Assembly: GCA_965197525.1 (NCBI GenBank)
Contig: OZ240211.1
Span: 1,760,001-1,824,000, forward strand
From: Nitrosopumilus sp.
GTDB taxonomy: Archaea > Thermoproteota > Nitrososphaeria > Nitrososphaerales > Nitrosopumilaceae
Length of the DNA stretch: 64,000 nt
Direction of reading: 5' to 3'
Part shown: in pieces, positions 1 to 64,000 of the stretch
Position numbering within the stretch: the first letter of the stretch is position 1
Layout of the letters: every line of letters begins with the position of its first letter
The notes under the pieces: generated by a model
Database searches by the model: none
What the model was told of the DNA's origin: nothing
Seen by the model: only the letters and a program-made list of their open reading frames with translations
Translations under genes and position numbers: made by a program

Positions 1-173
1 TTTTCAGCCGATATGGTTTGATCAAAATTCATCTTATCTAGTTCCACAACTCCAAGTGGAATTTTGAATTTCTGTTTTTGTTTTAGCATCTCTGTTAGCT
101 TTTCTTGCATCAATCTTGCAATCTCTGGGTCCTCTCTATTTTCTTTAAAATTTTCATCCCAGTTAGTTGACAA
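1..173 (-). CDS. Thioredoxin, N-terminal part (runs off window start)
   Basis: Manual translation from TTG at 173: MSTNWDENFKENREDPEIARLMQEKLTEMLKQKQKFKIPLGVVELDKMNFDQTISAE, resembling the N-terminus of thaumarchaeal thioredoxins; the WCGPC motif would lie outside the window. Confidence 0.6.
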   Translation of the reverse strand, partial: MSTNWDENFKENREDPEIARLMQEKLTEMLKQKQKFKIPLGVVELDKMNFDQTISAE

Positions 174-221
174 CGCATATTTGAGATGCAGTCTATTAAA
201 AAAATCTATGCTGCTATTGTG

Positions 222-368
222 TTATTTGTCATCTGTATTTATTGGAACTTCTTCAAATCTTCTTGATTTACAGATTGGGCATTGATCAATATATTTTGTA
301 AAACTGACTGAGGTATATGCAATCCCACATTCACCGCAAATCCTGAGATTTTTACTCATCTTGCTCAT
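222..368 (-). CDS. Small zinc-ribbon protein (48 aa)
   Basis: Manual translation MSKMSKNLRICGECGIAYTSVSFTKYIDQCPICKSRRFEEVPINTDDK; CxxC...CxxC; below the ORF-track size cutoff. Confidence 0.65.
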   Translation of the reverse strand: MSKMSKNLRICGECGIAYTSVSFTKYIDQCPICKSRRFEEVPINTDDK

Positions 369-413
369 GCTATATACCCTCAAAATTTATTGGGATTAAA
401 ACTTTACAATGAG

Positions 414-3400
414 TTACCACCATTGCCATATCGATTTCTCCTCTTGTATATCAATAATTATGGTACATACTCCTTCAATCAGTTTTGTTCCTGGGCCGCA
501 GATTCCAATTTTTTTGCCAGTATCTGCTGAATTTGCTGTTGTTCCTGGCGTCTCTAACCCGACTGCCTGATAAATGGACTTGTACTCTGGGAAATTCTCA
601 TCAAACCACGCCTTGTAGGTTGGCTCGCTGTTATACCTGTCTACATAGGTCTGTGGGTCTATTGTTACATCTACAAACACTGCTAGCGGAACCGGCGTCT
701 CTAACCCGACTGCCTGATAAATGGACTTGTACTCTGGGAAATTCTCATCAAACCACGCCTTGTAGGTTGGCTCGCTGTTATACCTGTCTACATAGGTCTG
801 TGGGTCTATTGTTACATCTACAAACACTGCTAGCGGAACCGGCGTCTCTAACCCGACTGCCTGATAAATGGACTTGTACTCTGGGAAATTCTCATCAAAC
901 CACGCCTTGTAGGTTGGCTCGCTGTTATACCTGTCTACATAGGTCTGTGGGGCTGCGGTTTTATCGACAAATATTGCAATCCCCAACTCGTTTGATTTTG
1001 GTGATTGTGGTGATGGTGGCTGAGATGATGATGATGTTACTGACGATGATGACGATGTTGTTGTTGATGACACCTCTTCAACATCATTGACTGTAACTGT
1101 TACTGACTCTCTATCTATGAGATCATTTCTTTTTGCAACTATGTCAAATGTGTATGTTTCTCCTCCATTAGAGTCTCTTGGAGTCCATGAAAATACGCCT
1201 CCTCTTTCTGTGATTTCTGCGCCTGCTGGCACGTTCCCTTCCAGATTATATTTTACATTTTGTGTAACTGAATTAGATGATAATTTTACTGTGAATGATA
1301 ATCTTCTATCAGCATCTATCGTCTTTGTATTTATTGATATAATCTGTATAATTGGGAGTTTTGGCGTTACTGATGTTTCATTTGACGCCACGCTTGTTCC
1401 TATACTGTTTATAGCTGAGACTTTATATGTGTATTCTGTGTCTGCCGTACGTCCGGTATGAGTGTACTCTCTTGTAGTATTATCTGTATCCTCAACTAGT
1501 ATCCTGTAAGATCTATTGCCTTCTTTTATTTCAATCTTGTAACCTGTGATTGCAGAATTTCCATCGTTTGCTGGCAAACTCCATGTTAGTTTAATCTCAG
1601 TTGATGATGCTGCAGTAGCTGTTAATCTTGTAGGAGCTGATGGTTCTGTTGTTGGAGTTATAGTTACAGTTGTTGGTTTTACGTACGTATCTTCATCCGA
1701 ATCACTTCTAGGCGTTGCTGTTGCTTCATTTGATGACTGGGTTGTTCCGAATCCAACTTTTGCATTAACACTATACGTGTATGATGTATCAGTTGTTAGG
1801 CCTGTTATCACAAACGTTAGTGTGTTACTGTTGTTTGTCTCTCCCACCATATGCGTTTTTTCAGAAGAAAACACCCTTACAATTTCGTAACCATCTATTG
1901 TTTGCCCATATGTGTTGGATGGTGGAAGCCATGTTAGTCTTATCTCGGTAGGTGAGATTGCAGTGGCAGTTAAGGCGTTAGGTGTTTCTGTATCTGCTGG
2001 TTGTACTGCCTGTGTTGTTACTTTGTTGCTTTCCCCTTGAGAGTTAACTGAGTAGACGCGATATGTATACTTGGTATTTTCATCAAGTCCGTCATGGATG
2101 AATGACGTTGCAGCACTTTTAGTATTCTCTGTAATTGTTACATAATTTTCAGAACCTGTTTTGTATTCGATATAATATCCTGAGATTTTAGGAGTATTCT
2201 TAGCTTGTGTTGGCTCGTCCCATGTGAGTACTATCGCGGTTTTAGAAATTGGTAGTGCTTTTAGGTTGATTGGTTTTGCTGGCAGATTGGATGACGAAGA
2301 CGAAGATGATGACGACGAAGATGATGACGACGAAGATGACGAAGACGAGGATGATTCTCCTAAACTAAACACTTGAATCCTATCATTGTTTGAATCTGCT
2401 ACAAACAGTTTTTCATTTTCTGGATCTAATGCAATTCCAGTTGGAGTATTAAATCTCCCATCTCCCGTTCCAGTTCTTCCAAACTCTTCTACAAAGCAGA
2501 CTCCGTTGATTATCTCATCAGTTCCAGTTGGACAAGTATTGCCATTGATCATTTCAAATATTTGAATCCTGTCATTAGCTGAATCTGCAACATACAATAA
2601 ATTACTAGTAGAATCAAATGCTAATCCTCGTGGCACGTCAAATTCCCCTATATCGTCACCTCTATCTCCAAAAGCATCTACAAAGCAGACTCCGCTAACC
2701 ACTTCTTCAGTATCGCTTGGACATGACCCCCTTACCAATTCAAATATGACAATTCTGTTGTTTCCTGTATCTGAGACGTATAATCTATCCTCTGTGCTAT
2801 CAATTATCATATTTGTTGGTCCATCAAGTCTGTCTCTATCGAATCGCTTTACTTCAACTTCACTTTGAAATTCTCCATCTCTATCTTCATCAAATATTGA
2901 TATAGTGTCTTTCTCGCTGTCTGATACTAGAATTTTATCCGGGCTTGAATTGTACCATACAATTCCACTTGCTGAATCAAAATATCCATCATCTCCGTTA
3001 TTTGAACCCCACTTTGCATCAAATCTCCAGCTACGCTCATCAAATTTTTGAATTCTGTCATTCCCTGAATCTACAACAAAAAATGCGCGTGAGTTATCTC
3101 TTGTGATGCTAATTGGGTTGTTAAACTCTCCATCTCCGTTCTCTTTTGCTCTGGGAGCATCAGTACTGCAGTCATCGGGATTACTCTCAATCTCACAAAG
3201 CTTTCCATAATTGGCCTCGTGTTGTCCTTCATTGTTAAATACACTAATTCTATGATTATTTCTATCTACTACATAGATCTTTTCTCCGTCTTTATCTAAT
3301 ATTACATCTACAGGATAGTCCAATGAATCTCTTCTTTCAGTTGTGCTAAATTCTAGCAGAAATTCTGGCTCTGCATATGCAAATTGTATGAATAATGTTA

Positions 3401-3443
3401 TACAAAATATGAATATAACACCGCCAATTATTTTATTTTCCAA
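414..3443 (-). CDS. Secreted surface protein: NHL beta-propeller, poly-Ser linker, FN3 domains, cadherin/Ig-like domain, 3 PQxYVDRY repeats
   Basis: Signal peptide; NHL motifs (YVSDTGNNRI, FNTPTGIALD); ~25-Ser tract; FN3 motifs (WxxP...Y.YRVYSVN); three 47-aa tandem repeats; C-terminal CGPGT...C motif. Confidence 0.85.
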   Translation of the reverse strand: MENKIIGGVIFIFCITLFIQFAYAEPEFLLEFSTTERRDSLDYPVDVILDKDGEKIYVVDRNNHRISVFNNEGQHEANYGKLCEIESNPDDCSTDAPRAKENGDGEFNNPISITRDNSRAFFVVDSGNDRIQKFDERSWRFDAKWGSNNGDDGYFDSASGIVWYNSSPDKILVSDSEKDTISIFDEDRDGEFQSEVEVKRFDRDRLDGPTNMIIDSTEDRLYVSDTGNNRIVIFELVRGSCPSDTEEVVSGVCFVDAFGDRGDDIGEFDVPRGLAFDSTSNLLYVADSANDRIQIFEMINGNTCPTGTDEIINGVCFVEEFGRTGTGDGRFNTPTGIALDPENEKLFVADSNNDRIQVFSLGESSSSSSSSSSSSSSSSSSSSSSNLPAKPINLKALPISKTAIVLTWDEPTQAKNTPKISGYYIEYKTGSENYVTITENTKSAATSFIHDGLDENTKYTYRVYSVNSQGESNKVTTQAVQPADTETPNALTATAISPTEIRLTWLPPSNTYGQTIDGYEIVRVFSSEKTHMVGETNNSNTLTFVITGLTTDTSYTYSVNAKVGFGTTQSSNEATATPRSDSDEDTYVKPTTVTITPTTEPSAPTRLTATAASSTEIKLTWSLPANDGNSAITGYKIEIKEGNRSYRILVEDTDNTTREYTHTGRTADTEYTYKVSAINSIGTSVASNETSVTPKLPIIQIISINTKTIDADRRLSFTVKLSSNSVTQNVKYNLEGNVPAGAEITERGGVFSWTPRDSNGGETYTFDIVAKRNDLIDRESVTVTVNDVEEVSSTTTSSSSSVTSSSSQPPSPQSPKSNELGIAIFVDKTAAPQTYVDRYNSEPTYKAWFDENFPEYKSIYQAVGLETPVPLAVFVDVTIDPQTYVDRYNSEPTYKAWFDENFPEYKSIYQAVGLETPVPLAVFVDVTIDPQTYVDRYNSEPTYKAWFDENFPEYKSIYQAVGLETPGTTANSADTGKKIGICGPGTKLIEGVCTIIIDIQEEKSIWQWW
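560..985 (-). repeat. Intragenic tandem repeat, about 141 bp x3
   Basis: Near-identical blocks encoding FVDVTIDPQTYVDRYNSEPTYKAWFDENFPEYKSIYQAVGLETP; boundaries approximate. Confidence 0.85.
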
Positions 3444-3534
3444 TTAACTAGTTTGTTTTTTAAATCTAATAAACAAAATAGTAAATATCATTGTCCATTT
3501 GATTAATTGTACTTTACAATATTTTATGATTTTA

Positions 3535-5439
3535 TTACATCTTGATGTATTTTTTGGCCTTGAAGATTATAACTGCAGGTGCTGCTATATACATTCCAAC
3601 ATTCATTAGGATTACTCCGATTCCGTATCCTAATACCTCTGTTTCAGATTCTGCATGTGACATTATGGCCAATGATGACAATAGTGGAGTTATTGTTACT
3701 TTTATCATCTCTTTGAATACCGGGTTTGCTCTTTCCATATCTGCAATTGTTGGTGAGAATGAATAGTACAATTGATTAAAACCAGTCATAAATAATGTTC
3801 CTGAATCTGTATCCATTAACTGATTGTCTCTAATCTCTCTGAGAAGTTGAACTTGTGGTGCTAACTCTGAACCGTATGCGGCAGTTGCAATTAGACAACC
3901 CCCGCTTTTAGGTTGTTCTACAATCAGACAATATCCATCAACAAGGTCTGTCCCTTCTCCACATTCTCCAATCTCTAGTTCTCCGGCTCCATCCTTTGCA
4001 GTCATCGCTGCGGGGTCTTCTAATCCCACTGCTTCATAAATTGATTCATACTCTGGATAATTCTCATCAAACCATTCTTTGTATGCCGGTTCACTGTTAT
4101 ATCTATCCACATAACTCTGTGGATCTACTGCCTCATCTACAAACGCCGCTAATGGAACTGGTGTTTTTAACCCTACTGCTTCATAAATTGATTCATACTC
4201 TGGAAAGTTCTCATCAAACCACTCTTTGTATGCAGGCTCGCTGTTATATCTATCCACATAACTCTGTGGATCTACTGCCTCATCTACAAACACTGCTACC
4301 GGAGCTGATGGTTCGACTTCTGCTACCGGAGCTGATGGTTCGACTTTTGCTACTGGAGACGGTGTTTCTAACCCTACTGCTTCATAAATTGATTCATACT
4401 CTGGAAAGTTCTCATCAAACCACTCTTTGTATGCAGGCTCACTGTTATATCTATCCACATAACTCTGTGGATCTACTGCCTCATCTACAAACACTGCTAC
4501 TGAGGCTGCTGCTCTGACTTCTGCTACTGGAGTTGGTGTTTCTAACCCCACTGCCTCATAAATTGATTCATACTCTGGATAATTCTCATCAAACCATTCT
4601 TTGTATGCCGGTTCACTGTTATATCTATCCACATAGCTCTGCGGATCTGCCGTCTTGTCAACAAATGCTGCAACACCTAATTCTCTTGGTTTTTGCGGTT
4701 CTGTTGACTCGACTGGTTTTTGCCTCTCTTCTACTGGTTCAACTTGTCCCTGATTAACCGTTACTTGAATAGTCTCTCTATCCTCAACAGGTCCTACATT
4801 TACAACTATGTCAAATATGTGTCCGCCTACTTGTGAACTAGTTGGAGTCCAAGAAAACACTCCTGTATTGCTGTTAATTGTTGCACCTTTTGGCTCGTTA
4901 ACTAAACTATATGTCTCACTGATCTCTGACTCTGTTATGCTTGCTGTAAACGTTAGTCTTTCTGTTGCATCTATCTGCTTGCTTCCAATTGGTTCTAAGA
5001 TCACATCAAAATTTCCTAGTGTTGTAAGTTTCTTGCCATCATTTATTACTTCAATGATTATGGCGTCATCTTTTTGTGATGTGAACACGTCAATTGTATA
5101 TGTACCCTTGTCATCAAAATATTCAGATGCTGTTAGAAGTATTGAAAATTTTTTACTATCATCGGTTTGTACTCGTTTTTGTTCAGGCGCTTTGATGCCG
5201 GGGCCATCAATAAATACATTAACCCATACTCTATCTTCCTCTGTAACTGTTCCTGAAACAGTGAAACTGCCGTCAATTAAAAACACATCTTTGTCAATCT
5301 CTGCATGACTAACTACTGCAAAAGCTGGAACATTTATCATGATTCCCAACCCCATTATAATTACCAAAGAACAAACTGTAATGGTTGTTATTTTTCTACC
5401 CACAATGATTTCTTGCGAGCTGAGACTTTTAAAAAACAC
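3535..5439 (-). CDS. CFI-box-CTERM surface protein with cadherin/Ig-like domain and 4 PQSYVDRY repeats
   Basis: C-terminal GGCLIATAAYGSELAPQVQLLRE..RD CFI-box plus TM helix; four copies of DPQSYVDRYNSEPAYKEWFDEN(F/Y)PEYESIYEAVGL. Confidence 0.88.
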   Translation of the reverse strand: MFFKSLSSQEIIVGRKITTITVCSLVIIMGLGIMINVPAFAVVSHAEIDKDVFLIDGSFTVSGTVTEEDRVWVNVFIDGPGIKAPEQKRVQTDDSKKFSILLTASEYFDDKGTYTIDVFTSQKDDAIIIEVINDGKKLTTLGNFDVILEPIGSKQIDATERLTFTASITESEISETYSLVNEPKGATINSNTGVFSWTPTSSQVGGHIFDIVVNVGPVEDRETIQVTVNQGQVEPVEERQKPVESTEPQKPRELGVAAFVDKTADPQSYVDRYNSEPAYKEWFDENYPEYESIYEAVGLETPTPVAEVRAAASVAVFVDEAVDPQSYVDRYNSEPAYKEWFDENFPEYESIYEAVGLETPSPVAKVEPSAPVAEVEPSAPVAVFVDEAVDPQSYVDRYNSEPAYKEWFDENFPEYESIYEAVGLKTPVPLAAFVDEAVDPQSYVDRYNSEPAYKEWFDENYPEYESIYEAVGLEDPAAMTAKDGAGELEIGECGEGTDLVDGYCLIVEQPKSGGCLIATAAYGSELAPQVQLLREIRDNQLMDTDSGTLFMTGFNQLYYSFSPTIADMERANPVFKEMIKVTITPLLSSLAIMSHAESETEVLGYGIGVILMNVGMYIAAPAVIIFKAKKYIKM

Positions 5440-5482
5440 GTATAATTTTTTCTATTAGTTTGCTAATAAATATTCACAAACT

Positions 5483-5905
5483 CTACAGATCCAGCAAAAA
5501 TCTCATGTATACTTTTGCTTTATCTTGTTTTATCTCCATATCATAAAATGTAGGAGCTTTGATCTCTACCTTGAAATTATGTTTTTTAATGTCAAGTGGT
5601 TCTCCAAATGCTTTTGCATTGATTTGATAACCTTTTGTATTATTTTGAATATCACACTCTATCCTCTTTATTGCAAATCCTCTGGTAATTAGAATAAATG
5701 GTATCTCTTCGAGCCAGCTGAACAAAAGATATCGCAGATCTTTTCCATTAGCAGAAAACTCTATCTGATCCTTCTCTTCTACCGTATCTTTATCTAATGT
5801 GATGTTAATTTCTGCGTCAGCTGCAACTAAAAACGCTTCTTTGAGATCTTTTGCCGTGATCTCTACTATGGCATCAGTTGCATGATCTAAAAACTTGTAA
5901 CTCAT
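5483..5905 (-). CDS. Archease
   Basis: N-terminal YKFLDHATD and C-terminal EIKAPTFYDM...FLLDL motifs. Confidence 0.92.
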   Translation of the reverse strand: MSYKFLDHATDAIVEITAKDLKEAFLVAADAEINITLDKDTVEEKDQIEFSANGKDLRYLLFSWLEEIPFILITRGFAIKRIECDIQNNTKGYQINAKAFGEPLDIKKHNFKVEIKAPTFYDMEIKQDKAKVYMRFLLDL

Positions 5906-5944
5906 CTAAATATTGCCATCATTTGATTAATGTAAATGGTTCTT

Positions 5945-6310
5945 TTACTGCGCTTTCTCATCTGTCTCGATAATACCAAACATGTTTCCTTCTGTGTCTG
6001 CACATTGGGCATACCATCCTACTTTTGGAATTGGTACTTTTGGAACAATTATTTCTCCACCTTGAGCAATAATTTTCTTTGAAAATTCATCAACTGATGA
6101 AACAGAGATGGTGGTGGTTATTCCTAGATGTCCCGGAGTTCTGTTTGTTAACCCTCCGTCAATTCCAGGTTCTTTGTCTCCAGTCTTTATCATCCAGTAA
6201 TTTGTAGGTCCGTCCCATTTTGTAAACTCCCAATCAAAGACTTTGCTGTAGAATTTTTGTGTTCGTTGTATATCATCAGATGGAATCTGAAAATGTGTTA
6301 TTCTTGGCAA
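5945..6310 (-). CDS. VOC/glyoxalase family protein
   Basis: ITHFQIPSDD...FYSKVFDW; GWYAQCADTEGNMFGI. Confidence 0.9.
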   Translation of the reverse strand: MPRITHFQIPSDDIQRTQKFYSKVFDWEFTKWDGPTNYWMIKTGDKEPGIDGGLTNRTPGHLGITTTISVSSVDEFSKKIIAQGGEIIVPKVPIPKVGWYAQCADTEGNMFGIIETDEKAQ

Positions 6311-6469
6311 TATCTGTTTTATCTACATTGATTATTTAAAAGTACAATATACGGTTGTACGTTTTGTTATTTTCACTTTTGATAAAGCAATTTAATTTAC
6401 GGGGCACTGTGTTCTAAATCAATCCACCTGTAAGATCATCTGCTGGTATCTTTGTGAACATTTTTAGTC

Positions 6470-7126
6470 TCACTGTGTTGATAGCGCAGCGCTTCCAAAC
6501 AATACACTAAATGGTTCACACCACACTAAAACTTTGTTGTATTTGTCTAGATCAGTACCGTCCGGAATCACGTAGTTCTGATTTCCTTGATTTGCCTTGA
6601 GTTTCCCTAGACTAATGTAATCTGTTGCTCTGGTATCTGTTGAAAGGTATAGATACAAACCGGGACCGTTGGTAGATCTAAACTCTTCTAATCTTAGTAC
6701 ACTGCTCCCGTCTTCTAATGGTATTGTGTATACAGTTCCTTCTGCATTATGAATTCCGTCATTAACTCCAACAAAGTCGCCTACATATGATCTTACCGTC
6801 ATCTCAAATTCACTTGATGGATCAGTTATCATCTGATCTGCCATTGTATCACTCATTACTGACTCATCACCCTCCATCATCATCTCCTCATCACCCTCCA
6901 TCATCATCTCCTCATCACCCTCCATCATCATCTCCTCATCACCCTCCATCATCATCTCCTCATCACCCATCATGGCATCATCGGTTTTTGACTCAATAAT
7001 GGCACCTTCTGGTATTGCCTCATCAATAGTTGATTCTGTAAAATATGGTGATACTGCATACACTGTAATTCCTCCAATAATTATAATTGCTATAATTGCA
7101 ATAGGTAATCCCTTACTCATAATCAC
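6470..7126 (-). CDS. DM13 domain membrane-anchored protein with Met/acidic repeats
   Basis: N-terminal TM helix; (EEMMMEGD)x4; DM13 motifs NGPGLYLYLS, LGKLKANQGNQNY, VLVWCEPFSVLFGSA. Confidence 0.88.
   Translation of the reverse strand: MIMSKGLPIAIIAIIIIGGITVYAVSPYFTESTIDEAIPEGAIIESKTDDAMMGDEEMMMEGDEEMMMEGDEEMMMEGDEEMMMEGDESVMSDTMADQMITDPSSEFEMTVRSYVGDFVGVNDGIHNAEGTVYTIPLEDGSSVLRLEEFRSTNGPGLYLYLSTDTRATDYISLGKLKANQGNQNYVIPDGTDLDKYNKVLVWCEPFSVLFGSAALSTQ
6868..6975 (-). repeat. 24-bp tandem repeat x about 4 (EEMMMEGD)
   Basis: catcaccctccatcatcatctcct units seen directly. Confidence 0.85.
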
Positions 7127-7316
7127 AATTTGTAATATTACTATAAAACCTGTTCTCCAATTTTGACTCTAATTCCGTATGTGGTATATGTGCAGTTTTA
7201 CCTTTTTATGTCAAAATAATGCCTCAATAATTTCTAGATTCGTAGAGCCTACAATCCTTCATAGTCATTATAATTACTCGTAAGGTAATTTAATAAGATC
7301 TTCTTGTCTGAATTAA

Positions 7317-7865
7317 TTGGAATTCTTTGATTCTCTTCTAGTATGGATTGCAGATCTGCTAGGCTCCCACTTGTATGAGGGTATATTTCTTGCAGCCTTG
7401 CTTGAAACAGTCGTTACACCTATTCCGACTCTGGCAGTATTTCCTGCAGCTGGCTTTCTAGCATCTCAACAGGGGATCACTTTGCTTGGCGTCATACCTA
7501 TGATTATACTTGCTGCTACGGGTGCCACTATTGGAACTTCCATAAGTTATATCATTGCGTTAAAATTTGGACGACTTGTTTTACTACGTTATCTAAAATA
7601 TATCAAAGTATCTGAAAAAAAATTGGAACGAGTTGAGATTTGGTTTGCGAAATATGGTGATAAAGCAGTATTTTTAGGAAGGATGGTCCCATTAGTGAGA
7701 GAATTAATTTCGATTCCTGCCGGTCTATTAAAAATGAGATTCTTAAAATTTTTAATATACACTTTTGCAGGATCCTGTATTTGGTCTAGTATTACTATTT
7801 TATCCGGATATTATTTTGGTGAAGTACTGGGACTTGGCATGGAAATATCTAATACACTGACATAG
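7317..7865 (+). CDS. DedA family membrane protein
   Basis: LETVVTPIPT, F.KYGDKAVFLGRMVPLVRELISIPAGLLKM. Confidence 0.9.
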   Translation: MEFFDSLLVWIADLLGSHLYEGIFLAALLETVVTPIPTLAVFPAAGFLASQQGITLLGVIPMIILAATGATIGTSISYIIALKFGRLVLLRYLKYIKVSEKKLERVEIWFAKYGDKAVFLGRMVPLVRELISIPAGLLKMRFLKFLIYTFAGSCIWSSITILSGYYFGEVLGLGMEISNTLT

Positions 7866-7879
7866 ACATAGGAGCCTTG

Positions 7880-8315
7880 TTTTTGTGTGCGGAATCCCGG
7901 TACCTTTGGAGTAAAGTTATGACGACGCAATGTGTCATGTATTCCAGATTCGGTGTATTTTACTCCTGAATCTTTTTTTATTTTATGTACAAGCTGCTTT
8001 GGGAAAATACTGTTTTTGACACCTACAAAAAAATTCTCTAATCTTGTGATTTACTATTTTTGTCGGGCGTCTGGATCTTGGTTTTTCATACAATCCTGCA
8101 AATTCAAATTCTTTAAATCACACAACTCCATTTTTAATTGCGTTGTAAGATTTGTAAAACATCTGTGCGATTGTTGAAATCGTTTTATCTTTCTTTACGA
8201 CATTTAACATTGCAAGCATCCGTTCTTTTGCTTTTGGGTTTAATTCCTTCTCGTATACATACATTAATTCCACATTCTGGTTTTCCATGATGGGCGATAA
8301 ATGTTTCAAGCTATA
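7880..8315 (-). pseudogene. IS630-family transposase remnant (N-terminal HTH part)
   Basis: MENQNVELMYVYEKELNPKAKERMLAMLNV...GVV*FKEFEFAGLYEKPRSRRP...GIHDTLRRHNFTPKVP with an in-frame stop; left end TATAGCT matches the end of the IS630 at 43690. Confidence 0.75.
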
Positions 8316-8631
8316 AATGTTTCTAGTGTTTTTGAAAATTGCAAAGACTTTTTGACTCCACTCTATGGAAAACGCCTCCCAACCTACAATTCACATCTGC
8401 ACGTTTTTTTGCCTCCTATGGGAGTCGTATGTGACACACTATACTGTTCTGACATTCAGATGGCGTATGATCGTATAGAATGATCTTCGTCTTAGTTTTA
8501 AACGTGTGATCTGCCAGATTCTCCATCTTACAGGTGTCTAAATTTCATCTACTTCTGAACTAACTGGAGAGGGTGTGAACTTTTTGTACAAGATAGAACT
8601 AAAACACGTGGCAAAATGACTGCCGAGATGT

Positions 8632-8886
8632 TTATCCATAGATGCGTCTTCTGTGGTCAACTTCTACCACAAAAATTATCATCTTTCCTTGCTGTAAATC
8701 CATAATGACCCTGTAACTTCCGACCCGCATTCTAAAAAATGCAGAATCTGCCAGCTTTCTTACGGCAGTAAACGGGTTGTCTGTTATTTCAAGAACACCT
8801 TCTCTTACCATTCGGGCCTGTTTTTTGTCTAATTTTTTTAGCTGCTTTACTGATCTCAAAGACCACAAGACATCCCAAGCCATCAT
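8632..8886 (-). CDS. RelE/ParE-family type II toxin
   Basis: 84 aa; FRMRVGSYRVI...IFVVEVDHRRRIY. Confidence 0.88.
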   Translation of the reverse strand: MMAWDVLWSLRSVKQLKKLDKKQARMVREGVLEITDNPFTAVRKLADSAFFRMRVGSYRVIMDLQQGKMIIFVVEVDHRRRIYG

Positions 8887-9116
8887 TATAGTCCTAGTTC
8901 TTTGTTTAGATGTGCAGTAGTATACACCCTGCCTGCCTTGATGTCTTTTATCCCATCTTCGATGTTTTTTATCGTCTTAGGGGAGAGATCATCATCATAA
9001 TCTCTTTTTTCTACCAGTCTTTGAATTATTTGATCAAATGTCTCATTTGGGTATATCTTTTGTTTTTCCAGGGCATCTTTTGTTCTTTTATTTAGCTGGA
9101 TTGTAGTTCTTACCAT
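8886..9116 (-). CDS. Antitoxin (archaeal RHH-like)
   Basis: TTIQLNKRTKDALEKQKIYPNETFDQII...IKAGRVYT; 1-bp overlap with the toxin gene. Confidence 0.8.
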   Translation of the reverse strand: MVRTTIQLNKRTKDALEKQKIYPNETFDQIIQRLVEKRDYDDDLSPKTIKNIEDGIKDIKAGRVYTTAHLNKELGL

Positions 9117-9140
9117 GTTATACTATGGTATGCCATGGTA
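9111..9140. promoter_or_regulatory. Putative antitoxin operator: three tandem 10-bp near-palindromes
   Basis: TACCATGTTA-TACTATGGTA-TGCCATGGTA (consensus palindrome TACCATGGTA), overlapping the antitoxin start codon. Confidence 0.65.
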
Positions 9141-9390
9141 TAAAAATCATATGAGCGACTTCGTCTGTTGCATAATCATGCCTAAAACCTGACTGGTCTC
9201 ATCAATTTTTGCCATCAGGATCAGGTGCTGTACCACCAAAAGGCACTTGGATCAAGCACGCATTATGCCTATTGATGGTCTTAAAATATCATGTACAGAA
9301 ACTTGTGCACGTTGCTATATCCAACGATTTGTGTGTTCTATGATCCGGTATAGAAATATCTAAATCACTACTCATCTGATATTAGTCATC

Positions 9391-10674
9391 TTGGAACTAC
9401 CACGAGGCATGAAAGATTTTCAAGCAGACGAGAATGCAAACATTGCATATGTTCGCAGCCATTTCGAGCGGCTATCCATTCTGTATGGGTTCTCGTTTAT
9501 GGATCCCTCCCCAATTGAGTTATTGTCAACTCTGGAGACCAAGTCAGGTCCTGGAATCAGAGATGAAATATATTATTTCAAAGACAAAAAAGACCGAGAG
9601 GTAGCGCTACGTTTTGACTTTACGATGGGATTGACACGATATGTTGCTGCTCAAAAATCCCTAAAACTGCCTGCTAAAATATCAGCATTCGGCGGTGTGT
9701 TCCGATACGACGAACCACAAAAAGGCAGATATCGCTACTTTCATCAATGGAATCTTGAGGTATATGGAAAAAAGAGTCTAGAGACTGAAGCTGAGCTAGT
9801 GGAGATGACATCTCGATTATTTGATTCATTACAAATTAAAAATATCACAATTGACATCAATCACAGAAACCTTGTAGAGTCGTACATTAACCAAGTATTT
9901 GATTCAAAAGAGCCAGAGCTGGTAACAGATATTTTACGGGCAATAGACAAAATTGCAAAAAAATCAAAAAAAGATATTCTCGAAGAATTTCAAAAGAAAG
10001 GCTATGATGCAGAAAAACTAGAAAAAATTCTGGCATTCTCTCAGATACACGGAAGTATCTCAGATGTAGAAAGAATGTTCGATACGACACAGCTAGAGTC
10101 TTGGGATCATTTGCGCTCTCTTTTTGATTCCTTGAAGAATCGGCAGGTGTCCAATGTACGGATCAATTTTGGTATTGTACGCGGACTCGATTACTATTCT
10201 GGTATGGTCTTTGAAGTCTTTGAGAATGGCTCTACACTTGGTGCCTTAGCAGGTGGAGGCAGATATGATTCACTGACCAAGGCATTTGACAGAGATGATA
10301 TCAGTGCTGCAGGAGTTGCAGGTGGTGTAGAGAGAATGATTCTTACAATGCAAGAGCAAAAAGTCATTCCAGATACAATGCTAAGACGTGTTGCAGTGTT
10401 GTATGTTAACGAAGAGATGCAAAAAATTGCGCATTCTATTGCATCTGTACTTCGACTACATGGTATCCCCGCTGATATTGACCTGGCAGGACGTAGTATG
10501 AAAAAACAGATGGATATTGCATCTGATGCGCACATGTCAATCATTGTAGGTCCTCAAGAAGTTCAGCATGGAAATGTATTACTACGAGATATGAATAATA
10601 GAACTGAAAGCCCTGTATCATTAAAACAGCTGACAGATGATCCGAGCACCGTTCTTAATTTAAAAAGGCTCTAG
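9391..10674 (+). CDS. hisS: Histidine--tRNA ligase
   Basis: LRFDFT, FRYDEPQKGRYRYFHQ, VRGLDYYSG, GGGRYD motifs. Confidence 0.96.
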   Translation: MELPRGMKDFQADENANIAYVRSHFERLSILYGFSFMDPSPIELLSTLETKSGPGIRDEIYYFKDKKDREVALRFDFTMGLTRYVAAQKSLKLPAKISAFGGVFRYDEPQKGRYRYFHQWNLEVYGKKSLETEAELVEMTSRLFDSLQIKNITIDINHRNLVESYINQVFDSKEPELVTDILRAIDKIAKKSKKDILEEFQKKGYDAEKLEKILAFSQIHGSISDVERMFDTTQLESWDHLRSLFDSLKNRQVSNVRINFGIVRGLDYYSGMVFEVFENGSTLGALAGGGRYDSLTKAFDRDDISAAGVAGGVERMILTMQEQKVIPDTMLRRVAVLYVNEEMQKIAHSIASVLRLHGIPADIDLAGRSMKKQMDIASDAHMSIIVGPQEVQHGNVLLRDMNNRTESPVSLKQLTDDPSTVLNLKRL

Positions 10675-11332
10675 TTAACATCATGATTTCAGGACCTGTA
10701 GTAAGTGAACCTACTACCAAATTATGATTATTTGCTAATATTCCTGATGACACATACGGAATTCCATTGTTAATTGAACTTTGCTCTATCTGTACATCCA
10801 ATAAATTTGCAATAACCTTCATATCTTCCTCGTCTGCCTCTGGATGAATTGCAGCACCCCTGTTATTTGCAACTAGAACCACACCTGTCTGGTTAAACCC
10901 TGCAATCTTTTTTTGAATTACCTCTACTCCTAATACATCTGATATGTTCTGACAATCTTGCTTTGATAACCACGGTGATACAACTGCTCCTTTGTCATTT
11001 GCACATATTACATTTCCCAATGCATTAAATTTGGTGTCCAGCACTCCGATCTCTAAATCTGTTGACTTTTTTAAATAATCATATTCGTTTTGATACGCAG
11101 TGGTAGGCAGTAAAATTCCCTTGTTGTTCATTACAGATAACGCACCAATTAATCGTGTGTTGGCAATTGCTATATAATGAATATCTACCTCAAGGTATTC
11201 TGCCAGCTTGTCTGCCTTGGTCTCTGCAAAGCCCATCGGTACAAGCCCTATGGTATCGTTGACACTTATGTATACCCCAAGATTTGGTCCTCGATACACG
11301 TCGTATTTGATAATATCCATACCATGAATCAT
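10655..11332 (-). CDS. eif6: Translation initiation factor 6 (aIF6)
   Basis: GPNLGVY, ALGNVICANDKGA, TTGPE pentein repeats. Confidence 0.95.
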   Translation of the reverse strand: MIHGMDIIKYDVYRGPNLGVYISVNDTIGLVPMGFAETKADKLAEYLEVDIHYIAIANTRLIGALSVMNNKGILLPTTAYQNEYDYLKKSTDLEIGVLDTKFNALGNVICANDKGAVVSPWLSKQDCQNISDVLGVEVIQKKIAGFNQTGVVLVANNRGAAIHPEADEEDMKVIANLLDVQIEQSSINNGIPYVSSGILANNHNLVVGSLTTGPEIMMLTRAFLN

Positions 11333-11433
11333 AATCCTTTAGCGTTATGAACGTAAGGGATGTGTTGTCTCTACTAATGATGTATCAATATAATATAGAT
11401 ACGACACTGCCTAACTTTAAATAATAACACTGA

Positions 11434-11955
<522 letters not shown>

Positions 11956-12070
11956 TGAAACGACCTCTAATCTAGAGAAATTTTTACCATCTTTATTTTT
12001 TACCTTGTCTTTTACTTTAGTCTCAACTAATTTTCTCTAGATTTAAATAATATTCGAAAATAAGTAAGCC

Positions 12071-12616
12071 ATGGTAGATCTAGTAATACCTGAAGATTTT
12101 TGTCAGCATGACGATCCTAAAGGAAAGACAAGCCACTCCGATGGCGAGAATTTCCATTATATCTGGGGTGACGGAAATCCTGAAGGTGCAGCATTCTCAA
12201 ATGAAGATGTAAAGGCAGCCTATGAAGAAAGAGGCGAAGAACAAGTTCCTCTTGGTATTCACGGCACTACAGTTGCCGTCGACTGGGATTCATGCGTTGC
12301 AGCTGGTTCATGTATGAGTGTATGCCCTGTTCAGACATTCCAATGGTTCAGAACCGAAAAAGATATTCCTGCAGCAGATTGTATGGGGGAGACTTTTGAT
12401 GGTACTGGCTTGACAGAACAAGACGAAAGATTAGATTATACAGACAAATCACAACCAATCAGAGAACACGATTGTACTGTTTGTATGGCTTGTCAAGAAA
12501 TCTGTCCTGAAGGAGCTATTCTTATTGAATCAGCCAACCAGGAATGGCACGAGAAAGCAGCCGGAACATATGTACTTATGCCATCTGGTTCTTCAAATCC
12601 ACACGCACACGATTAA
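12071..12616 (+). CDS. Dicluster ferredoxin paralog
   Basis: CVAAGSCMSVCP and CTVCMACQEICP; clearly similar to the upstream gene. Confidence 0.9.
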   Translation: MVDLVIPEDFCQHDDPKGKTSHSDGENFHYIWGDGNPEGAAFSNEDVKAAYEERGEEQVPLGIHGTTVAVDWDSCVAAGSCMSVCPVQTFQWFRTEKDIPAADCMGETFDGTGLTEQDERLDYTDKSQPIREHDCTVCMACQEICPEGAILIESANQEWHEKAAGTYVLMPSGSSNPHAHD

Positions 12617-12689
12617 AGAATTTTTTCTTTTTTCTCATTTTTTTGTTCCATGTCAACAAATTTTAATCACATCATTATCCAGTAATATT

Positions 12690-12773
12690 GCAGAGGTCGC
12701 CTAGCTCGGTAGGGCGCGGGCCTTGAGAGCCTGTGTGCGCAAGCATACGGGGGTTCAAATCCCTCTCTCTGCG
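12690..12773 (+). tRNA. tRNA-Ser(TGA)
   Basis: GCAGAGG/TCTCTGC acceptor stem; CGGGC-CTTGAGA-GCCTG anticodon arm; long variable arm; GGTTCAAATCC T-arm. Confidence 0.92.
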
Positions 12774-12774
12774 T

Positions 12775-13728
12775 TTAATCTTTAATATTTGCAATCTCAG
12801 CTAACATTGCAGATAACTGAATCTCGTAGTTTGCGCCAACTAAAATTCTATAGTCATACTTTGCAATTACTTGGAGCATATCTGACGTCCTGTTATCTTT
12901 TAGTTTGAAAACTGCCGCATTAACATACTTGAGAAAATCAGATTCTGACATTCCATACACTCTGATTAATTCTATCATCTTCTCTCTTGCATCTGATACC
13001 TTTCCTTCTAGCGCCATCTTGAGAATATTGTCCACATCACCGGTCTTTGTCAATCCAGCTGACGCTTGTACATTTGCTTGTGTAATTTCACCAAGACTTG
13101 CCACTGCCTGCATCAGGTTAATTGCATGCCTTAGATCACCTTGGGAGTAGTTGTAGACTGCCTTCATACCCTTCTTGTCAAATTTTACCTTTTCTTTTTT
13201 GGCAATAGTCTCTAATCTGCTAATGACGTCCTCTTCTGAAATTGATGTAAATTTGAATGTGGCACATCTGCTCTGGATGGGGTCGATAATCTTTGCTATA
13301 TTATTTGCAATAAAGATAAATCTGCAGATTTTTGCAGTATCCTCTATTATCCGTCTTAGGGCAGTCTGTGCATCTGATGTCATCTCATCTGCCTCATCTA
13401 AAATAATTATCTTGAATGGAATTTTACTCATTCCTGCAAACCTTGAGAATTTTTTTACCTTTTCTCTGACCATTCCAATTCCTCTGTCATCTGATGCGTT
13501 CAGTTCCAGTGTGTAATCTCGTGCGTGCTCGCCTAAAATCTGTCTAGTTATACATAATGCAGTGGTGGTTTTTCCTACTCCTGCAGAACCTGAGAACATC
13601 AGATGTGGCATATCTGATGGGTCTTTGATTAGAGCCTCCAAACTACCAATTATCTCTCCTTGGTTTACAACGTCTGCAAGTTTCTGTGGTCTGTACTTTT
13701 CTACCCACATACCTGTCTTAACTGACAT
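12775..13728 (-). CDS. rfcS: Replication factor C small subunit
   Basis: WVEKYRP, GSAGVGKTT, ELNASDDRG, LDEADEMT, SRC motif. Confidence 0.96.
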   Translation of the reverse strand: MSVKTGMWVEKYRPQKLADVVNQGEIIGSLEALIKDPSDMPHLMFSGSAGVGKTTTALCITRQILGEHARDYTLELNASDDRGIGMVREKVKKFSRFAGMSKIPFKIIILDEADEMTSDAQTALRRIIEDTAKICRFIFIANNIAKIIDPIQSRCATFKFTSISEEDVISRLETIAKKEKVKFDKKGMKAVYNYSQGDLRHAINLMQAVASLGEITQANVQASAGLTKTGDVDNILKMALEGKVSDAREKMIELIRVYGMSESDFLKYVNAAVFKLKDNRTSDMLQVIAKYDYRILVGANYEIQLSAMLAEIANIKD

Positions 13729-14099
13729 GTTTTTCTAGGTATACTACCCATTAATAAATCCGAATTGGGTATTTGCCATGTAAAATAACAATCTCAAATT
13801 CGTCTTCTTGTAATGATCCTTTCTTGCTTTGTTTTTTCATGCTGTTGCTGCTGTTTCAAGGTTTTTTTACACCTCGCACAAATCTGAATTTTAACTTGGT
13901 AGTGGCAGATGCCTTTTTGCAAATCCTTTATGTTACCGTATAGCATTGTACCGTATAGTACGGTACCTTTATAGTATATGTTGGTATAATAAAGTTATGA
14001 CATCCGCTATAACTTTTGATATTCAAATTCAAAATTACCTAGTAGTTTGTTTACTAAAATTGATTGTGTCGTTGTTTTATTCATCACAGGAAATAGACC

Positions 14100-14633
14100 A
14101 TGGATATTGAGAAGACAGAAAAGATCCATTCTATTGGATATCACCTAAAGGATGCCAAAGTTACAGTTAATCAGGATTTCAAATACGATGTTGCAGGAAC
14201 AAAGATTGAGGGCAAACAAGGTGAGGTAAATAATATGCCTCAATGGATAGGCAAAATTCTCCATGATAATAATCTAGGGGTATTATCATCGCCTGACATG
14301 ATAACTGAATTAAAACAAGCACTGCAAAAAGAAAAGATGGTAGGCGAATACCAAATATCTACACTTGATCCACATTTTTACATCAAGCTGCGAGAGACCC
14401 TAAAAGAACTACATCGTGATGATTTTGATAAAGTTGAAAGTATGATGTTAGAGCTCTTTCGAATGCGAAGAGGTAAACTAGTAAAGCTGGCAGATACCCT
14501 TAAACTAAATTCCGAGTTGTACAGGAAACTAACTGTTGAGGAGAGTATATTTTACAAAACAATGCATGATAACAGTACAGAATTTGAAAAACAAATAAGA
14601 GGAGATCTAAATGAGCACCGTTCAAGTAAGTGA
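14100..14633 (+). CDS. GINS complex subunit (Gins23-like)
   Basis: Directly upstream of and overlapping mcm; MPQWIG B-domain and LTVEE A-domain motifs. Confidence 0.75.
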   Translation: MDIEKTEKIHSIGYHLKDAKVTVNQDFKYDVAGTKIEGKQGEVNNMPQWIGKILHDNNLGVLSSPDMITELKQALQKEKMVGEYQISTLDPHFYIKLRETLKELHRDDFDKVESMMLELFRMRRGKLVKLADTLKLNSELYRKLTVEESIFYKTMHDNSTEFEKQIRGDLNEHRSSK

Positions 14634-16713
14634 CAACAACAACAATAACTTTACTGATTCTGCATTATCTGATAGAGTAAAAGAGTTTCTTACCAGATTC
14701 AAAGACAAAGACGGTAACTACAAGTATGTGGATGCAATCGATAGGATGATGCCAAATAATGCAAAATTCATCATTGTTGATTACAACGATCTAATCATAG
14801 AACCACAAATTGAGACTATATTTTCTGAAGATCCTGATAGAATGTTCAATGCTTTCTCAAGGGCAATCAAAGAAGCGTTGCAGATTCGATTTCCTGACTA
14901 TGCCAAAAAGGTCAAAGACGAGATTCGTGTAAGATTAATCAACTTTCCACTAGAGCGTAGTTTGCGGCAAATAACTGCTGATACTATAGGCCACATCACT
15001 AGTGTTTCAGGAATGGTAGTCAGGGCATCAGAGGTAAAACCACTTGCAAAGGAACTGATCTATGTATGTCCTGATCAACATCCGACCAAAGTTGTTCAGA
15101 TCAAAGGCATGGATGTAAAAATCCCATTAATCTGTGATAATCCTAACTGTAAGCACAGGGATTTTGAATTAAAACCAGAGGCAAGCAAGTTTATCGACTT
15201 TCAAATACTCAGATTGCAAGAACTGCCTGAAGACTTGCCTCCTGGACAACTGCCTCATTATATCGATGTTACAATAAGACAGGACTTGGTTGATAACTCT
15301 AGGCCTGGTGATAGAATCATTCTTACAGGCGTGGTACGAGTAGAGCAAGAGTCAGTCCAAGGAGTTCAACGAGGCCATAGTGGGTTATATCGATTAAGGA
15401 TTGAGGGGAACAATATCGAATTTCTTAGTGGACGTGGCCTGAAGACTGGTAAAAAGATAGGCAGAGAGGAGATCTCACCTGAAGAAGAGAAAGCAATTCG
15501 TACTCTGGCTCAAAGTCCAGAGGTCTATCAAAAACTAGTTGACTCATTTGCTCCTCACATCAGAGGCCAAGAACTTATCAAAGAATCAATCTTGTTACTG
15601 ATTGTTGGCTCAAATCAGAGACTGCTGGGTGACGGCAGCAAGATTCGAGGTGATATCAACATATTTCTAGTAGGAGATCCCGGTACTGCAAAAAGTGAGA
15701 TGCTGAAATTCTGTGCAAGAATTGCTCCTCGAGGTTTGTACACTTCTGGTAGGGGTTCGACTGCAGCCGGACTGACTGCTGCTGTGGTTCGAGACAAAAC
15801 AGGAATTATGATGCTTGAGGCAGGTGCAGTAGTGTTAGGCGATCAAGGTCTAGTAAGTATAGATGAATTTGACAAGATGAAACCAGAAGACAGAAGTGCA
15901 CTCCATGAAGTTATGGAGCAACAGTCAGCTAGTATTGCAAAAGGAGGCATCGTGGCCACTCTGAATGCACGAACATCCATTTTAGCAGCTGCCAATCCGA
16001 TGTATGGAAAATATGATCCGTTTAAAAATATCACAGAGAATGTAAATCTGCCAATTCCACTGCTTACGAGATTTGACTTGATCTTTGTTGTCAGAGATAT
16101 TCCCTCCAGAGAGAAGGATGAGAACATTGCAAGACACATAATAGCACTACACACACCTCAAGGCACCGACAGAAAATCCATAATCGATATAGATATGCTA
16201 ACCAAATATCTTGCATACGCAAAACGTTCTACTCCTTCATTGACCAAAGAAGCTGAAGAGAAGATATTGGATTATTATTTGAAGATGAGAAAGGTTGATG
16301 AAGAATCAATGATTACAGTTACCCCTAGACAGTTAGAGGGAATAATTCGTCTATCCACTGCAAGGGCACGATTACTGATGAAAGACAAAGTCGAAGAAGA
16401 GGATGCAGAGCGCGCAATATTCCTAATTCAAAGCATGCTCAATGATGCTGGTGTTGATGTTAATACTGGAAAAGTTGATCTCGGAGTATTACAAGGAAGA
16501 CCACACAGTGAGGTCACAAAGATACAGCTATTCATGAATATCCTCCAAGGCCTTGAAGGAGATCACAAGGCACCGGTAGATGAGAAAGTACTTGTAAAAG
16601 AACTTGTAAAGAGCGAAAAATTCACAGAGGACCAAGCTCGTGAATACATTAGGCGAATTCATAAAGACGGAACTATTTATGAGTCAAAACCAAACCACTA
16701 TAACAGAACATGA
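14611..16713 (+). CDS. mcm: MCM replicative helicase
   Basis: GDPGTAKSE Walker A, IDEFDKM Walker B, LTRFD Arg finger, C4 zinc motif; no intein. Confidence 0.97.
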   Translation: MSTVQVSDNNNNNFTDSALSDRVKEFLTRFKDKDGNYKYVDAIDRMMPNNAKFIIVDYNDLIIEPQIETIFSEDPDRMFNAFSRAIKEALQIRFPDYAKKVKDEIRVRLINFPLERSLRQITADTIGHITSVSGMVVRASEVKPLAKELIYVCPDQHPTKVVQIKGMDVKIPLICDNPNCKHRDFELKPEASKFIDFQILRLQELPEDLPPGQLPHYIDVTIRQDLVDNSRPGDRIILTGVVRVEQESVQGVQRGHSGLYRLRIEGNNIEFLSGRGLKTGKKIGREEISPEEEKAIRTLAQSPEVYQKLVDSFAPHIRGQELIKESILLLIVGSNQRLLGDGSKIRGDINIFLVGDPGTAKSEMLKFCARIAPRGLYTSGRGSTAAGLTAAVVRDKTGIMMLEAGAVVLGDQGLVSIDEFDKMKPEDRSALHEVMEQQSASIAKGGIVATLNARTSILAAANPMYGKYDPFKNITENVNLPIPLLTRFDLIFVVRDIPSREKDENIARHIIALHTPQGTDRKSIIDIDMLTKYLAYAKRSTPSLTKEAEEKILDYYLKMRKVDEESMITVTPRQLEGIIRLSTARARLLMKDKVEEEDAERAIFLIQSMLNDAGVDVNTGKVDLGVLQGRPHSEVTKIQLFMNILQGLEGDHKAPVDEKVLVKELVKSEKFTEDQAREYIRRIHKDGTIYESKPNHYNRT

Positions 16714-18866
16714 AAATAAAGAGACTAGCACTACCTAGTACGGCAGTTGATTTTTTACTATCGCAAGGTTTTCAAGAGTTGTATCCTCCTCAGGCAGACA
16801 GTGTCAAGTCTGGACTTTTAAATGGACAGAGTCTCATGGTGTCTGCTCCTACTGCAAGCGGAAAGACGCTGATTGCAATGCTTGCAATACTTGGTTTTTT
16901 GTCAGGGCGTTCCTCAAAAAAGGACTCTGATGGAAACTATGGCAAAGTTGTTTATCTTAGCCCATTACGCGCGCTAGCTGCTGAAAAGTTTGCCGAGTTT
17001 AAAAAATTAGAGAAACTTGATTTAAAAAACAAGGCCAAAGTTGCAATCTCAACTGGTGATTTTGAGAATATTGAAAGAAAGTTACAAAATAGCAACATAT
17101 TGGTTTTAACCAATGAAAAAATGGACTCTATTATCAGGCATAACACTTCATGGATTGAAGATATCAGGCTTGTGATCTCAGATGAGATACATCTCATAGG
17201 GGACGAGACTCGAGGCCCTACACTTGAGATGATACTCACACAACTCAAACTACTAGATACAAGACCTCAGATCGTAGGTCTTAGTGCAACAATTACCAAC
17301 TCTAACAAGATAGCTACATGGCTTGGCTGTAAACTAGTCAAAAGTGATTGGAGACCTGTCCCGCTATTTGAAGGCGTATGTAGCGGAGGTACAGTCAAGA
17401 TGAGTGATGGCACCACATTTCCAGTAAAATCCACACTGCAAGGCATGCCTGTTGATTTGGGAGTGCAATCAGTAAAACAAGGAGGCCAATCCCTGATCTT
17501 TGCATCGACTCGACCCAGATCTAAATCTCTTGCAACCAAGGCATCTAGTGGGATATCCTCTACACTTGACGAAAACGAAACTGTTCTGCTATCTAACATC
17601 TCTAAAAAAATCCTTGCTGATAATGAACATACAGAGACTGTTAAAACTCTGGCATTACTTGTAACAAAGGGAGTTGCATTTCATCATGCAGGATTAAATC
17701 AAAAATGCAGGGAAATAATTGAGATAGAATTTCGTAAAGGAACACTAAAATTGTTAGCATCTACACCTACTTTGGCTGCAGGTGTAAATCTTCCTGCAAG
17801 ACGGGTTGTTATATCTACCATTAGTAGATACGATGTCAAAGCTGGCATAAATGCCCCTATCAGTGTTCTAGAATACAAGCAATTGTGTGGACGTGCGGGC
17901 AGGCCACAATATGATGATTATGGAGAATCAATCATTGTTGCAGGAACAAGACCTGTAAGCCATTTAATGAAATACTACATTAACGGAAAAGCAGAGCCAG
18001 TCGAATCTAAAATTTTTGAGGATAAATCCCTGCGCACTCACACACTCAGTGTAATAGTCACACACCCCGGAATTAAAAAAGATGAAATTTTGGAATTTTT
18101 TTTGCAGACATTTGGTGGTACTCAATCACGCAAATCTACACTAAAGTTTGCAGTCAACTTGTCCTTGCGTTTTTTGTCTTCTTCTGGCTTAATACTTGAA
18201 AAAGGTTCAAGGTACGCTGCCACCAGATTTGGAAAAAAGACATCCATGCTGTACATTGATCCCTTGACAGCTACCGAGTTCCGAGATGCCCTGAGTACGG
18301 TATCCTCAAAACAAAGACATACGCTGGGATTCTTGCACCTCATTACAGGATGTAGTGAGTTTTTTCCTAAATTTGGACTCAGAGAACGAGATTATGATAC
18401 TGCTAGTGTCCTCATAGAGAATCATCGCATAGAACAGATAGGACTCATATCAGAGTATGACTGTTCTCGAAGTCTGTTGGCTCTATATGCGTGGATTACT
18501 GAATCAAGTGAGGTATTCCTTGCCGATACCTTGGGTATCGAGTCAGGTGACATGCATAGAATGACTGAAAACGCTAACTGGCTTTTATACTGTCTTCGAG
18601 AGATAGCAAAATACACCAAAAAAACAGAGTTGCTTGACGAGTTTGATGATTTACAGAAACGGGTATCTTATGGCGTCAAAGAAGAGCTAGTTGATCTAGT
18701 ACGAGTCAAAGGGATAGGAAGGGTTAGGTCTAGGATTCTCTTCAAACACGGAATACGTGATCTTGATATTTTACGAAAAGTTCCTGTCAGCAGGTTGGCC
18801 AAGATTGACAAAATTGGCTCGACTATTGCAGCTAATATAAAAGCAGAATTACGAAAGGTTAGGTAA
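16710..18866 (+). CDS. hel308: Hel308/Hjm SF2 DNA helicase
   Basis: APTASGKT, DEIH, FHHAGL, TLAAGVNLPA, GRAGRP, C-terminal HhH. Confidence 0.93.
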   Translation: MKIKRLALPSTAVDFLLSQGFQELYPPQADSVKSGLLNGQSLMVSAPTASGKTLIAMLAILGFLSGRSSKKDSDGNYGKVVYLSPLRALAAEKFAEFKKLEKLDLKNKAKVAISTGDFENIERKLQNSNILVLTNEKMDSIIRHNTSWIEDIRLVISDEIHLIGDETRGPTLEMILTQLKLLDTRPQIVGLSATITNSNKIATWLGCKLVKSDWRPVPLFEGVCSGGTVKMSDGTTFPVKSTLQGMPVDLGVQSVKQGGQSLIFASTRPRSKSLATKASSGISSTLDENETVLLSNISKKILADNEHTETVKTLALLVTKGVAFHHAGLNQKCREIIEIEFRKGTLKLLASTPTLAAGVNLPARRVVISTISRYDVKAGINAPISVLEYKQLCGRAGRPQYDDYGESIIVAGTRPVSHLMKYYINGKAEPVESKIFEDKSLRTHTLSVIVTHPGIKKDEILEFFLQTFGGTQSRKSTLKFAVNLSLRFLSSSGLILEKGSRYAATRFGKKTSMLYIDPLTATEFRDALSTVSSKQRHTLGFLHLITGCSEFFPKFGLRERDYDTASVLIENHRIEQIGLISEYDCSRSLLALYAWITESSEVFLADTLGIESGDMHRMTENANWLLYCLREIAKYTKKTELLDEFDDLQKRVSYGVKEELVDLVRVKGIGRVRSRILFKHGIRDLDILRKVPVSRLAKIDKIGSTIAANIKAELRKVR

Positions 18867-19859
18867 TTGACCGAGCTCATAATCCCTGCTGTAGTCTCAT
18901 GCACTGTTGCATTTGTTCTAGTATTCTTGATGACACCCAAACTAATCACATTTTTAGAGCAAAGAAATTTTACAGTCAAAGATATAAACAAGAAAGGAGA
19001 CGTCATGGTTGCAAGGCCGGGCGGCCTATCTATCATTGCAGGAATAGTCGCATCAGAGATAGCACTGTATGTGTTTTTACCACTAACTGAAATACTGGCA
19101 GTGACTGCTACAACTTTTGGTGCGTTTGTAGTTGGGTATATTGACGATAGACGAGTAATGGGCGGCTGGTTCAAACCCATTGCATTGGCAATTACTGCAT
19201 TTCCAATCATGCTACTTGGTACATATGACACCAATCTTGCGTTTCCGTTATTTGGAACGGTACAAATTCCTGTGTTGTATATTGGATTGATAGTCGCAAT
19301 GATAGTAATTACTGGAAATACGATTAACTCTATTGATGTTCTAAATGGTGTCGCTAGTAGCTTTATGGTAGTTGCAAGTTTTACTTTATCTATCTGTTTA
19401 TTTATTGTACAAAACTACGAAATTGCAATAATCAGTCTACCGCTTGGTTTTGTCTCACTTGCTTTTTACCGGTATCACAAGAACCCCAGTAGAATCTTCC
19501 CTGGTGATTCAGGAGCGCTGGCATTGGGTGCCATGTATGGTGCCATAGCTATTGTAGGTGGTGTGGAAGTTATTGCAGCTGTGGCTTTGCTACCTGCCAT
19601 CATCAACTCTTTTTTATTTTTGGCAAGTGTCAAAAAAATTGTAGAACATCGACAACTAAAAGTAAAACCAGTAGAACATACTGCAGATTTTAAATTAAAG
19701 GCAACAAACCAAAAGACGCGTGTTACTCTACTTAGATTAATCCTTGCAATATCTGGATCATTAACTGAAAGTCAGGCATGTTATGCGATCTTTCGACTGG
19801 CAATATTTTCTGGAATCTTGGCAGTGATTACCGCATTTATGATAGGTGTGCGCATTTGA
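18867..19859 (+). CDS. MraY/AglH-family UDP-GlcNAc:dolichol-phosphate GlcNAc-1-P transferase
   Basis: Multi-TM protein; GYIDD, NSIDVLNG, IFPGDSG motifs. Confidence 0.9.
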   Translation: MTELIIPAVVSCTVAFVLVFLMTPKLITFLEQRNFTVKDINKKGDVMVARPGGLSIIAGIVASEIALYVFLPLTEILAVTATTFGAFVVGYIDDRRVMGGWFKPIALAITAFPIMLLGTYDTNLAFPLFGTVQIPVLYIGLIVAMIVITGNTINSIDVLNGVASSFMVVASFTLSICLFIVQNYEIAIISLPLGFVSLAFYRYHKNPSRIFPGDSGALALGAMYGAIAIVGGVEVIAAVALLPAIINSFLFLASVKKIVEHRQLKVKPVEHTADFKLKATNQKTRVTLLRLILAISGSLTESQACYAIFRLAIFSGILAVITAFMIGVRI

Positions 19860-20092
19860 AGGCTCGTATCTATCTATTTCTCTTTGCAATGTGGATTCTG
19901 ATACTTTTAGGTGGTGGTATTGCAGTCATGATTCTTGGTCCTATATCATTTTCTGGATTCGGATCTGATTCTGTTGATTTGTATGTTACATCAGTTATCA
20001 AAGCAGTCATAGCTATAGTTCTAGTTATAATCTGGATCTTGATTTTATCGAAACTAAAGAACTGGATCTTTAGAAGAGAGATTGGACACTAA
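19856..20092 (+). CDS. Small two-TM membrane protein
   Basis: Probable TTG start at 19856 overlapping the upstream stop (MKARIYLFLFAMWILILLGGG...); in frame with the listed ORF 19778..20092. Confidence 0.7.
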   Translation: MKARIYLFLFAMWILILLGGGIAVMILGPISFSGFGSDSVDLYVTSVIKAVIAIVLVIIWILILSKLKNWIFRREIGH

Positions 20093-20160
20093 CTGCCATA
20101 CATGAATATCTGTTTCTTATCGTAGTCTTCCCTACTGATCTCTGTGCTATCGTCTGCAAC

Positions 20161-21610
20161 GGTTCTGTAACATCTTCGAGTGGTTCTATTACCATTTAAT
20201 CTCAACCCTGTTTCACCTGCGGGCAAAGAATACCTCGATCACTTGACTTTGACATATCGACTATTCGGATTACCGGTGTGCTAGGTTCCGTCATCGCCGG
20301 CTCAAAAGTGCCAGACTGCGCTTCATCTATGTCACCTCTACTACCCCTAAACCTAGGGGGCAGCTTGCGTGATATGTTCATGGCAGCGATGATATCCCTG
20401 TCCATAAACAAACCGCAATTATTACACGACAATTTACGATGTTGTTGCATGTCCTCTTGGAGTCTCTTTCCGCATTGCGGACACTGCGTGCTCGTGTTTC
20501 TTGGGTCTACAAATTTGACTGGTAGCCCGACCCATTGGGCTTTGTATTCTATTTGGCGTTGTAATTCAAAGAATTGCCAGCCGTTCAATCTACGTCTGTA
20601 CTTGTTACCTTGACCGTTTCCTTTCTTGTAGAGTTTCCTGATTCCTTTTAGGTTTTCTAAAACGATCACGGCTTTGTTCTTGACTGCGTTGTCTACTATA
20701 TCCTTTGAGATTCTGTGTATGTACTGCTTTGTACGGTTTTGTATTCTTCTCTGTTTTTGTTTCCAGAATTGACTTTTTTTTCTGCGATCATTTCTGCAGA
20801 AACCGGATCTGGCGTGTATTGTATTCTCTTTGATTGACAGTAACTTGTTTGTCTTGTAGACTGTCACCTCTTCCTCGTTCCCACACGTGACGTTTCTGAG
20901 GTTTCTGTCTATTCCTAATTTCTTGGTGCACTCTATCTCTTTTACTTCCTTGGAAATACAAAGACTGATGTTCAAGGCAGTCAATGAAAACGAACGCACT
21001 GCCAAGGCGGGATCAGACAGTATTTTTTGGGTGTGTGAGTTTAACAGGATGTTTATGGGGTTTCTGTTTTTGTATGGGATTGTAAGTAGTGTACCGTTGT
21101 GTTTTATGCCGTAACAGTTTGTCATAAAGGGATTTTTGACTTTTGGGTCTCTTACTCTGACACCACGTTTTACTGACTGTTTTCTGTTTGCCAATACTCC
21201 AGCAGCCCGTGATATTGCATTGAGTTTGTATGAAGATAGGATGTCATAGTCTATTAGTTCATGATAACACAACATAGACAACTGCTTCATATTGTGAGTG
21301 TCTTCCTTTAACCCTATCTTGATACACCGGTTAACCATATCCGTGAATACGCTCATCATATCCATCAGGTCAGAGTTTGGTGTGTATTTTTGTGCTATTG
21401 ACTTTGTTGCCTTCAACAGCTATCCTATGATTTAGAAGTAATTAATTCTAGTGGCTGTCTGACAGTATGCACTCAGGTCTGGTGTCTGCGTAGGTGCAAA
21501 AAACGTAGCATCCTGTAAAATCACATCTAGAAACGAATGAGATCTGAGTGCTTACGTCTGACGATTGAGACTTAATATCTTGTTTTACCACTCGAAGATG
21601 TTATAGAACC
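20161..21610 (-). mobile_element. 1,450-bp TIR-bounded element carrying tnpB only
   Basis: TIRs 20161-20184 GGTTCTGTAACATCTTCGAGTGGT and 21587-21610 ACCACTCGAAGATGTTATAGAACC (23/24 match); flanking 8-bp direct repeat TCTGCAAC (20153-20160) / TCTACAAC (21611-21618). Confidence 0.85.
20202..21416 (-). CDS. tnpB: RNA-guided endonuclease TnpB
   Basis: RuvC-I LGIDRNLRN, RuvC-II IVLENLKGI, zinc finger CPQC...CNNC, RuvC-III DRDIIAAMNI; catalytic D/E/D intact. Confidence 0.93.
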   Translation of the reverse strand: MKATKSIAQKYTPNSDLMDMMSVFTDMVNRCIKIGLKEDTHNMKQLSMLCYHELIDYDILSSYKLNAISRAAGVLANRKQSVKRGVRVRDPKVKNPFMTNCYGIKHNGTLLTIPYKNRNPINILLNSHTQKILSDPALAVRSFSLTALNISLCISKEVKEIECTKKLGIDRNLRNVTCGNEEEVTVYKTNKLLSIKENTIHARSGFCRNDRRKKSQFWKQKQRRIQNRTKQYIHRISKDIVDNAVKNKAVIVLENLKGIRKLYKKGNGQGNKYRRRLNGWQFFELQRQIEYKAQWVGLPVKFVDPRNTSTQCPQCGKRLQEDMQQHRKLSCNNCGLFMDRDIIAAMNISRKLPPRFRGSRGDIDEAQSGTFEPAMTEPSTPVIRIVDMSKSSDRGILCPQVKQG

Positions 21611-21690
21611 TCTACAACTAAGAGATCCCGCATCTTTGCATTCTCTCTAATCCTTGTTCTATCAAACATCAAACTAATGACTCTCATCAC

Positions 21691-21960
21691 TTACAAGTGC
21701 CACGGTTTCCCGCTTTTGACTATCTTTTCAGGCAGCTTTGCTTTATTATTTTTTAAAAATTCCATCTCTTGCCTCTTGTCTCGTAGCTCGTCTGGTAGCA
21801 TGATTGGGATCTCTTCAATAATTGGATAAAATCTGGAACACTTTGTACAAAACAATGAACCCGTTGATATCGTATCCTTGTTCTCATTTATGGCAAATAG
21901 TTCTAATGGATGATTTTTGTCAATCGGGCATGCCAAGATATCAATCATTGTTTTGTTCAT
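21691..21960 (-). CDS. Trm112-family protein
   Basis: DILACPIDK...LFCTKCSRFYPIIEEIPIML. Confidence 0.9.
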   Translation of the reverse strand: MNKTMIDILACPIDKNHPLELFAINENKDTISTGSLFCTKCSRFYPIIEEIPIMLPDELRDKRQEMEFLKNNKAKLPEKIVKSGKPWHL

Positions 21961-22934
21961 TTCAGACTCAGATAAATTGGACTTCCTTTCTGACTAGATA
22001 AAAGTGCAGCTTCGGCAATTTTTATGACGTTTAGCGCTTCTTGTGGTTTTACTATACCATCATGCTCTTTTCTCTGTTCTTTCTCTTTTATTGCATCAAG
22101 AAAATTCTGTATCTGTGATAGTAGCGATTCTTGCTGTTTGGCACCGTCATCATCCTCTGTTACCTCTATTGTATAATCACTATCTTTGCCTTTTTTTTCT
22201 ACAGTTATTTTTTGACTGATAAGATCAGATGATATTACTGCATCAGTGCACACTGCCCTCAACTTGCTAGTTTTTTTTGGCGCAATCCAGTTTGATGATA
22301 TCACTGCGATTCTGTCATCTTTGTATCCCAACATGATGCTTGACAGATCTTCACTTGTGTGTTTTATCTTGCCAGTCCTTGCAAATACCACGTATGGCAT
22401 ATCCCCAAAGAGCCAATTTGCAGTATCAATGTCCTGGCCTGATGTATCATGGATGATTCTTGCATCTTTTATGTGCAAAGGCGCCTTCTCTTCTCGATGA
22501 AATTCTAACATGACTAGACTGCCAAATCCCTCTTCTGCGATAATCTTTTTTACAGTGTTTACTGCAGGGTTGAACCGTTCAATATACCCGCATGTTAAAA
22601 TCACCTTGTTTTTTTCTGCTAGTTTGACTAGTCTTTGGCCTTGGTTTGGTTGATATGTCATTGGCTTTTCTACAAAGACATGTTTTCTTGCATAGAGCAA
22701 CTCTTCGACAACGTCCGCATGCGTTGTTGTGGAAGTTACTACAAATGCAGCGTCAAACTCCTCTGATCTTTGCAATTCTTCTAATGAATTGTAATGATTT
22801 ACAGAATATCTTTCTCCACACTCTTTGCTTTTTTGAGAATCAATATCACAAACAGCGCTTAAAACACCCAATTGTGACAAAATTCTTGCATGATTTTCCC
22901 CACATTGCCCAACTCCAATTTGCACTATATTCAT
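21957..22934 (-). CDS. Gfo/Idh/MocA family oxidoreductase
   Basis: QIGVGQCG Rossmann motif, HVFVEKPM, ERFNPAV. Confidence 0.9.
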   Translation of the reverse strand: MNIVQIGVGQCGENHARILSQLGVLSAVCDIDSQKSKECGERYSVNHYNSLEELQRSEEFDAAFVVTSTTTHADVVEELLYARKHVFVEKPMTYQPNQGQRLVKLAEKNKVILTCGYIERFNPAVNTVKKIIAEEGFGSLVMLEFHREEKAPLHIKDARIIHDTSGQDIDTANWLFGDMPYVVFARTGKIKHTSEDLSSIMLGYKDDRIAVISSNWIAPKKTSKLRAVCTDAVISSDLISQKITVEKKGKDSDYTIEVTEDDDGAKQQESLLSQIQNFLDAIKEKEQRKEHDGIVKPQEALNVIKIAEAALLSSQKGSPIYLSLK

Positions 22935-23846
22935 CTAATACACCTGAGTTAACCAATGCGCATAGTCATCGTTTTTACCCATTACAATTTCTGTGTATAT
23001 ATCCATCAGTCTTTTCGTCACACTTCCTACTTTGCCATTATTTATAGTCAAACCATCCACTGAAATTACGGGGACTATCTCTGCTGCCGTTCCTGTCAAA
23101 AATATCTCATCTGCAATTCCCAATTCACTTCGTGAGATATCTCTTTCAACCATATCAATATCCAAATCTTTTGCAATCTTAGTTACAGCATCCTTTGTAA
23201 TTCCTTGTAGGGCAGACGATGCTAATGTGGGTGTTATCATCTGCGTATCGCTTACAACAAAAATATTCTCACCTGACGCTTCACTGACATTTCCGTTATG
23301 GTCTAGTAAAATTGCCTCATCGACGCCATTTCTCTTTGCTTCTTGGGTGGCTATGACAGAATTTAGATAATTTCCTCCCATCTTTGCTTGTGTAGGGGCA
23401 GAACTATCTGAAAATTTTCTCCATGAACTAACTGCCGTTGTTATTCCTCTCTTGTCAAACAAATCTCCAAGCAACATAACCGTAATTACAACATTTATTG
23501 GCGATTTGCCAGTTACATGTAGACTTATTCCATTATCCCCTACAAAATAAAATGGCCTGATGTAGCATGATTCTACAATCTTGTTTTTTTTACAAGTGTT
23601 TATTATTGCACTAGCCATTTGTTGATCTGAATATTGTAACTCCATATCGTAATACTGCCCTGATCTTCTGAATCTTTTTAGGTGCTCATCTAATCTGAAT
23701 ATGTTGAGGTTTTCCCCATTCCAATATCCTCTTATCCCCTCAAACGCTGATGTTCCATACTGGATTGCGTGCGTTGTAACTGGAACTCTAGCTTTTTCTG
23801 CCAAGATAAATTTCCCGTTAAACCACACATATTTTGAGAGTTTCAC
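22935..23846 (-). CDS. ilvE: Branched-chain amino acid aminotransferase
   Basis: YGTSAFEGIRGY, AKMGGNYLNS, EASGENIF, LQGITK. Confidence 0.94.
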   Translation of the reverse strand: MKLSKYVWFNGKFILAEKARVPVTTHAIQYGTSAFEGIRGYWNGENLNIFRLDEHLKRFRRSGQYYDMELQYSDQQMASAIINTCKKNKIVESCYIRPFYFVGDNGISLHVTGKSPINVVITVMLLGDLFDKRGITTAVSSWRKFSDSSAPTQAKMGGNYLNSVIATQEAKRNGVDEAILLDHNGNVSEASGENIFVVSDTQMITPTLASSALQGITKDAVTKIAKDLDIDMVERDISRSELGIADEIFLTGTAAEIVPVISVDGLTINNGKVGSVTKRLMDIYTEIVMGKNDDYAHWLTQVY

Positions 23847-24052
23847 AGAAAACTTTTATGAACCGTCTATTAATCTATTTTCAATTATTATTATTCATAT
23901 TCTTAGCTACTAGTAATACGGAAAAATTATTCTGTCATTTGCATATCATAATTAATAAAATTAAAACAAAAACTCTGAAATTAGTTATTTCTATAATTTA
24001 TCTTCTCTTTCTCTCTTTAACCTAGATGTTTTCTACTAACCACAATTCAAAA

Positions 24053-24658
24053 TTAATCCTTTGACCATCCTTCTTTGGGGAACTTCATTCCTATCACTCT
24101 TCTAGTTCTATCCTCAATCTTTGCAAATTTTTCTACCGTCTTCCAGTCTTCTTCGATTATCTTTACAATCTTTTCAGGCACATCTTCTCTCCAAGTAGAC
24201 TCTTTTTGAAGTGCAGCCTCGTACAATTTTCCTTTAACTGATGCTGCAGACAGTGATTTTCTCTCTCCTATTTTTGGTTTTAGGCCATATGCCTTTAGCA
24301 TATATCCTTCTGCTTTGTCTCCTGTGTATGAGAAGAATTCCCCTTTTACTCCCTGAAGAATCTGCTTTCTTAATTTCCATGATTTAGGCGCAATCAGCGG
24401 AGGCAAATATCTTTTAAACGGTGCCATGAATGCGTAATCGTCTGTAATCTCTATCGAATCTTCAAATACTGCCACTAGCATCTTTTTTCTAGTTTCAAAA
24501 TTAAATGGAAAGCTTTTACTGTTAATCTCTCTTTGACCATCTCTGAATACTACCGGCATTACTTTTACGGTATCTGCTTGTTTCTTTAGCTCAGAGATAA
24601 TCTCAACATGTGCATTGGTTAATGGGTTTAGGTGTGCAAGGTATAGTGCTGTAGTCAA
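24053..24658 (-). CDS. Cytidylyltransferase-like (HxGH superfamily) protein
   Basis: LYLAHLNPLTNAH variant motif; LSAASVK near the C-terminus. Confidence 0.65.
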   Translation of the reverse strand: MTTALYLAHLNPLTNAHVEIISELKKQADTVKVMPVVFRDGQREINSKSFPFNFETRKKMLVAVFEDSIEITDDYAFMAPFKRYLPPLIAPKSWKLRKQILQGVKGEFFSYTGDKAEGYMLKAYGLKPKIGERKSLSAASVKGKLYEAALQKESTWREDVPEKIVKIIEEDWKTVEKFAKIEDRTRRVIGMKFPKEGWSKD

Positions 24659-24737
24659 TTACATCAACTAGAATATATCATCTATTTCAATGGTTAATTT
24701 TCTTTCTGAGACGATGTGATAATAGCAATCATCATCA

Positions 24738-25583
24738 TCATCCATACGATTCATCTTTGACTTCAAAACTACCATCTTCGCGTTTGTTGTGTTCTGTGAT
24801 AAATCCTTTTGGATTCAAAAAGTCCATTACACCATCAATTGTTCCCTGCCAACCACAAACATAGAATATTGTATTCTCTTTTGTTATCTTGTCTCCAATT
24901 AACTCTTCAAGTGGGGTTACTCCGCCATCTCTTGGCCTGAGGAATGTTTCAACTCTTCCTACTTGACCTGCCCATGATCTGTTAAACCATTCTTGAGGTC
25001 TGCTAATTGCAGCCCTATACTTAAAGTTCCATTCATCTTTACCTCTAGCAATACTCTCATTCTCAAGCTCCGTCAGCAAGTCTTTGTAACTTAGCTCATC
25101 AACATAACTTGCACCATGCAAAACTATTATCTCCCGCTTGTCATTTATAGCATGAAGGTGTTGAGCAAAGCTTACAAATGGTGCAAGGCCTGTTCCCCCT
25201 CCGATACAGATCATTCGTCTGTCGTCTTTTTTGCCATTTGGTAACTCTTCATTAATTAATAATGCCCTGCCAGTAGGCTTTAGCCAAAGAATCTCGTCTC
25301 CTTCTTTTGCATTAAATATCTGTGTAGTCAGTCTACCTGGAAGTGGTTTTCTTACCCATCTGATTACCAGCTCTACGTAATCCCTATTTTCTGGATGGGA
25401 TGCAATTGAATACGCACGTCTGACTATCTTTCCGCCCTCTTCAGGATTTGGTAGTCCCAGTGTGATGAATTGTCCTGCCTTGTACTCTGGAACCGGACCG
25501 TCCTTTGGGACAATTCGTATAATTACGAGATCTTCCTTTAACAGTTGAACATAAGTGACAGTTGCCTTGTTATCTACTACCAT
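24738..25583 (-). CDS. Ferredoxin--NADP reductase family protein (copy 1)
   Basis: RRAYSIAS, GRLT, GGGTGLAP, YVCG, C-terminal ESYG. Confidence 0.92.
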   Translation of the reverse strand: MVVDNKATVTYVQLLKEDLVIIRIVPKDGPVPEYKAGQFITLGLPNPEEGGKIVRRAYSIASHPENRDYVELVIRWVRKPLPGRLTTQIFNAKEGDEILWLKPTGRALLINEELPNGKKDDRRMICIGGGTGLAPFVSFAQHLHAINDKREIIVLHGASYVDELSYKDLLTELENESIARGKDEWNFKYRAAISRPQEWFNRSWAGQVGRVETFLRPRDGGVTPLEELIGDKITKENTIFYVCGWQGTIDGVMDFLNPKGFITEHNKREDGSFEVKDESYG

Positions 25584-26648
25584 AACGATTGAATCAATCT
25601 ATTCACGTTTAAATATATTGTGTTAGCTGATGTCATGACCTTTTCTTGTCTTGGCGATTCTTTTATCAATTGAACGTAGCAAAATCTGACAGTATTTGAT
25701 CATTTTAACGTTTTAGTGGCATCTATTTGAGGCATTGTGGGTTAATGTCATCTAGTCAACTACATCTTCATTTGACTGCGTTTGATTCTAGGAATTGTTT
25801 GCTGTTCTATGTGAGAAATGCCGGTAAGAGATCCCATCACCATCACCATACAATAAATTATTCTCGATAATTTCAGGTATTTAGATCAACCTAAACTACG
25901 TTATCACAAATTAAGACATGCCAAATAATCGCTTTATGGTGATGGTTATTTCACAAACCTCGAATAGTTCAAAATTATTGAGTAGTTGTTGACGTCATAA
26001 ACAATGTTAACGCAACTTGCACACAGTTGATTTAAATTTACTTGTAAATGCTGATAAAATCTGTCAAGGAATATTAATGATAAATCTCATTATCCTACCA
26101 TTTGAATATTTCATATGCAAATATGTCAATCTGTGAACAACTATACACCAATGCATTCTTTTAGAATTAAATCCCTATACACAAATTGTTTACAACATAT
26201 CAAATAGTCTATGCACTGTCTAAAAAACAGAGTTTGATAATCTGAATAAAAACATCATCATCTTCAATCAAATCATTTCAGAGCTCGTATAACAATCAAA
26301 TAACTTTTTGTACATTTTATTCTGAGATTTGATTATTGTAATATTCGTGTATATCTTCACTGTTCTTGGTTGTACAACTTTTTTTTTTGCCTTTACATCC
26401 ATTTTGACGAAAACTCCAAAAAATCCATACATGTTACATATTACTTTATATCTAAAAACTAGTCAGTTCATATAATGATGTCTACTACTCATCATCCTAA
26501 AAACTGTTTGACGTATCGTTAATTTAATAAAACAAACTATTCTGCAAATTTGACTAGCATCTTGTCACGTTATCCTATGTTTTCCCATGATCGCTAAACG
26601 TTAATAACCAATTTTGAGCACTTTAATTTAATCAGAATTCTGATTATT

Positions 26649-26722
26649 GGGCCGGTCGTCTAGTCTGGTAGGATAGGTGCATGGCATGCATCGGATCGAG
26701 GGTTCAAATCCCTTCCGGTCCA
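26649..26722 (+). tRNA. tRNA-Ala(GGC)
   Basis: GGGCCGG/CCGGTCC acceptor stem with G3:U70; anticodon loop ATGGCAT; GGTTCAAATCC. Confidence 0.92.
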
Positions 26723-27008
26723 TTTTCAACAATATTCTTTTATGGTTATGCTGTTTCTAGAACATTATTCACATATTCAAATAGAATAACTGTGTGGCAG
26801 GCATGAGTCAACTTGAAACTACAACACTCAAAGATGTTCGGTGCATTCACTGTATAACGTTAAGACACTGACTAGAGATTCTGACGGTCTAATTCTATAA
26901 CCTATGTTTGGATGGATTTTTGGTGCTTATCTTTTTTTATGTGCAATTTAATATATAAATAGATAAATTTGTCTAAAATATAAATATACTGCATACAAGT
27001 ATATTTAT

Positions 27009-27698
27009 ATGAATACGCGCGAATCGATATCAATACTAGAGCAAGCAAAACATGCGATTGCATTTGCTCAAGAATTGCCCTCTAGTCCTGTCTATAATAT
27101 AAAGAATTTAGCAAACAATGTTGTACGTCTGTCTGCTAGAACAATCAAAAGACGGATTAACAGTCTGGAAGAATTAGGATTAGCCTACTGCAATCGAGGA
27201 GTCTTTACAATTAAAAGAGAAGTAATATCTCAACCTTATACTGTTTTGCAGGACTTGATTCCTTCATTAATTGCACTCAAAAGAGCCAGAAGGTTTGGCA
27301 AGTACTACAAACCCACAGATGTCAATTTTATGAGAAAAAATCTTCCACCCCATTCCATTATAACGCTTGATTACAGATCTCATGAATTAACTCAATTCCA
27401 AACTCCGCTCAACTTGTATGTCTACGTTGACGATATAGAGGATACCTCCAAATTCCTGAAAGGTCATGGGTTCAGAGAGGGAAAGAGAGGCAATGTAATA
27501 CTACTTCCAAAGATCGGTTATTTTGAAAATCAAATAGAACGAGTTTTTCTTGACTGTGTTGCAAATGGCGGCAGAAGTTTTTTGGATGCTGCTGCTATCA
27601 TGCTTACTCACAACGATATGCTAAAGACAAGAGTTCGATTCACTGGTAGTATCATATTAAAAGTTCAGGAGGATACATTCAATGAACCCATTGATTAG
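27009..27698 (+). CDS. HTH-containing protein, candidate type IV (AbiEi-like) antitoxin
   Basis: N-terminal wHTH-like segment (LSARTIKRRINSLEELGL); 17-bp overlap with the downstream nucleotidyltransferase gene. Confidence 0.5.
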   Translation: MNTRESISILEQAKHAIAFAQELPSSPVYNIKNLANNVVRLSARTIKRRINSLEELGLAYCNRGVFTIKREVISQPYTVLQDLIPSLIALKRARRFGKYYKPTDVNFMRKNLPPHSIITLDYRSHELTQFQTPLNLYVYVDDIEDTSKFLKGHGFREGKRGNVILLPKIGYFENQIERVFLDCVANGGRSFLDAAAIMLTHNDMLKTRVRFTGSIILKVQEDTFNEPID

Positions 27699-28188
27699 AG
27701 AAGCTGTATACATTACTCGCGATTTTAAAACTGCGACATTTGTTGGAGCAGTTGCAGTTATGTTACACGTTGGCTTACAACGTCAATCACTAGATTTGGA
27801 TTTTGTTGTAGCCGAGCAGATTACTTTTAATCAGTTTTTAGATAAAGGATATAAAATAGATAGTAAAAATGATAGAAAATTTACTCCACGAGGATATAAA
27901 ATTGATGTATATGACAAACGAGAACTAAATGATATTTCATTAAAATACATCATCAATACTGCTACAGCCATCAGAGTCAATAAAAAAGGAACCACTGTCA
28001 ATGTCATATCTTTGGAAGGATTGATCGTTACAAAATTTAGAGCTGGACGTGATCACGATATCGAAGACCTCATACAATTATCCATCTACTGCAGTTCTAA
28101 AATAAATTGGGACGAAATTCAAAATCTTGTCAAAGACGACGTCGAATACTCTAATATAAAACAGACAATTCATCTTTATACTGATTGA
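27682..28188 (+). CDS. Pol-beta superfamily nucleotidyltransferase (AbiEii/DUF6036-like)
   Basis: VGAVAV...RQSLDLDF (GxxA...DxD), KIDVY, EGLIVTKFRAGRDHDIED. Confidence 0.75.
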   Translation: MNPLIREAVYITRDFKTATFVGAVAVMLHVGLQRQSLDLDFVVAEQITFNQFLDKGYKIDSKNDRKFTPRGYKIDVYDKRELNDISLKYIINTATAIRVNKKGTTVNVISLEGLIVTKFRAGRDHDIEDLIQLSIYCSSKINWDEIQNLVKDDVEYSNIKQTIHLYTD

Positions 28189-28470
28189 TAATCAACGTGA
28201 AAGTAAGCGTAAATGATCTCATATCTTTGTGAAATGGTATCTCTGCTCCTATTCTAAAGCCCAATGTCGCTTATGAAACAATCTGTGCTGAACATATGTC
28301 AAATTATATCCTATTTTCTACTCTTCTAATTCTGAAATCTTTGAAACATTTTCTTGGTTTTAATTATATTTTTTATCTTTAATTAACAACTGTTCAAATT
28401 TTTTGTTTTTTTCTATTCAATCTCTAAAAACTCATTTAACTTTAAATTATCCATAAATACAAGCCTTTAC

Positions 28471-28758
28471 ATGTCAAATGAAACCCGAGACACCGTCTTC
28501 ATTGGTAAGAAACCATTGATGGCATATGTAACATCAGCGCTAATTCAATTGGCTAACATACCAACCGTGAGTATCAAAGCTAGGGGACTCAGTATAGGAC
28601 GTGCTGTGGATGTGGCCCAGATTATCGCAAGGAAGACCGAAAATGCAGGTTACACTATTGGCGATATTACAATCGGTTCTGAGGCACTAGAGTCCCAAGA
28701 CGGTAGAACAAGAAATGTTTCCACAATAGAAATTGAAGTAAAGAGAGTCGCACCTTAA
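28471..28758 (+). CDS. alba: DNA/RNA-binding protein Alba
   Basis: FIGKKPLMAYV, IKARGLSIGRAVDV, NVSTIEI. Confidence 0.96.
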   Translation: MSNETRDTVFIGKKPLMAYVTSALIQLANIPTVSIKARGLSIGRAVDVAQIIARKTENAGYTIGDITIGSEALESQDGRTRNVSTIEIEVKRVAP

Positions 28759-28774
28759 CTGCACTTGACACCTT

Positions 28775-29641
28775 TTATTCTCTTTTTATATTTCCATATT
28801 TTTTTTCCATGTTGCTAAACTTGTCTAATTCCACTAGATCATTGAACTGATCAAAATTTACAATTTTTTGTTTATATCTTGCAGTACTTCCAGTTTTTTT
28901 AAGCTCCGCAAGTATTTTCATACTTGCAAATGTATTTGCATACAGAACTGACAGTGGATAGAGAACTATCTTGAATCCCATCTTGTTTAACGACTCAGAT
29001 GATCTCAATGGTGTTGCACCACCTTCGATCATGTTTGCAACTAGCGGTCCTTTGATCTCTCTTGTTATTTGTTTCATCTCATCTAACGTTTTTGGCGCTT
29101 CTACAAATATTGCATCAGCTCCCGTTTTTTTATTCTCTTTACTGCGACTAATTGCTTCATCTAATCCCCTAGTTGCTCTTGCATCTGTTCTTGCCACTAT
29201 AAAAAAATCTTTACTCTCTCTTGCATCAATTGCAGCAGCTAGTTTTTCTGTATATTCTTCTTGTGAAATTACCTCTTTACCTTGCATATGTCCACATCTT
29301 TTAGGCCATCGCTGATCTTCCAAAAACATGCCTGCAGCACCTGCTGATTCTAACTCTTTTACCAGTTTCCATACACTTAATGCATTTCCGTATCCTGTAT
29401 CTGAATCAACAATCACCGGTACTGACGTTGCCCTGCATATCCTTCTGGCATTATCAACTGTATCTGCTGCCCCAATGAATCCGTAGTCTGGCATCCCAAG
29501 TAATGTTGCCGATGTCCCATACCCTGTCTGAAACATTGCATCAAATCCGGTTTTTTGAACAATCTTTGCACCTAGTGCATCATAAACGCCTGGAATTACA
29601 AGCGGCTCTTTTGATTTTAATATGTTTTTCATAGTCTTCAT
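28775..29641 (-). CDS. prpB: Isocitrate lyase/PEP mutase family protein (methylisocitrate lyase-like)
   Basis: DSDTGYG, EDQRWPKRCGH, ARTDA. Confidence 0.8.
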   Translation of the reverse strand: MKTMKNILKSKEPLVIPGVYDALGAKIVQKTGFDAMFQTGYGTSATLLGMPDYGFIGAADTVDNARRICRATSVPVIVDSDTGYGNALSVWKLVKELESAGAAGMFLEDQRWPKRCGHMQGKEVISQEEYTEKLAAAIDARESKDFFIVARTDARATRGLDEAISRSKENKKTGADAIFVEAPKTLDEMKQITREIKGPLVANMIEGGATPLRSSESLNKMGFKIVLYPLSVLYANTFASMKILAELKKTGSTARYKQKIVNFDQFNDLVELDKFSNMEKKYGNIKRE

Positions 29642-29732
29642 AGCAGTTCTCTTTTCACGAAATATTTATAATTTTTAACTACTGTTGTATCTTCCTGTAT
29701 TGGCTGAATCGACTAGTTCTTTGCTTTGTTGA

Positions 29733-30242
29733 CTATTCTATCTTTATCTCTTTACCATTTTTCTCTGCAGTCTTTTCTTTAATTTTTTCAAGCTCTGACT
29801 CTAGGAACTGTCTGTACTTTTGAGTCTCTTCTTTAGTCATGTTGGCAAAATTAGAGTTTAGAATAGAGCACATATCTGTGATCTTTTCTAGCAAATCCAT
29901 TGCAACGAACCTTCCTACATTGCCTAGTCTGAGCATAACCTCTAGCTGTTTTTTTACAATATCGTTTATCTTGTCTATGTCTTCTGCAGTGTCTGTACCT
30001 TTCTTTGTCAGTTTATACCTGCCATCTTCTACTTCCTCAATTAATCCCTCATCAAGTAATCTGCCTAACAATGGATAGATTAGCCCCGGTGATGGTTTCC
30101 AAACTCCGTTACTTTGTTCTACTGCATAGTCGATTATCTCTTTTCCTGTACGTGGTGCCTCTTTTATCAACTCCAAGATAAAGTATCTTGAAAATCCTCT
30201 AGGCACTGAGCTTCCTACTCTTCTGAACCATTCTGAGATCAT
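29733..30242 (-). CDS. PadR-family transcriptional regulator
   Basis: WKPSPGLIYPLLGRLLDEGLI...YKLTKKG; likely start MISEWF at 30242. Confidence 0.9.
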   Translation of the reverse strand: MISEWFRRVGSSVPRGFSRYFILELIKEAPRTGKEIIDYAVEQSNGVWKPSPGLIYPLLGRLLDEGLIEEVEDGRYKLTKKGTDTAEDIDKINDIVKKQLEVMLRLGNVGRFVAMDLLEKITDMCSILNSNFANMTKEETQKYRQFLESELEKIKEKTAEKNGKEIKIE

Positions 30243-30250
30243 CACTAGTA

Positions 30251-30266
30251 ATATCACTAGTGATAT
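30251..30266. promoter_or_regulatory. Perfect 16-bp palindrome, putative PadR operator
   Basis: ATATCACTAGTGATAT just upstream of the padR start, with a second partial site ATCACTAGT at 30241. Confidence 0.7.
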
Positions 30267-31609
30267 ATTTTAATATTTCGATTTGAACCATGTCTGACTC
30301 AGTTGCCTTGTCTAATAACATAGGTCTTGTGCATTATGGGTCTGAATAGTAGAGTTGCAGATAATGGGGCATTGGACTTTCTCTAGTTTTTTTGAACTAG
30401 TCTTGCCTGCTTTTTGTTTTACAATTTCATATCATCATCATTCTTTATTTCAGTGTGATCAAAATGTCTAAAATGATATGGACTGTGTTATAAAATTCAC
30501 ATTTTAAAGTAATTTTGCGTATTCTTGTGGATTTACAATTATCTAGTTTAGCTGTTCTTGATTTATGATATGTGGTCTGTTCATGTCTAGGAAACTATGA
30601 CCTGTGCCTTTATGTTGTTTTTCTTCAATTATAGTAGAATTTGATAATGTTGTACTTTTCTTGAATTCTTTAGTTTAACTCGTTTGATTTCTTTTTACCA
30701 TGTTTCTCAATATTTTTTTTATACATTAATGTCTCTGTTATGAGTTCTTTTTGTATTTTTTGCTAGTCATGTTAAATCAAAACATGTTATTTTGCACATG
30801 TTTGTAATACAAGACAAGTTTCATACATAGATCTAGATTTGTTATCTAACATGCTTTTTATCAAAAGAATTTATACTGCCTTTTATCATTTTTTAACAAT
30901 TGTTTTCGTTATTTTACAACAGTTGCAGATAAACCTGGTCATCGATTCTCATATCATGATTTTTTGTAGAACCCGCTCAAATTCTTTTATCGACTAGATC
31001 TATTCTTCCATATTCTTTTTTTAATTTTCATAATTTCGGTTTGTCTTTGATAGTTGAAGTATTTTTGCTTGGCTATGCATTAATTATTTTTAGATATCCA
31101 CTCATCATAACCATCCAGTATTTTATATGACACTTAATTCATGGTTAATACTCTACGTTTAATGTCTCTGTATTACATTATCTGTTTGTCTTTAACGGCC
31201 AAATAATTTTAGACACTCATTCTACTATTCATTGTTGTTAACATTATTATCCGAGACTCATTTTCTGCCTCTTCTATAGGATTTTGTTAGTTTACTAGAA
31301 TCGTTCTCTATAGTATTTTATTACCTTTGAGAATAATTTTGATTTGTCTTGATATATTATCAGAGCACAATAGCATGCATATCGTATGATCATCGGCTGG
31401 AAAATAAAACATATAAAATTTCATCTAAATATTCGATTTTCCCTTAAAAATTCAGTAGAATATTTGAAAATGCCATATATTCTGGTTTGTTAGCATGTAT
31501 CAGTATCATCATCTGCTGTCAATTCAGTTATATGCTATCTTGACAGTCCTCGATTAATTTCTAACAATTACTACATATTTAACCTACATTAAACAAGTTT
31601 GACTACAAA

Positions 31610-33331
31610 ATGACTGACTCTATTGAATTTGATCTAATTATCTGCGGTTCTGGGCTTGCTGGCTTGCGGGCTGCAATATCTGCTGCAAAGAAAGCACCAA
31701 ATCTCAAAATCGGCATTGTCTCAAAATTACAGGTAATGCGCTCACACTCTGTTTCAGCTGAAGGTGGAACTGCTGCCGTTTTATTTGATAATGAAGGTGA
31801 CACAGTTGAATCCCACATTTATGACACAGTCAAGGGAAGCGACTTTCTCGCAGACCAAGATGTTGCAGAACGATTGTGTGTTGAGATGCCAAAGGAGATC
31901 CGTCAGCTAGATCAATGGGGGATGCCATGGTCTAGACGTCCTGATGGACGAATTGATCAGAGAAACTTCGGCGGTTACAGTTTTCCAAGGGCTACATATG
32001 CATCAGACAAGGTAGGCTTTTTTGAGATGCAGACTCTGTATGATACATGTCAAAAATTTGAGAATATCGAGTATCTTAATGAATGGTTTGTAACGTCAAT
32101 CATCCATGACGGAAGGCGTTTCATGGGTGTTACTGCAATAGAGTTGGGCTCTGGCACATTTTACACAATAAAGGGGCATGCTCTCATAATTGCCACTGGT
32201 GGTGCAGGCAGATTGTACAGCTTTTCGACTTATGCCTTGTCCTCTACCCCTGACGGTCTGGATATGGGACTACGTGCAGGAATGGCGCTAAAAGATATGG
32301 AATTTGTACAGTTTCATCCTACAGGAATTTTACCATCTGGCATATTAATTACAGAAGGTGCACGTGGGGAAGGTGGTTATCTGCTTAACAACAAAGGTGA
32401 GCGATTCATGAAATCTTATGCATCAAAACTAATGGAGCTTGCTCCGCGCGATATCGTATCAAGATCCATCATGACTGAGATCAAACATGGTCGTGGATTC
32501 AAACATGAGACAGGTCCTGACTGTATGAAACTTGACTTGCGTCATATAGGAGATGAGAAGATCAAAGAAAAGCTCGGAGGTATTAGGGAGATATCAATCA
32601 AATTTTCAGGTGTTGATCCTGCAGATGAACTGCTTGACATAAGACCTGTGTGCCATTATATGATGGGCGGAATACACACAGACATTAATGGTACAACTGA
32701 GATTCAAGGAGTCTGGACTGCAGGCGAGGCTGCCTGCAACAGCGTTCATGGTTCCAACCGTCTGGGGGCAAACTCAACTTCTGAGTGTATAGTGTGGGGT
32801 AAAATTACAGGAGAGATGGCAGTGGAATATATCCAAAAGAGTTCCTCTTCTCTTTCTTCTGAACCATGGCCACATCATCTAGTCAAACTAGAAGAGAAGC
32901 GCATCTATGATGGCATATTTAGGGGATCTGGTGGTGCTAATCCTTATGAGATAAAACAACAGCTTACAGATACCATGAATGACAAGGCCTACGTATATAG
33001 AAATGAGGCTGATCTCATTGATGGATTAAAGACAGTTCGCGCGCTAAAAAAACAGACTTGGAAGCATGTTGATGACCGAGCCTCTGAGTATAACACCAAC
33101 TTTGTCAACGTTATGGAACTTGATTCCATGTTCAGGGTATCTGAGATAGTTTTATTGGGCGCAATCAATCGCAAGGAATCCCGTGGCGCTCATGCGAGAA
33201 TTGACTATCCCAAACGTAACGACGCTAACTTTTTACATCACACACTTGCCTATTATGATCCGGAGGAACCAATTATGAAAAAATATCCAGTTACCATCAC
33301 GAAGTATCAACCGGTGGAGAGAAAGTACTGA
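31610..33331 (+). CDS. sdhA: Succinate dehydrogenase flavoprotein
   Basis: GSGLAGL, RSHSVSAEGG (covalent FAD His), QFHPTG, HGSNRLG, ESRGAH. Confidence 0.97.
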   Translation: MTDSIEFDLIICGSGLAGLRAAISAAKKAPNLKIGIVSKLQVMRSHSVSAEGGTAAVLFDNEGDTVESHIYDTVKGSDFLADQDVAERLCVEMPKEIRQLDQWGMPWSRRPDGRIDQRNFGGYSFPRATYASDKVGFFEMQTLYDTCQKFENIEYLNEWFVTSIIHDGRRFMGVTAIELGSGTFYTIKGHALIIATGGAGRLYSFSTYALSSTPDGLDMGLRAGMALKDMEFVQFHPTGILPSGILITEGARGEGGYLLNNKGERFMKSYASKLMELAPRDIVSRSIMTEIKHGRGFKHETGPDCMKLDLRHIGDEKIKEKLGGIREISIKFSGVDPADELLDIRPVCHYMMGGIHTDINGTTEIQGVWTAGEAACNSVHGSNRLGANSTSECIVWGKITGEMAVEYIQKSSSSLSSEPWPHHLVKLEEKRIYDGIFRGSGGANPYEIKQQLTDTMNDKAYVYRNEADLIDGLKTVRALKKQTWKHVDDRASEYNTNFVNVMELDSMFRVSEIVLLGAINRKESRGAHARIDYPKRNDANFLHHTLAYYDPEEPIMKKYPVTITKYQPVERKY

Positions 33332-33768
33332 TGCCTCCATTAGATGATGACAACCGTGAAGGCATTAAAGGCATGATCAATCCACGTCGTTACGGAATTG
33401 AACGTGTTGCATATTGGTTGATGCGTCTTAGTGGATTGGGATTATTGGCATACTTTATTGCTCACATATATGAAACAAGTTCAATTCTGCAAGGCCGGTT
33501 TGGCTGGAATGAATTTTTAGCATTAACTCAGACTACTGAAGGGCACCTGTTCTTGGTTCTTGTAATCGGAATGTGTGTATTTCATACCGTAAATGGTATC
33601 CGAGTAATGTTGGGACACGGTGGAGTCGGCGTCGGAAAACCTGCAAGGCCTGACTATCCATATGTACCCGCATCTCAGAACTATCGACATAAAATAGGAA
33701 TCTACTCTGCAATACTGCTTGCAGCAGTAGCAATGATGTACGGTACAGCAGTGCTGTTTGGTGAGTGA
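33331..33768 (+). CDS. sdhC: Succinate dehydrogenase cytochrome b subunit
   Basis: RLSGLGLL...AH, FHTVNGIR; operon position. Confidence 0.9.
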   Translation: MPPLDDDNREGIKGMINPRRYGIERVAYWLMRLSGLGLLAYFIAHIYETSSILQGRFGWNEFLALTQTTEGHLFLVLVIGMCVFHTVNGIRVMLGHGGVGVGKPARPDYPYVPASQNYRHKIGIYSAILLAAVAMMYGTAVLFGE

Positions 33769-33769
33769 T

Positions 33770-34123
33770 ATGATACTATTACGAGAGAGCCACATCATGA
33801 AGATTCATTACGGAACTGCCTTGGCAGCTGTCGCACTTGTGGCAGTTCATATACTGATGCGTCTCACACAGGGATTTGCAGAATCTCTAGAGTATGAGAG
33901 TGTTCTTGCAAATTATAGATTTCTACCATACGCTCTGATGCTGGAATTGATTCTAATTCTTCTTTCAATACATGGATTCAATGGTCTGCGCGTTATCTTG
34001 CTTGAATTAAAACAGGGTCCAAGGTATGAAAAAGCCGTATCATACGGTTGTGTTGCTGCCATGATAGGATTAATAGCGTACGGTTCAAGAACGATTATTA
34101 TGACTAACGCGGGGATGGTATAG
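33770..34123 (+). CDS. sdhD: Succinate dehydrogenase membrane anchor
   Basis: Three TM helices; HGFNGLR; likely start ATG 33770. Confidence 0.88.
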   Translation: MILLRESHIMKIHYGTALAAVALVAVHILMRLTQGFAESLEYESVLANYRFLPYALMLELILILLSIHGFNGLRVILLELKQGPRYEKAVSYGCVAAMIGLIAYGSRTIIMTNAGMV

Positions 34124-34124
34124 C

Positions 34125-34907
34125 ATGGCTCAGGTATCGACTATAAATAATAGCGGCGGCACTAGTGGCGCTTCTGGACAGCAGCAGCAACCAGCAGATC
34201 TAATCACACTTCGAATATCCAGATACAATCCAGAACATGATGACTCTCCTCAATTCATGGAGTTTTCTATATCATATGAAAAATGGACTACAGTTCTCGA
34301 GGCAATTCTTGAAGTAAAAAAACAATTGGATCACTCAGTAGCAGTCAGATACTCTTGTAGACAGGCAACATGCGGTTCATGTGGCATGATAATTAATGGA
34401 AAACCTCGACTTGCCTGCTTTACCAAAATCAGTGAGTTGAATTCTAATGTTGTTACAGTCGAACCTATGAATAATTTTCCTATCATTCGTGATCTAGCAG
34501 TAAAGTTTGAGCGATTATTTGACACTCATCACAAGATGAAACCATATCTGATTCATGATGAGCCTGAATTGACAGATGATAAAAAAGAGTTTCTCCAGTC
34601 TCCTGAAGATCTTGAGCAGTACATCCAATTTGCTAACTGTATAAAATGCGGCCTATGTAATTCAGCATGTCCTACAATGGCTACTGATTCTTCATTTGTT
34701 GGACCTCAAGCACTAGCGCAGGCTTATCGGTATGTTGCAGACAGCAGAGACAAAGGCAAAGACACTCGATTGAAGATAATTGATGACTCTCACGGTATAT
34801 GGAGATGTCATTTTGCAGGCTCTTGTAGCCAGGTATGCCCAAAAGGTGTTGATCCTGCAATGGGAATTCAGCTTCTTCGAGGCTACATGCTAGGGTTTAA
34901 GGACTAA
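34125..34907 (+). CDS. sdhB: Succinate dehydrogenase Fe-S subunit
   Basis: SCRQATCGSC, CIKCGLCNSACP, CHFAGSCSQVCP. Confidence 0.97.
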   Translation: MAQVSTINNSGGTSGASGQQQQPADLITLRISRYNPEHDDSPQFMEFSISYEKWTTVLEAILEVKKQLDHSVAVRYSCRQATCGSCGMIINGKPRLACFTKISELNSNVVTVEPMNNFPIIRDLAVKFERLFDTHHKMKPYLIHDEPELTDDKKEFLQSPEDLEQYIQFANCIKCGLCNSACPTMATDSSFVGPQALAQAYRYVADSRDKGKDTRLKIIDDSHGIWRCHFAGSCSQVCPKGVDPAMGIQLLRGYMLGFKD

Positions 34908-34955
34908 AATACGTACGTACGTACTGTATTCTGCAGTCTTTCTCTTTTCCTTATC

Positions 34956-35279
34956 TCAACCTAGTTTCTTTGGATTTGGGCTATTGTTTACTTGATTGTT
35001 TATCTGCTCTGCCATAAAGTGGTTTGAGACATTAACTTTTACGTCATCTACTCCATCCACCTTTAACAGGTTGTCATGCACGTCTTGGCAGATCTTAAAA
35101 CCGAACACTGCCGGACAGAATGGACTAGTAAGATGCAGATCAACTTTGACATTACTATCAGCAATATCTACTTCATCAATTAGTTCTAGCTCTACAATCG
35201 ACGTGTTTATCTCTGGATCTACAATTTTTGATAGCTCATCGAATATCTTTACTCTCAACTGTTTGATTTCTTGGCTCAT
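34956..35279 (-). CDS. DUF59/SufT-like Fe-S assembly factor
   Basis: IVDPEINTSIVELELI, LTSPFCP; likely start MSQEIK. Confidence 0.88.
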   Translation of the reverse strand: MSQEIKQLRVKIFDELSKIVDPEINTSIVELELIDEVDIADSNVKVDLHLTSPFCPAVFGFKICQDVHDNLLKVDGVDDVKVNVSNHFMAEQINNQVNNSPNPKKLG

Positions 35280-35328
35280 ACCGACAAAAGCGTTGATGCT
35301 ATATATAACCATTTGAAACTGTTACATA

Positions 35329-36804
35329 ATGTATCGTTCTCGACTTGGTACCGGCCTCAGCGACATAACTTTGGACTATGTATCATCCATTGATGATGAC
35401 TCTGAAATTGCCCTTTATGACATACTTGGGAGCCAAGCTCACTCTTTGATGCTGTACCAAAACAAGATCATTACAAGAAACAATGCAAAAAAAATCCTAG
35501 CTTCATTGGAGAGTCTAAAAGATGTCAAGTTTGGTGTTGCTGCTACTGCTACTGCCACTGATGCAGAAGATATTCATGAATTAATTGAGTCACTAGTTAT
35601 CAAAAAAGCTGGCATGGTAAGTGGAGGTAGGATGCATACTGCACGATCGCGCAACGATCAAATTGCACTTGATATGAGAATGAAGGTTCGAGACGATGTT
35701 AATGCTATTTGCAATTGCTTGCTTGATATGATTGATACACTAGTATGTGCGGCCAAAAATCATACTAAAACCATTATGCCATTGTACACTCATCTTCAAC
35801 AAGCTCAGGCAGGCCTCTTTTCGCATTATCTATTATCCTATGCCGATATGCTGTTTCGTGATTTTGCACGCCTCTCAGAAACATTTCATCGAGTAAACCA
35901 AAGCCCGTTAGGTGCTGGTCCTATAGGCGGTACTAGTATTAAGATAGATAGACACAGTACTGCTGAGATGTTGGGTTTTGATGGATTAGTTGAAAACTCT
36001 ATTGATGCAACTAGCACACGCGATTTTGTAGCAGAGTATGTAGCTGCCATCTCGATTCTGATGACTAACCTCAGTAAGATATCTGAAGACTTTGTGATCT
36101 GGTCCACATCTGAATTCTCTTTCATTGAGCTGTCCGACGAGTTTACCTCTCCATCAAGTGTCATGCCTCAAAAAAAGAATCCTGATATCTTAGAGCTAAC
36201 ACGTGGCAAGACAGCACAGGTCATAGGACACTTGACTGCAGTTTTAACTACAGTCAAAGGATTGGCTTCAGGGTATGGACGTGACTTGCAACAGATAAAA
36301 TCATCTATCTGGTCTACATCTCGTATATCCATTAGCGCACTGTTAATCATGAGATCCGTTATCTTGACTCTAAAGGTAAATAAAAAACAGATGAGAAAAG
36401 TAACTGAATCAAGCAACTTGATTGCCTTGGATATCGCAGAGAGGCTAGTCCAAGAAAATATTCCATTTAGACTAGCCCATAAAATCTCTGGGGCTCTAGT
36501 CCAGTCAGCATCGCAATCTAAAAAATCCATCTCAAAGCTGTCTCTCTCTAAAGTAGCAAAATCTGTCGCAGATTCCAAAGTTGACTCTAAACTTGTCTTT
36601 GACATTATTTCTACGACAACTGTCGTTACATCTCTTGAAGATAGGCGTTCTTATGGCTCATCAGGATATGATGAACAAACACGAATGATTGCAGATAGAA
36701 CTATGCAAATCAAGCAGTGTAGGGAAGATGTTTTGGCCAGGGAATCTAAAATTAATTCCTCGATTGCGGATTTACAAAAACAGATTGACGAGATAATTCA
36801 CTAA
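35329..36804 (+). CDS. argH: Argininosuccinate lyase
   Basis: MHTARSRNDQ, YTHLQQAQ, SSVMPQKKNP signature. Confidence 0.96.
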   Translation: MYRSRLGTGLSDITLDYVSSIDDDSEIALYDILGSQAHSLMLYQNKIITRNNAKKILASLESLKDVKFGVAATATATDAEDIHELIESLVIKKAGMVSGGRMHTARSRNDQIALDMRMKVRDDVNAICNCLLDMIDTLVCAAKNHTKTIMPLYTHLQQAQAGLFSHYLLSYADMLFRDFARLSETFHRVNQSPLGAGPIGGTSIKIDRHSTAEMLGFDGLVENSIDATSTRDFVAEYVAAISILMTNLSKISEDFVIWSTSEFSFIELSDEFTSPSSVMPQKKNPDILELTRGKTAQVIGHLTAVLTTVKGLASGYGRDLQQIKSSIWSTSRISISALLIMRSVILTLKVNKKQMRKVTESSNLIALDIAERLVQENIPFRLAHKISGALVQSASQSKKSISKLSLSKVAKSVADSKVDSKLVFDIISTTTVVTSLEDRRSYGSSGYDEQTRMIADRTMQIKQCREDVLARESKINSSIADLQKQIDEIIH

Positions 36805-36985
36805 ATGGTGATCATCGATGATCTTTTGGTAATCTTGTGCATTAGTTCTTCTCAGTACTAATGTATGTGTTTTATTAAGTGTGTTCTTGATGATTAAGGT
36901 TTAATCTGTTTACCTGTTATGTGGCAGCATCTGTCTTTGATGTATGTGGATGGATCAAGTGTTACTTGACACACAGATAGTTTTT

Positions 36986-37405
36986 TCATTCCCTATCAAT
37001 GGCAGGATATAGACTACGTTTAGCCAGTATTGCAAGATTTGCAGTTATCTCAGAATCATCTTCTGTATATCCAAATATACCTGTATGTGATTTATCGAGA
37101 TACTCTGGCAAAAGTTTTATTCTCAGTTCTATGTCTGCATTGCGTCCAACAGATTTTGTTTCTCCTACGTTAAGAATAGCAAATCTTCCATTCTGTTTTA
37201 TGATAAACCCTTTTGAGTGAAAAATCTCGCGAATTTTCACAATAGCATCTACAAAGTTTGATTCCTTAAAATACTCCAGCCAGTTGGCGGAGAGATAATT
37301 ATCGGATGTACGCGGTTCGAAGGCCATTGGTGACGGATTTCCATCTGACTCTATAGTTCTAGGACTACAATACCGTGACATGTGGTCACTATCTTTCAAT
37401 GCCAT
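36986..37405 (-). CDS. Hypothetical protein, possible ADP-ribosyltransferase fold
   Basis: DHMSRYC...LSANWLEY...SHTGI pattern; third gene of the coupled cassette; fold is inferred. Confidence 0.55.
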   Translation of the reverse strand: MALKDSDHMSRYCSPRTIESDGNPSPMAFEPRTSDNYLSANWLEYFKESNFVDAIVKIREIFHSKGFIIKQNGRFAILNVGETKSVGRNADIELRIKLLPEYLDKSHTGIFGYTEDDSEITANLAILAKRSLYPAIDRE

Positions 37406-37410
37406 ATTAT

Positions 37411-38166
37411 TTATGACTGTAGTTTGTCAATGAATGGTTTGACTGTTCTCAGCATATCATCTGATGACATGAAACCACTGACACTCCATCGTTTAGAGTT
37501 CAAGCTTGGATTATGCATGATGGCAGTAAATCTGATTGAAGTGGATGGCAAGAATTTCATCCCTAGAGTATCTTTTAGTCCCGATTGCAATCTCAGATAA
37601 ATCAATCCTTCATAACTGACGGTAATTTCTGGATTAGGCATCCATGTGTTTTCTATTATATTTTCCATTATGAATCTAGCAGCTATTCTTAATGATTCTA
37701 TATTTATGGGGTTTCCATCCGACTCTTCGTCAGTGATTTCTTTCAGATCTGTCAGGCGCTTTGCAATGGTTGTCAAACCTGCGGATCGAAGTACGGTGAT
37801 TATCTCCTCAACACTATTAGAATTAGATATGGATCTGCGCCAATCTAGCATTAACGATACGTCAAGCATCTCTTTGATTCTTGAATCTGAGATGGACTGT
37901 GAAATAGGTGGAACCAATGACTCTTTTTCTATATTCAACTTGATTTCGATCATCTGAAGTACTAATGTGTCAATAACAGCAGATAAATCAATTAGATTTG
38001 CAGTCGCCTGTTGCGCATTATTATAATGGAATAGGTTTTGGCTCATGTCTGAGAGTGACTGATTTGCTTTTGTGTCCATATGTACCATAAAGTTGTATTT
38101 CAAGGAATGATGATTGTTTATCTTATCTGAATCTGTAGGTCGATCCTCAGTTAAAACAGTCTGCAC
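37411..38166 (-). CDS. Hypothetical protein (disordered N-terminus plus small C-terminal alpha/beta domain)
   Basis: 251-aa ORF; GTG start overlaps the upstream TAG; PEITVSYEGLIYL motif. Confidence 0.65.
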   Translation of the reverse strand: MQTVLTEDRPTDSDKINNHHSLKYNFMVHMDTKANQSLSDMSQNLFHYNNAQQATANLIDLSAVIDTLVLQMIEIKLNIEKESLVPPISQSISDSRIKEMLDVSLMLDWRRSISNSNSVEEIITVLRSAGLTTIAKRLTDLKEITDEESDGNPINIESLRIAARFIMENIIENTWMPNPEITVSYEGLIYLRLQSGLKDTLGMKFLPSTSIRFTAIMHNPSLNSKRWSVSGFMSSDDMLRTVKPFIDKLQS

Positions 38167-38792
38167 TATTCACCACCCTGTATGAGATTATCAATGATGC
38201 GTTTAATATCTTTCTGACGAGATGGCCACTCATTTATCCTTTGAGATAGTAATGCGTGATCTAACTTTCCGTTGTAATGAACATTGCAATTTACAACTAC
38301 TTCATTGTTCTTGCGAGAGCTGAATACCAAGTTAATTACATACTCTTTATTTGTTATGATAAATTTGGGCATCATGTAAAGTTTAGTATCCTGTGAAGAT
38401 GTTTTGAGAAATCGTTTTGTGAGCCATTCTTGTGAATTATTACGAATCATAGACACTACACAGTTTAATCCTAATCTACTGTATGGGATGTGAGGAAGTG
38501 CTTTGACATACTGGGTGGCTATTTTGTATATTTCACTATTGGCATCTTTTTGGAATGATTCGTTCTGATCCTGCGATATATTTAGGCTGTTGGGTTCCAC
38601 AACTAACTGGACATTATTGTCATACTTTAAGACTGACAATCCTGGAGTAGTTATGGTTTGAGTTATTTGCCATTTCTCGGGTATTATTTTGTTGTATTTC
38701 ACAAAGTCGGGGTTGATAATAGATGGATTGTGTTGTTCTGCCAATATGACCACGCTGAGCGAATGAAGTGTGATTGTGTTTTCTTCACTCAT
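38166..38792 (-). CDS. Hypothetical protein, TIGR04255-like
   Basis: SVVILAEQHNPSIINP, LPHIPYSRLGLN, NCNVH motifs recalled from this family. Confidence 0.55.
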   Translation of the reverse strand: MSEENTITLHSLSVVILAEQHNPSIINPDFVKYNKIIPEKWQITQTITTPGLSVLKYDNNVQLVVEPNSLNISQDQNESFQKDANSEIYKIATQYVKALPHIPYSRLGLNCVVSMIRNNSQEWLTKRFLKTSSQDTKLYMMPKFIITNKEYVINLVFSSRKNNEVVVNCNVHYNGKLDHALLSQRINEWPSRQKDIKRIIDNLIQGGE

Positions 38793-39268
38793 AATACATC
38801 CGTATTTTTTTGCATATACACGAATTTAAATCGAAGATCATTATAAAACATGTTTTCAAGATAACTCTATGCAACACTTATTTATTATTTATCGAGACTG
38901 GATTTTCACGCGTTATAACATCAAATTATGGGCTCACGATCAAAACATGGTAAGCACTGGAAAAACAGGCATTATTACGTTCAATCAGACACTGACTAGG
39001 GACCCGTCAAGAATAATTGATTATGCTGCAATTCATAAATTTCGTCATTTGAAAATCAATGATCATTCGACAAGATTTTGACCATTATTAGAAAAATTTA
39101 TGCCAGATTATTTTACACATAAGAAATGGTTAGAAGATCACTCTAGTGAATTATTGATCTAATCTCTGCCAAAAATAGTACTAGTTATGGTCTTCTAGAT
39201 CGTGGATGTTTATCTGATTCTAAATCAAATATTATTATCTTTCATTGCAAACTATCTTGAGATCAATA

Positions 39269-39654
39269 CCTTTCCTCCTAGCAACACGAATAAGCGAGAT
39301 GGTACGAAACGCATTCCGACCTTGATTCTCATGGAGACTATGTGTACTACGAGCATACTTTGACACACAACTACTAGTAGCATAATCCAAAGGAAAGATT
39401 GCATATGATTTCTGCATTTTCTTTATGGGTCACACGGGAAGCATCGAATCAAGGTACGCTACCAACAAAAGGCAGTTATCTTATGCGTTATTTAATGAAA
39501 TGCGTAATGTATTTGATCGCTCAGAAAAATACCTGAATCAGGTAACACAGATCCATTACAAGAGCAACGGATGGAATTCCAACAGATCATAGAGAATGCG
39601 GCATCAGAGGACATTGACGACATGTTAAAGGCGATAAAGATGCTGGCAAATTGA
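39269..39654 (+). pseudogene. Tyrosine recombinase/integrase C-terminal remnant
   Basis: Manual translation PFLLATRISEMVRNAFRP*FSWRLCVLRAYFDTQLLVA*SKGKIAYDFCIFFMGHTGSIESRYATNKR...: LR box, MGH motif and catalytic Tyr; two in-frame stops and a distal frameshift. Confidence 0.8.
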
Positions 39655-39839
39655 GCCAAGTAACCAGATAGTCGTAGACGCCACGCATGCAGAAATTCTG
39701 CTAAGGCTAGAATGCCAATTTGTATGCAGCCTGCCAAACGGCAAGTGCATTTTAACAAAGAAAACCCAATCTGGTAAAATGAACAGATCTTCTGCTCCCC
39801 TGAATCGGGAAGCAGAAGGACCTGGCCCATTAGCGAAAG

Positions 39840-39913
39840 CGGGTCTAAAGGGATTCGGACCCTTGACAACCGGATTAAAAGTCCGGTGCGCTACCTGGCT
39901 GCGCCATAGACCC
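39840..39913 (-). tRNA. tRNA-Lys(TTT)
   Basis: GGGTCTA/TAGACCC acceptor stem; CCGGA-CTTTTAA-TCCGG anticodon arm. Confidence 0.93.
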
Positions 39914-40007
39914 TCCTACAAATTTTTCTAACTGTATAATTTAGCCTTTTACAAAATTTTATTATTACAGAAACTTTTAATCTAGCAGTTTGTCTTAGTT
40001 TATTTGT

Positions 40008-40085
40008 GCCCTTGTAGTATAGCCCGGTCTAGAATTCGGCCCTGTCACGGCTGAGACGCGTGTTCAAATCCCGCCGAGGGCGCCA
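40008..40085 (+). tRNA. tRNA-Asp(GTC), encoded CCA
   Basis: GCCCTTG/CGAGGGC acceptor stem; CGGCC-CTGTCAC-GGCTG anticodon arm; one T-stem mismatch. Confidence 0.9.
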
Positions 40086-40217
40086 TTATCTTTATCCTGC
40101 TATTCTGATTCAGTTGATGCTAGTTTATGCTGTTTATTTGCTGGTATTTCTACAAAAGAAGATTTGATGGTTAGTTCTACAAGAATATTAAAATTCAGGC
40201 AGTTTCAGTAAAATTTA

Positions 40218-40949
40218 ATGTCTAAAGAAAAGGAAGAATCAGAACCTGTCACTACTAAACCAACTAGCAAACCAGCTGAAAAACCAACTAGCAAACCAGC
40301 TGCCAAAAAACCGTCCAGTGACAATGCCGCCACTACTGCTGAACTTGAGACCAAAACAACAGACGCTGCCATAAAAAAAGCAGAAGCCGCATCAAAGGCT
40401 CTTCAGGACGCTGAACTAGCAGTCAAAGAAGCGCTTGAAAAAGCAAGGATAGCAAAAGAGGAGGCAGAGGCTGCAGCAGAAGAAGAGTACAAATCAATTG
40501 CAGCTGAAGTCAAAGCAGAGACTGCCAAGAAATCTGATTATACCCTCAAGAGACAAAGCGAGGTGATCTTTAGACGTGATATGGGAGAGCCAGAATTCTT
40601 TTTAGACAAAAAAGATAGATTCCCCCGACCAATATTAACACAGGCTCAACAAGAATCTCTTACAAGACAAGCTGAGATTCCACGTGACCAAACTCCTGCA
40701 TACGTACCTGAACATGTTCTTAGTCCAGAATTTGCAGGCCTTTCAAATTATGAACGCGGTGTTGATTCCTTTTTACAAGACAATTTGACAAAACTTGAGA
40801 AATTAAAAAATGATCCCAATGCAACTCTCAAAGACATCCAAGATCTCAAAGACGAGATAGCTTATTTAGAATCCTTACATGAAAATTTCTATATCGGAAT
40901 GAACGTTTTTAGAACAGCCAAAGGTGGACGAGACAAACTTAAAGTATAG
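40218..40949 (+). CDS. Hypothetical protein with low-complexity/coiled-coil N-terminus
   Basis: KPTSKP repeats, Ala/Glu/Lys-rich helix, ordered C-terminal domain. Confidence 0.75.
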   Translation: MSKEKEESEPVTTKPTSKPAEKPTSKPAAKKPSSDNAATTAELETKTTDAAIKKAEAASKALQDAELAVKEALEKARIAKEEAEAAAEEEYKSIAAEVKAETAKKSDYTLKRQSEVIFRRDMGEPEFFLDKKDRFPRPILTQAQQESLTRQAEIPRDQTPAYVPEHVLSPEFAGLSNYERGVDSFLQDNLTKLEKLKNDPNATLKDIQDLKDEIAYLESLHENFYIGMNVFRTAKGGRDKLKV

Positions 40950-40971
40950 TATGTATGTGTGGTGAGATGGT

Positions 40972-42048
40972 TTGAAACATGTATCTTTTGACGTAATGAA
41001 TGCACGAGTAACTTTTAAAAATATTCCTTTGCACACTTTGTCAAAATTTACCTTCAAGGATGTAGACGCTGCTTGTTTGGAGTTTCAAAAAATTCCTAGT
41101 GTTGATGAGTGTACTATAATCCAAACTGCCAGTAGAGTTGAAATATTTACTGTTAGTAATGTAGAGGATAGTGATTCACCTGATGCACGAAGGGTAGAAG
41201 GCAAGGATCTTTTACTCAATAAAATCAAAGACACTTGGGTATCTCTTTCATCTCTGGAGCAAATTGACATTGATCATTTTGATCAAACACTCGAAGTTTA
41301 CAGAGGTGATGACGCATACCTGCATCTTTTACGATTGGCAACAGGTTTGGACTCGCTTGTTGTAGGGAAGAAAGAAATTTTTGATGAGATAATCAAATCT
41401 CTAACTCGCGCCAAGACTGCTGGTACAACTGGTGATATTCTCAACAAATTATTTGAAAATATACTTCGACTAGCAACGCGAATAAGGGATACCACGGAGA
41501 TAGCCAAGGATGTGCTCTCACTTGGTGATGTTGCCGTAAAACTTGTCAATGAAAAAGCAGGGCTTGATGCTAAAAAGAAAGTGCTACTAATTGGTACTGG
41601 GGAATCAGCTGCTATGGTTGCAAAAACCTTGACCCAGATAAACATACCATTTAATGTTACAAGTAGAACTCTCCAACGCGCTACTGGCTTTACATCAATT
41701 CTTGGTGGAACTCCTGTGGATTTTTATGATGTCTTGACAGGCTTTGACAAGTACGATATTGTTTTTGTAGCAACAACATCTGATTACTTTTTAATTACCT
41801 ATGATAGTATTCATCTGGTTATGGAGGAGAAGAAGAAAGGGACACTAATCTTAGATTTGTCAGATCCCAGAACTGTTGATGAAGGAATTACTGGACTTCC
41901 TGGAATCAAACTATTATTCCGGGACCAAATTGCAGAAATCTATGATGAGAATGTAAAATCTCGAATAGGTATAGCTCCTGCAGTAGAGAAGATAATTGTC
42001 AAAGAACTTCCAGTTTTATCTGCTAGGATGCAGCTAATGGACAGTTAA
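40972..42048 (+). CDS. Glutamyl-tRNA reductase-like protein (catalytic Cys replaced)
   Basis: HemA architecture (HLLRLATGLDSLVVGKKEI, LIGTGES, DLSDPRTVD) but TASRVE in place of TCNRxE. Confidence 0.8.
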   Translation: MKHVSFDVMNARVTFKNIPLHTLSKFTFKDVDAACLEFQKIPSVDECTIIQTASRVEIFTVSNVEDSDSPDARRVEGKDLLLNKIKDTWVSLSSLEQIDIDHFDQTLEVYRGDDAYLHLLRLATGLDSLVVGKKEIFDEIIKSLTRAKTAGTTGDILNKLFENILRLATRIRDTTEIAKDVLSLGDVAVKLVNEKAGLDAKKKVLLIGTGESAAMVAKTLTQINIPFNVTSRTLQRATGFTSILGGTPVDFYDVLTGFDKYDIVFVATTSDYFLITYDSIHLVMEEKKKGTLILDLSDPRTVDEGITGLPGIKLLFRDQIAEIYDENVKSRIGIAPAVEKIIVKELPVLSARMQLMDS

Positions 42049-42337
42049 CTGTTATTGTTTTTGTTTTCTCAATAGAAATTGCATTACGGCCTCTCTGGAA
42101 TAGTCTATTCCGTGCTCTTCCTCATTATGCGTTCTGAATTTATCAACAACCACATCAATCTCTCCATCAGCTATAAAATCACACTCAAATCCATAATTTT
42201 TACATTTGAGCTCGACCATACTACTTTTTTAACAAGTTTACAATATAAAAATCCACAGGTACTACGTATGTAGTTGCGTCATCTCTAAAATTATTTTATT
42301 GTGTAAGTCACACTTGGTTCATTCCGCCTTTTTATTA

Positions 42338-43222
42338 TCATCCATATGACTCGAACTTTATCCCGAAACTACCATCAGGATTTTTCTCATGTTCTGTTAC
42401 GAATCCTTTTGCCCCTATTGAATCAATTACTCCGTCAATTGTCCCCTGGTAGCCACAAATGTATATAATTGTATTCACTGGAGTTATCTCTTCTCCTACT
42501 ATCTCTTCAATTGGCGACAACCCTGTTTTTTTGTTGGGTGTAAAAAATGATTCAACCCTTCCAACATGACCATTCCATGATCTGTTAAAATACTCTTTTG
42601 GTCTGCTAATTGCAGCTCTGTACCTGAAATTCCATTGATCTCTACCTCTCTTTTCGCTTTCCATCTCTAGATCAGTTAAAAGACGTTTGTAGCTTAACTC
42701 ATCAACGTAGCTTGCACCGTGCAGTATTACAACCTCACGTTTGTCATTGATGTCATGGAAATGTTTTGCAAATGCGATAAATGGTGCTAATCCTGTTCCT
42801 CCACCTACGCAAATTATTCGTCTGCTGTCTTTTTTACCATTGTGTAGCTTGTCGCTGATCTGTAATGCTGCACCTGTTGGTTCTCCTAGGTACACCTCGT
42901 CTCCTACATTTGCATAGAATAATTCAGTTGTTACTCTGCCCGGGAGTGGTTTTCTTACCCATCTAATTACAAATTCAAAATAGTCTCTATTTTCAGGATG
43001 TGATGCTATGGAATATGCTCTTCTTACTATCTTCTTCTCTGATGGTATTGGAACCCCTACTGTTAGGAACTGACCTGTCTTATATTTGGGCATTCCAGTC
43101 TCTGGTACCAGTCGTATAATTACCAGATCCTCCTTTAATAGTTCCATGTATGTGACTTTTGCTTTTACTTCTGATACCATCAAGTTATTTTTTGTTACTT
43201 TGGATAAATACATTTCTGTCAT
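42338..43222 (-). CDS. Ferredoxin--NADP reductase family protein (copy 2)
   Basis: RRAYSIAS, GGGTGLAP, YICG, FESYG; paralog of 24738..25583. Confidence 0.92.
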   Translation of the reverse strand: MTEMYLSKVTKNNLMVSEVKAKVTYMELLKEDLVIIRLVPETGMPKYKTGQFLTVGVPIPSEKKIVRRAYSIASHPENRDYFEFVIRWVRKPLPGRVTTELFYANVGDEVYLGEPTGAALQISDKLHNGKKDSRRIICVGGGTGLAPFIAFAKHFHDINDKREVVILHGASYVDELSYKRLLTDLEMESEKRGRDQWNFRYRAAISRPKEYFNRSWNGHVGRVESFFTPNKKTGLSPIEEIVGEEITPVNTIIYICGYQGTIDGVIDSIGAKGFVTEHEKNPDGSFGIKFESYG

Positions 43223-43350
43223 GTTTCATTTCTACAATGTCCAAAAAATAGTATACCCCTTAAAATTTGGATGAAATTCTGGTGGCAGAATCTGAAAGAA
43301 GTCAAGGTATGTGAGCCATTACACAAAACAGGATCAATCCAAGAGCAATC

Positions 43351-43698
43351 ATGGGAAGACTAGACGAAGCAAAGATGCGATGGATAATTCGTGAGAAGAG
43401 GAAAAGAGATCTCACAAATCGGCAGATAGCAGAATCCATGAAAATCTCCATAATTTGTATCACGAAACTGTGGGCCAGATACGGGTACGTGGAATATGCA
43501 AAAATAATATATTCGACACGTATTGGACGGCAGGAAGCTGGCACGCCTGGACGCAAAGAAAACTCTGTAGTGATATCTGTACGCCACAAGTATGCCTGTG
43601 TGGCAGTCAAACTTGAAGAATGCATCAGAGATGACAGCGGTGTTCATATACCGCATATGACTATTCACAGTATACTGGCAGAGGATGACTATAGCTAA
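43351..43698 (+). pseudogene. IS481-like archaeal transposase N-terminal fragment, truncated by the IS630 insertion
   Basis: LDEAKMRWIIREKRK...IAESMKIS...LWARY HTH; HMTIHSIL ends at the TA insertion site; no DDE domain. Confidence 0.65.
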
Positions 43699-44790
43699 AA
43701 GAATAGGTTCATTCGGATAAATATTTTGCACTGAAATACATAGCTCAAACCTAGCCACAAACCTGCATGGCAAGCACAGAACACGACAGGCTTAAGATGA
43801 CATATAAAAAAGAAAGGGATCCTCGAATTCGTTCACGAATTTTTGCAGTGCATATGGTATGCGTGTTGAAGAAAAGTGTCAACGAGACTGCCGAAATTAC
43901 CATGCAGTAATCCAGAATGGGTCACAAAGTGGGTACAAAGATACCGTGAGGGCAAAATAGAAGCCCTTGCGGATCTTCTTAGATCTGGAAGACCTCCTGT
44001 CATACCGCAATGCGACATGGACTGCATAATGAAAGATGCAATACAGAACAAGACTACTCCTGTCATGTTGCAACAAAAAATACAACAAGACTATGGCGTG
44101 TCTTATCATATAACACATGTTCGAAATATCATGCGCAGATACAATATGTCTCCAAAGGTTTCACAACTACTCCACATAAACCACGCCACAGTATCTCAGG
44201 TACGTAACTGGCAGTATCGACTAAATGAAGCTATTTCATGCCTAAAATCCGACGGTTTTACAGTTTGTGTAATGGGTGAAGCAATCTTCATACATGATTC
44301 GATGAGAGGACGAAAATATTGGTCTCCAATAGGGACTAGAATCATTACACCATATATCAGAAACCATAAGAGAATTATCGTGTATGGTGTCATCACAGAT
44401 GATGGTAGGCAGACGTTCAGGACCCATGAAAAATTCAACGGCGATGTATTTTATGATTATGTCATACAACTGCATCGAAAGTGGGGCAAGATTGACATAT
44501 TGTGTGACAGGGCATCATCACACAAGACACACAAGATCAAAAGATTATTGCGCAACAATAAGAGTATTCGAATCATCTATCTGCCACGTGGTTCTCCATA
44601 TCTTAATGCCGTAGAGGCTTGTTGGCATATTGGTAAACGTGAGCTACTGGTATCTGAATACTATTCAACGTTTACTGCCATGTGCAACGCAATTTCAAAA
44701 TATTACAGAACAGTCAGGTTTAAGCTTGATCTGTTTACATATCTGTACAGATCTCCTTTGAAGATCCTAACGAACTTTGTCTCGTAGCTA
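43692..44790 (+). mobile_element. IS630-family insertion sequence (degenerate)
   Basis: TA duplication at 43690-91 and 44791-92; imperfect TIRs TAGCTAAAAGAATAGGTTC / TAGCTACGAGACAAAGTTC (reverse complement). Confidence 0.85.
43767..44787 (+). pseudogene. IS630 transposase, frameshifted
   Basis: ATG 43767 MASTEHDRLKMTYKKERDPRIRSRIFAVH...MQ* then a one-base frameshift near 43910 into the listed ORF; first catalytic Asp appears as Gly (VMGEAIF); DRASSH and YLNAVEACW retained. Confidence 0.8.
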
Positions 44791-44867
44791 TACATCCAGT
44801 CAGAATATTGAACAATACCTTTTCAGAAAACCGATTGCAAAGACTTTTTGACGTCACTCTACTATGT

Positions 44868-44981
44868 CAAATAAGGGGGGAGGGGGGACTACTTTTCATA
44901 TATCACAAATAAGGGGGGAGGGGGGACTACTTTTCATATATCACAAATAAGGGAGGAGGGGGGACTACTTTTCATATATTA
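44868..44981 (+). repeat. G-rich 38-bp tandem repeat x3
   Basis: Unit CAAATAAGGGGGGAGGGGGGACTACTTTTCATATATCA starting at 44868, 44906 and 44944; no spacers. Confidence 0.92.
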
Positions 44982-45039
44982 CAATCTACTGTATTAATAG
45001 ATACACCTAATACCGTCCATTTATTCATATGATAGCATC

Positions 45040-48000
45040 ATGAGACATATAATGTTGGATTTTAATGTATGGCGAGATGAAGTTTTTCGATGCAGAATAA
45101 TCCATTCCAGGAATCTGCTGCACCGCAGGCAGAATCTAGGTTTGGCTGCTACACTGGTAGCAATCGCTGCGCTGGCAATTGGGATGACGGCAGGGCTCTT
45201 GGTCGTGCAGCCTGGGGGCTCGATCGGTACACCCCATGGGATAGGTGTTGGGGGGGATGCCGTTCCAGATGCGTGGCCCCTGTCCAGTGATATCGCATTC
45301 ACGTGGCTGTTGTCAGGATACGCGTTTGCACAGCTTCTGGAGGACGCGTTTGTAACCACTTGGAAGACCGACTCTGCCGGCCAGTCCATCACCATACCCG
45401 TGGGGGGTGCTACGGGTAACTACACCGTGGACTGGGGCGACGGCACCATGAGCGAGAACGTCACGGGAGACCAAATGCACCCGTACGCTTCCGCAGGCAA
45501 CCACACCGTCCGCATATCGGGCAACTTTACCATGATATACCTGAACAACGACCTTGACAATGCACCCAAGCTTGTGTCAATAGACCAATGGGGCGCCATC
45601 AAGTGGGAGTCGACGGCAAGGGCCTTCTACGGTGCGTCCGACATGGTCTACAAAGCCACAGACGTGCCGGATCTGTCTGAGGTGACCGACATGGTCTCAA
45701 TGTTTCACGACGCCCGCAATTTCAACGGCAACATCTCCAACTGGGACGTCTCGAATGTGACCGACATGAACAGCTTGTTCGAAGGCGCCCGCAATTTCAA
45801 CCAGCCGCTCAACGACTGGGACGTTTCGAACGTCGATTCCATGGCCAATATGTTCGACGGCGCCACCACGTTCGACCAGAACTTGGGGGAATGGTACGTG
45901 GTGCCCGCCGACACGGCATTTAACGCTGGCGACGCGTCACTCAACGTCACCACCATATCGGCCCAAAACGGCTTTCTGGATGACCAGCGTCCTAGGTACG
46001 GCATCGGAGCCGGCCAAAACTCGACGCTCTTCAACGTGACCGGCAATACCCTGATGTTCAAGAGCCCTACGGATCCAGGCAACTACAGGGTCAACGTGAC
46101 CGCGTCGGGCCCTGTCTTCGAGTCCAGCAACAACTGGCGCGTGCTTGGAGTGACGGTATCGGGTACATCCGACTTCGCCCCGACGGCAAGCGCCGGTCCA
46201 GACCTTGTTCTCACGGAGGGTGCTGTCTTCATGCTGAACGGCTCGGCCACAGATCCGAACGGCGGCGGGCTGACGTACTTGTGGACTCAGAGTCCAGCGT
46301 CCACGGTGGTCGCTTTCAGCGACACGTCCTCGCCCACCGCCACCATCACAGTGCCGCAGGTCACGGCAAACACCAACGTCACTCTCACCCTGACCGCAAC
46401 CAACACCTCCTTGGCCTCAGCAACCGACTCGCTGGTCCTGGCGATAAGGGAGACGGGCTCAGCATTTCTCACCACTTGGAACGTGACCGAAACCGGCACG
46501 ACCGTGTCCATACCGACGTATGGTGCGTACGAGATAATCTGGGGCGACGGCAGCGCGGAGGCCGTCAGATTCAACGGTCTCCAGTCGCACTCCTACTCTG
46601 CCGCCGGGATGTACCAGGTGGCCATGACCTCTGGCCTCTCAAGGATAGGCCTTTCTGGCTCTGACGCCACGCCGAAGAGATTGGCCTCAATCGACCAGTG
46701 GGGGGAGATCCAGTGGACGTCTATGCAGGCCGCCTTTCAGAGTGCCTCCGCCATGACCTACGGCGCGACCGATGCCCCAGACCTCTCCGGTGTGACCAGC
46801 ATGGTCAACATGTTCTGGGGCGCCACCTCCTTCAACGGAAACATCTCCTCCTGGGACGTCTCAAACGTCGTGAACATGAACAGCATGTTTACGAGCGCCA
46901 CCTCCTTCAACGGAAACATCTCCTCTTGGGACGTCTCAAACGTCGTGAACATGAACAGCATGTTTACGAGCGCCACCTCCTTCAACGGAAACATCTCCTC
47001 CTGGGACGTCTCGAGAGTCACAGATATGGCCCACATGTTCAATGGCGCCACCTCCTTCAACGGAAACATCTCCTCCTGGGACGTCTCGAGAGTCACAGAT
47101 ATGGTCCACATGTTCTATGGCGCCACCTCCTTCAATCATGACATCTCCTCCTGGGACGTCTCGAGAGTCACCGACATGCGCAACATGTTCCGGGACGCCA
47201 CCTCCTTCAACGGAAACATCTCCTCTTGGGACGTCTCGAGAGTCACCGACATGTCCGGCATGTTCTATCGAGCCACCTCCTTCAACGGGAACATCTCCTC
47301 CTGGGACGTCTCGAGCGTCACCGACATGTACGTCATGTTCTATCGAGCCACCTCCTTCAATCAGGACATCTCCTCCTGGGACGTCTCGGATGTAGCCGTC
47401 ATGCGCGCCATGTTCCAGCGAGCCACCTCCTTCAACGGGAACATCTCCTCCTGGGACGTCTCGAGCGTCACCGACATACGCACCATGTTCCAGCACGCCA
47501 CCTCCTTCAATCAGGACATCTCCTCCTGGGACGTCTCGGATGTAGCCGTCATGCACGCCATGTTCCAAGGCGCATCTGCCTTTGACCAGAATCTGGGTAA
47601 TTGGTATGTCGTACTCGATGATACCGTGATATTCAACGCGACTGAGACACTTGCCATAAGGGCACAAAACTCGTGGCTTGACAACCGGAATCCCACGTAC
47701 GGCCTTGGCACGGGCGGCGACTCGGATCTCTTTGTGATCACTGGCGATATCTTGGGGCGGAACTCTACTGTTGATTATTCTGGCAAGACTGGGTATTCGG
47801 TCAACATTACCTCTACTGGAGATTTTGGCACCAGTAACTACCGTATATATGATATAACCGTAACCGGCGAAGACACGATTCCCGATACCGTCCCAACTGT
47901 TACGTCAATCGAGAGGAGCAACCCGGTAGCGGAGACCACTTCCGCGCAGACCTTGGTCTTTGCGGTCACGTTCAGCGAGGACGTCACCGACGTGGATGCC

Positions 48001-51000
48001 GGTGACTTTGCGCTGTCATCGGACAGCACTGGAACAGGCAGCGTGACAAACCTGGTAGGCTCGGGCAGCCAGTACCTAGTGGGCGTCTCGACCACGCAGG
48101 ACGGCACCTACAACCTTGATCTGGTATCGTCAGGACACGGTATAACAGATGAATCAAACAACCCTCTAACAAACGTGATTCCAACTACAGGTACTGACGA
48201 GACGTATACCGTCAATACTGTACCTGCTGACACCACTGCGCCAACATTATCATCAATTGAGCGGTACAATCCATCTACAGAAAACACCGACAGCCAGACG
48301 CTGACCTACAAGGTGACCTTTAGCGAGGACGTCACCGGAGTGGACACGACTGACTTTACCCTGTCTTCTGATAGCACGGGCGGATCAAGCTCTGCCCAGT
48401 TCACACAGACACGTTCTCCTGCCATTGCCATAACTGCAGCTAACACCATAACAGATACCATTACAGTTACCGGCTCTGGTACTGTTATGTCAGTCTCTGT
48501 CGCCGTGGACGTCTCCCACACGTACAAAGGCGATCTCAAGGTTGATCTTATTGCACCTGATGGTACAATCAAGACCGTCCACAACCGCTCTGGAGGCAGC
48601 GCCGATGACATAGACCAGACATACACACCAGACTTTGCCGGTGTTTCAATTGCAGGTACCTGGACTTTGAGGATAAACGACAACTATGCAGCTGCAGACG
48701 ACGGTACCCTGAACAGCTGGACGCTTACGATCAATTCTGGTAGTAGTAGCGGTACGTCAAACCCCGTAACATCGATCTCAGGTTCTGGTGACACGTACCA
48801 AGTGACAGTCTCTGCCACACAGGACGGCACATACAACCTTGATCTGATATCGTCAGGACACGGCATCGAAGACGAATCAAACAATCCACTAACAGACGTG
48901 ACTCCAACTACAGGTACTGACGAGACGTATACCGTCAATACTGCACCTGCTGACACCACTGAACCTGCTGACACCACTGCACCAACATTATCATCAATTG
49001 AGCGGTCCAGTCCAGCTACACAAAACACAGACAACCAGACGCTAGTCTACGAGGTGACATTCAGCGAGAACGTCACCGGAGTGGATACGACTGACTTTGC
49101 CCTGTCTTCTGATAGCACGGGCGGATCAAGCTCTGCCCAGTTCACACAGACACGTTCTCCTGCCATTGCCATAACTGCAGCTAACACCATAACAGATACC
49201 ATCACAGTCCCAGACTCTGGTACTGTTACGTCAGTCTCTGTCGCAATAGATGTCTCCCACACGTACAAAGGCGATCTCAAGGTTGATCTTATTGCACCTG
49301 ATGGTACAATCAAGACCGTCCACAACCGCTCTGGAGGCAGCGCCGATGACATAGACCAGACATACACACCAGACTTTGCAGGCGTTCCAATTGCAGGTAT
49401 CTGGACGCTACAGATAAACGACAACTATGCCACCGCAGACGACGGCACCCTGAACAGCTGGACGCTTACGATCAATCCTGATAGTAGTAGTGGTACATCA
49501 AACCCTGTAACATCGATCTCAGGTTCTGGCGACACGTACCAAGTGACGGTTTCGGCCACACAGGACGGCACATACAACCTTGATCTGATATCGTCAGGAC
49601 ACGGCATCGAAGACGAATCAAACAATCCACTAACAGACGTGACTCCAACTACAGGTACTGACGAGACGTATACCGTCAATACTGTACCTGCTGACACCAC
49701 TGCGCCAACACTATCATCAATTGAGCGGTACAATCCATCTACAGAAAACACCGACAACCAGACGCTGACCTACAAGGTGATCTTCAGCGAGGATGTCACC
49801 GGAGTGGACACGACTGACTTTACCCTGTCTTCTGATAGCACGGGCGGATCAAGCTCTGCCCAGTTCACACAGACACGTTCTCCTGCCATTGCCATAACTG
49901 CAGCTAACACCATAACAGATACCATTACAGTTACCGGCTCTGGTACTGTTATGTCAGTCTCTGTCGCCGTGGATGTCTCCCACACGTACAAAGGCGATCT
50001 CAAGGTTGATCTTATTGCACCTGATGGAACCATCAAGACCGTCCACAACCGCTCTGGAGGCAGCGCCGATGACATAGACCAGACATACACACCAGACTTT
50101 GCAGGCGTTCCAATTGCAGGTATCTGGACGCTACAGATAAACGACAACTATGCCACCGCAGACGACGGCACCCTGAACAGCTGGACGCTTACGATCAATC
50201 CTGATAATAGTAGTGGTACATCAAACCCTGTAACATCGATCTCAGGTTCTGGCGACACGTACCAAGTGACGGTTTCGGCCACACAGGACGGCACATACAA
50301 CCTTGATCTGATATCGTCAGGACACGGCATCGAAGACGAATCAAACAATCCACTAACAGACGTGACTCCAACTACAGGTACTGACGAGACGTATACCGTC
50401 AATACTGTACCTGCTGACACCACTGCGCCAACACTATCATCAATTGAGCGGTACAATCCATCTACAGAAAACACCGACAACCAGACGCTGACCTACAAGG
50501 TGATCTTCAGCGAGGATGTCACCGGAGTGGACACGACTGACTTTACCCTGTCTTCTGATAGCACGGGCGGATCAAGCTCTGCCCAGTTCACACAGACACG
50601 TTCTCCTGCCATTGCCATAACTGCAGCTAACACCATAACAGATACCATTACAGTTACCGGCTCTGGTACTGTTATGTCAGTCTCTGTCGCCGTGGATGTC
50701 TCCCACACGTACAAAGGCGATCTCAAGGTTGATCTTATTGCACCTGATGGAACCATCAAGACCGTCCACAACCGCTCTGGAGGCAGCGCCGATGACATAG
50801 ACCAGACATACACACCAGACTTTGCAGGCGTTCCAATTGCAGGTATCTGGACGCTACAGATAAACGACAACTATGCCACCGCAGACGACGGCACCCTGAA
50901 CAGCTGGACGCTTACGATCAATCCTGATAGTAGTAGTGGTACATCAAACCCTGTAACATCGATCTCAGGTTCTGGCGACACGTACCAAGTGACGGTTTCG

Positions 51001-52585
51001 GCCACACAGGACGGCACATACAACCTTGATCTGATATCGTCAGGACACGGCATCGAAGACGAATCAAACAATCCACTAACAGACGTGACTCCAACTACAG
51101 GTACTGACGAGACGTATACCGTCAATACTGTACCTGCTGACACCACTGCGCCAACACTATCATCAATTGAGCGGTACAATCCATCTACAGAAAACACCGA
51201 CAACCAGACGCTGACCTACAAGGTGATCTTCAGCGAGGATGTCACCGGAGTGGACACGACTGACTTTACCCTGTCTTCTGATAGCACGGGCGGATCAAGC
51301 TCTGCCCAGTTCACACAGACACGTTCTCCTGCCATTGCCATAACTGCAGCTAACACCATAACAGATACCATTACAGTTACCGGCTCTGGTACTGTTATGT
51401 CAGTCTCTGTCGCCGTGGATGTCTCCCACACGTACAAAGGCGATCTCAAGGTTGATCTTATTGCACCTGATGGAACCATCAAGACCGTCCACAACCGCTC
51501 TGGAGGCAGCGCCGATGACATAGACCAGACATACACACCAGACTTTGCAGGCGTTCCAATTGCAGGTATCTGGACGCTACAGATAAACGACAACTATGCC
51601 ACCGCAGACGACGGCACCCTGAACAGCTGGACGCTTACGATCAATCCTGATAGTAAGTAGTGGTACATCAAACCCTGTAACATCGATCTCAGGTTCTGGC
51701 GACACGTACCAAGTGACGGTTTCGGCCACACAGGACGGCACATACAACCTTGATCTGATATCGTCAGGACACGGCATCGAAGACGAATCAAACAATCCAC
51801 TAACAGACGTGACTCCAACTACAGGTACTGACGAGACGTATACCGTCAATACTGTACCTGCTGACACCACTGCGCCAACACTATCATCAATTGAGCGGTA
51901 CAATCCATCTACAGAAAACACCGACAACCAGACGCTGACCTACAAGGTGATCTTCAGCGAGGATGTCACCGGAGTGGACACGACTGACTTTACCCTGTCT
52001 TCTGATAGCACGGGCGGATCAAGCTCTGCCCAGTTCACACAGACACGTTCTCCTGCCATTGCCATAACTGCAGCTAACACCATAACAGATACCATTACAG
52101 TCCCAGATTCTGGCACTGTTACGTCAGTCTCTGTCGCCGTGGACGTCTCCCACACGTACAAAGGCGACCTCAAGATAGATCTTATTGCACCTGATGGAAC
52201 CATCAAGACCGTCCACAACCGCTCTGGAGGCAGCGCCGATGACATAGACCAGACATACACACCAGACTTTGCAGGCGTTCCAATTGCAGGTATCTGGACG
52301 CTACAGATAAACGACAACTATGCAGCTGCCGATGACGGTACCCTGAACAGCTGGACGCTTACGATCAATCCTGGTAGCAGCAGCAGTAGCAGCGATACGT
52401 CAAACCCTGTAACATCGATCTCAGGTTCTGGCAATACGTATTACGTGACAGTCTCTGCTGTACAGGACGGCACATACAATCTTGATCTGGTGTCATCAGG
52501 GCACGGTATAACGGATGAATCAAGCAACCCGTTGACCGACACCGTTTCCACCGGAGCGGATCACACCTACACAGTTGGTGTGTAG
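45040..52585 (+). CDS. Giant surface protein/adhesin: BspA-like DUF285 repeats, PKD/Ig-like domains, 6 x (Ig-like + proprotein-convertase P-domain) modules; one-base frameshift near 51655
   Basis: ORFs 45040..51660 and 51713..52585 join if the extra A in GATAGTAAGTAG (other copies GATAGTAGTAG) is removed; xISSWDVSxVTDM repeats; P-domain motif VDVSHTYKGDLKVDLIAPDG...GxWTL.I.D. Confidence 0.82.
46785..47600 (+). repeat. 75-bp (25-aa) DUF285 repeats, about 11 units
   Basis: Ten ISSWDVS cores plus a capping unit. Confidence 0.9.
48226..52585 (+). repeat. 723-bp tandem module x6
   Basis: Antisense shadow ORFs recur at 49425, 50148, 50871 and 51594 (723-bp spacing); middle copies are almost identical. 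Confidence 0.92.
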
Positions 52586-52813
52586 TTGGTGGATTATATA
52601 CATATGTAACTAGTTTGTTCAGGTTGCAAATGTGACAACAATGCACGATGACAGGTTAAGGCATTCAAACTAAAGTGCGCTAAGCACAGTTTCGCATAGG
52701 GGTCGATCCATCACTTGGACTACGACGAGGATGTTTTTACATGCATTCAAACTAAAGTTATTTTTACTTACATCATGAAAAAAAAAAGATTTAGAATCAC
52801 CGATTCTGTAAAT

Positions 52814-53626
52814 CTAATTTTTGATACTGCCATCAATCTGTAGCAGTATCTCATCGAGAACCTTTTGATTTGCAGCAGCAATAAATGACAATCTTGTCTC
52901 ATAACTCAGATCCCCGTCAAGCGGTTTTAGATCTGCATCTAGCAGTAATCCTTCTGCCTCTTTGATAATTATATAACCTGCAGCAATATCTTGAACTCTG
53001 ATCTTATCTCTCCAATCAATAAAGATATCCATCACCCCTCTTGCAAACAATGCCATCTCCAAAGCGTTTGCACCAAAGTGTCTGATATGATTATGATTCT
53101 CAAATATTGGATATAACTTTCTCACAAGCTCTTCAGTTGCGCCTGACGTATTGACTCCAACTATTTTGTATATTGGTTCCTTTTTGTGCACTGTAATCCG
53201 GGTATTGTCAAAAAATGCACCCTTGCCCTTTGATGCCCAATACATCTCTCCATTTGATAGATTCATGATGACCCCGTCAGTGATTGAACTCAGGCTGTTA
53301 TCTGTTGCAAATGCTAGAGAACTACAAAAGAATGGCACTCCACGTACTGCGTTTGCAGAACCGTCAATTGCATCCATAATGACAAATCCGTCTGGATTCT
53401 CTGAAAATTCTACGCGTCCACACTCTTCACCTAAAACCGTACCTTTGAATCCCATCTCTTTTAGGTAGTCAAGAACCGTCTTCTCTGCAACGATGTCTAT
53501 ATTTCGTGAAATATCTCCTCCTGCACCAACGCCAAAATCGCCTGCAGCTTCTTGCGTTCCTGCTAGATCTTTTACATTTTCATAAATCTTTTTTGAAGCC
53601 TCTTTGAGAATTTCTAACATATCCAC
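52814..53626 (-). CDS. Inositol monophosphatase / fructose-1,6-bisphosphatase family protein
   Basis: LGEE, MDAIDGSANA, RHFGANALE, QDIAAG. Confidence 0.9.
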   Translation of the reverse strand: MDMLEILKEASKKIYENVKDLAGTQEAAGDFGVGAGGDISRNIDIVAEKTVLDYLKEMGFKGTVLGEECGRVEFSENPDGFVIMDAIDGSANAVRGVPFFCSSLAFATDNSLSSITDGVIMNLSNGEMYWASKGKGAFFDNTRITVHKKEPIYKIVGVNTSGATEELVRKLYPIFENHNHIRHFGANALEMALFARGVMDIFIDWRDKIRVQDIAAGYIIIKEAEGLLLDADLKPLDGDLSYETRLSFIAAANQKVLDEILLQIDGSIKN

Positions 53627-53729
53627 GCAGTCAATCTAGTTAATCGTAATTTAAGTCAAGGAGGATCTGAGGAATTAAGAGAAGAGTTTGTTTTGAAAGC
53701 ATAAATAACAATCCACAGTCTTAACATTT

Positions 53730-54884
53730 GTGAGTAGCAAAGACCAGTCAGTTTTTAGCAAAAGGGCATTGATGAGTACAAAACCTGGAAAACAGATATT
53801 AATACAGGCCATGTTCAAATCTAAAGGTTACAAACTATTTAACAAATACAAAGATGAGACTGAACTTGAATTTCCAAACTTTGCCCAACGATTTGCACAT
53901 GGACTATTGCAACAAATAAAATCCGATACTGACCCTAACTCCACACAACAAGCGTTTGGTAATGAAGTTGGTTCAACTGAGATAATACTAAACGCATCTG
54001 AGATTGACCCTATAAAATCAAAATTAGAAGACTTGGATGTACTTCAAGATCGAGTCAATCGAATCTTAAATTCCAATTTTGTAAAGATGACGTTTCCAGT
54101 ATTTAATGCACTGTTTGATGGTGCATCTAATTACTCTGGAAGGGATGATCCTCAATTAAAACAAGATATGGTTGAAGGCCACATTCTTGCCATCGATCTT
54201 AGTGAACCAATGGATAGAATTGTAGATAAAGACGAAGATCTTGATTTTCTTGATGATTATAAACTGATGAATCCCTATATTCTAAAACTCGCAAGGGACA
54301 AAATCTCAAAGGGCGGAGATCTAGTTCTCAAAGAATTTGAGGAAGGGTTCAAAGATGCACGAGTCGGTCAATATCTTGATGAAAAATTAAAATCACAACC
54401 AACAGAGATCACTGATGAAAAAATGATCCTCTCTTACAAAAAATACCGTGCTGTGATGGGCACTGCGGGAAGAAACATGGCGCTCTCTGAACGACCATTA
54501 GGTGAGATATTCTATCTAGGTATGGCAAGAGCTGCAGAAGGTGTAGGATGTGGAAATGAGATAGAAGACTCTATTAAAAATGGATTTGTCAAAATTCCTT
54601 CTTGGCCGCTTTATTATTCGCTGTTAACTGATGACGTAAAAAGAGGGTTTGAAATTACTTTGGATAAAAGTAATCTGTATCTGCAAGACGCTCGCCTAGC
54701 CCTTGAATTACTGCCTGAAGGATTCTCTCATAAAGATTTTCTATCATTTCTATTTTTGACTGTAGAGCACTATAATCAATACTGGTACAACAAACTACAA
54801 AAGGCCAACATGTGGTCTGACTTTAAATCTAAACTTCCTAGTCGTAGTAGTAATAATAGCAGTGGTAACATTGATGTGGTCTGA
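53730..54884 (+). CDS. Conserved hypothetical alpha-helical protein
   Basis: 384-aa ORF with host-like composition, overlapping the rfcL start. Confidence 0.75.
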   Translation: MSSKDQSVFSKRALMSTKPGKQILIQAMFKSKGYKLFNKYKDETELEFPNFAQRFAHGLLQQIKSDTDPNSTQQAFGNEVGSTEIILNASEIDPIKSKLEDLDVLQDRVNRILNSNFVKMTFPVFNALFDGASNYSGRDDPQLKQDMVEGHILAIDLSEPMDRIVDKDEDLDFLDDYKLMNPYILKLARDKISKGGDLVLKEFEEGFKDARVGQYLDEKLKSQPTEITDEKMILSYKKYRAVMGTAGRNMALSERPLGEIFYLGMARAAEGVGCGNEIEDSIKNGFVKIPSWPLYYSLLTDDVKRGFEITLDKSNLYLQDARLALELLPEGFSHKDFLSFLFLTVEHYNQYWYNKLQKANMWSDFKSKLPSRSSNNSSGNIDVV

Positions 54885-56031
54885 AAAGTACAGGCCTGAA
54901 CACATCTCTGATATGGTAGGAAATGAACAGGCACGAGCGTCAGTCATTGAATGGTTTACTAAGTGGAAAAAGGGCACAAAACCACTACTTTTAGTGGGTC
55001 CCCCCGGAATTGGCAAGACAACTATTGCAAATATTATATCTACACAATTCGGCTATGATACAATCGGGCTTAATGCAAGTGATGCTAGAAGCAAGTCTAG
55101 AATAAACGAGATTCTTCTCCCCGTGCTGGGAAATGTAAGCGTGTTGGGAACTCCCATGATCTTCATCGATGAGGTTGACGGAATTCATGGCCGCAGTGAT
55201 TTTGGAGGGGCAGCAGCACTAGTTGACGTATTAAAGGAACCTACAGTGCCAATCATTCTTGCCGCAAACAGCGATACAGCTGACAAGATGAAGAATATCA
55301 AAAAAGCAACCAAGACAGTCTACTTTAAAAAAATTCCTCCTCGTCTGTTACACGTTTATCTTCAAAGCATCCTAAGTAGACAGGGCGTAACACTAAGTCC
55401 TGGCTCTTTAGTCAAAGTCATTGATCGTTCCCGCGGTGACATTCGTTCCATGATAAATCTTGCACAATCATTGGTTACTGGATTCAACCCTCAGACTGAT
55501 CAGTCTTTTGAGAATCTTGACGTTGAAGCTGGCATAAATGCATTCTTTAAAGCAAATTCTATTGAAGAGGCAAAAAGTGTATTGTACTCTATGCAAATTG
55601 ATCCTAGAAATAAGATTAATGCATTTTATTCAAGCATAATAACCAGCAAGTTAGATGATGGCACGCTTGCCAAATACTTGCAGGTCTTATCTGATGCTGA
55701 CATACTATTAGGTAAGATAATGAAGACGCAGAATTGGCGATTGTTACGATATCTCAATGATATCCTAATACGTCTATACCAAAAGGACGCCCAAGTGCGT
55801 TATTCTCAGTACAATCTGTCTTGGCCGTTACTTAATAGAATTCGTTGGGACGGTGCCAAAATCAAGTCATTATCATCTATTATGGCAAAACAGTTGCATC
55901 TGTCATCAAGTGCGTTTGTAACACTGTGCCTGCCTTTTGTTTTATTCTGTATTAAACACAAGACCCTGCAATTGGACTTGGAGGAGACATTTGCTGACAT
56001 TATCAAAAAAGAGATAGAGATGATACCATGA
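54862..56031 (+). CDS. rfcL: Replication factor C large subunit
   Basis: WSEKYRP, GPPGIGKTT, LNASDARS, IDEVDG, RGDIR. Confidence 0.88.
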   Translation: MVTLMWSEKYRPEHISDMVGNEQARASVIEWFTKWKKGTKPLLLVGPPGIGKTTIANIISTQFGYDTIGLNASDARSKSRINEILLPVLGNVSVLGTPMIFIDEVDGIHGRSDFGGAAALVDVLKEPTVPIILAANSDTADKMKNIKKATKTVYFKKIPPRLLHVYLQSILSRQGVTLSPGSLVKVIDRSRGDIRSMINLAQSLVTGFNPQTDQSFENLDVEAGINAFFKANSIEEAKSVLYSMQIDPRNKINAFYSSIITSKLDDGTLAKYLQVLSDADILLGKIMKTQNWRLLRYLNDILIRLYQKDAQVRYSQYNLSWPLLNRIRWDGAKIKSLSSIMAKQLHLSSSAFVTLCLPFVLFCIKHKTLQLDLEETFADIIKKEIEMIP

Positions 56032-56345
56032 GCTGGATAAAGATGACAATGAGATTTCCAGGTATGTGTATCGTATGTCACAAACCAGTACCTGCAAAAG
56101 AGATTGGTTTTTGGGCAAAAGGATTGGGAGTAAAACATGAAAAATGTGCTGTACCTGATACGCAGGAACTGCAGTGTGGTGTATGTGGTGCATCAGCTGG
56201 TTGTGCCATATGTGAGTTCAGTGACGTCTGTGATATTCCAAATGTATCTCAGTCATGTATATGCAAAAAGTGCAGTACGGATAAAAAGGCGTTTGATCTT
56301 TACAAAATGGCTGTAAACAAAAAATTCCCTCATCTAAACACTTGA
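56028..56345 (+). CDS. Cys-rich putative zinc-finger protein
   Basis: CIVC...HEKC, CGVC...CAIC...C...CICKKC; 4-bp overlap with rfcL. Confidence 0.75.
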   Translation: MSWIKMTMRFPGMCIVCHKPVPAKEIGFWAKGLGVKHEKCAVPDTQELQCGVCGASAGCAICEFSDVCDIPNVSQSCICKKCSTDKKAFDLYKMAVNKKFPHLNT

Positions 56346-56397
56346 CTACAACATGATGTTAATTTACGTGTAGTTATCTCCATTAACATCTGAATAT

Positions 56398-56856
56398 TTG
56401 GTATTTTTGAAACTATGCTATGAGAATTCATCTGGAATTTTTAACGATCTTGATTTTATGCTCCCAACTAATAATACAGGAGAACCTCTCTCTTACAAGG
56501 TTTATAACCATATTGTGTATATTTTTTGTATGTCTGTTGATGTAACGCCTAAATTGAGAGCGTTATGCGACGTCTTGAAGAATTTTTCTGAGTTTATGGT
56601 ACTGTTGAGTAAAACGAGTCAAAAACATCAAATGTCAATTGGTGAAGTTGGTAATTTCCGTTCCCTAAACATCTCTCCACAAGATTTAACAAAATCCGTA
56701 CCCCCTGAAAAGTTAGGATTTGTAATAGGTGCAATGACTGACATGCAGGCACTCACCGAAATGAATAATTTTATGAATTGCACTTCTGAGGAACTTGATG
56801 AACTTGGTGATGGATTGGATACGGTAATGCATAAACTTGAACATGGGTTGGAATAG
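56398..56856 (+). CDS. Hypothetical protein (start probably near 56530, MSVDVTPK)
   Basis: ORF abuts the downstream HEAT gene. Confidence 0.55.
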   Translation: MVFLKLCYENSSGIFNDLDFMLPTNNTGEPLSYKVYNHIVYIFCMSVDVTPKLRALCDVLKNFSEFMVLLSKTSQKHQMSIGEVGNFRSLNISPQDLTKSVPPEKLGFVIGAMTDMQALTEMNNFMNCTSEELDELGDGLDTVMHKLEHGLE

Positions 56857-57396
56857 ATGGTTGAGATAAATGATTCAACGTTGTCACAGATGGAGGACAA
56901 TGTCACCAATATTTTTAATGGGATGCAGAATGGTGTATTCAGTGTATTTGATAAAAACATGCCAGAACATAAACAGGAAGACATGATAGTAGATGCGTTG
57001 CTACGTCTACGCGATAATGCAATGAATGAGACATTTGAGGATGGTATGGACACTAAATTTAGCATCGGTTTGAGAACTATAATCCAAAACTGCGGCACAC
57101 CCTCTATTAAAGCACTTGATAAGGCAATGCCGTTGGAGACAACAAGCGCTACGATCATGGAGGAACTATTGAGGCAAATTGGTAATATGGATGATCCTCC
57201 TACTCACAAACTCCGATTGGCACTCTTAGAGCGCGCATTAGAGTCTCCTGACTCTCGTATTCGCGATGCTGCTACAATAGGGATGGATGCTATGGGCGAT
57301 CCTAAAGCAATCCCCAGTATCAAAAAGGCAATCGCCTGCGAACCAGACGAATGGATACGAAAAAATCTCAAGACAATACTTGAACAATTAGAATAA
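56857..57396 (+). CDS. HEAT-repeat protein
   Basis: ETFEDGM...RLALLERALESPDSRIRDAATIGMDAMGDPKAIPSIKKAIACEPDEWIR. Confidence 0.8.
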   Translation: MVEINDSTLSQMEDNVTNIFNGMQNGVFSVFDKNMPEHKQEDMIVDALLRLRDNAMNETFEDGMDTKFSIGLRTIIQNCGTPSIKALDKAMPLETTSATIMEELLRQIGNMDDPPTHKLRLALLERALESPDSRIRDAATIGMDAMGDPKAIPSIKKAIACEPDEWIRKNLKTILEQLE

Positions 57397-57775
57397 TTAT
57401 CATGAGACATTTCCTACGACTTATAGGCCTACGAGATGGTGTGGATCCCACACCACGAATTGGCTTGGCAATAATGTTCCAGACGTTCATGACAAGAAGA
57501 TCTTGTATGATGTCCTGTAATAAAATAGAACCAAGAGAAACCTATTTTTTCGATCAATCCCCATCTATATCCTGCACAATGTTAGGCATTCTGTTTCTTT
57601 TAAAAGCCCGAATTGACATACCATCCCTGTAATCAGCAGGATTTAGCCTCATAATGTATCTAATCGCATATTTGTGTCTAATTACGGATGATATCTCTTG
57701 TATATGTCACCATTACATAATTTTTCTTTTATTCTGTTTAAATTAATATATGAAACTATTTTATCGTACACTGTT

Positions 57776-59323
57776 ATGCACTCTGAAAAGATTGAAGGGT
57801 ATTCTAAAAAGACAAATACTGCATTACAAGGCGGAGGCAAGGATCGGATTGATGCCCAACATGAAAAGGGCAAACTTACTGCGCGTGAACGAATTAATCT
57901 ATTACTAGATGAAGGTACATTCACAGAAGTTGATCCGTTAACTACACATCATTATCACGAGTATGACATGCAGAAGAAGAAATTCTTCACAGACGGCGTT
58001 GTTGGTGGATATGGTAATGTCTTTGGCAGACAGATCTTTGTCTTTGCGTATGATTTTACTGTTCTCGGAGGCACGTTAAGCCAGATGGGATCTAAAAAAA
58101 TCACTAAACTAATGAAACATGCAGTTAAAACCGGATGTCCAATTATCGGAATAATGGATTCTGGCGGCGCAAGAATCCAAGAAGGAATAATGAGCCTTGA
58201 TGGCTTTGCAGATATATTCTATCACAATCAATTAGCATCTGGTGTAATCCCACAAATTACTGCTAGCATAGGGCCGTCTGCTGGCGGTTCTGTGTACTCT
58301 CCTGCAATAACTGATTTTGTAATTATGGTCGAAAAAGTTGGTACAATGTTTGTTACCGGACCTGACGTAGTCAAAACCGTATTAGGTGAGGACATCTCCT
58401 TTGATGATCTTGGTGGTGCAATGACCCATGGTTCAAAGAGCGGCGTTGCACATTTTGTAGCACAAAACGAATACGAGTGTATGGATTACATCAAAAAACT
58501 GATATCCTATATCCCTCAAAACAATACTCAAAGTCCTCCCAAGATTGCTACTGATGATGATCCAAATCGGTTGGATCATAATTTAATCAACATCATTCCC
58601 GTAAATCCATTACAGCCTTATGACATGAAAGAGATAATACATTCAATTGTTGATAACAACGAGTTCTTTGAAATTCATGAATTGTTTGCTCCAAATATTA
58701 TTGTAGGCTATGCTAGAATGAATGGCTCAGCTGTTGGAATTGTTGCAAATCAACCAATACACCTTGCAGGTGCACTGGATATTGACTCTTCAAACAAAGC
58801 TGCACGTTTTATACGATTCTGTGATGCCTTTAACATTCCCCTTATCACTCTAGTTGATACCCCTGGATATATGCCAGGTTCCAATCAAGAGCACAATGGT
58901 ATAATCAGACATGGTAGTAAACTACTCTATGCGTACTGTGAGGCTACTGTTCCTAGAATCACTCTAGTTATTGGCAAGGCATACGGAGGCGCGTACATTG
59001 CAATGGGAAGTAAGAATCTTAGAACTGATGTCAACTATGCATGGCCTACTGCTAGATGTGCTGTTTTAGGAGGTGAGGCAGCTGTCAGAATCATGTACCG
59101 AAAAGAACTTGATGCATCAAAGAACACAGAGGCACTCAAAAAACAATTAATTGATGAATTTACCGAGAAATTTGAAAATCCATACGTTGCAGCATCGCAT
59201 GGAACAGTTGACAACGTAATTGATCCAGCTCAAACTAGACCAATGTTGATCAAGGCACTTCAAATGCTTGAAAACAAAAGAGAGAAGCAACTTCCAAGAA
59301 AGCATGGAAACATTAACCTGTGA
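57776..59323 (+). CDS. pccB: Acetyl-/propionyl-CoA carboxylase, carboxyltransferase subunit
   Basis: GKLTARERI, DSGGARIQEG, VDTPGYMPG, KAYGGAY; likely start MHSEKIE at 57776. Confidence 0.96.
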   Translation: MHSEKIEGYSKKTNTALQGGGKDRIDAQHEKGKLTARERINLLLDEGTFTEVDPLTTHHYHEYDMQKKKFFTDGVVGGYGNVFGRQIFVFAYDFTVLGGTLSQMGSKKITKLMKHAVKTGCPIIGIMDSGGARIQEGIMSLDGFADIFYHNQLASGVIPQITASIGPSAGGSVYSPAITDFVIMVEKVGTMFVTGPDVVKTVLGEDISFDDLGGAMTHGSKSGVAHFVAQNEYECMDYIKKLISYIPQNNTQSPPKIATDDDPNRLDHNLINIIPVNPLQPYDMKEIIHSIVDNNEFFEIHELFAPNIIVGYARMNGSAVGIVANQPIHLAGALDIDSSNKAARFIRFCDAFNIPLITLVDTPGYMPGSNQEHNGIIRHGSKLLYAYCEATVPRITLVIGKAYGGAYIAMGSKNLRTDVNYAWPTARCAVLGGEAAVRIMYRKELDASKNTEALKKQLIDEFTEKFENPYVAASHGTVDNVIDPAQTRPMLIKALQMLENKREKQLPRKHGNINL

Positions 59324-59329
59324 TTTGAT

Positions 59330-60841
59330 ATGATAGAAAAAGTACTTGTTGCAAACCGAGGCGAAATAGCGTTACGTGTCATTCGAACATGCAAGTTGCT
59401 AGGAATTAAAACAGTAGCAATCTATTCTGATGAGGATTACAACTCTATGCATGTAAAACAAGCTAGTGAAGCATATCACATTGGAGAGGCAGCCCCTGCA
59501 AGTTCATACCTTAACCAAGAAAAGATACTAGAGGTTATTCTCAAATCTGGTGCTGATGCCGTTCATCCTGGTTATGGTTTTCTCTCCGAGAATGACGATT
59601 TTGCAAGATTATGTGAGCAAAACAACATTATCTTTATCGGTCCAACTGCCGATTCCATGAATCTATGTGGAGACAAGATGAAGTGCAAAGCTGCAATGCT
59701 CAAGGCTAATGTTCCAACAGTTCCTGGCAGTCCTGGCCTTGTAAAGGATGCAGATGATGCGCTACAAATTGCAAACAAGATAGGATATCCTGTCATGTTA
59801 AAGTCGGTGTATGGCGGAGGTGGTCGTGGAATTCGTATAGTTCGTAACGATCAAGAGCTGCGCGATGGCTATGATTCAGTCACAGGCGAATCGATTGCCG
59901 CTGTAGGCAAATCTGCAATTCTCGTAGAAAAGTTCCTAGAGAAGACAAGACATATCGAATACCAGTTTGCACGAGACACCCATGGCAACACAGTTCACAT
60001 ATTTGAGCGGGAATGCTCGATTCAGAGACGTAATCAGAAATTAATTGAACAGACCCCCTCACCTGTAGTTGATGAAAAGACAAGAGAACGTGTGGGCAAA
60101 CTGGTCTGCGATGCAGCAGTCGCAGTTGGTTATACCAATCTGGGCACTGCTGAATTTCTCAGATCTGATGATGGAGAGTTTTACTTTATTGAGATTAACG
60201 CACGACTGCAAGTAGAGCATCCAATCACTGAATTTGTTTCAGGATTAGACTTGGTTAAACTACAACTAGATATTGCAAACGGCGAGCCTATTCCATTTAA
60301 ACAAAAAGATCTCAAGATGAATGGCTATGCAATAGAATGCAGAATTAATGCCGAAGACACTTTTCTTGATTTTGCCCCCTCTACTGGTCCTGTTCCTGAC
60401 GTACAGATTCCTGCAGGACCTAGTGTGCGGTGCGACACTTATCTGTATCCTGGGTGCTCTGTATCGCCATTTTATGACTCACTTATGGCAAAACTTGTTA
60501 CGTGGGGGCAGACGTTTGAAGAGTCCCGCACTAGAATGCTTTCTGCTTTAAATGACTTTTACATTGAAGGTGTAGAGACCTCGATTCCACTCTACAAGAC
60601 AATCCTTGATTCTGATGAATACAAAAATGGAAACTTGTCTACTGACTTTCTCAAGCGCTATGATATGATTAATAGATTAACTGCTGATCTTCAAAAAGAG
60701 AGAGAAGATAACATTCAACCGGCATTGGCTGCTGCAATAATTCACTCTGAATACTTTAAGAGCAAAGTGCAGAATAATGCTACTACTGGTGCTACTACTA
60801 TTGACAACGGCGCTTCTAACTGGAAATATAGATTGGATTGA
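59330..60841 (+). CDS. accC: Biotin carboxylase subunit
   Basis: ANRGEIA, HPGYGFLSEN, ECSIQRRNQK, RLQVEH. Confidence 0.96.
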   Translation: MIEKVLVANRGEIALRVIRTCKLLGIKTVAIYSDEDYNSMHVKQASEAYHIGEAAPASSYLNQEKILEVILKSGADAVHPGYGFLSENDDFARLCEQNNIIFIGPTADSMNLCGDKMKCKAAMLKANVPTVPGSPGLVKDADDALQIANKIGYPVMLKSVYGGGGRGIRIVRNDQELRDGYDSVTGESIAAVGKSAILVEKFLEKTRHIEYQFARDTHGNTVHIFERECSIQRRNQKLIEQTPSPVVDEKTRERVGKLVCDAAVAVGYTNLGTAEFLRSDDGEFYFIEINARLQVEHPITEFVSGLDLVKLQLDIANGEPIPFKQKDLKMNGYAIECRINAEDTFLDFAPSTGPVPDVQIPAGPSVRCDTYLYPGCSVSPFYDSLMAKLVTWGQTFEESRTRMLSALNDFYIEGVETSIPLYKTILDSDEYKNGNLSTDFLKRYDMINRLTADLQKEREDNIQPALAAAIIHSEYFKSKVQNNATTGATTIDNGASNWKYRLD

Positions 60842-60846
60842 TGTAA

Positions 60847-61359
60847 ATGAATTACAAAATAAAAGATATAGAAGAATCATTTGATGGCCATATAGAGCAG
60901 AATCTTGGTAATGGTGCTTACATCATTAAAATTAACGATACCGAACATCAATTAAAAATTACATCTATTAGCTCAAACGGAATTGAGTTTATCTTGGATC
61001 AAAAATACCACAAGGCAAAATATCTTGGCAACACTACAAACGAGATGAATCTTGTAGTTAACCATGTTCCTACCACTATCAACTTACATACACACTATGA
61101 CAGCATTGTCTACAAGAACTCTGGCGGTTCAGCAACTGGTAATGCAGAATTATCACTAAAGAGTCAAATTCCAGGCAAAGTCGTATCTCTGGCTGTTGCA
61201 CAAGGCGATACAGTAAAGAAAGGAGACGTCATATGCACTTTGGAATCAATGAAGATGCAAGTTGCCATAAAGGCACACAAAGACGGAGTTGTAAGTATGC
61301 TTAAAATCAAAGAATCTGATACTATTGCCAAAGGCGACGTTATTGCAGAGATTCAATAG
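60847..61359 (+). CDS. accB: Biotin carboxyl carrier protein
   Basis: ESMKM biotinylation motif. Confidence 0.94.
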   Translation: MNYKIKDIEESFDGHIEQNLGNGAYIIKINDTEHQLKITSISSNGIEFILDQKYHKAKYLGNTTNEMNLVVNHVPTTINLHTHYDSIVYKNSGGSATGNAELSLKSQIPGKVVSLAVAQGDTVKKGDVICTLESMKMQVAIKAHKDGVVSMLKIKESDTIAKGDVIAEIQ

Positions 61360-61755
61360 CTGTATTGACAAACCCTGATATCATACAATCAGAACAATGC
61401 TCTGAATCTTTTCTTTACACTGTTTAAAAATTCGAAAGGCTCGTTTTTCTTTTTGATGCATGTGATACCAAAGATTGTATTTTGTACATATGTCAAATGA
61501 TGATGATGGTGGGCTGTTCCAGACTACGATTTGTAAAGATCAAATCTTGTGCTGTAATGAATATTTATCATAACTCTTTTTGGAATTTATCTGATGATTT
61601 CTCATTTGACGCAAATCTATAATTCTTGCAGGTTGGAACTATTACTCTACTGCCAATCTTGAACCCTGCATCAAACTAGTGAACTTTTAAGCAACACCCT
61701 TCTGCATTTTTGTACTTTTTTCTCTATACCTGCTTATTTACAGAGAAATTTATTA

Positions 61756-61782
61756 TTTTTTTTTTTTTTTTTTTTTTTTTTT
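61756..61782 (+). repeat. Poly-T homopolymer (27 nt) flanked by GAGAAATTT direct repeats
   Basis: Seen directly; direct repeats at 61743-61751 and 61783-61791. Confidence 0.85.
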
Positions 61783-61833
61783 GAGAAATTTTGATAATAT
61801 TTTTAACTATTTCCTTAGTATTTCGTATTATCG

Positions 61834-63306
61834 TTGAATCAAATTGTACTCTCTATCACCGTTGTTGTCACTATATTGCTATTAGGCTCAATTATTAGCC
61901 ATACTGCATCTGCTCAATTCCAATCAGGAGGAATTCACAAGGACGGAACATGGTATCCTGGTGAGGGTCTCAAACACGGTGACTTTTTCTCTTATCGCAT
62001 ATGTCATATCGATTACAAGGAATGCACTGCATTTAATCTAGAAATGTGGATTAAAGATGACATACAAGTTGGTACTGAGACTCAATGGTTGACAAAAGTT
62101 GTAGTTTATGATGGCAATAAACGTATTGTAGGTGATTTACATCTATCAAAAATTTCCACTGAACCCACTGGTAGTAATGATGAACTGGATCTTTATAGTC
62201 GAATATTCAAATCGTCTATAGTTTGGCTATCATCGTTTGCAACATCAGATACTAGTCTTGGAGCAAAAGGTCCCGAAGAGTTTCGTGCTCCATCTTGGGG
62301 TAATATTAGCACCATTGGTGGCGTGCAACCATCCCCACAAACTATTGAGATTGTTACTGTTCCTGCTGGTAGCTGGGAGGCTGTAGTAGTGGGTTGGAGA
62401 ACTGGTGGCTATGAAAGCAAAATATGGGTTGTAGATGACTTCCCATTCCCAGTTCGTGCTTTGACATATACTCATGTTTCAGAAGGAATTCCTCCAAAAG
62501 AGTATGAGTTTGAGTTACTATACTATAACGAAAATGTGACTGAAGATCCATTTGAAGGAATCACCTCAAATATTAATCAATTTGAAGCAGCTGGTTGTGA
62601 TGTAGACCCAGCAAAAGATGTTACCATAAAAAAATCCACAAATAATTTCCAGTATCAAATACATGCATCTTATGGTCCTGAAGATCCAGTTCAAGGTTGT
62701 GAGATGTATTGGCTGATCAAATTCCTACAGTCCAATGATGACATGGAGTTTTTGAATCAAGTTCAATACGACTTTTTAGTTGTTGATGATGATTTAAATC
62801 CTGTCAGATCAATTGCAACAGAAGAAGATAGACAGTTTCTTTATTCTCCATCAGGACAGGCTCTTGTCACTTTTCCTGTAAAAGAGAATCCGGGTACTGC
62901 CAACTATGTGATATGGGTATATGGTTTAGCACCTCAAGTAATTGTTCCATCAGAGGCTGACGATTATCTACAACTAGAAGTTGAGATATTCCCAAATGAT
63001 AATACCTCTGTTCTTCAAACAGGTGTTATTCCGAAATGGATTAAGACCAATGCAGGATGGTGGGCTGAAGATGTTTTGGATGATCATTCATTTCTGACCG
63101 GAATTACCTATCTTATTGATAATGGAGTTGTACGAATACCCCACATATCACAGGGTACTAGCGATACCACTGATAACAGTATTCCTACTTGGGTTAAGAC
63201 TAATGCAGGGCTATGGGCAGAAGATGTTTTGGATGACTATTCATTTATTTCCGGAATTCAGTTCCTTGTAGAAAAAGGAATCATTACTATTGATTCTTCT
63301 TCTTAA
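61834..63306 (+). CDS. Secreted protein with two C-terminal IPxW(I/V)KTNAG(W/L)WA modules
   Basis: Signal peptide; Nitrosopumilaceae-type tail repeats. Confidence 0.82.
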   Translation: MNQIVLSITVVVTILLLGSIISHTASAQFQSGGIHKDGTWYPGEGLKHGDFFSYRICHIDYKECTAFNLEMWIKDDIQVGTETQWLTKVVVYDGNKRIVGDLHLSKISTEPTGSNDELDLYSRIFKSSIVWLSSFATSDTSLGAKGPEEFRAPSWGNISTIGGVQPSPQTIEIVTVPAGSWEAVVVGWRTGGYESKIWVVDDFPFPVRALTYTHVSEGIPPKEYEFELLYYNENVTEDPFEGITSNINQFEAAGCDVDPAKDVTIKKSTNNFQYQIHASYGPEDPVQGCEMYWLIKFLQSNDDMEFLNQVQYDFLVVDDDLNPVRSIATEEDRQFLYSPSGQALVTFPVKENPGTANYVIWVYGLAPQVIVPSEADDYLQLEVEIFPNDNTSVLQTGVIPKWIKTNAGWWAEDVLDDHSFLTGITYLIDNGVVRIPHISQGTSDTTDNSIPTWVKTNAGLWAEDVLDDYSFISGIQFLVEKGIITIDSSS

Positions 63307-63571
63307 TTGCACTCAAATTGATACATAAAATGCAAAACTAATGATTTGATATGACAAGTCTCTTTAAACATCCTAAACGTCGTCTGAAAAAATTACTCGA
63401 AGATGACAAATACAACAAAGCAGTAGACTGACAATAGCTTAGAATCTTAGTATACTGCCGATCATGATTTATGTTTATTATGAGAAGCAATACTCGATAA
63501 TTGGTACAACCATTAACAATTTCTTGAAAACATGTGTTTAAATCAATAATTGTGGCATGAGGAAGTGCAAA

Positions 63572-64000
63572 CTATTTTAAGAAATCTTTAATCTCTTGAT
63601 AATTTGGTTCTTTTAGCGGATCATCTGAGACCCATTTGTATCCGATTGTTCCGTCATTCATGATTATGAATAGTGAACGTTTAGCAGCATTATACCCCTT
63701 TATATGAAGCAAGTCTGGCATTAGAACGCCATACTCTCTAATTGTATTGCTGGTATAGTCTGCCAACAATGGAAAACCAAAGTTGTTTGCCTCTGCAAAC
63801 GCCTTGTTTGCAAATGGGCCATCGTTACTAATTGCAACTACTTGTGCGTCCATATCTGATAATTCTTTCCAAGAGTCCCGTAGTGTGCAAAGCTCAACTT
63901 TGCATACGGGTGAACTAGCTGCAACTATAAACGTCAATACTATCTTTTTACCTTTGAATTCATCTAGATTTCTTAGTTTTAAATCAGTGTCCTGCAGCTC
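63572..64000 (-). CDS. Redoxin/peroxiredoxin (Bcp-like), runs off window end
   Basis: ASSPVCKVELC, ISNDGPFAN, FPLLADY; frame stays open to 64000 (ELQDTDLKLRNLDEFKGKKIVL). Confidence 0.88.
   Translation of the reverse strand, partial: ELQDTDLKLRNLDEFKGKKIVLTFIVAASSPVCKVELCTLRDSWKELSDMDAQVVAISNDGPFANKAFAEANNFGFPLLADYTSNTIREYGVLMPDLLHIKGYNAAKRSLFIIMNDGTIGYKWVSDDPLKEPNYQEIKDFLK

Follow-up and report, generated by a model that had tools for sequence, protein, structure and literature searches.

A 1,450-bp unit from a Nitrosopumilus sp. archaeon is proposed here to be a non-autonomous transposon that has the ends and the 8-bp duplication of an IS6-like DDE transposon and is most likely moved in trans by a transposase encoded elsewhere in the genome. 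Its cargo would comprise a TnpB nuclease gene and an omegaRNA scaffold. The unit lies in the window (the whole stretch of DNA that was analysed, 64,000 nucleotides long) and belongs, as a divergent member, to a family that numbers about 50 tnpB or guide-RNA modules in a 2.2-Mb Nitrosopumilus-type genome. Insertions of this family nearly always adjoin a one-sided W-T-R motif whose position in the sequence fits that of a TAM. The explanation as a whole, namely an IS6-like non-autonomous transposon with a TnpB-omegaRNA cargo and TAM-dependent success after insertion, is in our judgement the probable one.

The element and its nuclease gene

The unit spans positions 20161-21610 of the window and contains a single intact tnpB gene, which is its only long open reading frame (Table 1). 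The 24-nt terminal inverted repeats (TIRs) are complementary at 23 of 24 positions (96%), and weaker subterminal similarity, noted for the arm at the tnpB 5' end, reaches about 46 nt. This pattern occurs at just two places in the window, where shuffles led to an expectation of no match. Both arms begin with GGTTCTGTAACA, a start that is common to transposase-bearing elements, and are thus short ends of the IS6 type beginning GG(TTCTG). The two copies of the 8-bp duplication agree at 7 of 8 positions; by simple arithmetic, the chance of a match of at least 7/8 at a fixed place is about 4e-4. The tnpB stop codon (20202-20204) is 17 bp from the TIR arm, and the leader is about 115 nt longer than those of other subfamilies. 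The earlier note on this DNA had described the unit with its repeats, its 7/8 duplication, its lone intact tnpB and the 17-bp gap, and all of this was confirmed. The guide that it proposed (the reverse complement of 20141-20160) and the CTCTTA before the duplication (the reverse complement of 21619-21624) had also been read correctly.

Table 1. Features of the 1,450-bp unit and its flanks, in window positions and in the order of the tnpB strand.
Feature	Positions	Strand	Description
Predicted TAM	21619..21621	-	Reads TTA on the tnpB strand; adjoins the duplication on its 5' side
Target-site duplication copy, tnpB 5' side	21611..21618		TCTACAAC on the plus strand, GTTGTAGA on the tnpB strand
TIR, tnpB 5' end	21587..21610		Inward read GGTTCTATAACATCTTCGAGTGGT
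tnpB 5' leader	21417..21586	-	170 nt; inverted repeat 21465-21480/21540-21555
tnpB	20202..21416	-	404 aa, TTG start
Predicted omegaRNA module	20161..20550	-	Last ~100 tnpB codons, variable linker and 3' TIR; 5' limit approximate
TIR, tnpB 3' end	20161..20184		GGTTCTGTAACATCTTCGAGTGGT; predicted last segment of the omegaRNA scaffold
Target-site duplication copy, tnpB 3' side	20153..20160		TCTGCAAC
Predicted guide	20141..20160	-	GTTGCAGACGATAGCACAGA; first 8 nt are the 3'-side duplication copy; deduced from geometry

On sequence evidence, the 404-aa protein belongs to TnpB, both by curated models and by its D-E-D residues and zinc finger. It scored 136.5 bits against NCBIfam guided_TnpB (cut-off 100) and 78 bits against Pfam Cas12f1-like_TNB PF07282 (cut-off 26.3). 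The RuvC triad is intact (D170 in GIDRN, E254 in VLENL, and D339/D341 in MDRDIIAAMNI), as are the CxxC pairs of the zinc finger at 312/315 and 331/334, between RuvC-II and RuvC-III; these residues were checked by alignment to solved TnpB/Cas12f chains. The TTG start is kept in most subfamilies, with ATG or GTG in two. Comparison of this tnpB with seven other subfamilies gave dN/dS estimates of 0.11-0.17, which show the gene to be under purifying selection.

A mobile family and its probable transposase partner

Searches of the genome returned at least 40 DNA matches to the element, about 35 full-length tnpB matches and 51 matches to the omegaRNA core. Inverted repeats of the GGTTCTGT type flank 29 full-length tnpB copies, 20 of which have perfect 8-bp duplications and 2 of which have duplications matching at 7/8, at differing sites. 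Such repeats and duplications mark the 1,450-bp unit and about 28 other copies, and the family is mobile and makes 8-bp duplications. An arrangement of tnpB between such repeats, in a fixed orientation, recurs in every subfamily and in many other genomes, and the stop codon of the commonest subfamily is placed right at the repeat's inner edge. One subfamily has elements of 1,288 bp. The 1,450-bp copy represents a lone, older lineage. The genome also contains mini-elements of 208-497 bp that keep only the part of TnpB from about residue 280/307 to the end; they arose from the tnpB element by deletion and are not empty shells. A search for very recent identical copies, which might have separated insertion bias from later selection, found none, the closest pairs being at most 99.5% identical. 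No flank-exchange signatures of inversion or deletion were found among copies in this genome; in another genome, one pair with swapped duplications suggests recombination between copies.

Seven loci in the genome encode PF13610 (IS6-type DDE) transposases, some of them within elements that have GGTTCTGT ends and 8-bp duplications. One 1,970-bp insertion sequence with a perfect duplication carries such a transposase, and the outer 18 nt of its repeat are identical to those of one tnpB subfamily. One IS6-like transposase gene is at genome positions 746963-748096. The putative partner transposases, which are about 380 aa long and have a zinc-binding extension at the N-terminus, score 42-53 bits against PF13610 (cut-off 27); their best model is NCBIfam transpos_IS6 (NF033587), at 103-121 bits over the full length, just under the cut-off of 125. 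The earlier note had anticipated both tnpB copies sharing their ends at different duplicated sites and autonomous elements with the same ends, and these are what the genome contains. Neither Y1 TnpA (PF01797), for which control genomes did give matches, nor serine recombinase (PF00239) had any match in the complete genome. The unit shows none of three marks of IS200/IS605 elements (no TIR, no duplication, Y1 in cis or in the genome), and it and its relatives have direct repeats of the target, 8 bp in length, that characterize the IS6 family (PMC7986276).

The W-T-R motif, the predicted omegaRNA and rival readings

All 28 insertions that could be traced in the genome have W-T-R immediately ahead of the duplication, and only on the tnpB 5' side; the mirror control gave 3 of 28, and the background frequency in the genome is 0.088 per site. 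Other genomes, among them that of a second Nitrosopumilus species and a Bathyarchaeota MAG, had the motif at 16 of 19 insertions. Among transposase-bearing elements with duplications, a diverse control set taken mostly from other genomes, 1 side out of 24 had it, and in this genome the count was 0 of 4. Which side the motif takes follows from how the omegaRNA module is oriented, in the mini-elements too, and it is kept across TnpB lineages that are 40-50% identical and differ in their repeat sequences. Because W-T-R occupies the predicted TAM position across the family, we read it as a putative TAM.

The predicted omegaRNA scaffold overlaps the last ~100 tnpB codons and most likely runs through the 3' TIR; the guide would be the adjoining sequence, that is, the 8-bp duplication followed by the 3' flank. 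The existence of the scaffold is supported by patterns of sequence change of several kinds. Compensatory changes were found at 11 of 14 consensus pairs of its helices, and a further hairpin was paired in 89 of 95 cells, compared with 17-42% in shifted controls. Compared with the first 300 codons of tnpB, the last ~100 show synonymous divergence that is about 2-7 times lower; this suppression begins near residue 285-300, the point at which the mini-elements are truncated as well. The region is retained in the mini-elements and contains blocks conserved across genera. In other copies, the inner half of the 3' TIR pairs with a segment after a conserved AAGT, and the post-scaffold segment pairs with the inverted repeat of its own copy at a mean of -12.8 kcal/mol, compared with -8.6 for non-cognate combinations. 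In the 1,450-bp copy, which has a long linker, the terminal stem formed with its own TIR was no better than non-cognate controls (-9.5 vs -9.7). A single-sequence fold was no more stable than shuffles (z = 0.1), and an Rfam search of the element returned no credible family.

One sponge metatranscriptome and three runs of unrecorded type, all in the form of contigs, were compared with positions 19700-22100. Contigs of the only RNA library cover 20186-20671, over the tnpB 3' part, at 19-170x, as against about 2x on either flank; the copy-number excess is the same in the DNA-like runs, and the coverage is therefore uninformative on transcription or RNA ends. No contig joining across the element was found in the metatranscriptome or the three other runs.

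According to the proposed mechanism, the empty allele would present the guide-matching sequence directly preceded by the 5' flank ending in TTA. In the filled allele, what comes before this sequence is the terminus of the element itself (ACC, not W-T-R), and the other junction matches just 8 nt, so that only empty alleles would be cut. TAM-dependent success would then consist of homing into empty alleles or of their elimination, in both cases through presumed cleavage. Homing requires DNA exchange or several chromosome copies. The duplication copies of the unit differ at guide position 5, and its guide may therefore mismatch the ancestral site; a second perfect match in the genome was found for no copy's guide, including the 16-nt guide of this unit. 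No empty allele of the unit was recovered from its congeners, which are just 70-75% identical and in which the spacer that separates this pair of flanking genes, about 370-470 bp long, is unalignable. Exact look-ups of both flanking proteins and a search of metagenome contigs for the reconstructed empty-site pattern also found nothing.

Since the transposase family lacks the motif and IS6-type transposition is replicative and proceeds without excision (PMC7986276), the one-sided motif appears best explained by TAM-dependent success. The overall interpretation in the earlier note stands in part, as to the shared ends, the putative DDE partner and the W-T-R motif on one side at the predicted TAM, and none of the refuting tests that the note had named went against it. 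Its proposal of a retention nuclease, if retention after excision is meant, is a poor fit, as IS6-type elements do not excise, and homing or drive against empty alleles fits better. Its prokaryotic parallel to Fanzors would be overstated if taken as the first, since DDE-linked TnpBs with inverted ends and trans-mobilised solo TnpBs have already been published (PMC10691335).

The motif might instead be set at insertion, if TnpB and its RNA recognised the TAM and thereby positioned and oriented the IS6-like DDE insertion, as a minimal, CRISPR-free forerunner of CAST-like systems. A motif so strict, exactly adjacent and in one orientation, which the transposase family alone does not show, agrees with such steering, and TnpB could serve in trans the mini-elements that lack tnpB and still adjoin the motif. 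Nevertheless, targeting by the guide is excluded by the lack of similarity between copies in their duplications and flanks, no tnpB was found at any of 30 transposase loci, whether as a fusion or as a neighbour, and selection by homing would yield the same pattern. To our knowledge, recruitment by the TAM only has no precedent. We therefore treat steered insertion as possible but rather unlikely.

An asymmetric target preference of a particular IS6-like transposase, with TnpB uninvolved, is an improbable source of W-T-R. Target preferences are common among transposases, and the transposases matched to the tnpB subfamilies are putative partners. However, the two ends of the element are nearly identical and give a transposase little to orient on, and the near absence of the motif from transposase-bearing elements, its agreement with the orientation of the omegaRNA module and its persistence across divergent TnpB lineages all count against this source.

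It is more doubtful still that tnpB has been domesticated or repurposed as a regulator, an addiction module or a defence module, with the flank not used as a guide. Repeated domestication of TnpB is on record (PMC10705468), and the 1,450-bp copy stands alone as a lineage and has a long leader and a weak terminal stem. Against this, the catalytic residues have been kept along with the zinc finger, the family has many copies and is mobile, leaving duplications at numerous sites, and the one-sided motif would be left unexplained.

That an IS200/IS605-type (IS1341-like) tnpB element landed in an older inverted-repeat mini-element, so that TIRs and tnpB are unrelated, is hardly credible even though solo tnpB elements are usually of the IS200/IS605 type (PMC10691335): the fixed arrangement recurs across subfamilies and genomes, the position of the main-subfamily stop leaves no room for separate IS605-type ends (the earlier note had seen little room for a right end in the unit itself), no Y1 transposase was found in the genome, and the mini-elements derive from the tnpB element by deletion. 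Such a landing was tested for and would have called for internal hairpin ends, or for orthologous places holding repeat pairs free of tnpB remnants.

Significance and comparison with known systems

The accepted role of TnpB is to restore excising transposons, with a TAM that is the target motif of their own Y1 or serine transposase. The carrier described here is of a duplication-making kind that shows no target motif of this sort and presumably does not excise, and yet nearly every surviving insertion still adjoins W-T-R. If the motif is the TAM, this would be natural evidence that nuclease-driven homing or drive, rather than transposase preference, decides which insertions persist; alternatively, it would mean that the nuclease helps to choose the insertion site. 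Either reading can be put to the test directly, since the archaeal TnpB is compact, the scaffold is defined and nature supplies about 50 guide/target pairs. The system may also illustrate how an omegaRNA adopts a foreign transposon end as its last stem, a predicted pairing that is unsupported in the 1,450-bp copy.

Like IS200/IS605 elements (ISDra2, IS608 and the solo-tnpB IS1341 group), the family has a typical-clade TnpB (DRD motif) and, as predicted here, an omegaRNA overlapping the tnpB 3' end, a guide taken from the adjoining flank, a TAM at the 5' junction and cleavage of the empty site only. IS200/IS605 elements have no inverted terminal repeats and make no duplication; they use a Y1 HUH transposase and subterminal hairpins, their TAM is the transposase's own target motif, and their excision allows restorative homing (review). 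In contrast, the family described here has inverted repeats, an 8-bp duplication and a DDE partner, in a genome with no Y1.

With IS6 elements (IS26/IS257) it shares ends starting GGTTCTG, 8-bp direct repeats, PF13610 partner transposases and mini-element derivatives. Typical IS6 elements are about 800 bp long, encode a transposase of 213-254 aa and almost never carry passenger genes (PMC7986276), whereas the 1,450-bp unit is without a transposase and carries tnpB, and the partner transposases are longer. A whole-word literature search for IS6 with TnpB returned unrelated co-mentions only.

The DDE-1 to DDE-6 TnpB branches, and solo TnpBs with the same ends, were described by Altae-Tran et al. 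2023 (PMC10691335). There too, transposons with inverted terminal repeats enclose the TnpB gene, its 3' end is no more than 250 bp from the transposon end, and the solo TnpBs are presumed to be trans-mobilised. The DDE families named for these branches are IS630 (PMC10691335) and, in a review, ISL2 and IS1031; IS6 is not named in the available text, nor was a statement found there on an 8-bp duplication as the guide start or on a one-sided TAM absent from the transposase's preference.

Fanzors in eukaryotic inverted-repeat (DDE) transposons are likewise RNA-guided nucleases of the TnpB family within duplication-making transposons, with the duplication placed in the TAM/guide geometry (review, PMC13565253). 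They come from eukaryotes or viruses, and their catalytic glutamate is rearranged, whereas the protein described here has the usual prokaryotic RuvC layout and an archaeal host. By sequence, its closest solved relatives are Cas12f (type V-F) effectors. The PAMs of Cas12f (TTTR, NTTR) resemble the putative W-T-R; unlike in Cas12f systems, there is no CRISPR array here, and the guide would be fixed by the insertion site. DDE-linked and trans-mobilised solo TnpBs are thus already known, and an IS6-like carrier with a one-sided motif is a variant on them.

The tnpB element and its copies in the host genome

The element is a 1,450-bp unit whose sole long ORF is recognised as TnpB by the NCBIfam model guided_TnpB (136.5 bits; cut-off 100) and matches Pfam PF07282 with 78 bits. 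The catalytic residues claimed in the earlier note were found (D170, E254 and D339/D341), together with two CxxC pairs, and the coordinates and strings that it gave for this copy are all correct. The 24-nt arms of the inverted repeat contain one mismatch, they are bordered by TCTGCAAC and TCTACAAC, which agree in 7 of 8 positions and are unlike at position 5 of the predicted guide, and the tnpB stop lies 17 bp from the repeat arm. No further occurrence of this inverted-repeat pattern was found in the 64 kb, with 0 chance matches expected. The start codon TTG is common to most other subfamilies, while ATG or GTG is used in two.

Several further traits of this copy were observed. The inverted ends reach about 46 nt through a weaker subterminal similarity (ATTTAATCTCAA / ATTAAGTCTCAA), and a further GGTTCTATTAC motif lies directly inward of the 3' repeat arm. 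The leader upstream of tnpB is unusually long (170 nt) and holds a 16-nt inverted repeat (88%); other subfamilies have shorter leaders, of about 40-75 nt, in which a TATA-like box precedes the TTG start by about 28 nt.

Coordinates of the tnpB element and related features (window positions unless another sequence is named; G000, host genome; C1, its contig)
Feature	Location	Strand	Description
tnpB ORF	20202-21416	minus	404 aa
Inverted-repeat arms	20161-20184 / 21587-21610
Extended similarity of ends	20161-20240 / 21531-21610
GGTTCTATTAC motif	20181-20192
Inverted repeat in leader	21465-21480 / 21540-21555
Predicted TAM	21621-21619		TTA
Solo end with the repeat subtype of the window copy	512900 (genome position)
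Mini-elements (others besides)	G000: 143852-144348, 803351-803738, 870887-871264, 1385894-1386101
Transposase element L023	G000:C1:699962-703151		3.19 kb, outside the window
Element L021/L119	G000:C1:883991-884841		851 bp
Distant TnpB, L154	VBBR01000062.1		Bathyarchaeota MAG
Distant TnpBs, L153 and L155-L158			Nitrososphaerales MAGs

In the host genome, complete in one contig of 2.21 Mb, the tnpB part has at least 40 DNA matches (77-86% identity), with about 35 full-length tnpB matches and fragments besides, and the conserved 3' RNA core has 51. Full-length copies bounded by GGTTCTGT-type inverted repeats number 29. All of them keep an ORF of 373-441 aa; 8-bp duplications are perfect in 20, with every site different, and agree in 7 of 8 positions in two more. 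The window copy represents the most isolated lineage, its closest copy sharing 74% identity across the entire element and about 86% across the ORF, and its repeat subtype recurs elsewhere as one solo end. In a second species (OZ245003.1), two tnpB elements about 126 kb apart and in opposite orientation, L139 and L141, carry swapped duplications (TAGAAACT / TTATGTTA), which is the signature of inversion by recombination between two copies. At least some of the copies without duplication probably arose by such recombination between copies.

A probable IS6-like transposase partner

Neither a Y1 transposase nor a serine recombinase was detected in the host genome; searches of control genomes returned both. 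Seven PF13610 (IS6-type DDE) loci exceed the cut-off, and the ends of the tnpB elements are also found on elements with such transposases. These include a 1,970-bp IS with a perfect duplication, whose 18 outermost repeat nucleotides are identical to those of one tnpB subfamily, and a second copy with the same ends. The transposase element L023 has perfect 26-nt GGTTCTGT ends and no matching duplication; besides an IS6-like transposase of 383 aa with a SWIM zinc finger, it encodes two passengers, a DNA methylase (PF01555) and an HNH endonuclease. The best model for these transposases, which measure about 380 aa, is NCBIfam IS6, matched over its full length with 103-121 bits, below the 125-bit cut-off; owing to this score and to a zinc-binding extension at their N-terminus, we call them IS6-like.

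Among 151 genomes of the family, the transposase was detected in 64, which belong to 20 genera, and this tnpB in 13, from seven genera, and none of 30 transposase loci contains tnpB. Since the ends are shared, duplications are present and the usual partners are absent, we infer from sequence that the tnpB elements would be mobilised in trans. Element L021/L119 likewise has perfect 26-nt GGTTCTGT ends, here flanked by a perfect duplication; it holds a single 96-aa ORF of unknown kind, has TTA on one side and contains no tnpB or RNA-core match.

A one-sided motif and the predicted guide RNA

Elements were oriented by tnpB or the RNA core and counted if the duplication agreed in at least 7 of 8 positions. 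On the tnpB strand, the three bases directly 5' of the duplication read W-T-R in 28 of 28 elements of the host genome (TTA 11, TTG 10, ATA 4, ATG 3), compared with 3 of 28 at the mirrored 3'-side position and a genome-wide frequency of 0.088. The motif is also found at mini-elements without tnpB, those with duplications coming after TTA. In other genomes, strict W-T-R occurs in 16 of 19 cases and T-R alone in 18 of 19, a set that includes a second species of Nitrosopumilus (at least 14 copies), a case from another family with a 9-bp duplication and a Bathyarchaeota MAG with 43% protein identity. The motif might reflect a preference of the transposase; however, its occurrence on one of 24 sides of transposase-bearing elements with duplications (0 of 4 in the host genome) and the near-identity of the two ends of the elements argue against this.

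The predicted guide-RNA module was analysed by aligning the terminal 200 nt at the tnpB 3' end of 39 elements: the window copy, 12 other full-length copies, six mini-elements and 20 from eight other genomes. Conserved blocks are TAGGTTT, GAAGCG, TAATCC, AGTCGAT and AAGT, with a terminal ACAGAACC. RNAalifold yielded one hairpin and one long-range helix, in which two-sided changes preserve pairing in 11 of 14 pairs; an extra hairpin, present in the host genome only, is paired in 89 of 95 cells, with CG/TA and GC/AT swaps (shifted controls 17-42%). All covarying structure falls within the C-terminal coding region of tnpB. Compared with seven other subfamilies, the window tnpB has a dN/dS of 0.11-0.17, and its last ~100 codons diverge at synonymous sites roughly 2-7 times less than the first 300. 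Synonymous conservation climbs from about residue 285-300, the same place at which mini-elements of 208-497 bp are cut. The latter consist of both ends and the guide-RNA module only (tnpB aa ~280/307 to the end) and would act as guide-only elements that rely on TnpB supplied in trans.

The segment beyond AAGT is variable; its beginning pairs, in the majority of copies, with the inner half of the copy's own 3' inverted repeat (mean -12.8 kcal/mol for cognate and -8.6 for non-cognate pairs). This stem agrees with the modular "guide adapter hairpin" put forward in earlier work, which encompasses the transposon end (PMC10691335). The last stem of the window copy is unsupported (-9.5 vs -9.7), and single-sequence folding of this copy was uninformative. 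The sole RNA run with a small part of the stretch, labelled sponge metagenome, yielded contigs only and was uninformative.

The guide geometry matches the one predicted in the earlier note: in the empty allele, W-T-R is directly followed by the duplication and the 3' flank, the very sequence that comes after the scaffold in the filled allele. There, the guide-matching sequence comes after ACC, and the match at the 5' junction spans 8 nt only; a second perfect match to any predicted guide is absent from the host genome. For the window copy, the TAM would be TTA and the guide GTTGCAGACGATAGCACAGA. Its empty allele was not recovered from congeners, flanking-protein look-ups or metagenome contigs. 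In about 35 congeners, the insertion place holds an unalignable spacer, roughly 370-470 bp long, between the homologues of the window genes at 19778-20092 and 21691-21960 (loci L121-L125); the host has about 130 bp there in addition to the element.

Possible mechanism and relation to known systems

IS6-type elements are described as replicative and non-excising (PMC7986276), and restorative homing benefits only excising elements (PMC13565253); for these reasons, we favour ordinary homing or drive that targets empty alleles, or else the loss of genomes in which such alleles occur. Insertions that by chance have a correctly placed and oriented TAM would spread, and the remaining ones would stay private and rare, a process that would require DNA exchange or more than one chromosome copy. 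In the main, less probable alternative, TnpB would take part in siting the insertion through TAM-only steering. Guide-directed placement is excluded, since the flanks of different copies are unrelated.

TnpBs of 37-47% identity from other orders and classes also terminate in ...AACAGAACC and share the conserved RNA blocks, so the coupling of this TnpB clade with these ends looks old and widespread in the phylum. Published work describes DDE-linked branches of TnpB whose transposons have inverted ends, solo TnpBs that share such ends, and a scaffold extending to the transposon end (PMC10691335). A review from 2026 gives ISL2, IS630 and IS1031 as DDE partners of TnpB (PMC13565253), the IS6 review mentions no TnpB and just one passenger gene in the family (PMC7986276), and a whole-word literature search for IS6 together with TnpB returned nothing relevant. 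As far as checked, three features are new: an IS6-like carrier of TnpB, the duplication as the first 8 nt of the predicted guide, and a strict one-sided motif where the transposase has none. In contrast to IS200/IS605 elements, the window element has inverted repeats and duplications and its host lacks a Y1 transposase, which places it outside that group; at the nuclease step it would most likely work as IS200/IS605 elements do.

Follow-up and report, generated by a model that had tools for sequence, protein, structure and literature searches.

A three-gene cassette inserted at tRNA-Lys in a Nitrosopumilus genome is a candidate mobile toxin-antitoxin-type module with an accessory first gene

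The window analysed here, a 64,000-nucleotide stretch of a Nitrosopumilus sp. genome, carries three coupled, co-oriented minus-strand ORFs that encode proteins of 208, 251 and 139 aa (genes 1, 2 and 3). With a confidence somewhat above even, we read this cassette as a horizontally mobile module whose predicted function is of the toxin-antitoxin type, with gene 1 as an accessory first gene. Genes 2 and 3 are the core of the cassette and its only obligate pair, and the three genes sit within an insertion between argH and tRNA-Lys. The features of the locus are, in order of position:

35329-36804, argH (Lyase_1 and ASL_C2 domains), flank of the insertion
36806..39835, no strand, 3.0-kb insertion from argH to the 3' end of tRNA-Lys, holding the cassette and decayed remnants
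36986..37405, minus strand, gene 3, ORF of 139 aa with an ATG start
37411..38166, minus strand, gene 2, ORF of 251 aa with a GTG start
38166..38792, minus strand, gene 1, ORF of 208 aa with an ATG start
38793..38860, minus strand, candidate archaeal promoter region upstream of gene 1, inferred from reading the sequence
38869..39081, plus strand, fragment of a YgjP-like metallopeptidase gene (PF01863, E 4.4e-6)
39272..39535, plus strand, integrase-like gene remnant (tblastn with a 469-aa protein of genome G026)
39839-39913, minus strand, tRNA-Lys(TTT), target of the insertion (ARAGORN and synteny)

Since argH and tRNA-Lys nearly adjoin in relatives, with about 20 bp between them in genus genomes such as G012, we interpret the stretch from about 36806 to 39835 as an insertion. 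It was seen only in the present genome among the 41 searched and is absent from the 40 other genus genomes, where query segment 1507-4535 had no counterpart at the argH/tRNA-Lys site. A search for an att-like repeat of the tRNA-Lys 3' end found none. The initial annotation had placed a decayed integrase at this tRNA gene, and the claim stood in part: the remnant at 39272-39535 aligned with residues 266-353 of the G026 protein (44% identity, E 7e-20, tblastn), the C-terminus of which holds a tyrosine-recombinase-like motif (R...FMGHKGDIEARY), but Pfam gave no confirmation, and the ORF at 38869-39081 was ruled out as part of an integrase, being instead a 70-aa YgjP-like fragment that covers only positions 146-186 of the 207-position PF01863 profile. 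Only about 88 of the 469 residues are recognisable in the remnant, and the intact G026 protein itself had no Pfam match and no PDB sequence match; the putative integrase-like identity of the remnant comes solely from the C-terminal motif of this relative. The accompanying claim, that an insertion at tRNA-Lys has decayed while the cassette it carries is intact, was borne out by the 3.0-kb insert and the remnant integrase-like gene that it contains. The insert is foreign DNA in a marine ammonia-oxidising archaeon, and the three-gene cassette within it is intact.

The ORF coordinates and junction sequences agree with the gene arrangement first described. At the junction of genes 1 and 2 (GAA TAG TG), the stop codon TAG overlaps the GTG start by 1 nt, and genes 2 and 3 are separated by a 5-nt gap (TAA-ATAAT-ATG). 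Because about 100 independent loci share this gene order and this coupling, the arrangement reflects more than chance. A sigma-70 promoter scan is not applicable to archaea, and candidate promoter boxes were read from the sequence: an A/T-rich TTTAAAT box lies about 38 nt before the gene 1 ATG, with TTTATAA farther upstream. None of the three proteins had a match in Pfam, NCBIfam, PADLOC or PHROGs, which for PADLOC means no match at E<=1 to any model, including PDC-M32A and PDC-M32B. When 31, 40 and 50 family members were compared with Pfam and NCBIfam, nothing consistent was found, and profile searches of PDB sequences with all three families returned chance matches only. The motifs that had been named for the cassette proteins are present, and they correspond to conserved positions of the respective families.

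Gene 3 is predicted to be a single-domain ADP-ribosyltransferase (ART)-fold protein, with the split beta-sheet NAD+-binding core of the ART superfamily. The fold search agreed with the ART-type fold proposed in the initial annotation, and the segments DHMSRY, LSANWLEY and SHTGI hold the conserved R11, S39 and H107. The family comprises > 2000 clusters at 50% identity, and its conserved set consists of W42 together with R11, S39, N41, E44 and H107, the latter five being strictly conserved across these clusters. Strand 1 carries R11 and strand 2 carries S39-x-N41, fitting the R-S part of the R-S-E triad, which along with H-Y-[EDQ] defines the ART catalytic clades, with the catalytic Glu heading strand 5 (PMC8120803). 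Strand 5 of gene 3 opens with S106-H107 and has no conserved Glu or Gln there; E44 is the sole invariant acid of the family, and no Glu/Gln-x-Glu is present. Judged from the alignment, gene 3 appears to lack the canonical catalytic triad and to carry S106-H107 where ARTs carry the catalytic Glu.

Neither gene 3 nor 50 of its relatives matched Pfam, including the families for RES (PF08808), DarT (DUF4433), Tpt1/KptA (PF01885) and ParT, and with no RES match the suggestion of a RES-like toxin was dropped. Structure alignment of gene 3 to Tpt1 covered the C-lobe only (residues 88-180), and since hhalign of the gene 3 family against four Tpt1 and two DUF952 sequences gave only E 0.42, no residues were mapped onto Tpt1 or DUF952. 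Structural neighbours also include the T6SS and Rhs toxins Tse2, Tne2, TreX and TreTu. Nearly all relatives of gene 3 are free-standing at ~140 aa and carry neither a trafficking domain nor one of the Rhs/PAAR type at the N-terminus, and gene 3 is split in some loci (L008 and L072) where genes 1 and 2 are intact. Two apparent fusions of genes 2 and 3 (P0118 and P0147) were excluded as evidence because the C-terminal part of gene 3 is missing from both and they could be frameshift artefacts.

Alignment of 40 relatives revealed that gene 2 consists of a variable N-terminal extension (about residues 1-110) and a conserved C-terminal domain of ~140 aa, as expected from the long N-terminus and small C-terminal domain noted at first. 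No Pfam match was found in 40 members, and searches with profiles against family libraries and PDB sequences gave no known match and no similarity to winged-helix lobes. Gene 2 lies directly upstream of gene 3 in 76/81 loci by HMM and in 80/81 by BLAST clustering, so that the predicted co-occurrence was confirmed by gene neighbourhoods. These loci are spread over many bacterial phyla and further Nitrosopumilaceae and include one viral contig; a few defence-like neighbours were seen. The two genes overlap by 4 nt in 31 of the 81 loci and lie within +-20 nt of each other in 75. In Dehalococcoidia, two to four gene 2-gene 3 pairs can stand in tandem, and one such array adjoins an AIPR abortive-infection gene. 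Gene 2 is the obligate partner of gene 3 and its presumed antitoxin or adaptor. The initial annotation had described a tripartite unit, and the same genes do co-occur elsewhere, but only genes 2 and 3 are obligate, gene 1 being present in about 40% of loci (32/81).

Gene 1 is an optional first gene with a predicted TBP-like alpha/beta saddle fold, and its fold matches comprise TBP, phosphagen-kinase and AdoMetDC saddles. A SecB-like fold had been suggested as one outcome for 38166..38792; the saddle found by the fold check ruled it out, and SecB is also missing from the fold matches, an absence that by itself would be weak evidence. Members of the gene 1 family head tight three-gene operons whose downstream pairs are of at least two unrelated kinds, ART-like and HEPN-like. 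Using an HMM of the C-terminal domain only, we measured the length of the gene 2 extension and found that it was at least 66 aa in all 43 loci with gene 1 and at most 30 aa in 32 of the 53 loci without it. In sister loci, gene 1 and the extension are lost together, a pattern that could reflect single deletions of adjacent DNA and not functional coupling. A long gene 2 stands without a recognised first gene in 15 loci, and apart from one weak match (L044), the ORFs upstream of it could not be clearly related to either gene 1 or TIGR04255. The extension contains no universal short motif, only lineage-specific ones.

Gene 1 had also been called TIGR04255-like, after a family that NCBIfam lists as 'sporadically distributed' with no assigned function and of which we found no description in the literature. 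Membership by HMM did not hold, since none of 31 relatives of gene 1 matched the NCBIfam TIGR04255 model at E<=1, but remote similarity and context support the likeness. Profile comparison by hhalign first gave E 0.12 and, with broader profiles, E 2-4e-3 at a probability of 9-12% over 177-190 colinear columns, and an Atlas neighbour links gene 1 to TIGR04255 with a score of 0.93; both similarities are only suggestive. TIGR04255-type genes lie directly upstream of the same gene 2-gene 3 pair in three loci (L078, L062 and the viral L096; E 5e-21 to 2e-16), and gene 1 and TIGR04255 are thus interchangeable as the first gene before this pair. By hhalign, TIGR04255 operons have homologues of gene 2 in the middle position (probability 91%, E 9e-7), and their third genes are ART-like (E 1.8e-4), HEPN-like (E 8e-11) or a Zeta toxin. 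Gene 1 occupies the first position of a coupled three-gene operon formed with partner families of TIGR04255. We conclude that gene 1 is remotely and contextually TIGR04255-like.

Within the genus, the cassette genes are sporadic, being found in 2 of 37-41 genomes, and in the second genome (G017) they lie on an island different from the tRNA-Lys insert. The gene 3 tree is incongruent with taxonomy. Given the 3-kb insert, the G017 island and this tree, the cassette is mobile. It had been described as an archaeal module, a label that does not fit its distribution, which is mainly bacterial and sporadic in archaea.

We propose that gene 3 would be a minimal NAD+-binding ART-fold enzyme of the Tpt1/DUF952/DarT neighbourhood, acting as a toxin through ADP-ribosylation of nucleic acid or another essential target, or through consumption of NAD+. 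Gene 2, encoded just upstream and translationally coupled, would neutralise it via the C-terminal domain. Gene 1, as the equivalent of TIGR04255 proteins, would act on the N-terminal extension of gene 2, either stabilising gene 2 or sensing a trigger, and would resemble a TAC chaperone in logic, not in ancestry. The pairing of genes 2 and 3, the link between gene 1 and the extension, the exchange of gene 1 for TIGR04255 and the mobility of the cassette are findings of the analysis, as is the ART fold of gene 3; toxicity, neutralisation, the choice of substrate and any defence role are what the scheme would predict. A wider version is distinctly more tentative: gene 1 and TIGR04255 proteins might be the common third component, as stabiliser or trigger sensor, of a very large set of mix-and-match tripartite toxin-antitoxin or defence cassettes in bacteria, archaea and viruses, acting via the N-terminal extension of gene 2, a shared adaptor/antitoxin domain, and controlling interchangeable effectors, one of which would be a new, nucleic-acid-modifying catalytic variant of the ART fold (R11-S39-E44-H107, no strand-5 Glu).

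Several other explanations deserve consideration. Gene 3 could belong to a non-toxic, NAD+-dependent enzyme of nucleic-acid processing or repair, in which it would be a Tpt1-like 2'-phosphotransferase or capping lobe, gene 2 a substrate-binding subunit supplying the role of the missing N-lobe, and gene 1 a regulator. The sporadic distribution, the location of the genes on insertions and islands, the tandem paralogous arrays and the combination of these first and middle genes with toxins of the HEPN-like and Zeta kinds as well all argue against such an enzyme. In addition, the R-H-R-R tetrad of Tpt1, which lies largely in the N-lobe (PMC8120803), is absent from gene 3, and gene 2 does not resemble winged-helix lobes, which leaves this explanation improbable. 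It is similarly doubtful that gene 3 serves as a binding module whose ART fold is catalytically dead, with the cassette acting by some other mechanism, or that the cassette is a selfish addiction module without benefit to its host. The non-canonical motifs, the missing Glu/Gln-x-Glu and the failure of searches to assign gene 3 to a family would fit either case, but the strict conservation of polar R11, S39, N41, E44 and H107 is a pattern typical of active sites, and the Glu is also absent from known ART-fold enzymes, among them Tpt1 and DUF952 (H-H-h) and AcrIF11 (PMC8120803).

The arrays of diverged pairs in Dehalococcoidia could also be cassettes of immunity and toxin genes, with genes 3 and 2 as an orphan toxin-immunity pair of a polymorphic toxin system used in intercellular competition. 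The T6SS and Rhs toxins among the structural neighbours would agree with this, as would hosts that, according to record titles, apparently often come from dense symbiont communities. However, the free-standing relatives carry no trafficking or Rhs/PAAR-type domains, the immunity-like gene comes first and overlaps the toxin gene by 4 nt, an arrangement of type II toxin-antitoxin systems, and the pair is present in archaea as well as on a viral contig and is linked to TIGR04255-type first genes, so that we regard this role as quite unlikely. Least probable by far is that the cassette is a genuine CmdTAC-like toxin-antitoxin-chaperone (TAC) system in which gene 1 serves as chaperone. Such a system would account for three coupled genes with a predicted ART-fold gene in last place, and for the non-conserved, probably disordered extension that gene 2 has whenever gene 1 is present, but gene 1 is a predicted saddle with no SecB Pfam match, and the CmdT triad, CmdA layout, T-A-C order and need for ClpP (PMC11618068) do not hold here.

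As a candidate toxin-antitoxin-type module with an accessory first gene, the cassette brings forward three protein families that lie outside the coverage of Pfam, NCBIfam (by HMM), PADLOC and the PDB. The uncharacterised TIGR04255 family and a divergent sister family missed by its HMM gain a concrete, testable role at the optional head of modular toxin cassettes, together with a specific hypothesis that they work via the N-terminal extension that the middle protein carries. An active gene 3, with its non-canonical residues, would widen the catalytic chemistry of ARTs. The locus also documents the transfer of such a module into ammonia-oxidising archaea, a group with, to our knowledge, few characterised toxin-antitoxin or defence systems.

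Systems that pair an ART-fold toxin with a cognate neutraliser, such as DarTG, RES-Xre, ParST and CmdTAC, are well established as a kind. The cassette resembles CmdTAC in being tripartite, with a predicted ART-fold effector and a middle protein whose probably disordered extension co-occurs with the third component, and the logic of the two may be similar. The closer analogy drawn in the initial annotation broke down in its parts. CmdTAC has a SecB chaperone, whereas the first gene here is a predicted TBP-like saddle. It has the gene order T-A-C and requires ClpP for activation (PMC11618068), whereas the cassette runs accessory-antitoxin-toxin. CmdA has a structured N-terminus and a disordered C-terminal ChAD tail ending in LAA (PMC11618068), whereas the extension of gene 2 is N-terminal and its folded, conserved domain C-terminal. 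CmdT is a DTX-type ART that has an H-Y-[EDQ] triad and resembles exotoxin A (PMC11618068), whereas gene 3 has no conserved His-Tyr-Glu pattern. A further difference from CmdTAC is that about 60% of loci do without the accessory gene. Membership of CmdTAC/TAC is ruled out on SecB fold, gene order, position of the disorder and toxin clade.

Tpt1/KptA and DUF952 (CC0527), both 'H-H-h' ARTs (PMC8120803), share no sequence or profile similarity with gene 3, and Tpt1 is two-lobed, its N-terminal lobe being a winged helix, and has the R-H-R-R tetrad, whereas gene 3 is a single 139-aa domain without winged helix or tetrad. DarTG combines DarT (DUF4433) with the macrodomain protein DarG, and RES-Xre/MbcTA combines RES (PF08808) with an Xre/DUF2384 antitoxin; none of these components was matched in the cassette, nor was ParT of ParST by Pfam in gene 3, and the cassette family differs from all three systems in often having a third gene. 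As in type II toxin-antitoxin systems, its genes are small and adjacent, with 4-nt overlaps, a sporadic and mobile distribution and paralogous arrays. With TIGR04255-led cassettes it shares a tightly coupled layout in which a first gene encoding 210-280 aa is followed by a middle gene and a small effector, although TIGR04255 proteins are ~250-280 aa long and gene 1 is ~208 aa. Altogether, the cassette is a divergent, cross-domain member of a large family of TIGR04255-led three-part toxin-antitoxin-like modules.

The ORF coordinates and junction sequences bear out the initial annotation's description of three co-oriented genes with a 1-bp TAG/GTG overlap and a 5-bp gap: the stop codon of gene 1 and the GTG that opens gene 2 have one base in common (TAGTG), and 5 nt separate gene 2 from gene 3 (TAA-ATAAT-ATG).

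Features of the window at the cassette and its insertion site
35329-36804, argH (Lyase_1 and ASL_C2 matches), flank on the gene 3 side
~36806-39835, 3.0-kb insertion with the cassette, specific to the window's genome against 40 other genomes of the genus
37405..36986, minus strand, gene 3, ORF of 139 aa
38166..37411, minus strand, gene 2, ORF of 251 aa with a GTG start
38792..38166, minus strand, gene 1, ORF of 208 aa
38869-39081, YgjP-like metallopeptidase gene fragment (PF01863)
39272-39535, 88-residue remnant matching a 469-aa protein of a relative
39839-39913, tRNA-Lys(TTT), flank opposite argH

Since argH and tRNA-Lys normally lie ~20 bp apart, as in the genome G012 in our DNA comparison of the genus, the DNA between them is an insertion specific to the window's genome. 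The YgjP-like fragment lies inside the decayed insert, and the element therefore formerly carried more cargo. The decayed integrase first proposed at tRNA-Lys is partly upheld by the 88-residue remnant, whose 469-aa relative has a C-terminus resembling a tyrosine recombinase, but the recombinase identity of this protein drew no support from Pfam or PDB sequences. No att repeat was detectable at the insertion. As originally noted, the cassette has stayed open over 1.8 kb although the carrier element around it decayed. We conclude that the cassette is real, intact, and horizontally acquired.

Among 81 loci retrieved via gene 3 (one per GTDB species, plus the congeneric genome G017), a gene 2 relative was found directly upstream of gene 3 in 76 (HMM) or 80 (BLAST clustering), so the expected co-occurrence elsewhere holds for this pair, while gene 1 was upstream of gene 2 in only 32/81. 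The gene 2-gene 3 junction was a 4-nt overlap in 31/81 loci and within ±20 nt in 75/81, and in Dehalococcoidia two to four such pairs occur in tandem. Genes 2 and 3 form a mobile module of two genes that shows the genetic hallmarks of a type II toxin-antitoxin system. In one Dehalococcoidia MAG, four tandem diverged pairs directly follow an AIPR (abortive infection) gene, PF10592 (L049:2878-6405); other arrays contain three pairs (L048) or two (L026, L031, and L060). Homology among gene 2 relatives is confined to the C-terminal ~140 residues (~110-251 in the window's gene 2); the ~110 residues before them differ between homologues in both length and sequence, and short bacterial relatives, at ~145 aa, are no more than the C-terminal domain. 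Gene 2 thus has the long N-terminus and small C-terminal domain attributed to it at the outset; the family matched nothing in Pfam or PDB sequences.

The module had been presented as archaeal, a view that its distribution contradicts. Hosts of the gene 3 family are mostly bacterial (Dehalococcoidia/Chloroflexota, Latescibacterota, Acidobacteriota, Rhodothermales/Bacteroidota, Pseudomonadales, Binatia, Nitrospinaceae, and Desulfobacterales), and two Nitrosopumilaceae MAG contigs and one viral contig also carry gene 2-gene 3. Within the genus, only the window's genome and G017 have the cassette. In G017 the argH-tRNA-Lys site is empty, and this second archaeal copy (L007:12830-14032) sits in a different, variable island with a Fic/DOC-family gene, ending near tRNA-Val (15329-15428). 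The gene 3 tree is at odds with host taxonomy. Judged from record titles alone, many hosts (L008-L087) belong to typical sponge-microbiome lineages (Dehalococcoidia, Latescibacterota, Binatia, Rhodothermales, Azotimanducaceae, and Nitrosopumilus; isolate names such as Langseth, RHO1, and Plut), which would fit gene exchange inside one community.

Gene 3 matched no Pfam, NCBIfam, PADLOC, or PHROGs model, and Pfam matched none of 50 diverse members of its family, which comprises 2082 clusters at 50% identity (E<=1e-3). The AlphaFold2 model (26-sequence alignment as input; pLDDT 95.5) had Tpt1/KptA as its best Foldseek match in the PDB (E 5e-3), with NarE, pertussis S1, and CC0527 ranking lower. 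With a second structure aligner, independent of Foldseek, nearly every match was an ART-fold protein: KptA (7.5), Tse2 (5.9), AvrPphF/HopF (5.8), DarT (5.3), a RES-type toxin (5.3), and CC0527 (5.2), as well as Tne2, Scabin, CopC, Xre-RES, TreX, MbcT, ParT, and the pertussis and LT toxins. The predicted structure therefore has the ART-type fold first suggested for gene 3. In BFVD, one unnamed viral protein has the gene 3 fold (A0A9E7QQI2, E 9e-5). Tpt1/KptA itself (PF01885) was detected in 0/41 genomes of the order (G000 and 40 others) and was found in the controls E. coli, Deinococcus, and Methanosarcina.

Across the 50 members, F29, S39, and E44 never vary, and conservation is >=90% at R11, C13, A28, N41, W42, and H107. 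The model places R11 on strand 1, S39-x-N41 on strand 2, E44 just past strand 2, and S106-H107 where strand 5 begins. The R...S...H pattern read from the window protein is thus retained in R11, S39, and H107. Compared with published definitions (PMC8120803), R and S agree with positions one and two of the R-S-E clade, but His occupies the position of the catalytic Glu. The structures nearest gene 3, Tpt1 and DUF952, belong to the Glu-less 'H-H-h' group with its HX[S/T] motif (PMC8120803), of which the gene 3 [Y/F/H]-L-S39 motif may be the counterpart; profile-profile comparison of the gene 3 family with Tpt1 and DUF952 gave no significant alignment. In a Nitrosopumilus MAG (L008:1759-2202) and a Dehalococcoidia MAG (L072:5893-6399), gene 3 is broken into two ORFs beside intact genes 1 and 2, which could reflect toxin inactivation or assembly error.

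Since loci with and without gene 1 are close sisters on the gene 3 tree, gene 1 is dispensable; its distribution needs ~15 changes, at least four forced by supported branches. We measured the gene 2 extension with an HMM of the C-terminal domain only, using the longest possible ORF for loci without gene 1. With gene 1, at least 66 residues preceded the domain in 43/43 loci (median 102); without it, the extension was <=30 residues in 32/53 and >=60 in 15/53. Sister loci show joint loss: 26 aa without gene 1 in L083 versus 99-113 aa with it in L018/L025, and 13 aa in L010/L027 versus 117 aa in L030/L037/L039, an IS transposase standing in place of gene 1 in L010. This pattern would fit a gene 1 protein that acts on the gene 2 extension as TAC chaperones act on the antitoxin addiction tail. 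It would equally arise if one deletion removed the adjoining DNA, and many short gene 2 forms are related to one another. Most loci have a 4-nt overlap between the gene 1 stop and the start of gene 2. Conservation in gene 1 falls on polar or aromatic positions (H21-N22-P23-S24, Y95, Y104, N110, N170, and H172) and on no basic residues, which seems to suit binding of a ligand or peptide better than binding of DNA.

The proposed likeness of gene 1 to TIGR04255 survives only remotely and through gene context. The family HMM matched 0/31 gene 1 relatives at E<=1. On the other hand, among Atlas clusters ranked by language-model features, the third nearest is named 'putative TIGR04255 family protein' (0.93), and broader gene 1 profiles aligned to nine bona fide TIGR04255 proteins in hhalign (E 2-4e-3, 177-190 colinear columns, probability only 9-12%), pairing PHVxYxxxGLN with RxGxRYIN. 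All nine TIGR04255 genes head the same kind of tight three-gene layout. Middle genes of four such operons are homologous to gene 2 (probability 91%, E 9e-7, 117 columns), and small third genes resemble gene 3 (E 1.8e-4, 111 columns, LSV and DPxH motifs matching); one third gene belongs (E 8e-11) to a HEPN-like family that also follows divergent gene 1 relatives, and another encodes a Zeta toxin.

Related loci
L096:4473-6453 (IMG/VR viral contig), closely spaced series of TIGR04255-type, gene 2-like, and gene 3-like genes
L100:1312-3694, TIGR04255 gene, protein with apparent HTH, and Zeta-toxin kinase (PF06414, E 1e-7)
L104:533-2220, alternative cassette headed by a true TIGR04255 gene
L143-L155, e.g. 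L143:2882-4520, alternative cassette headed by divergent gene 1 relatives

An HMM made from bona fide TIGR04255 proteins matched the ORF directly upstream of gene 2-gene 3 in L078 (E 5e-21), L062 (E 9e-21), and viral L096 (E 2e-16). Given these matches and the shared layout and partner families, gene 1 and TIGR04255 can stand in for each other, both in position and in partners. Support from the opposite side comes from scanning metagenomes with the gene 1 profile: all three genes were recovered in 14 loci, and ~30 more divergent loci keep the layout of three ORFs although their middle and third genes are unrelated. The largest divergent set pairs a ~190-aa middle protein without known relatives (A8) with a helical ~136-aa third protein (A7; motifs SRAYYAxFN and LRxxRNxADY), whose best PDB sequence match is weakly to a HEPN domain protein (E 0.35). 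A8 and A7 also make up the alternative cassettes of L143-L155 and L104. Gene 1 and TIGR04255 are probably remote homologues by these comparisons. The L100 operon combines a TIGR04255 first gene with a known TA toxin; no mention of TIGR04255 was found in the literature searched.

In CmdTAC, to which the cassette had been likened, CmdT carries an H-Y-[EDQ] triad and is similar to exotoxin A, CmdA combines helices at its N-terminus with a disordered C-terminal tail that ends in LAA, CmdC is a SecB homologue, and activation requires ClpP (PMC11618068). The window cassette has none of these defining features, and we reject its membership. Its three proteins show no link to the PADLOC candidate PDC-M32. 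On balance, we lean slightly toward a toxin-antitoxin-type module with an ART-fold effector as putative toxin, an obligate partner, and an optional first gene equivalent to TIGR04255; the module's resemblance to CmdTAC is one of logic.
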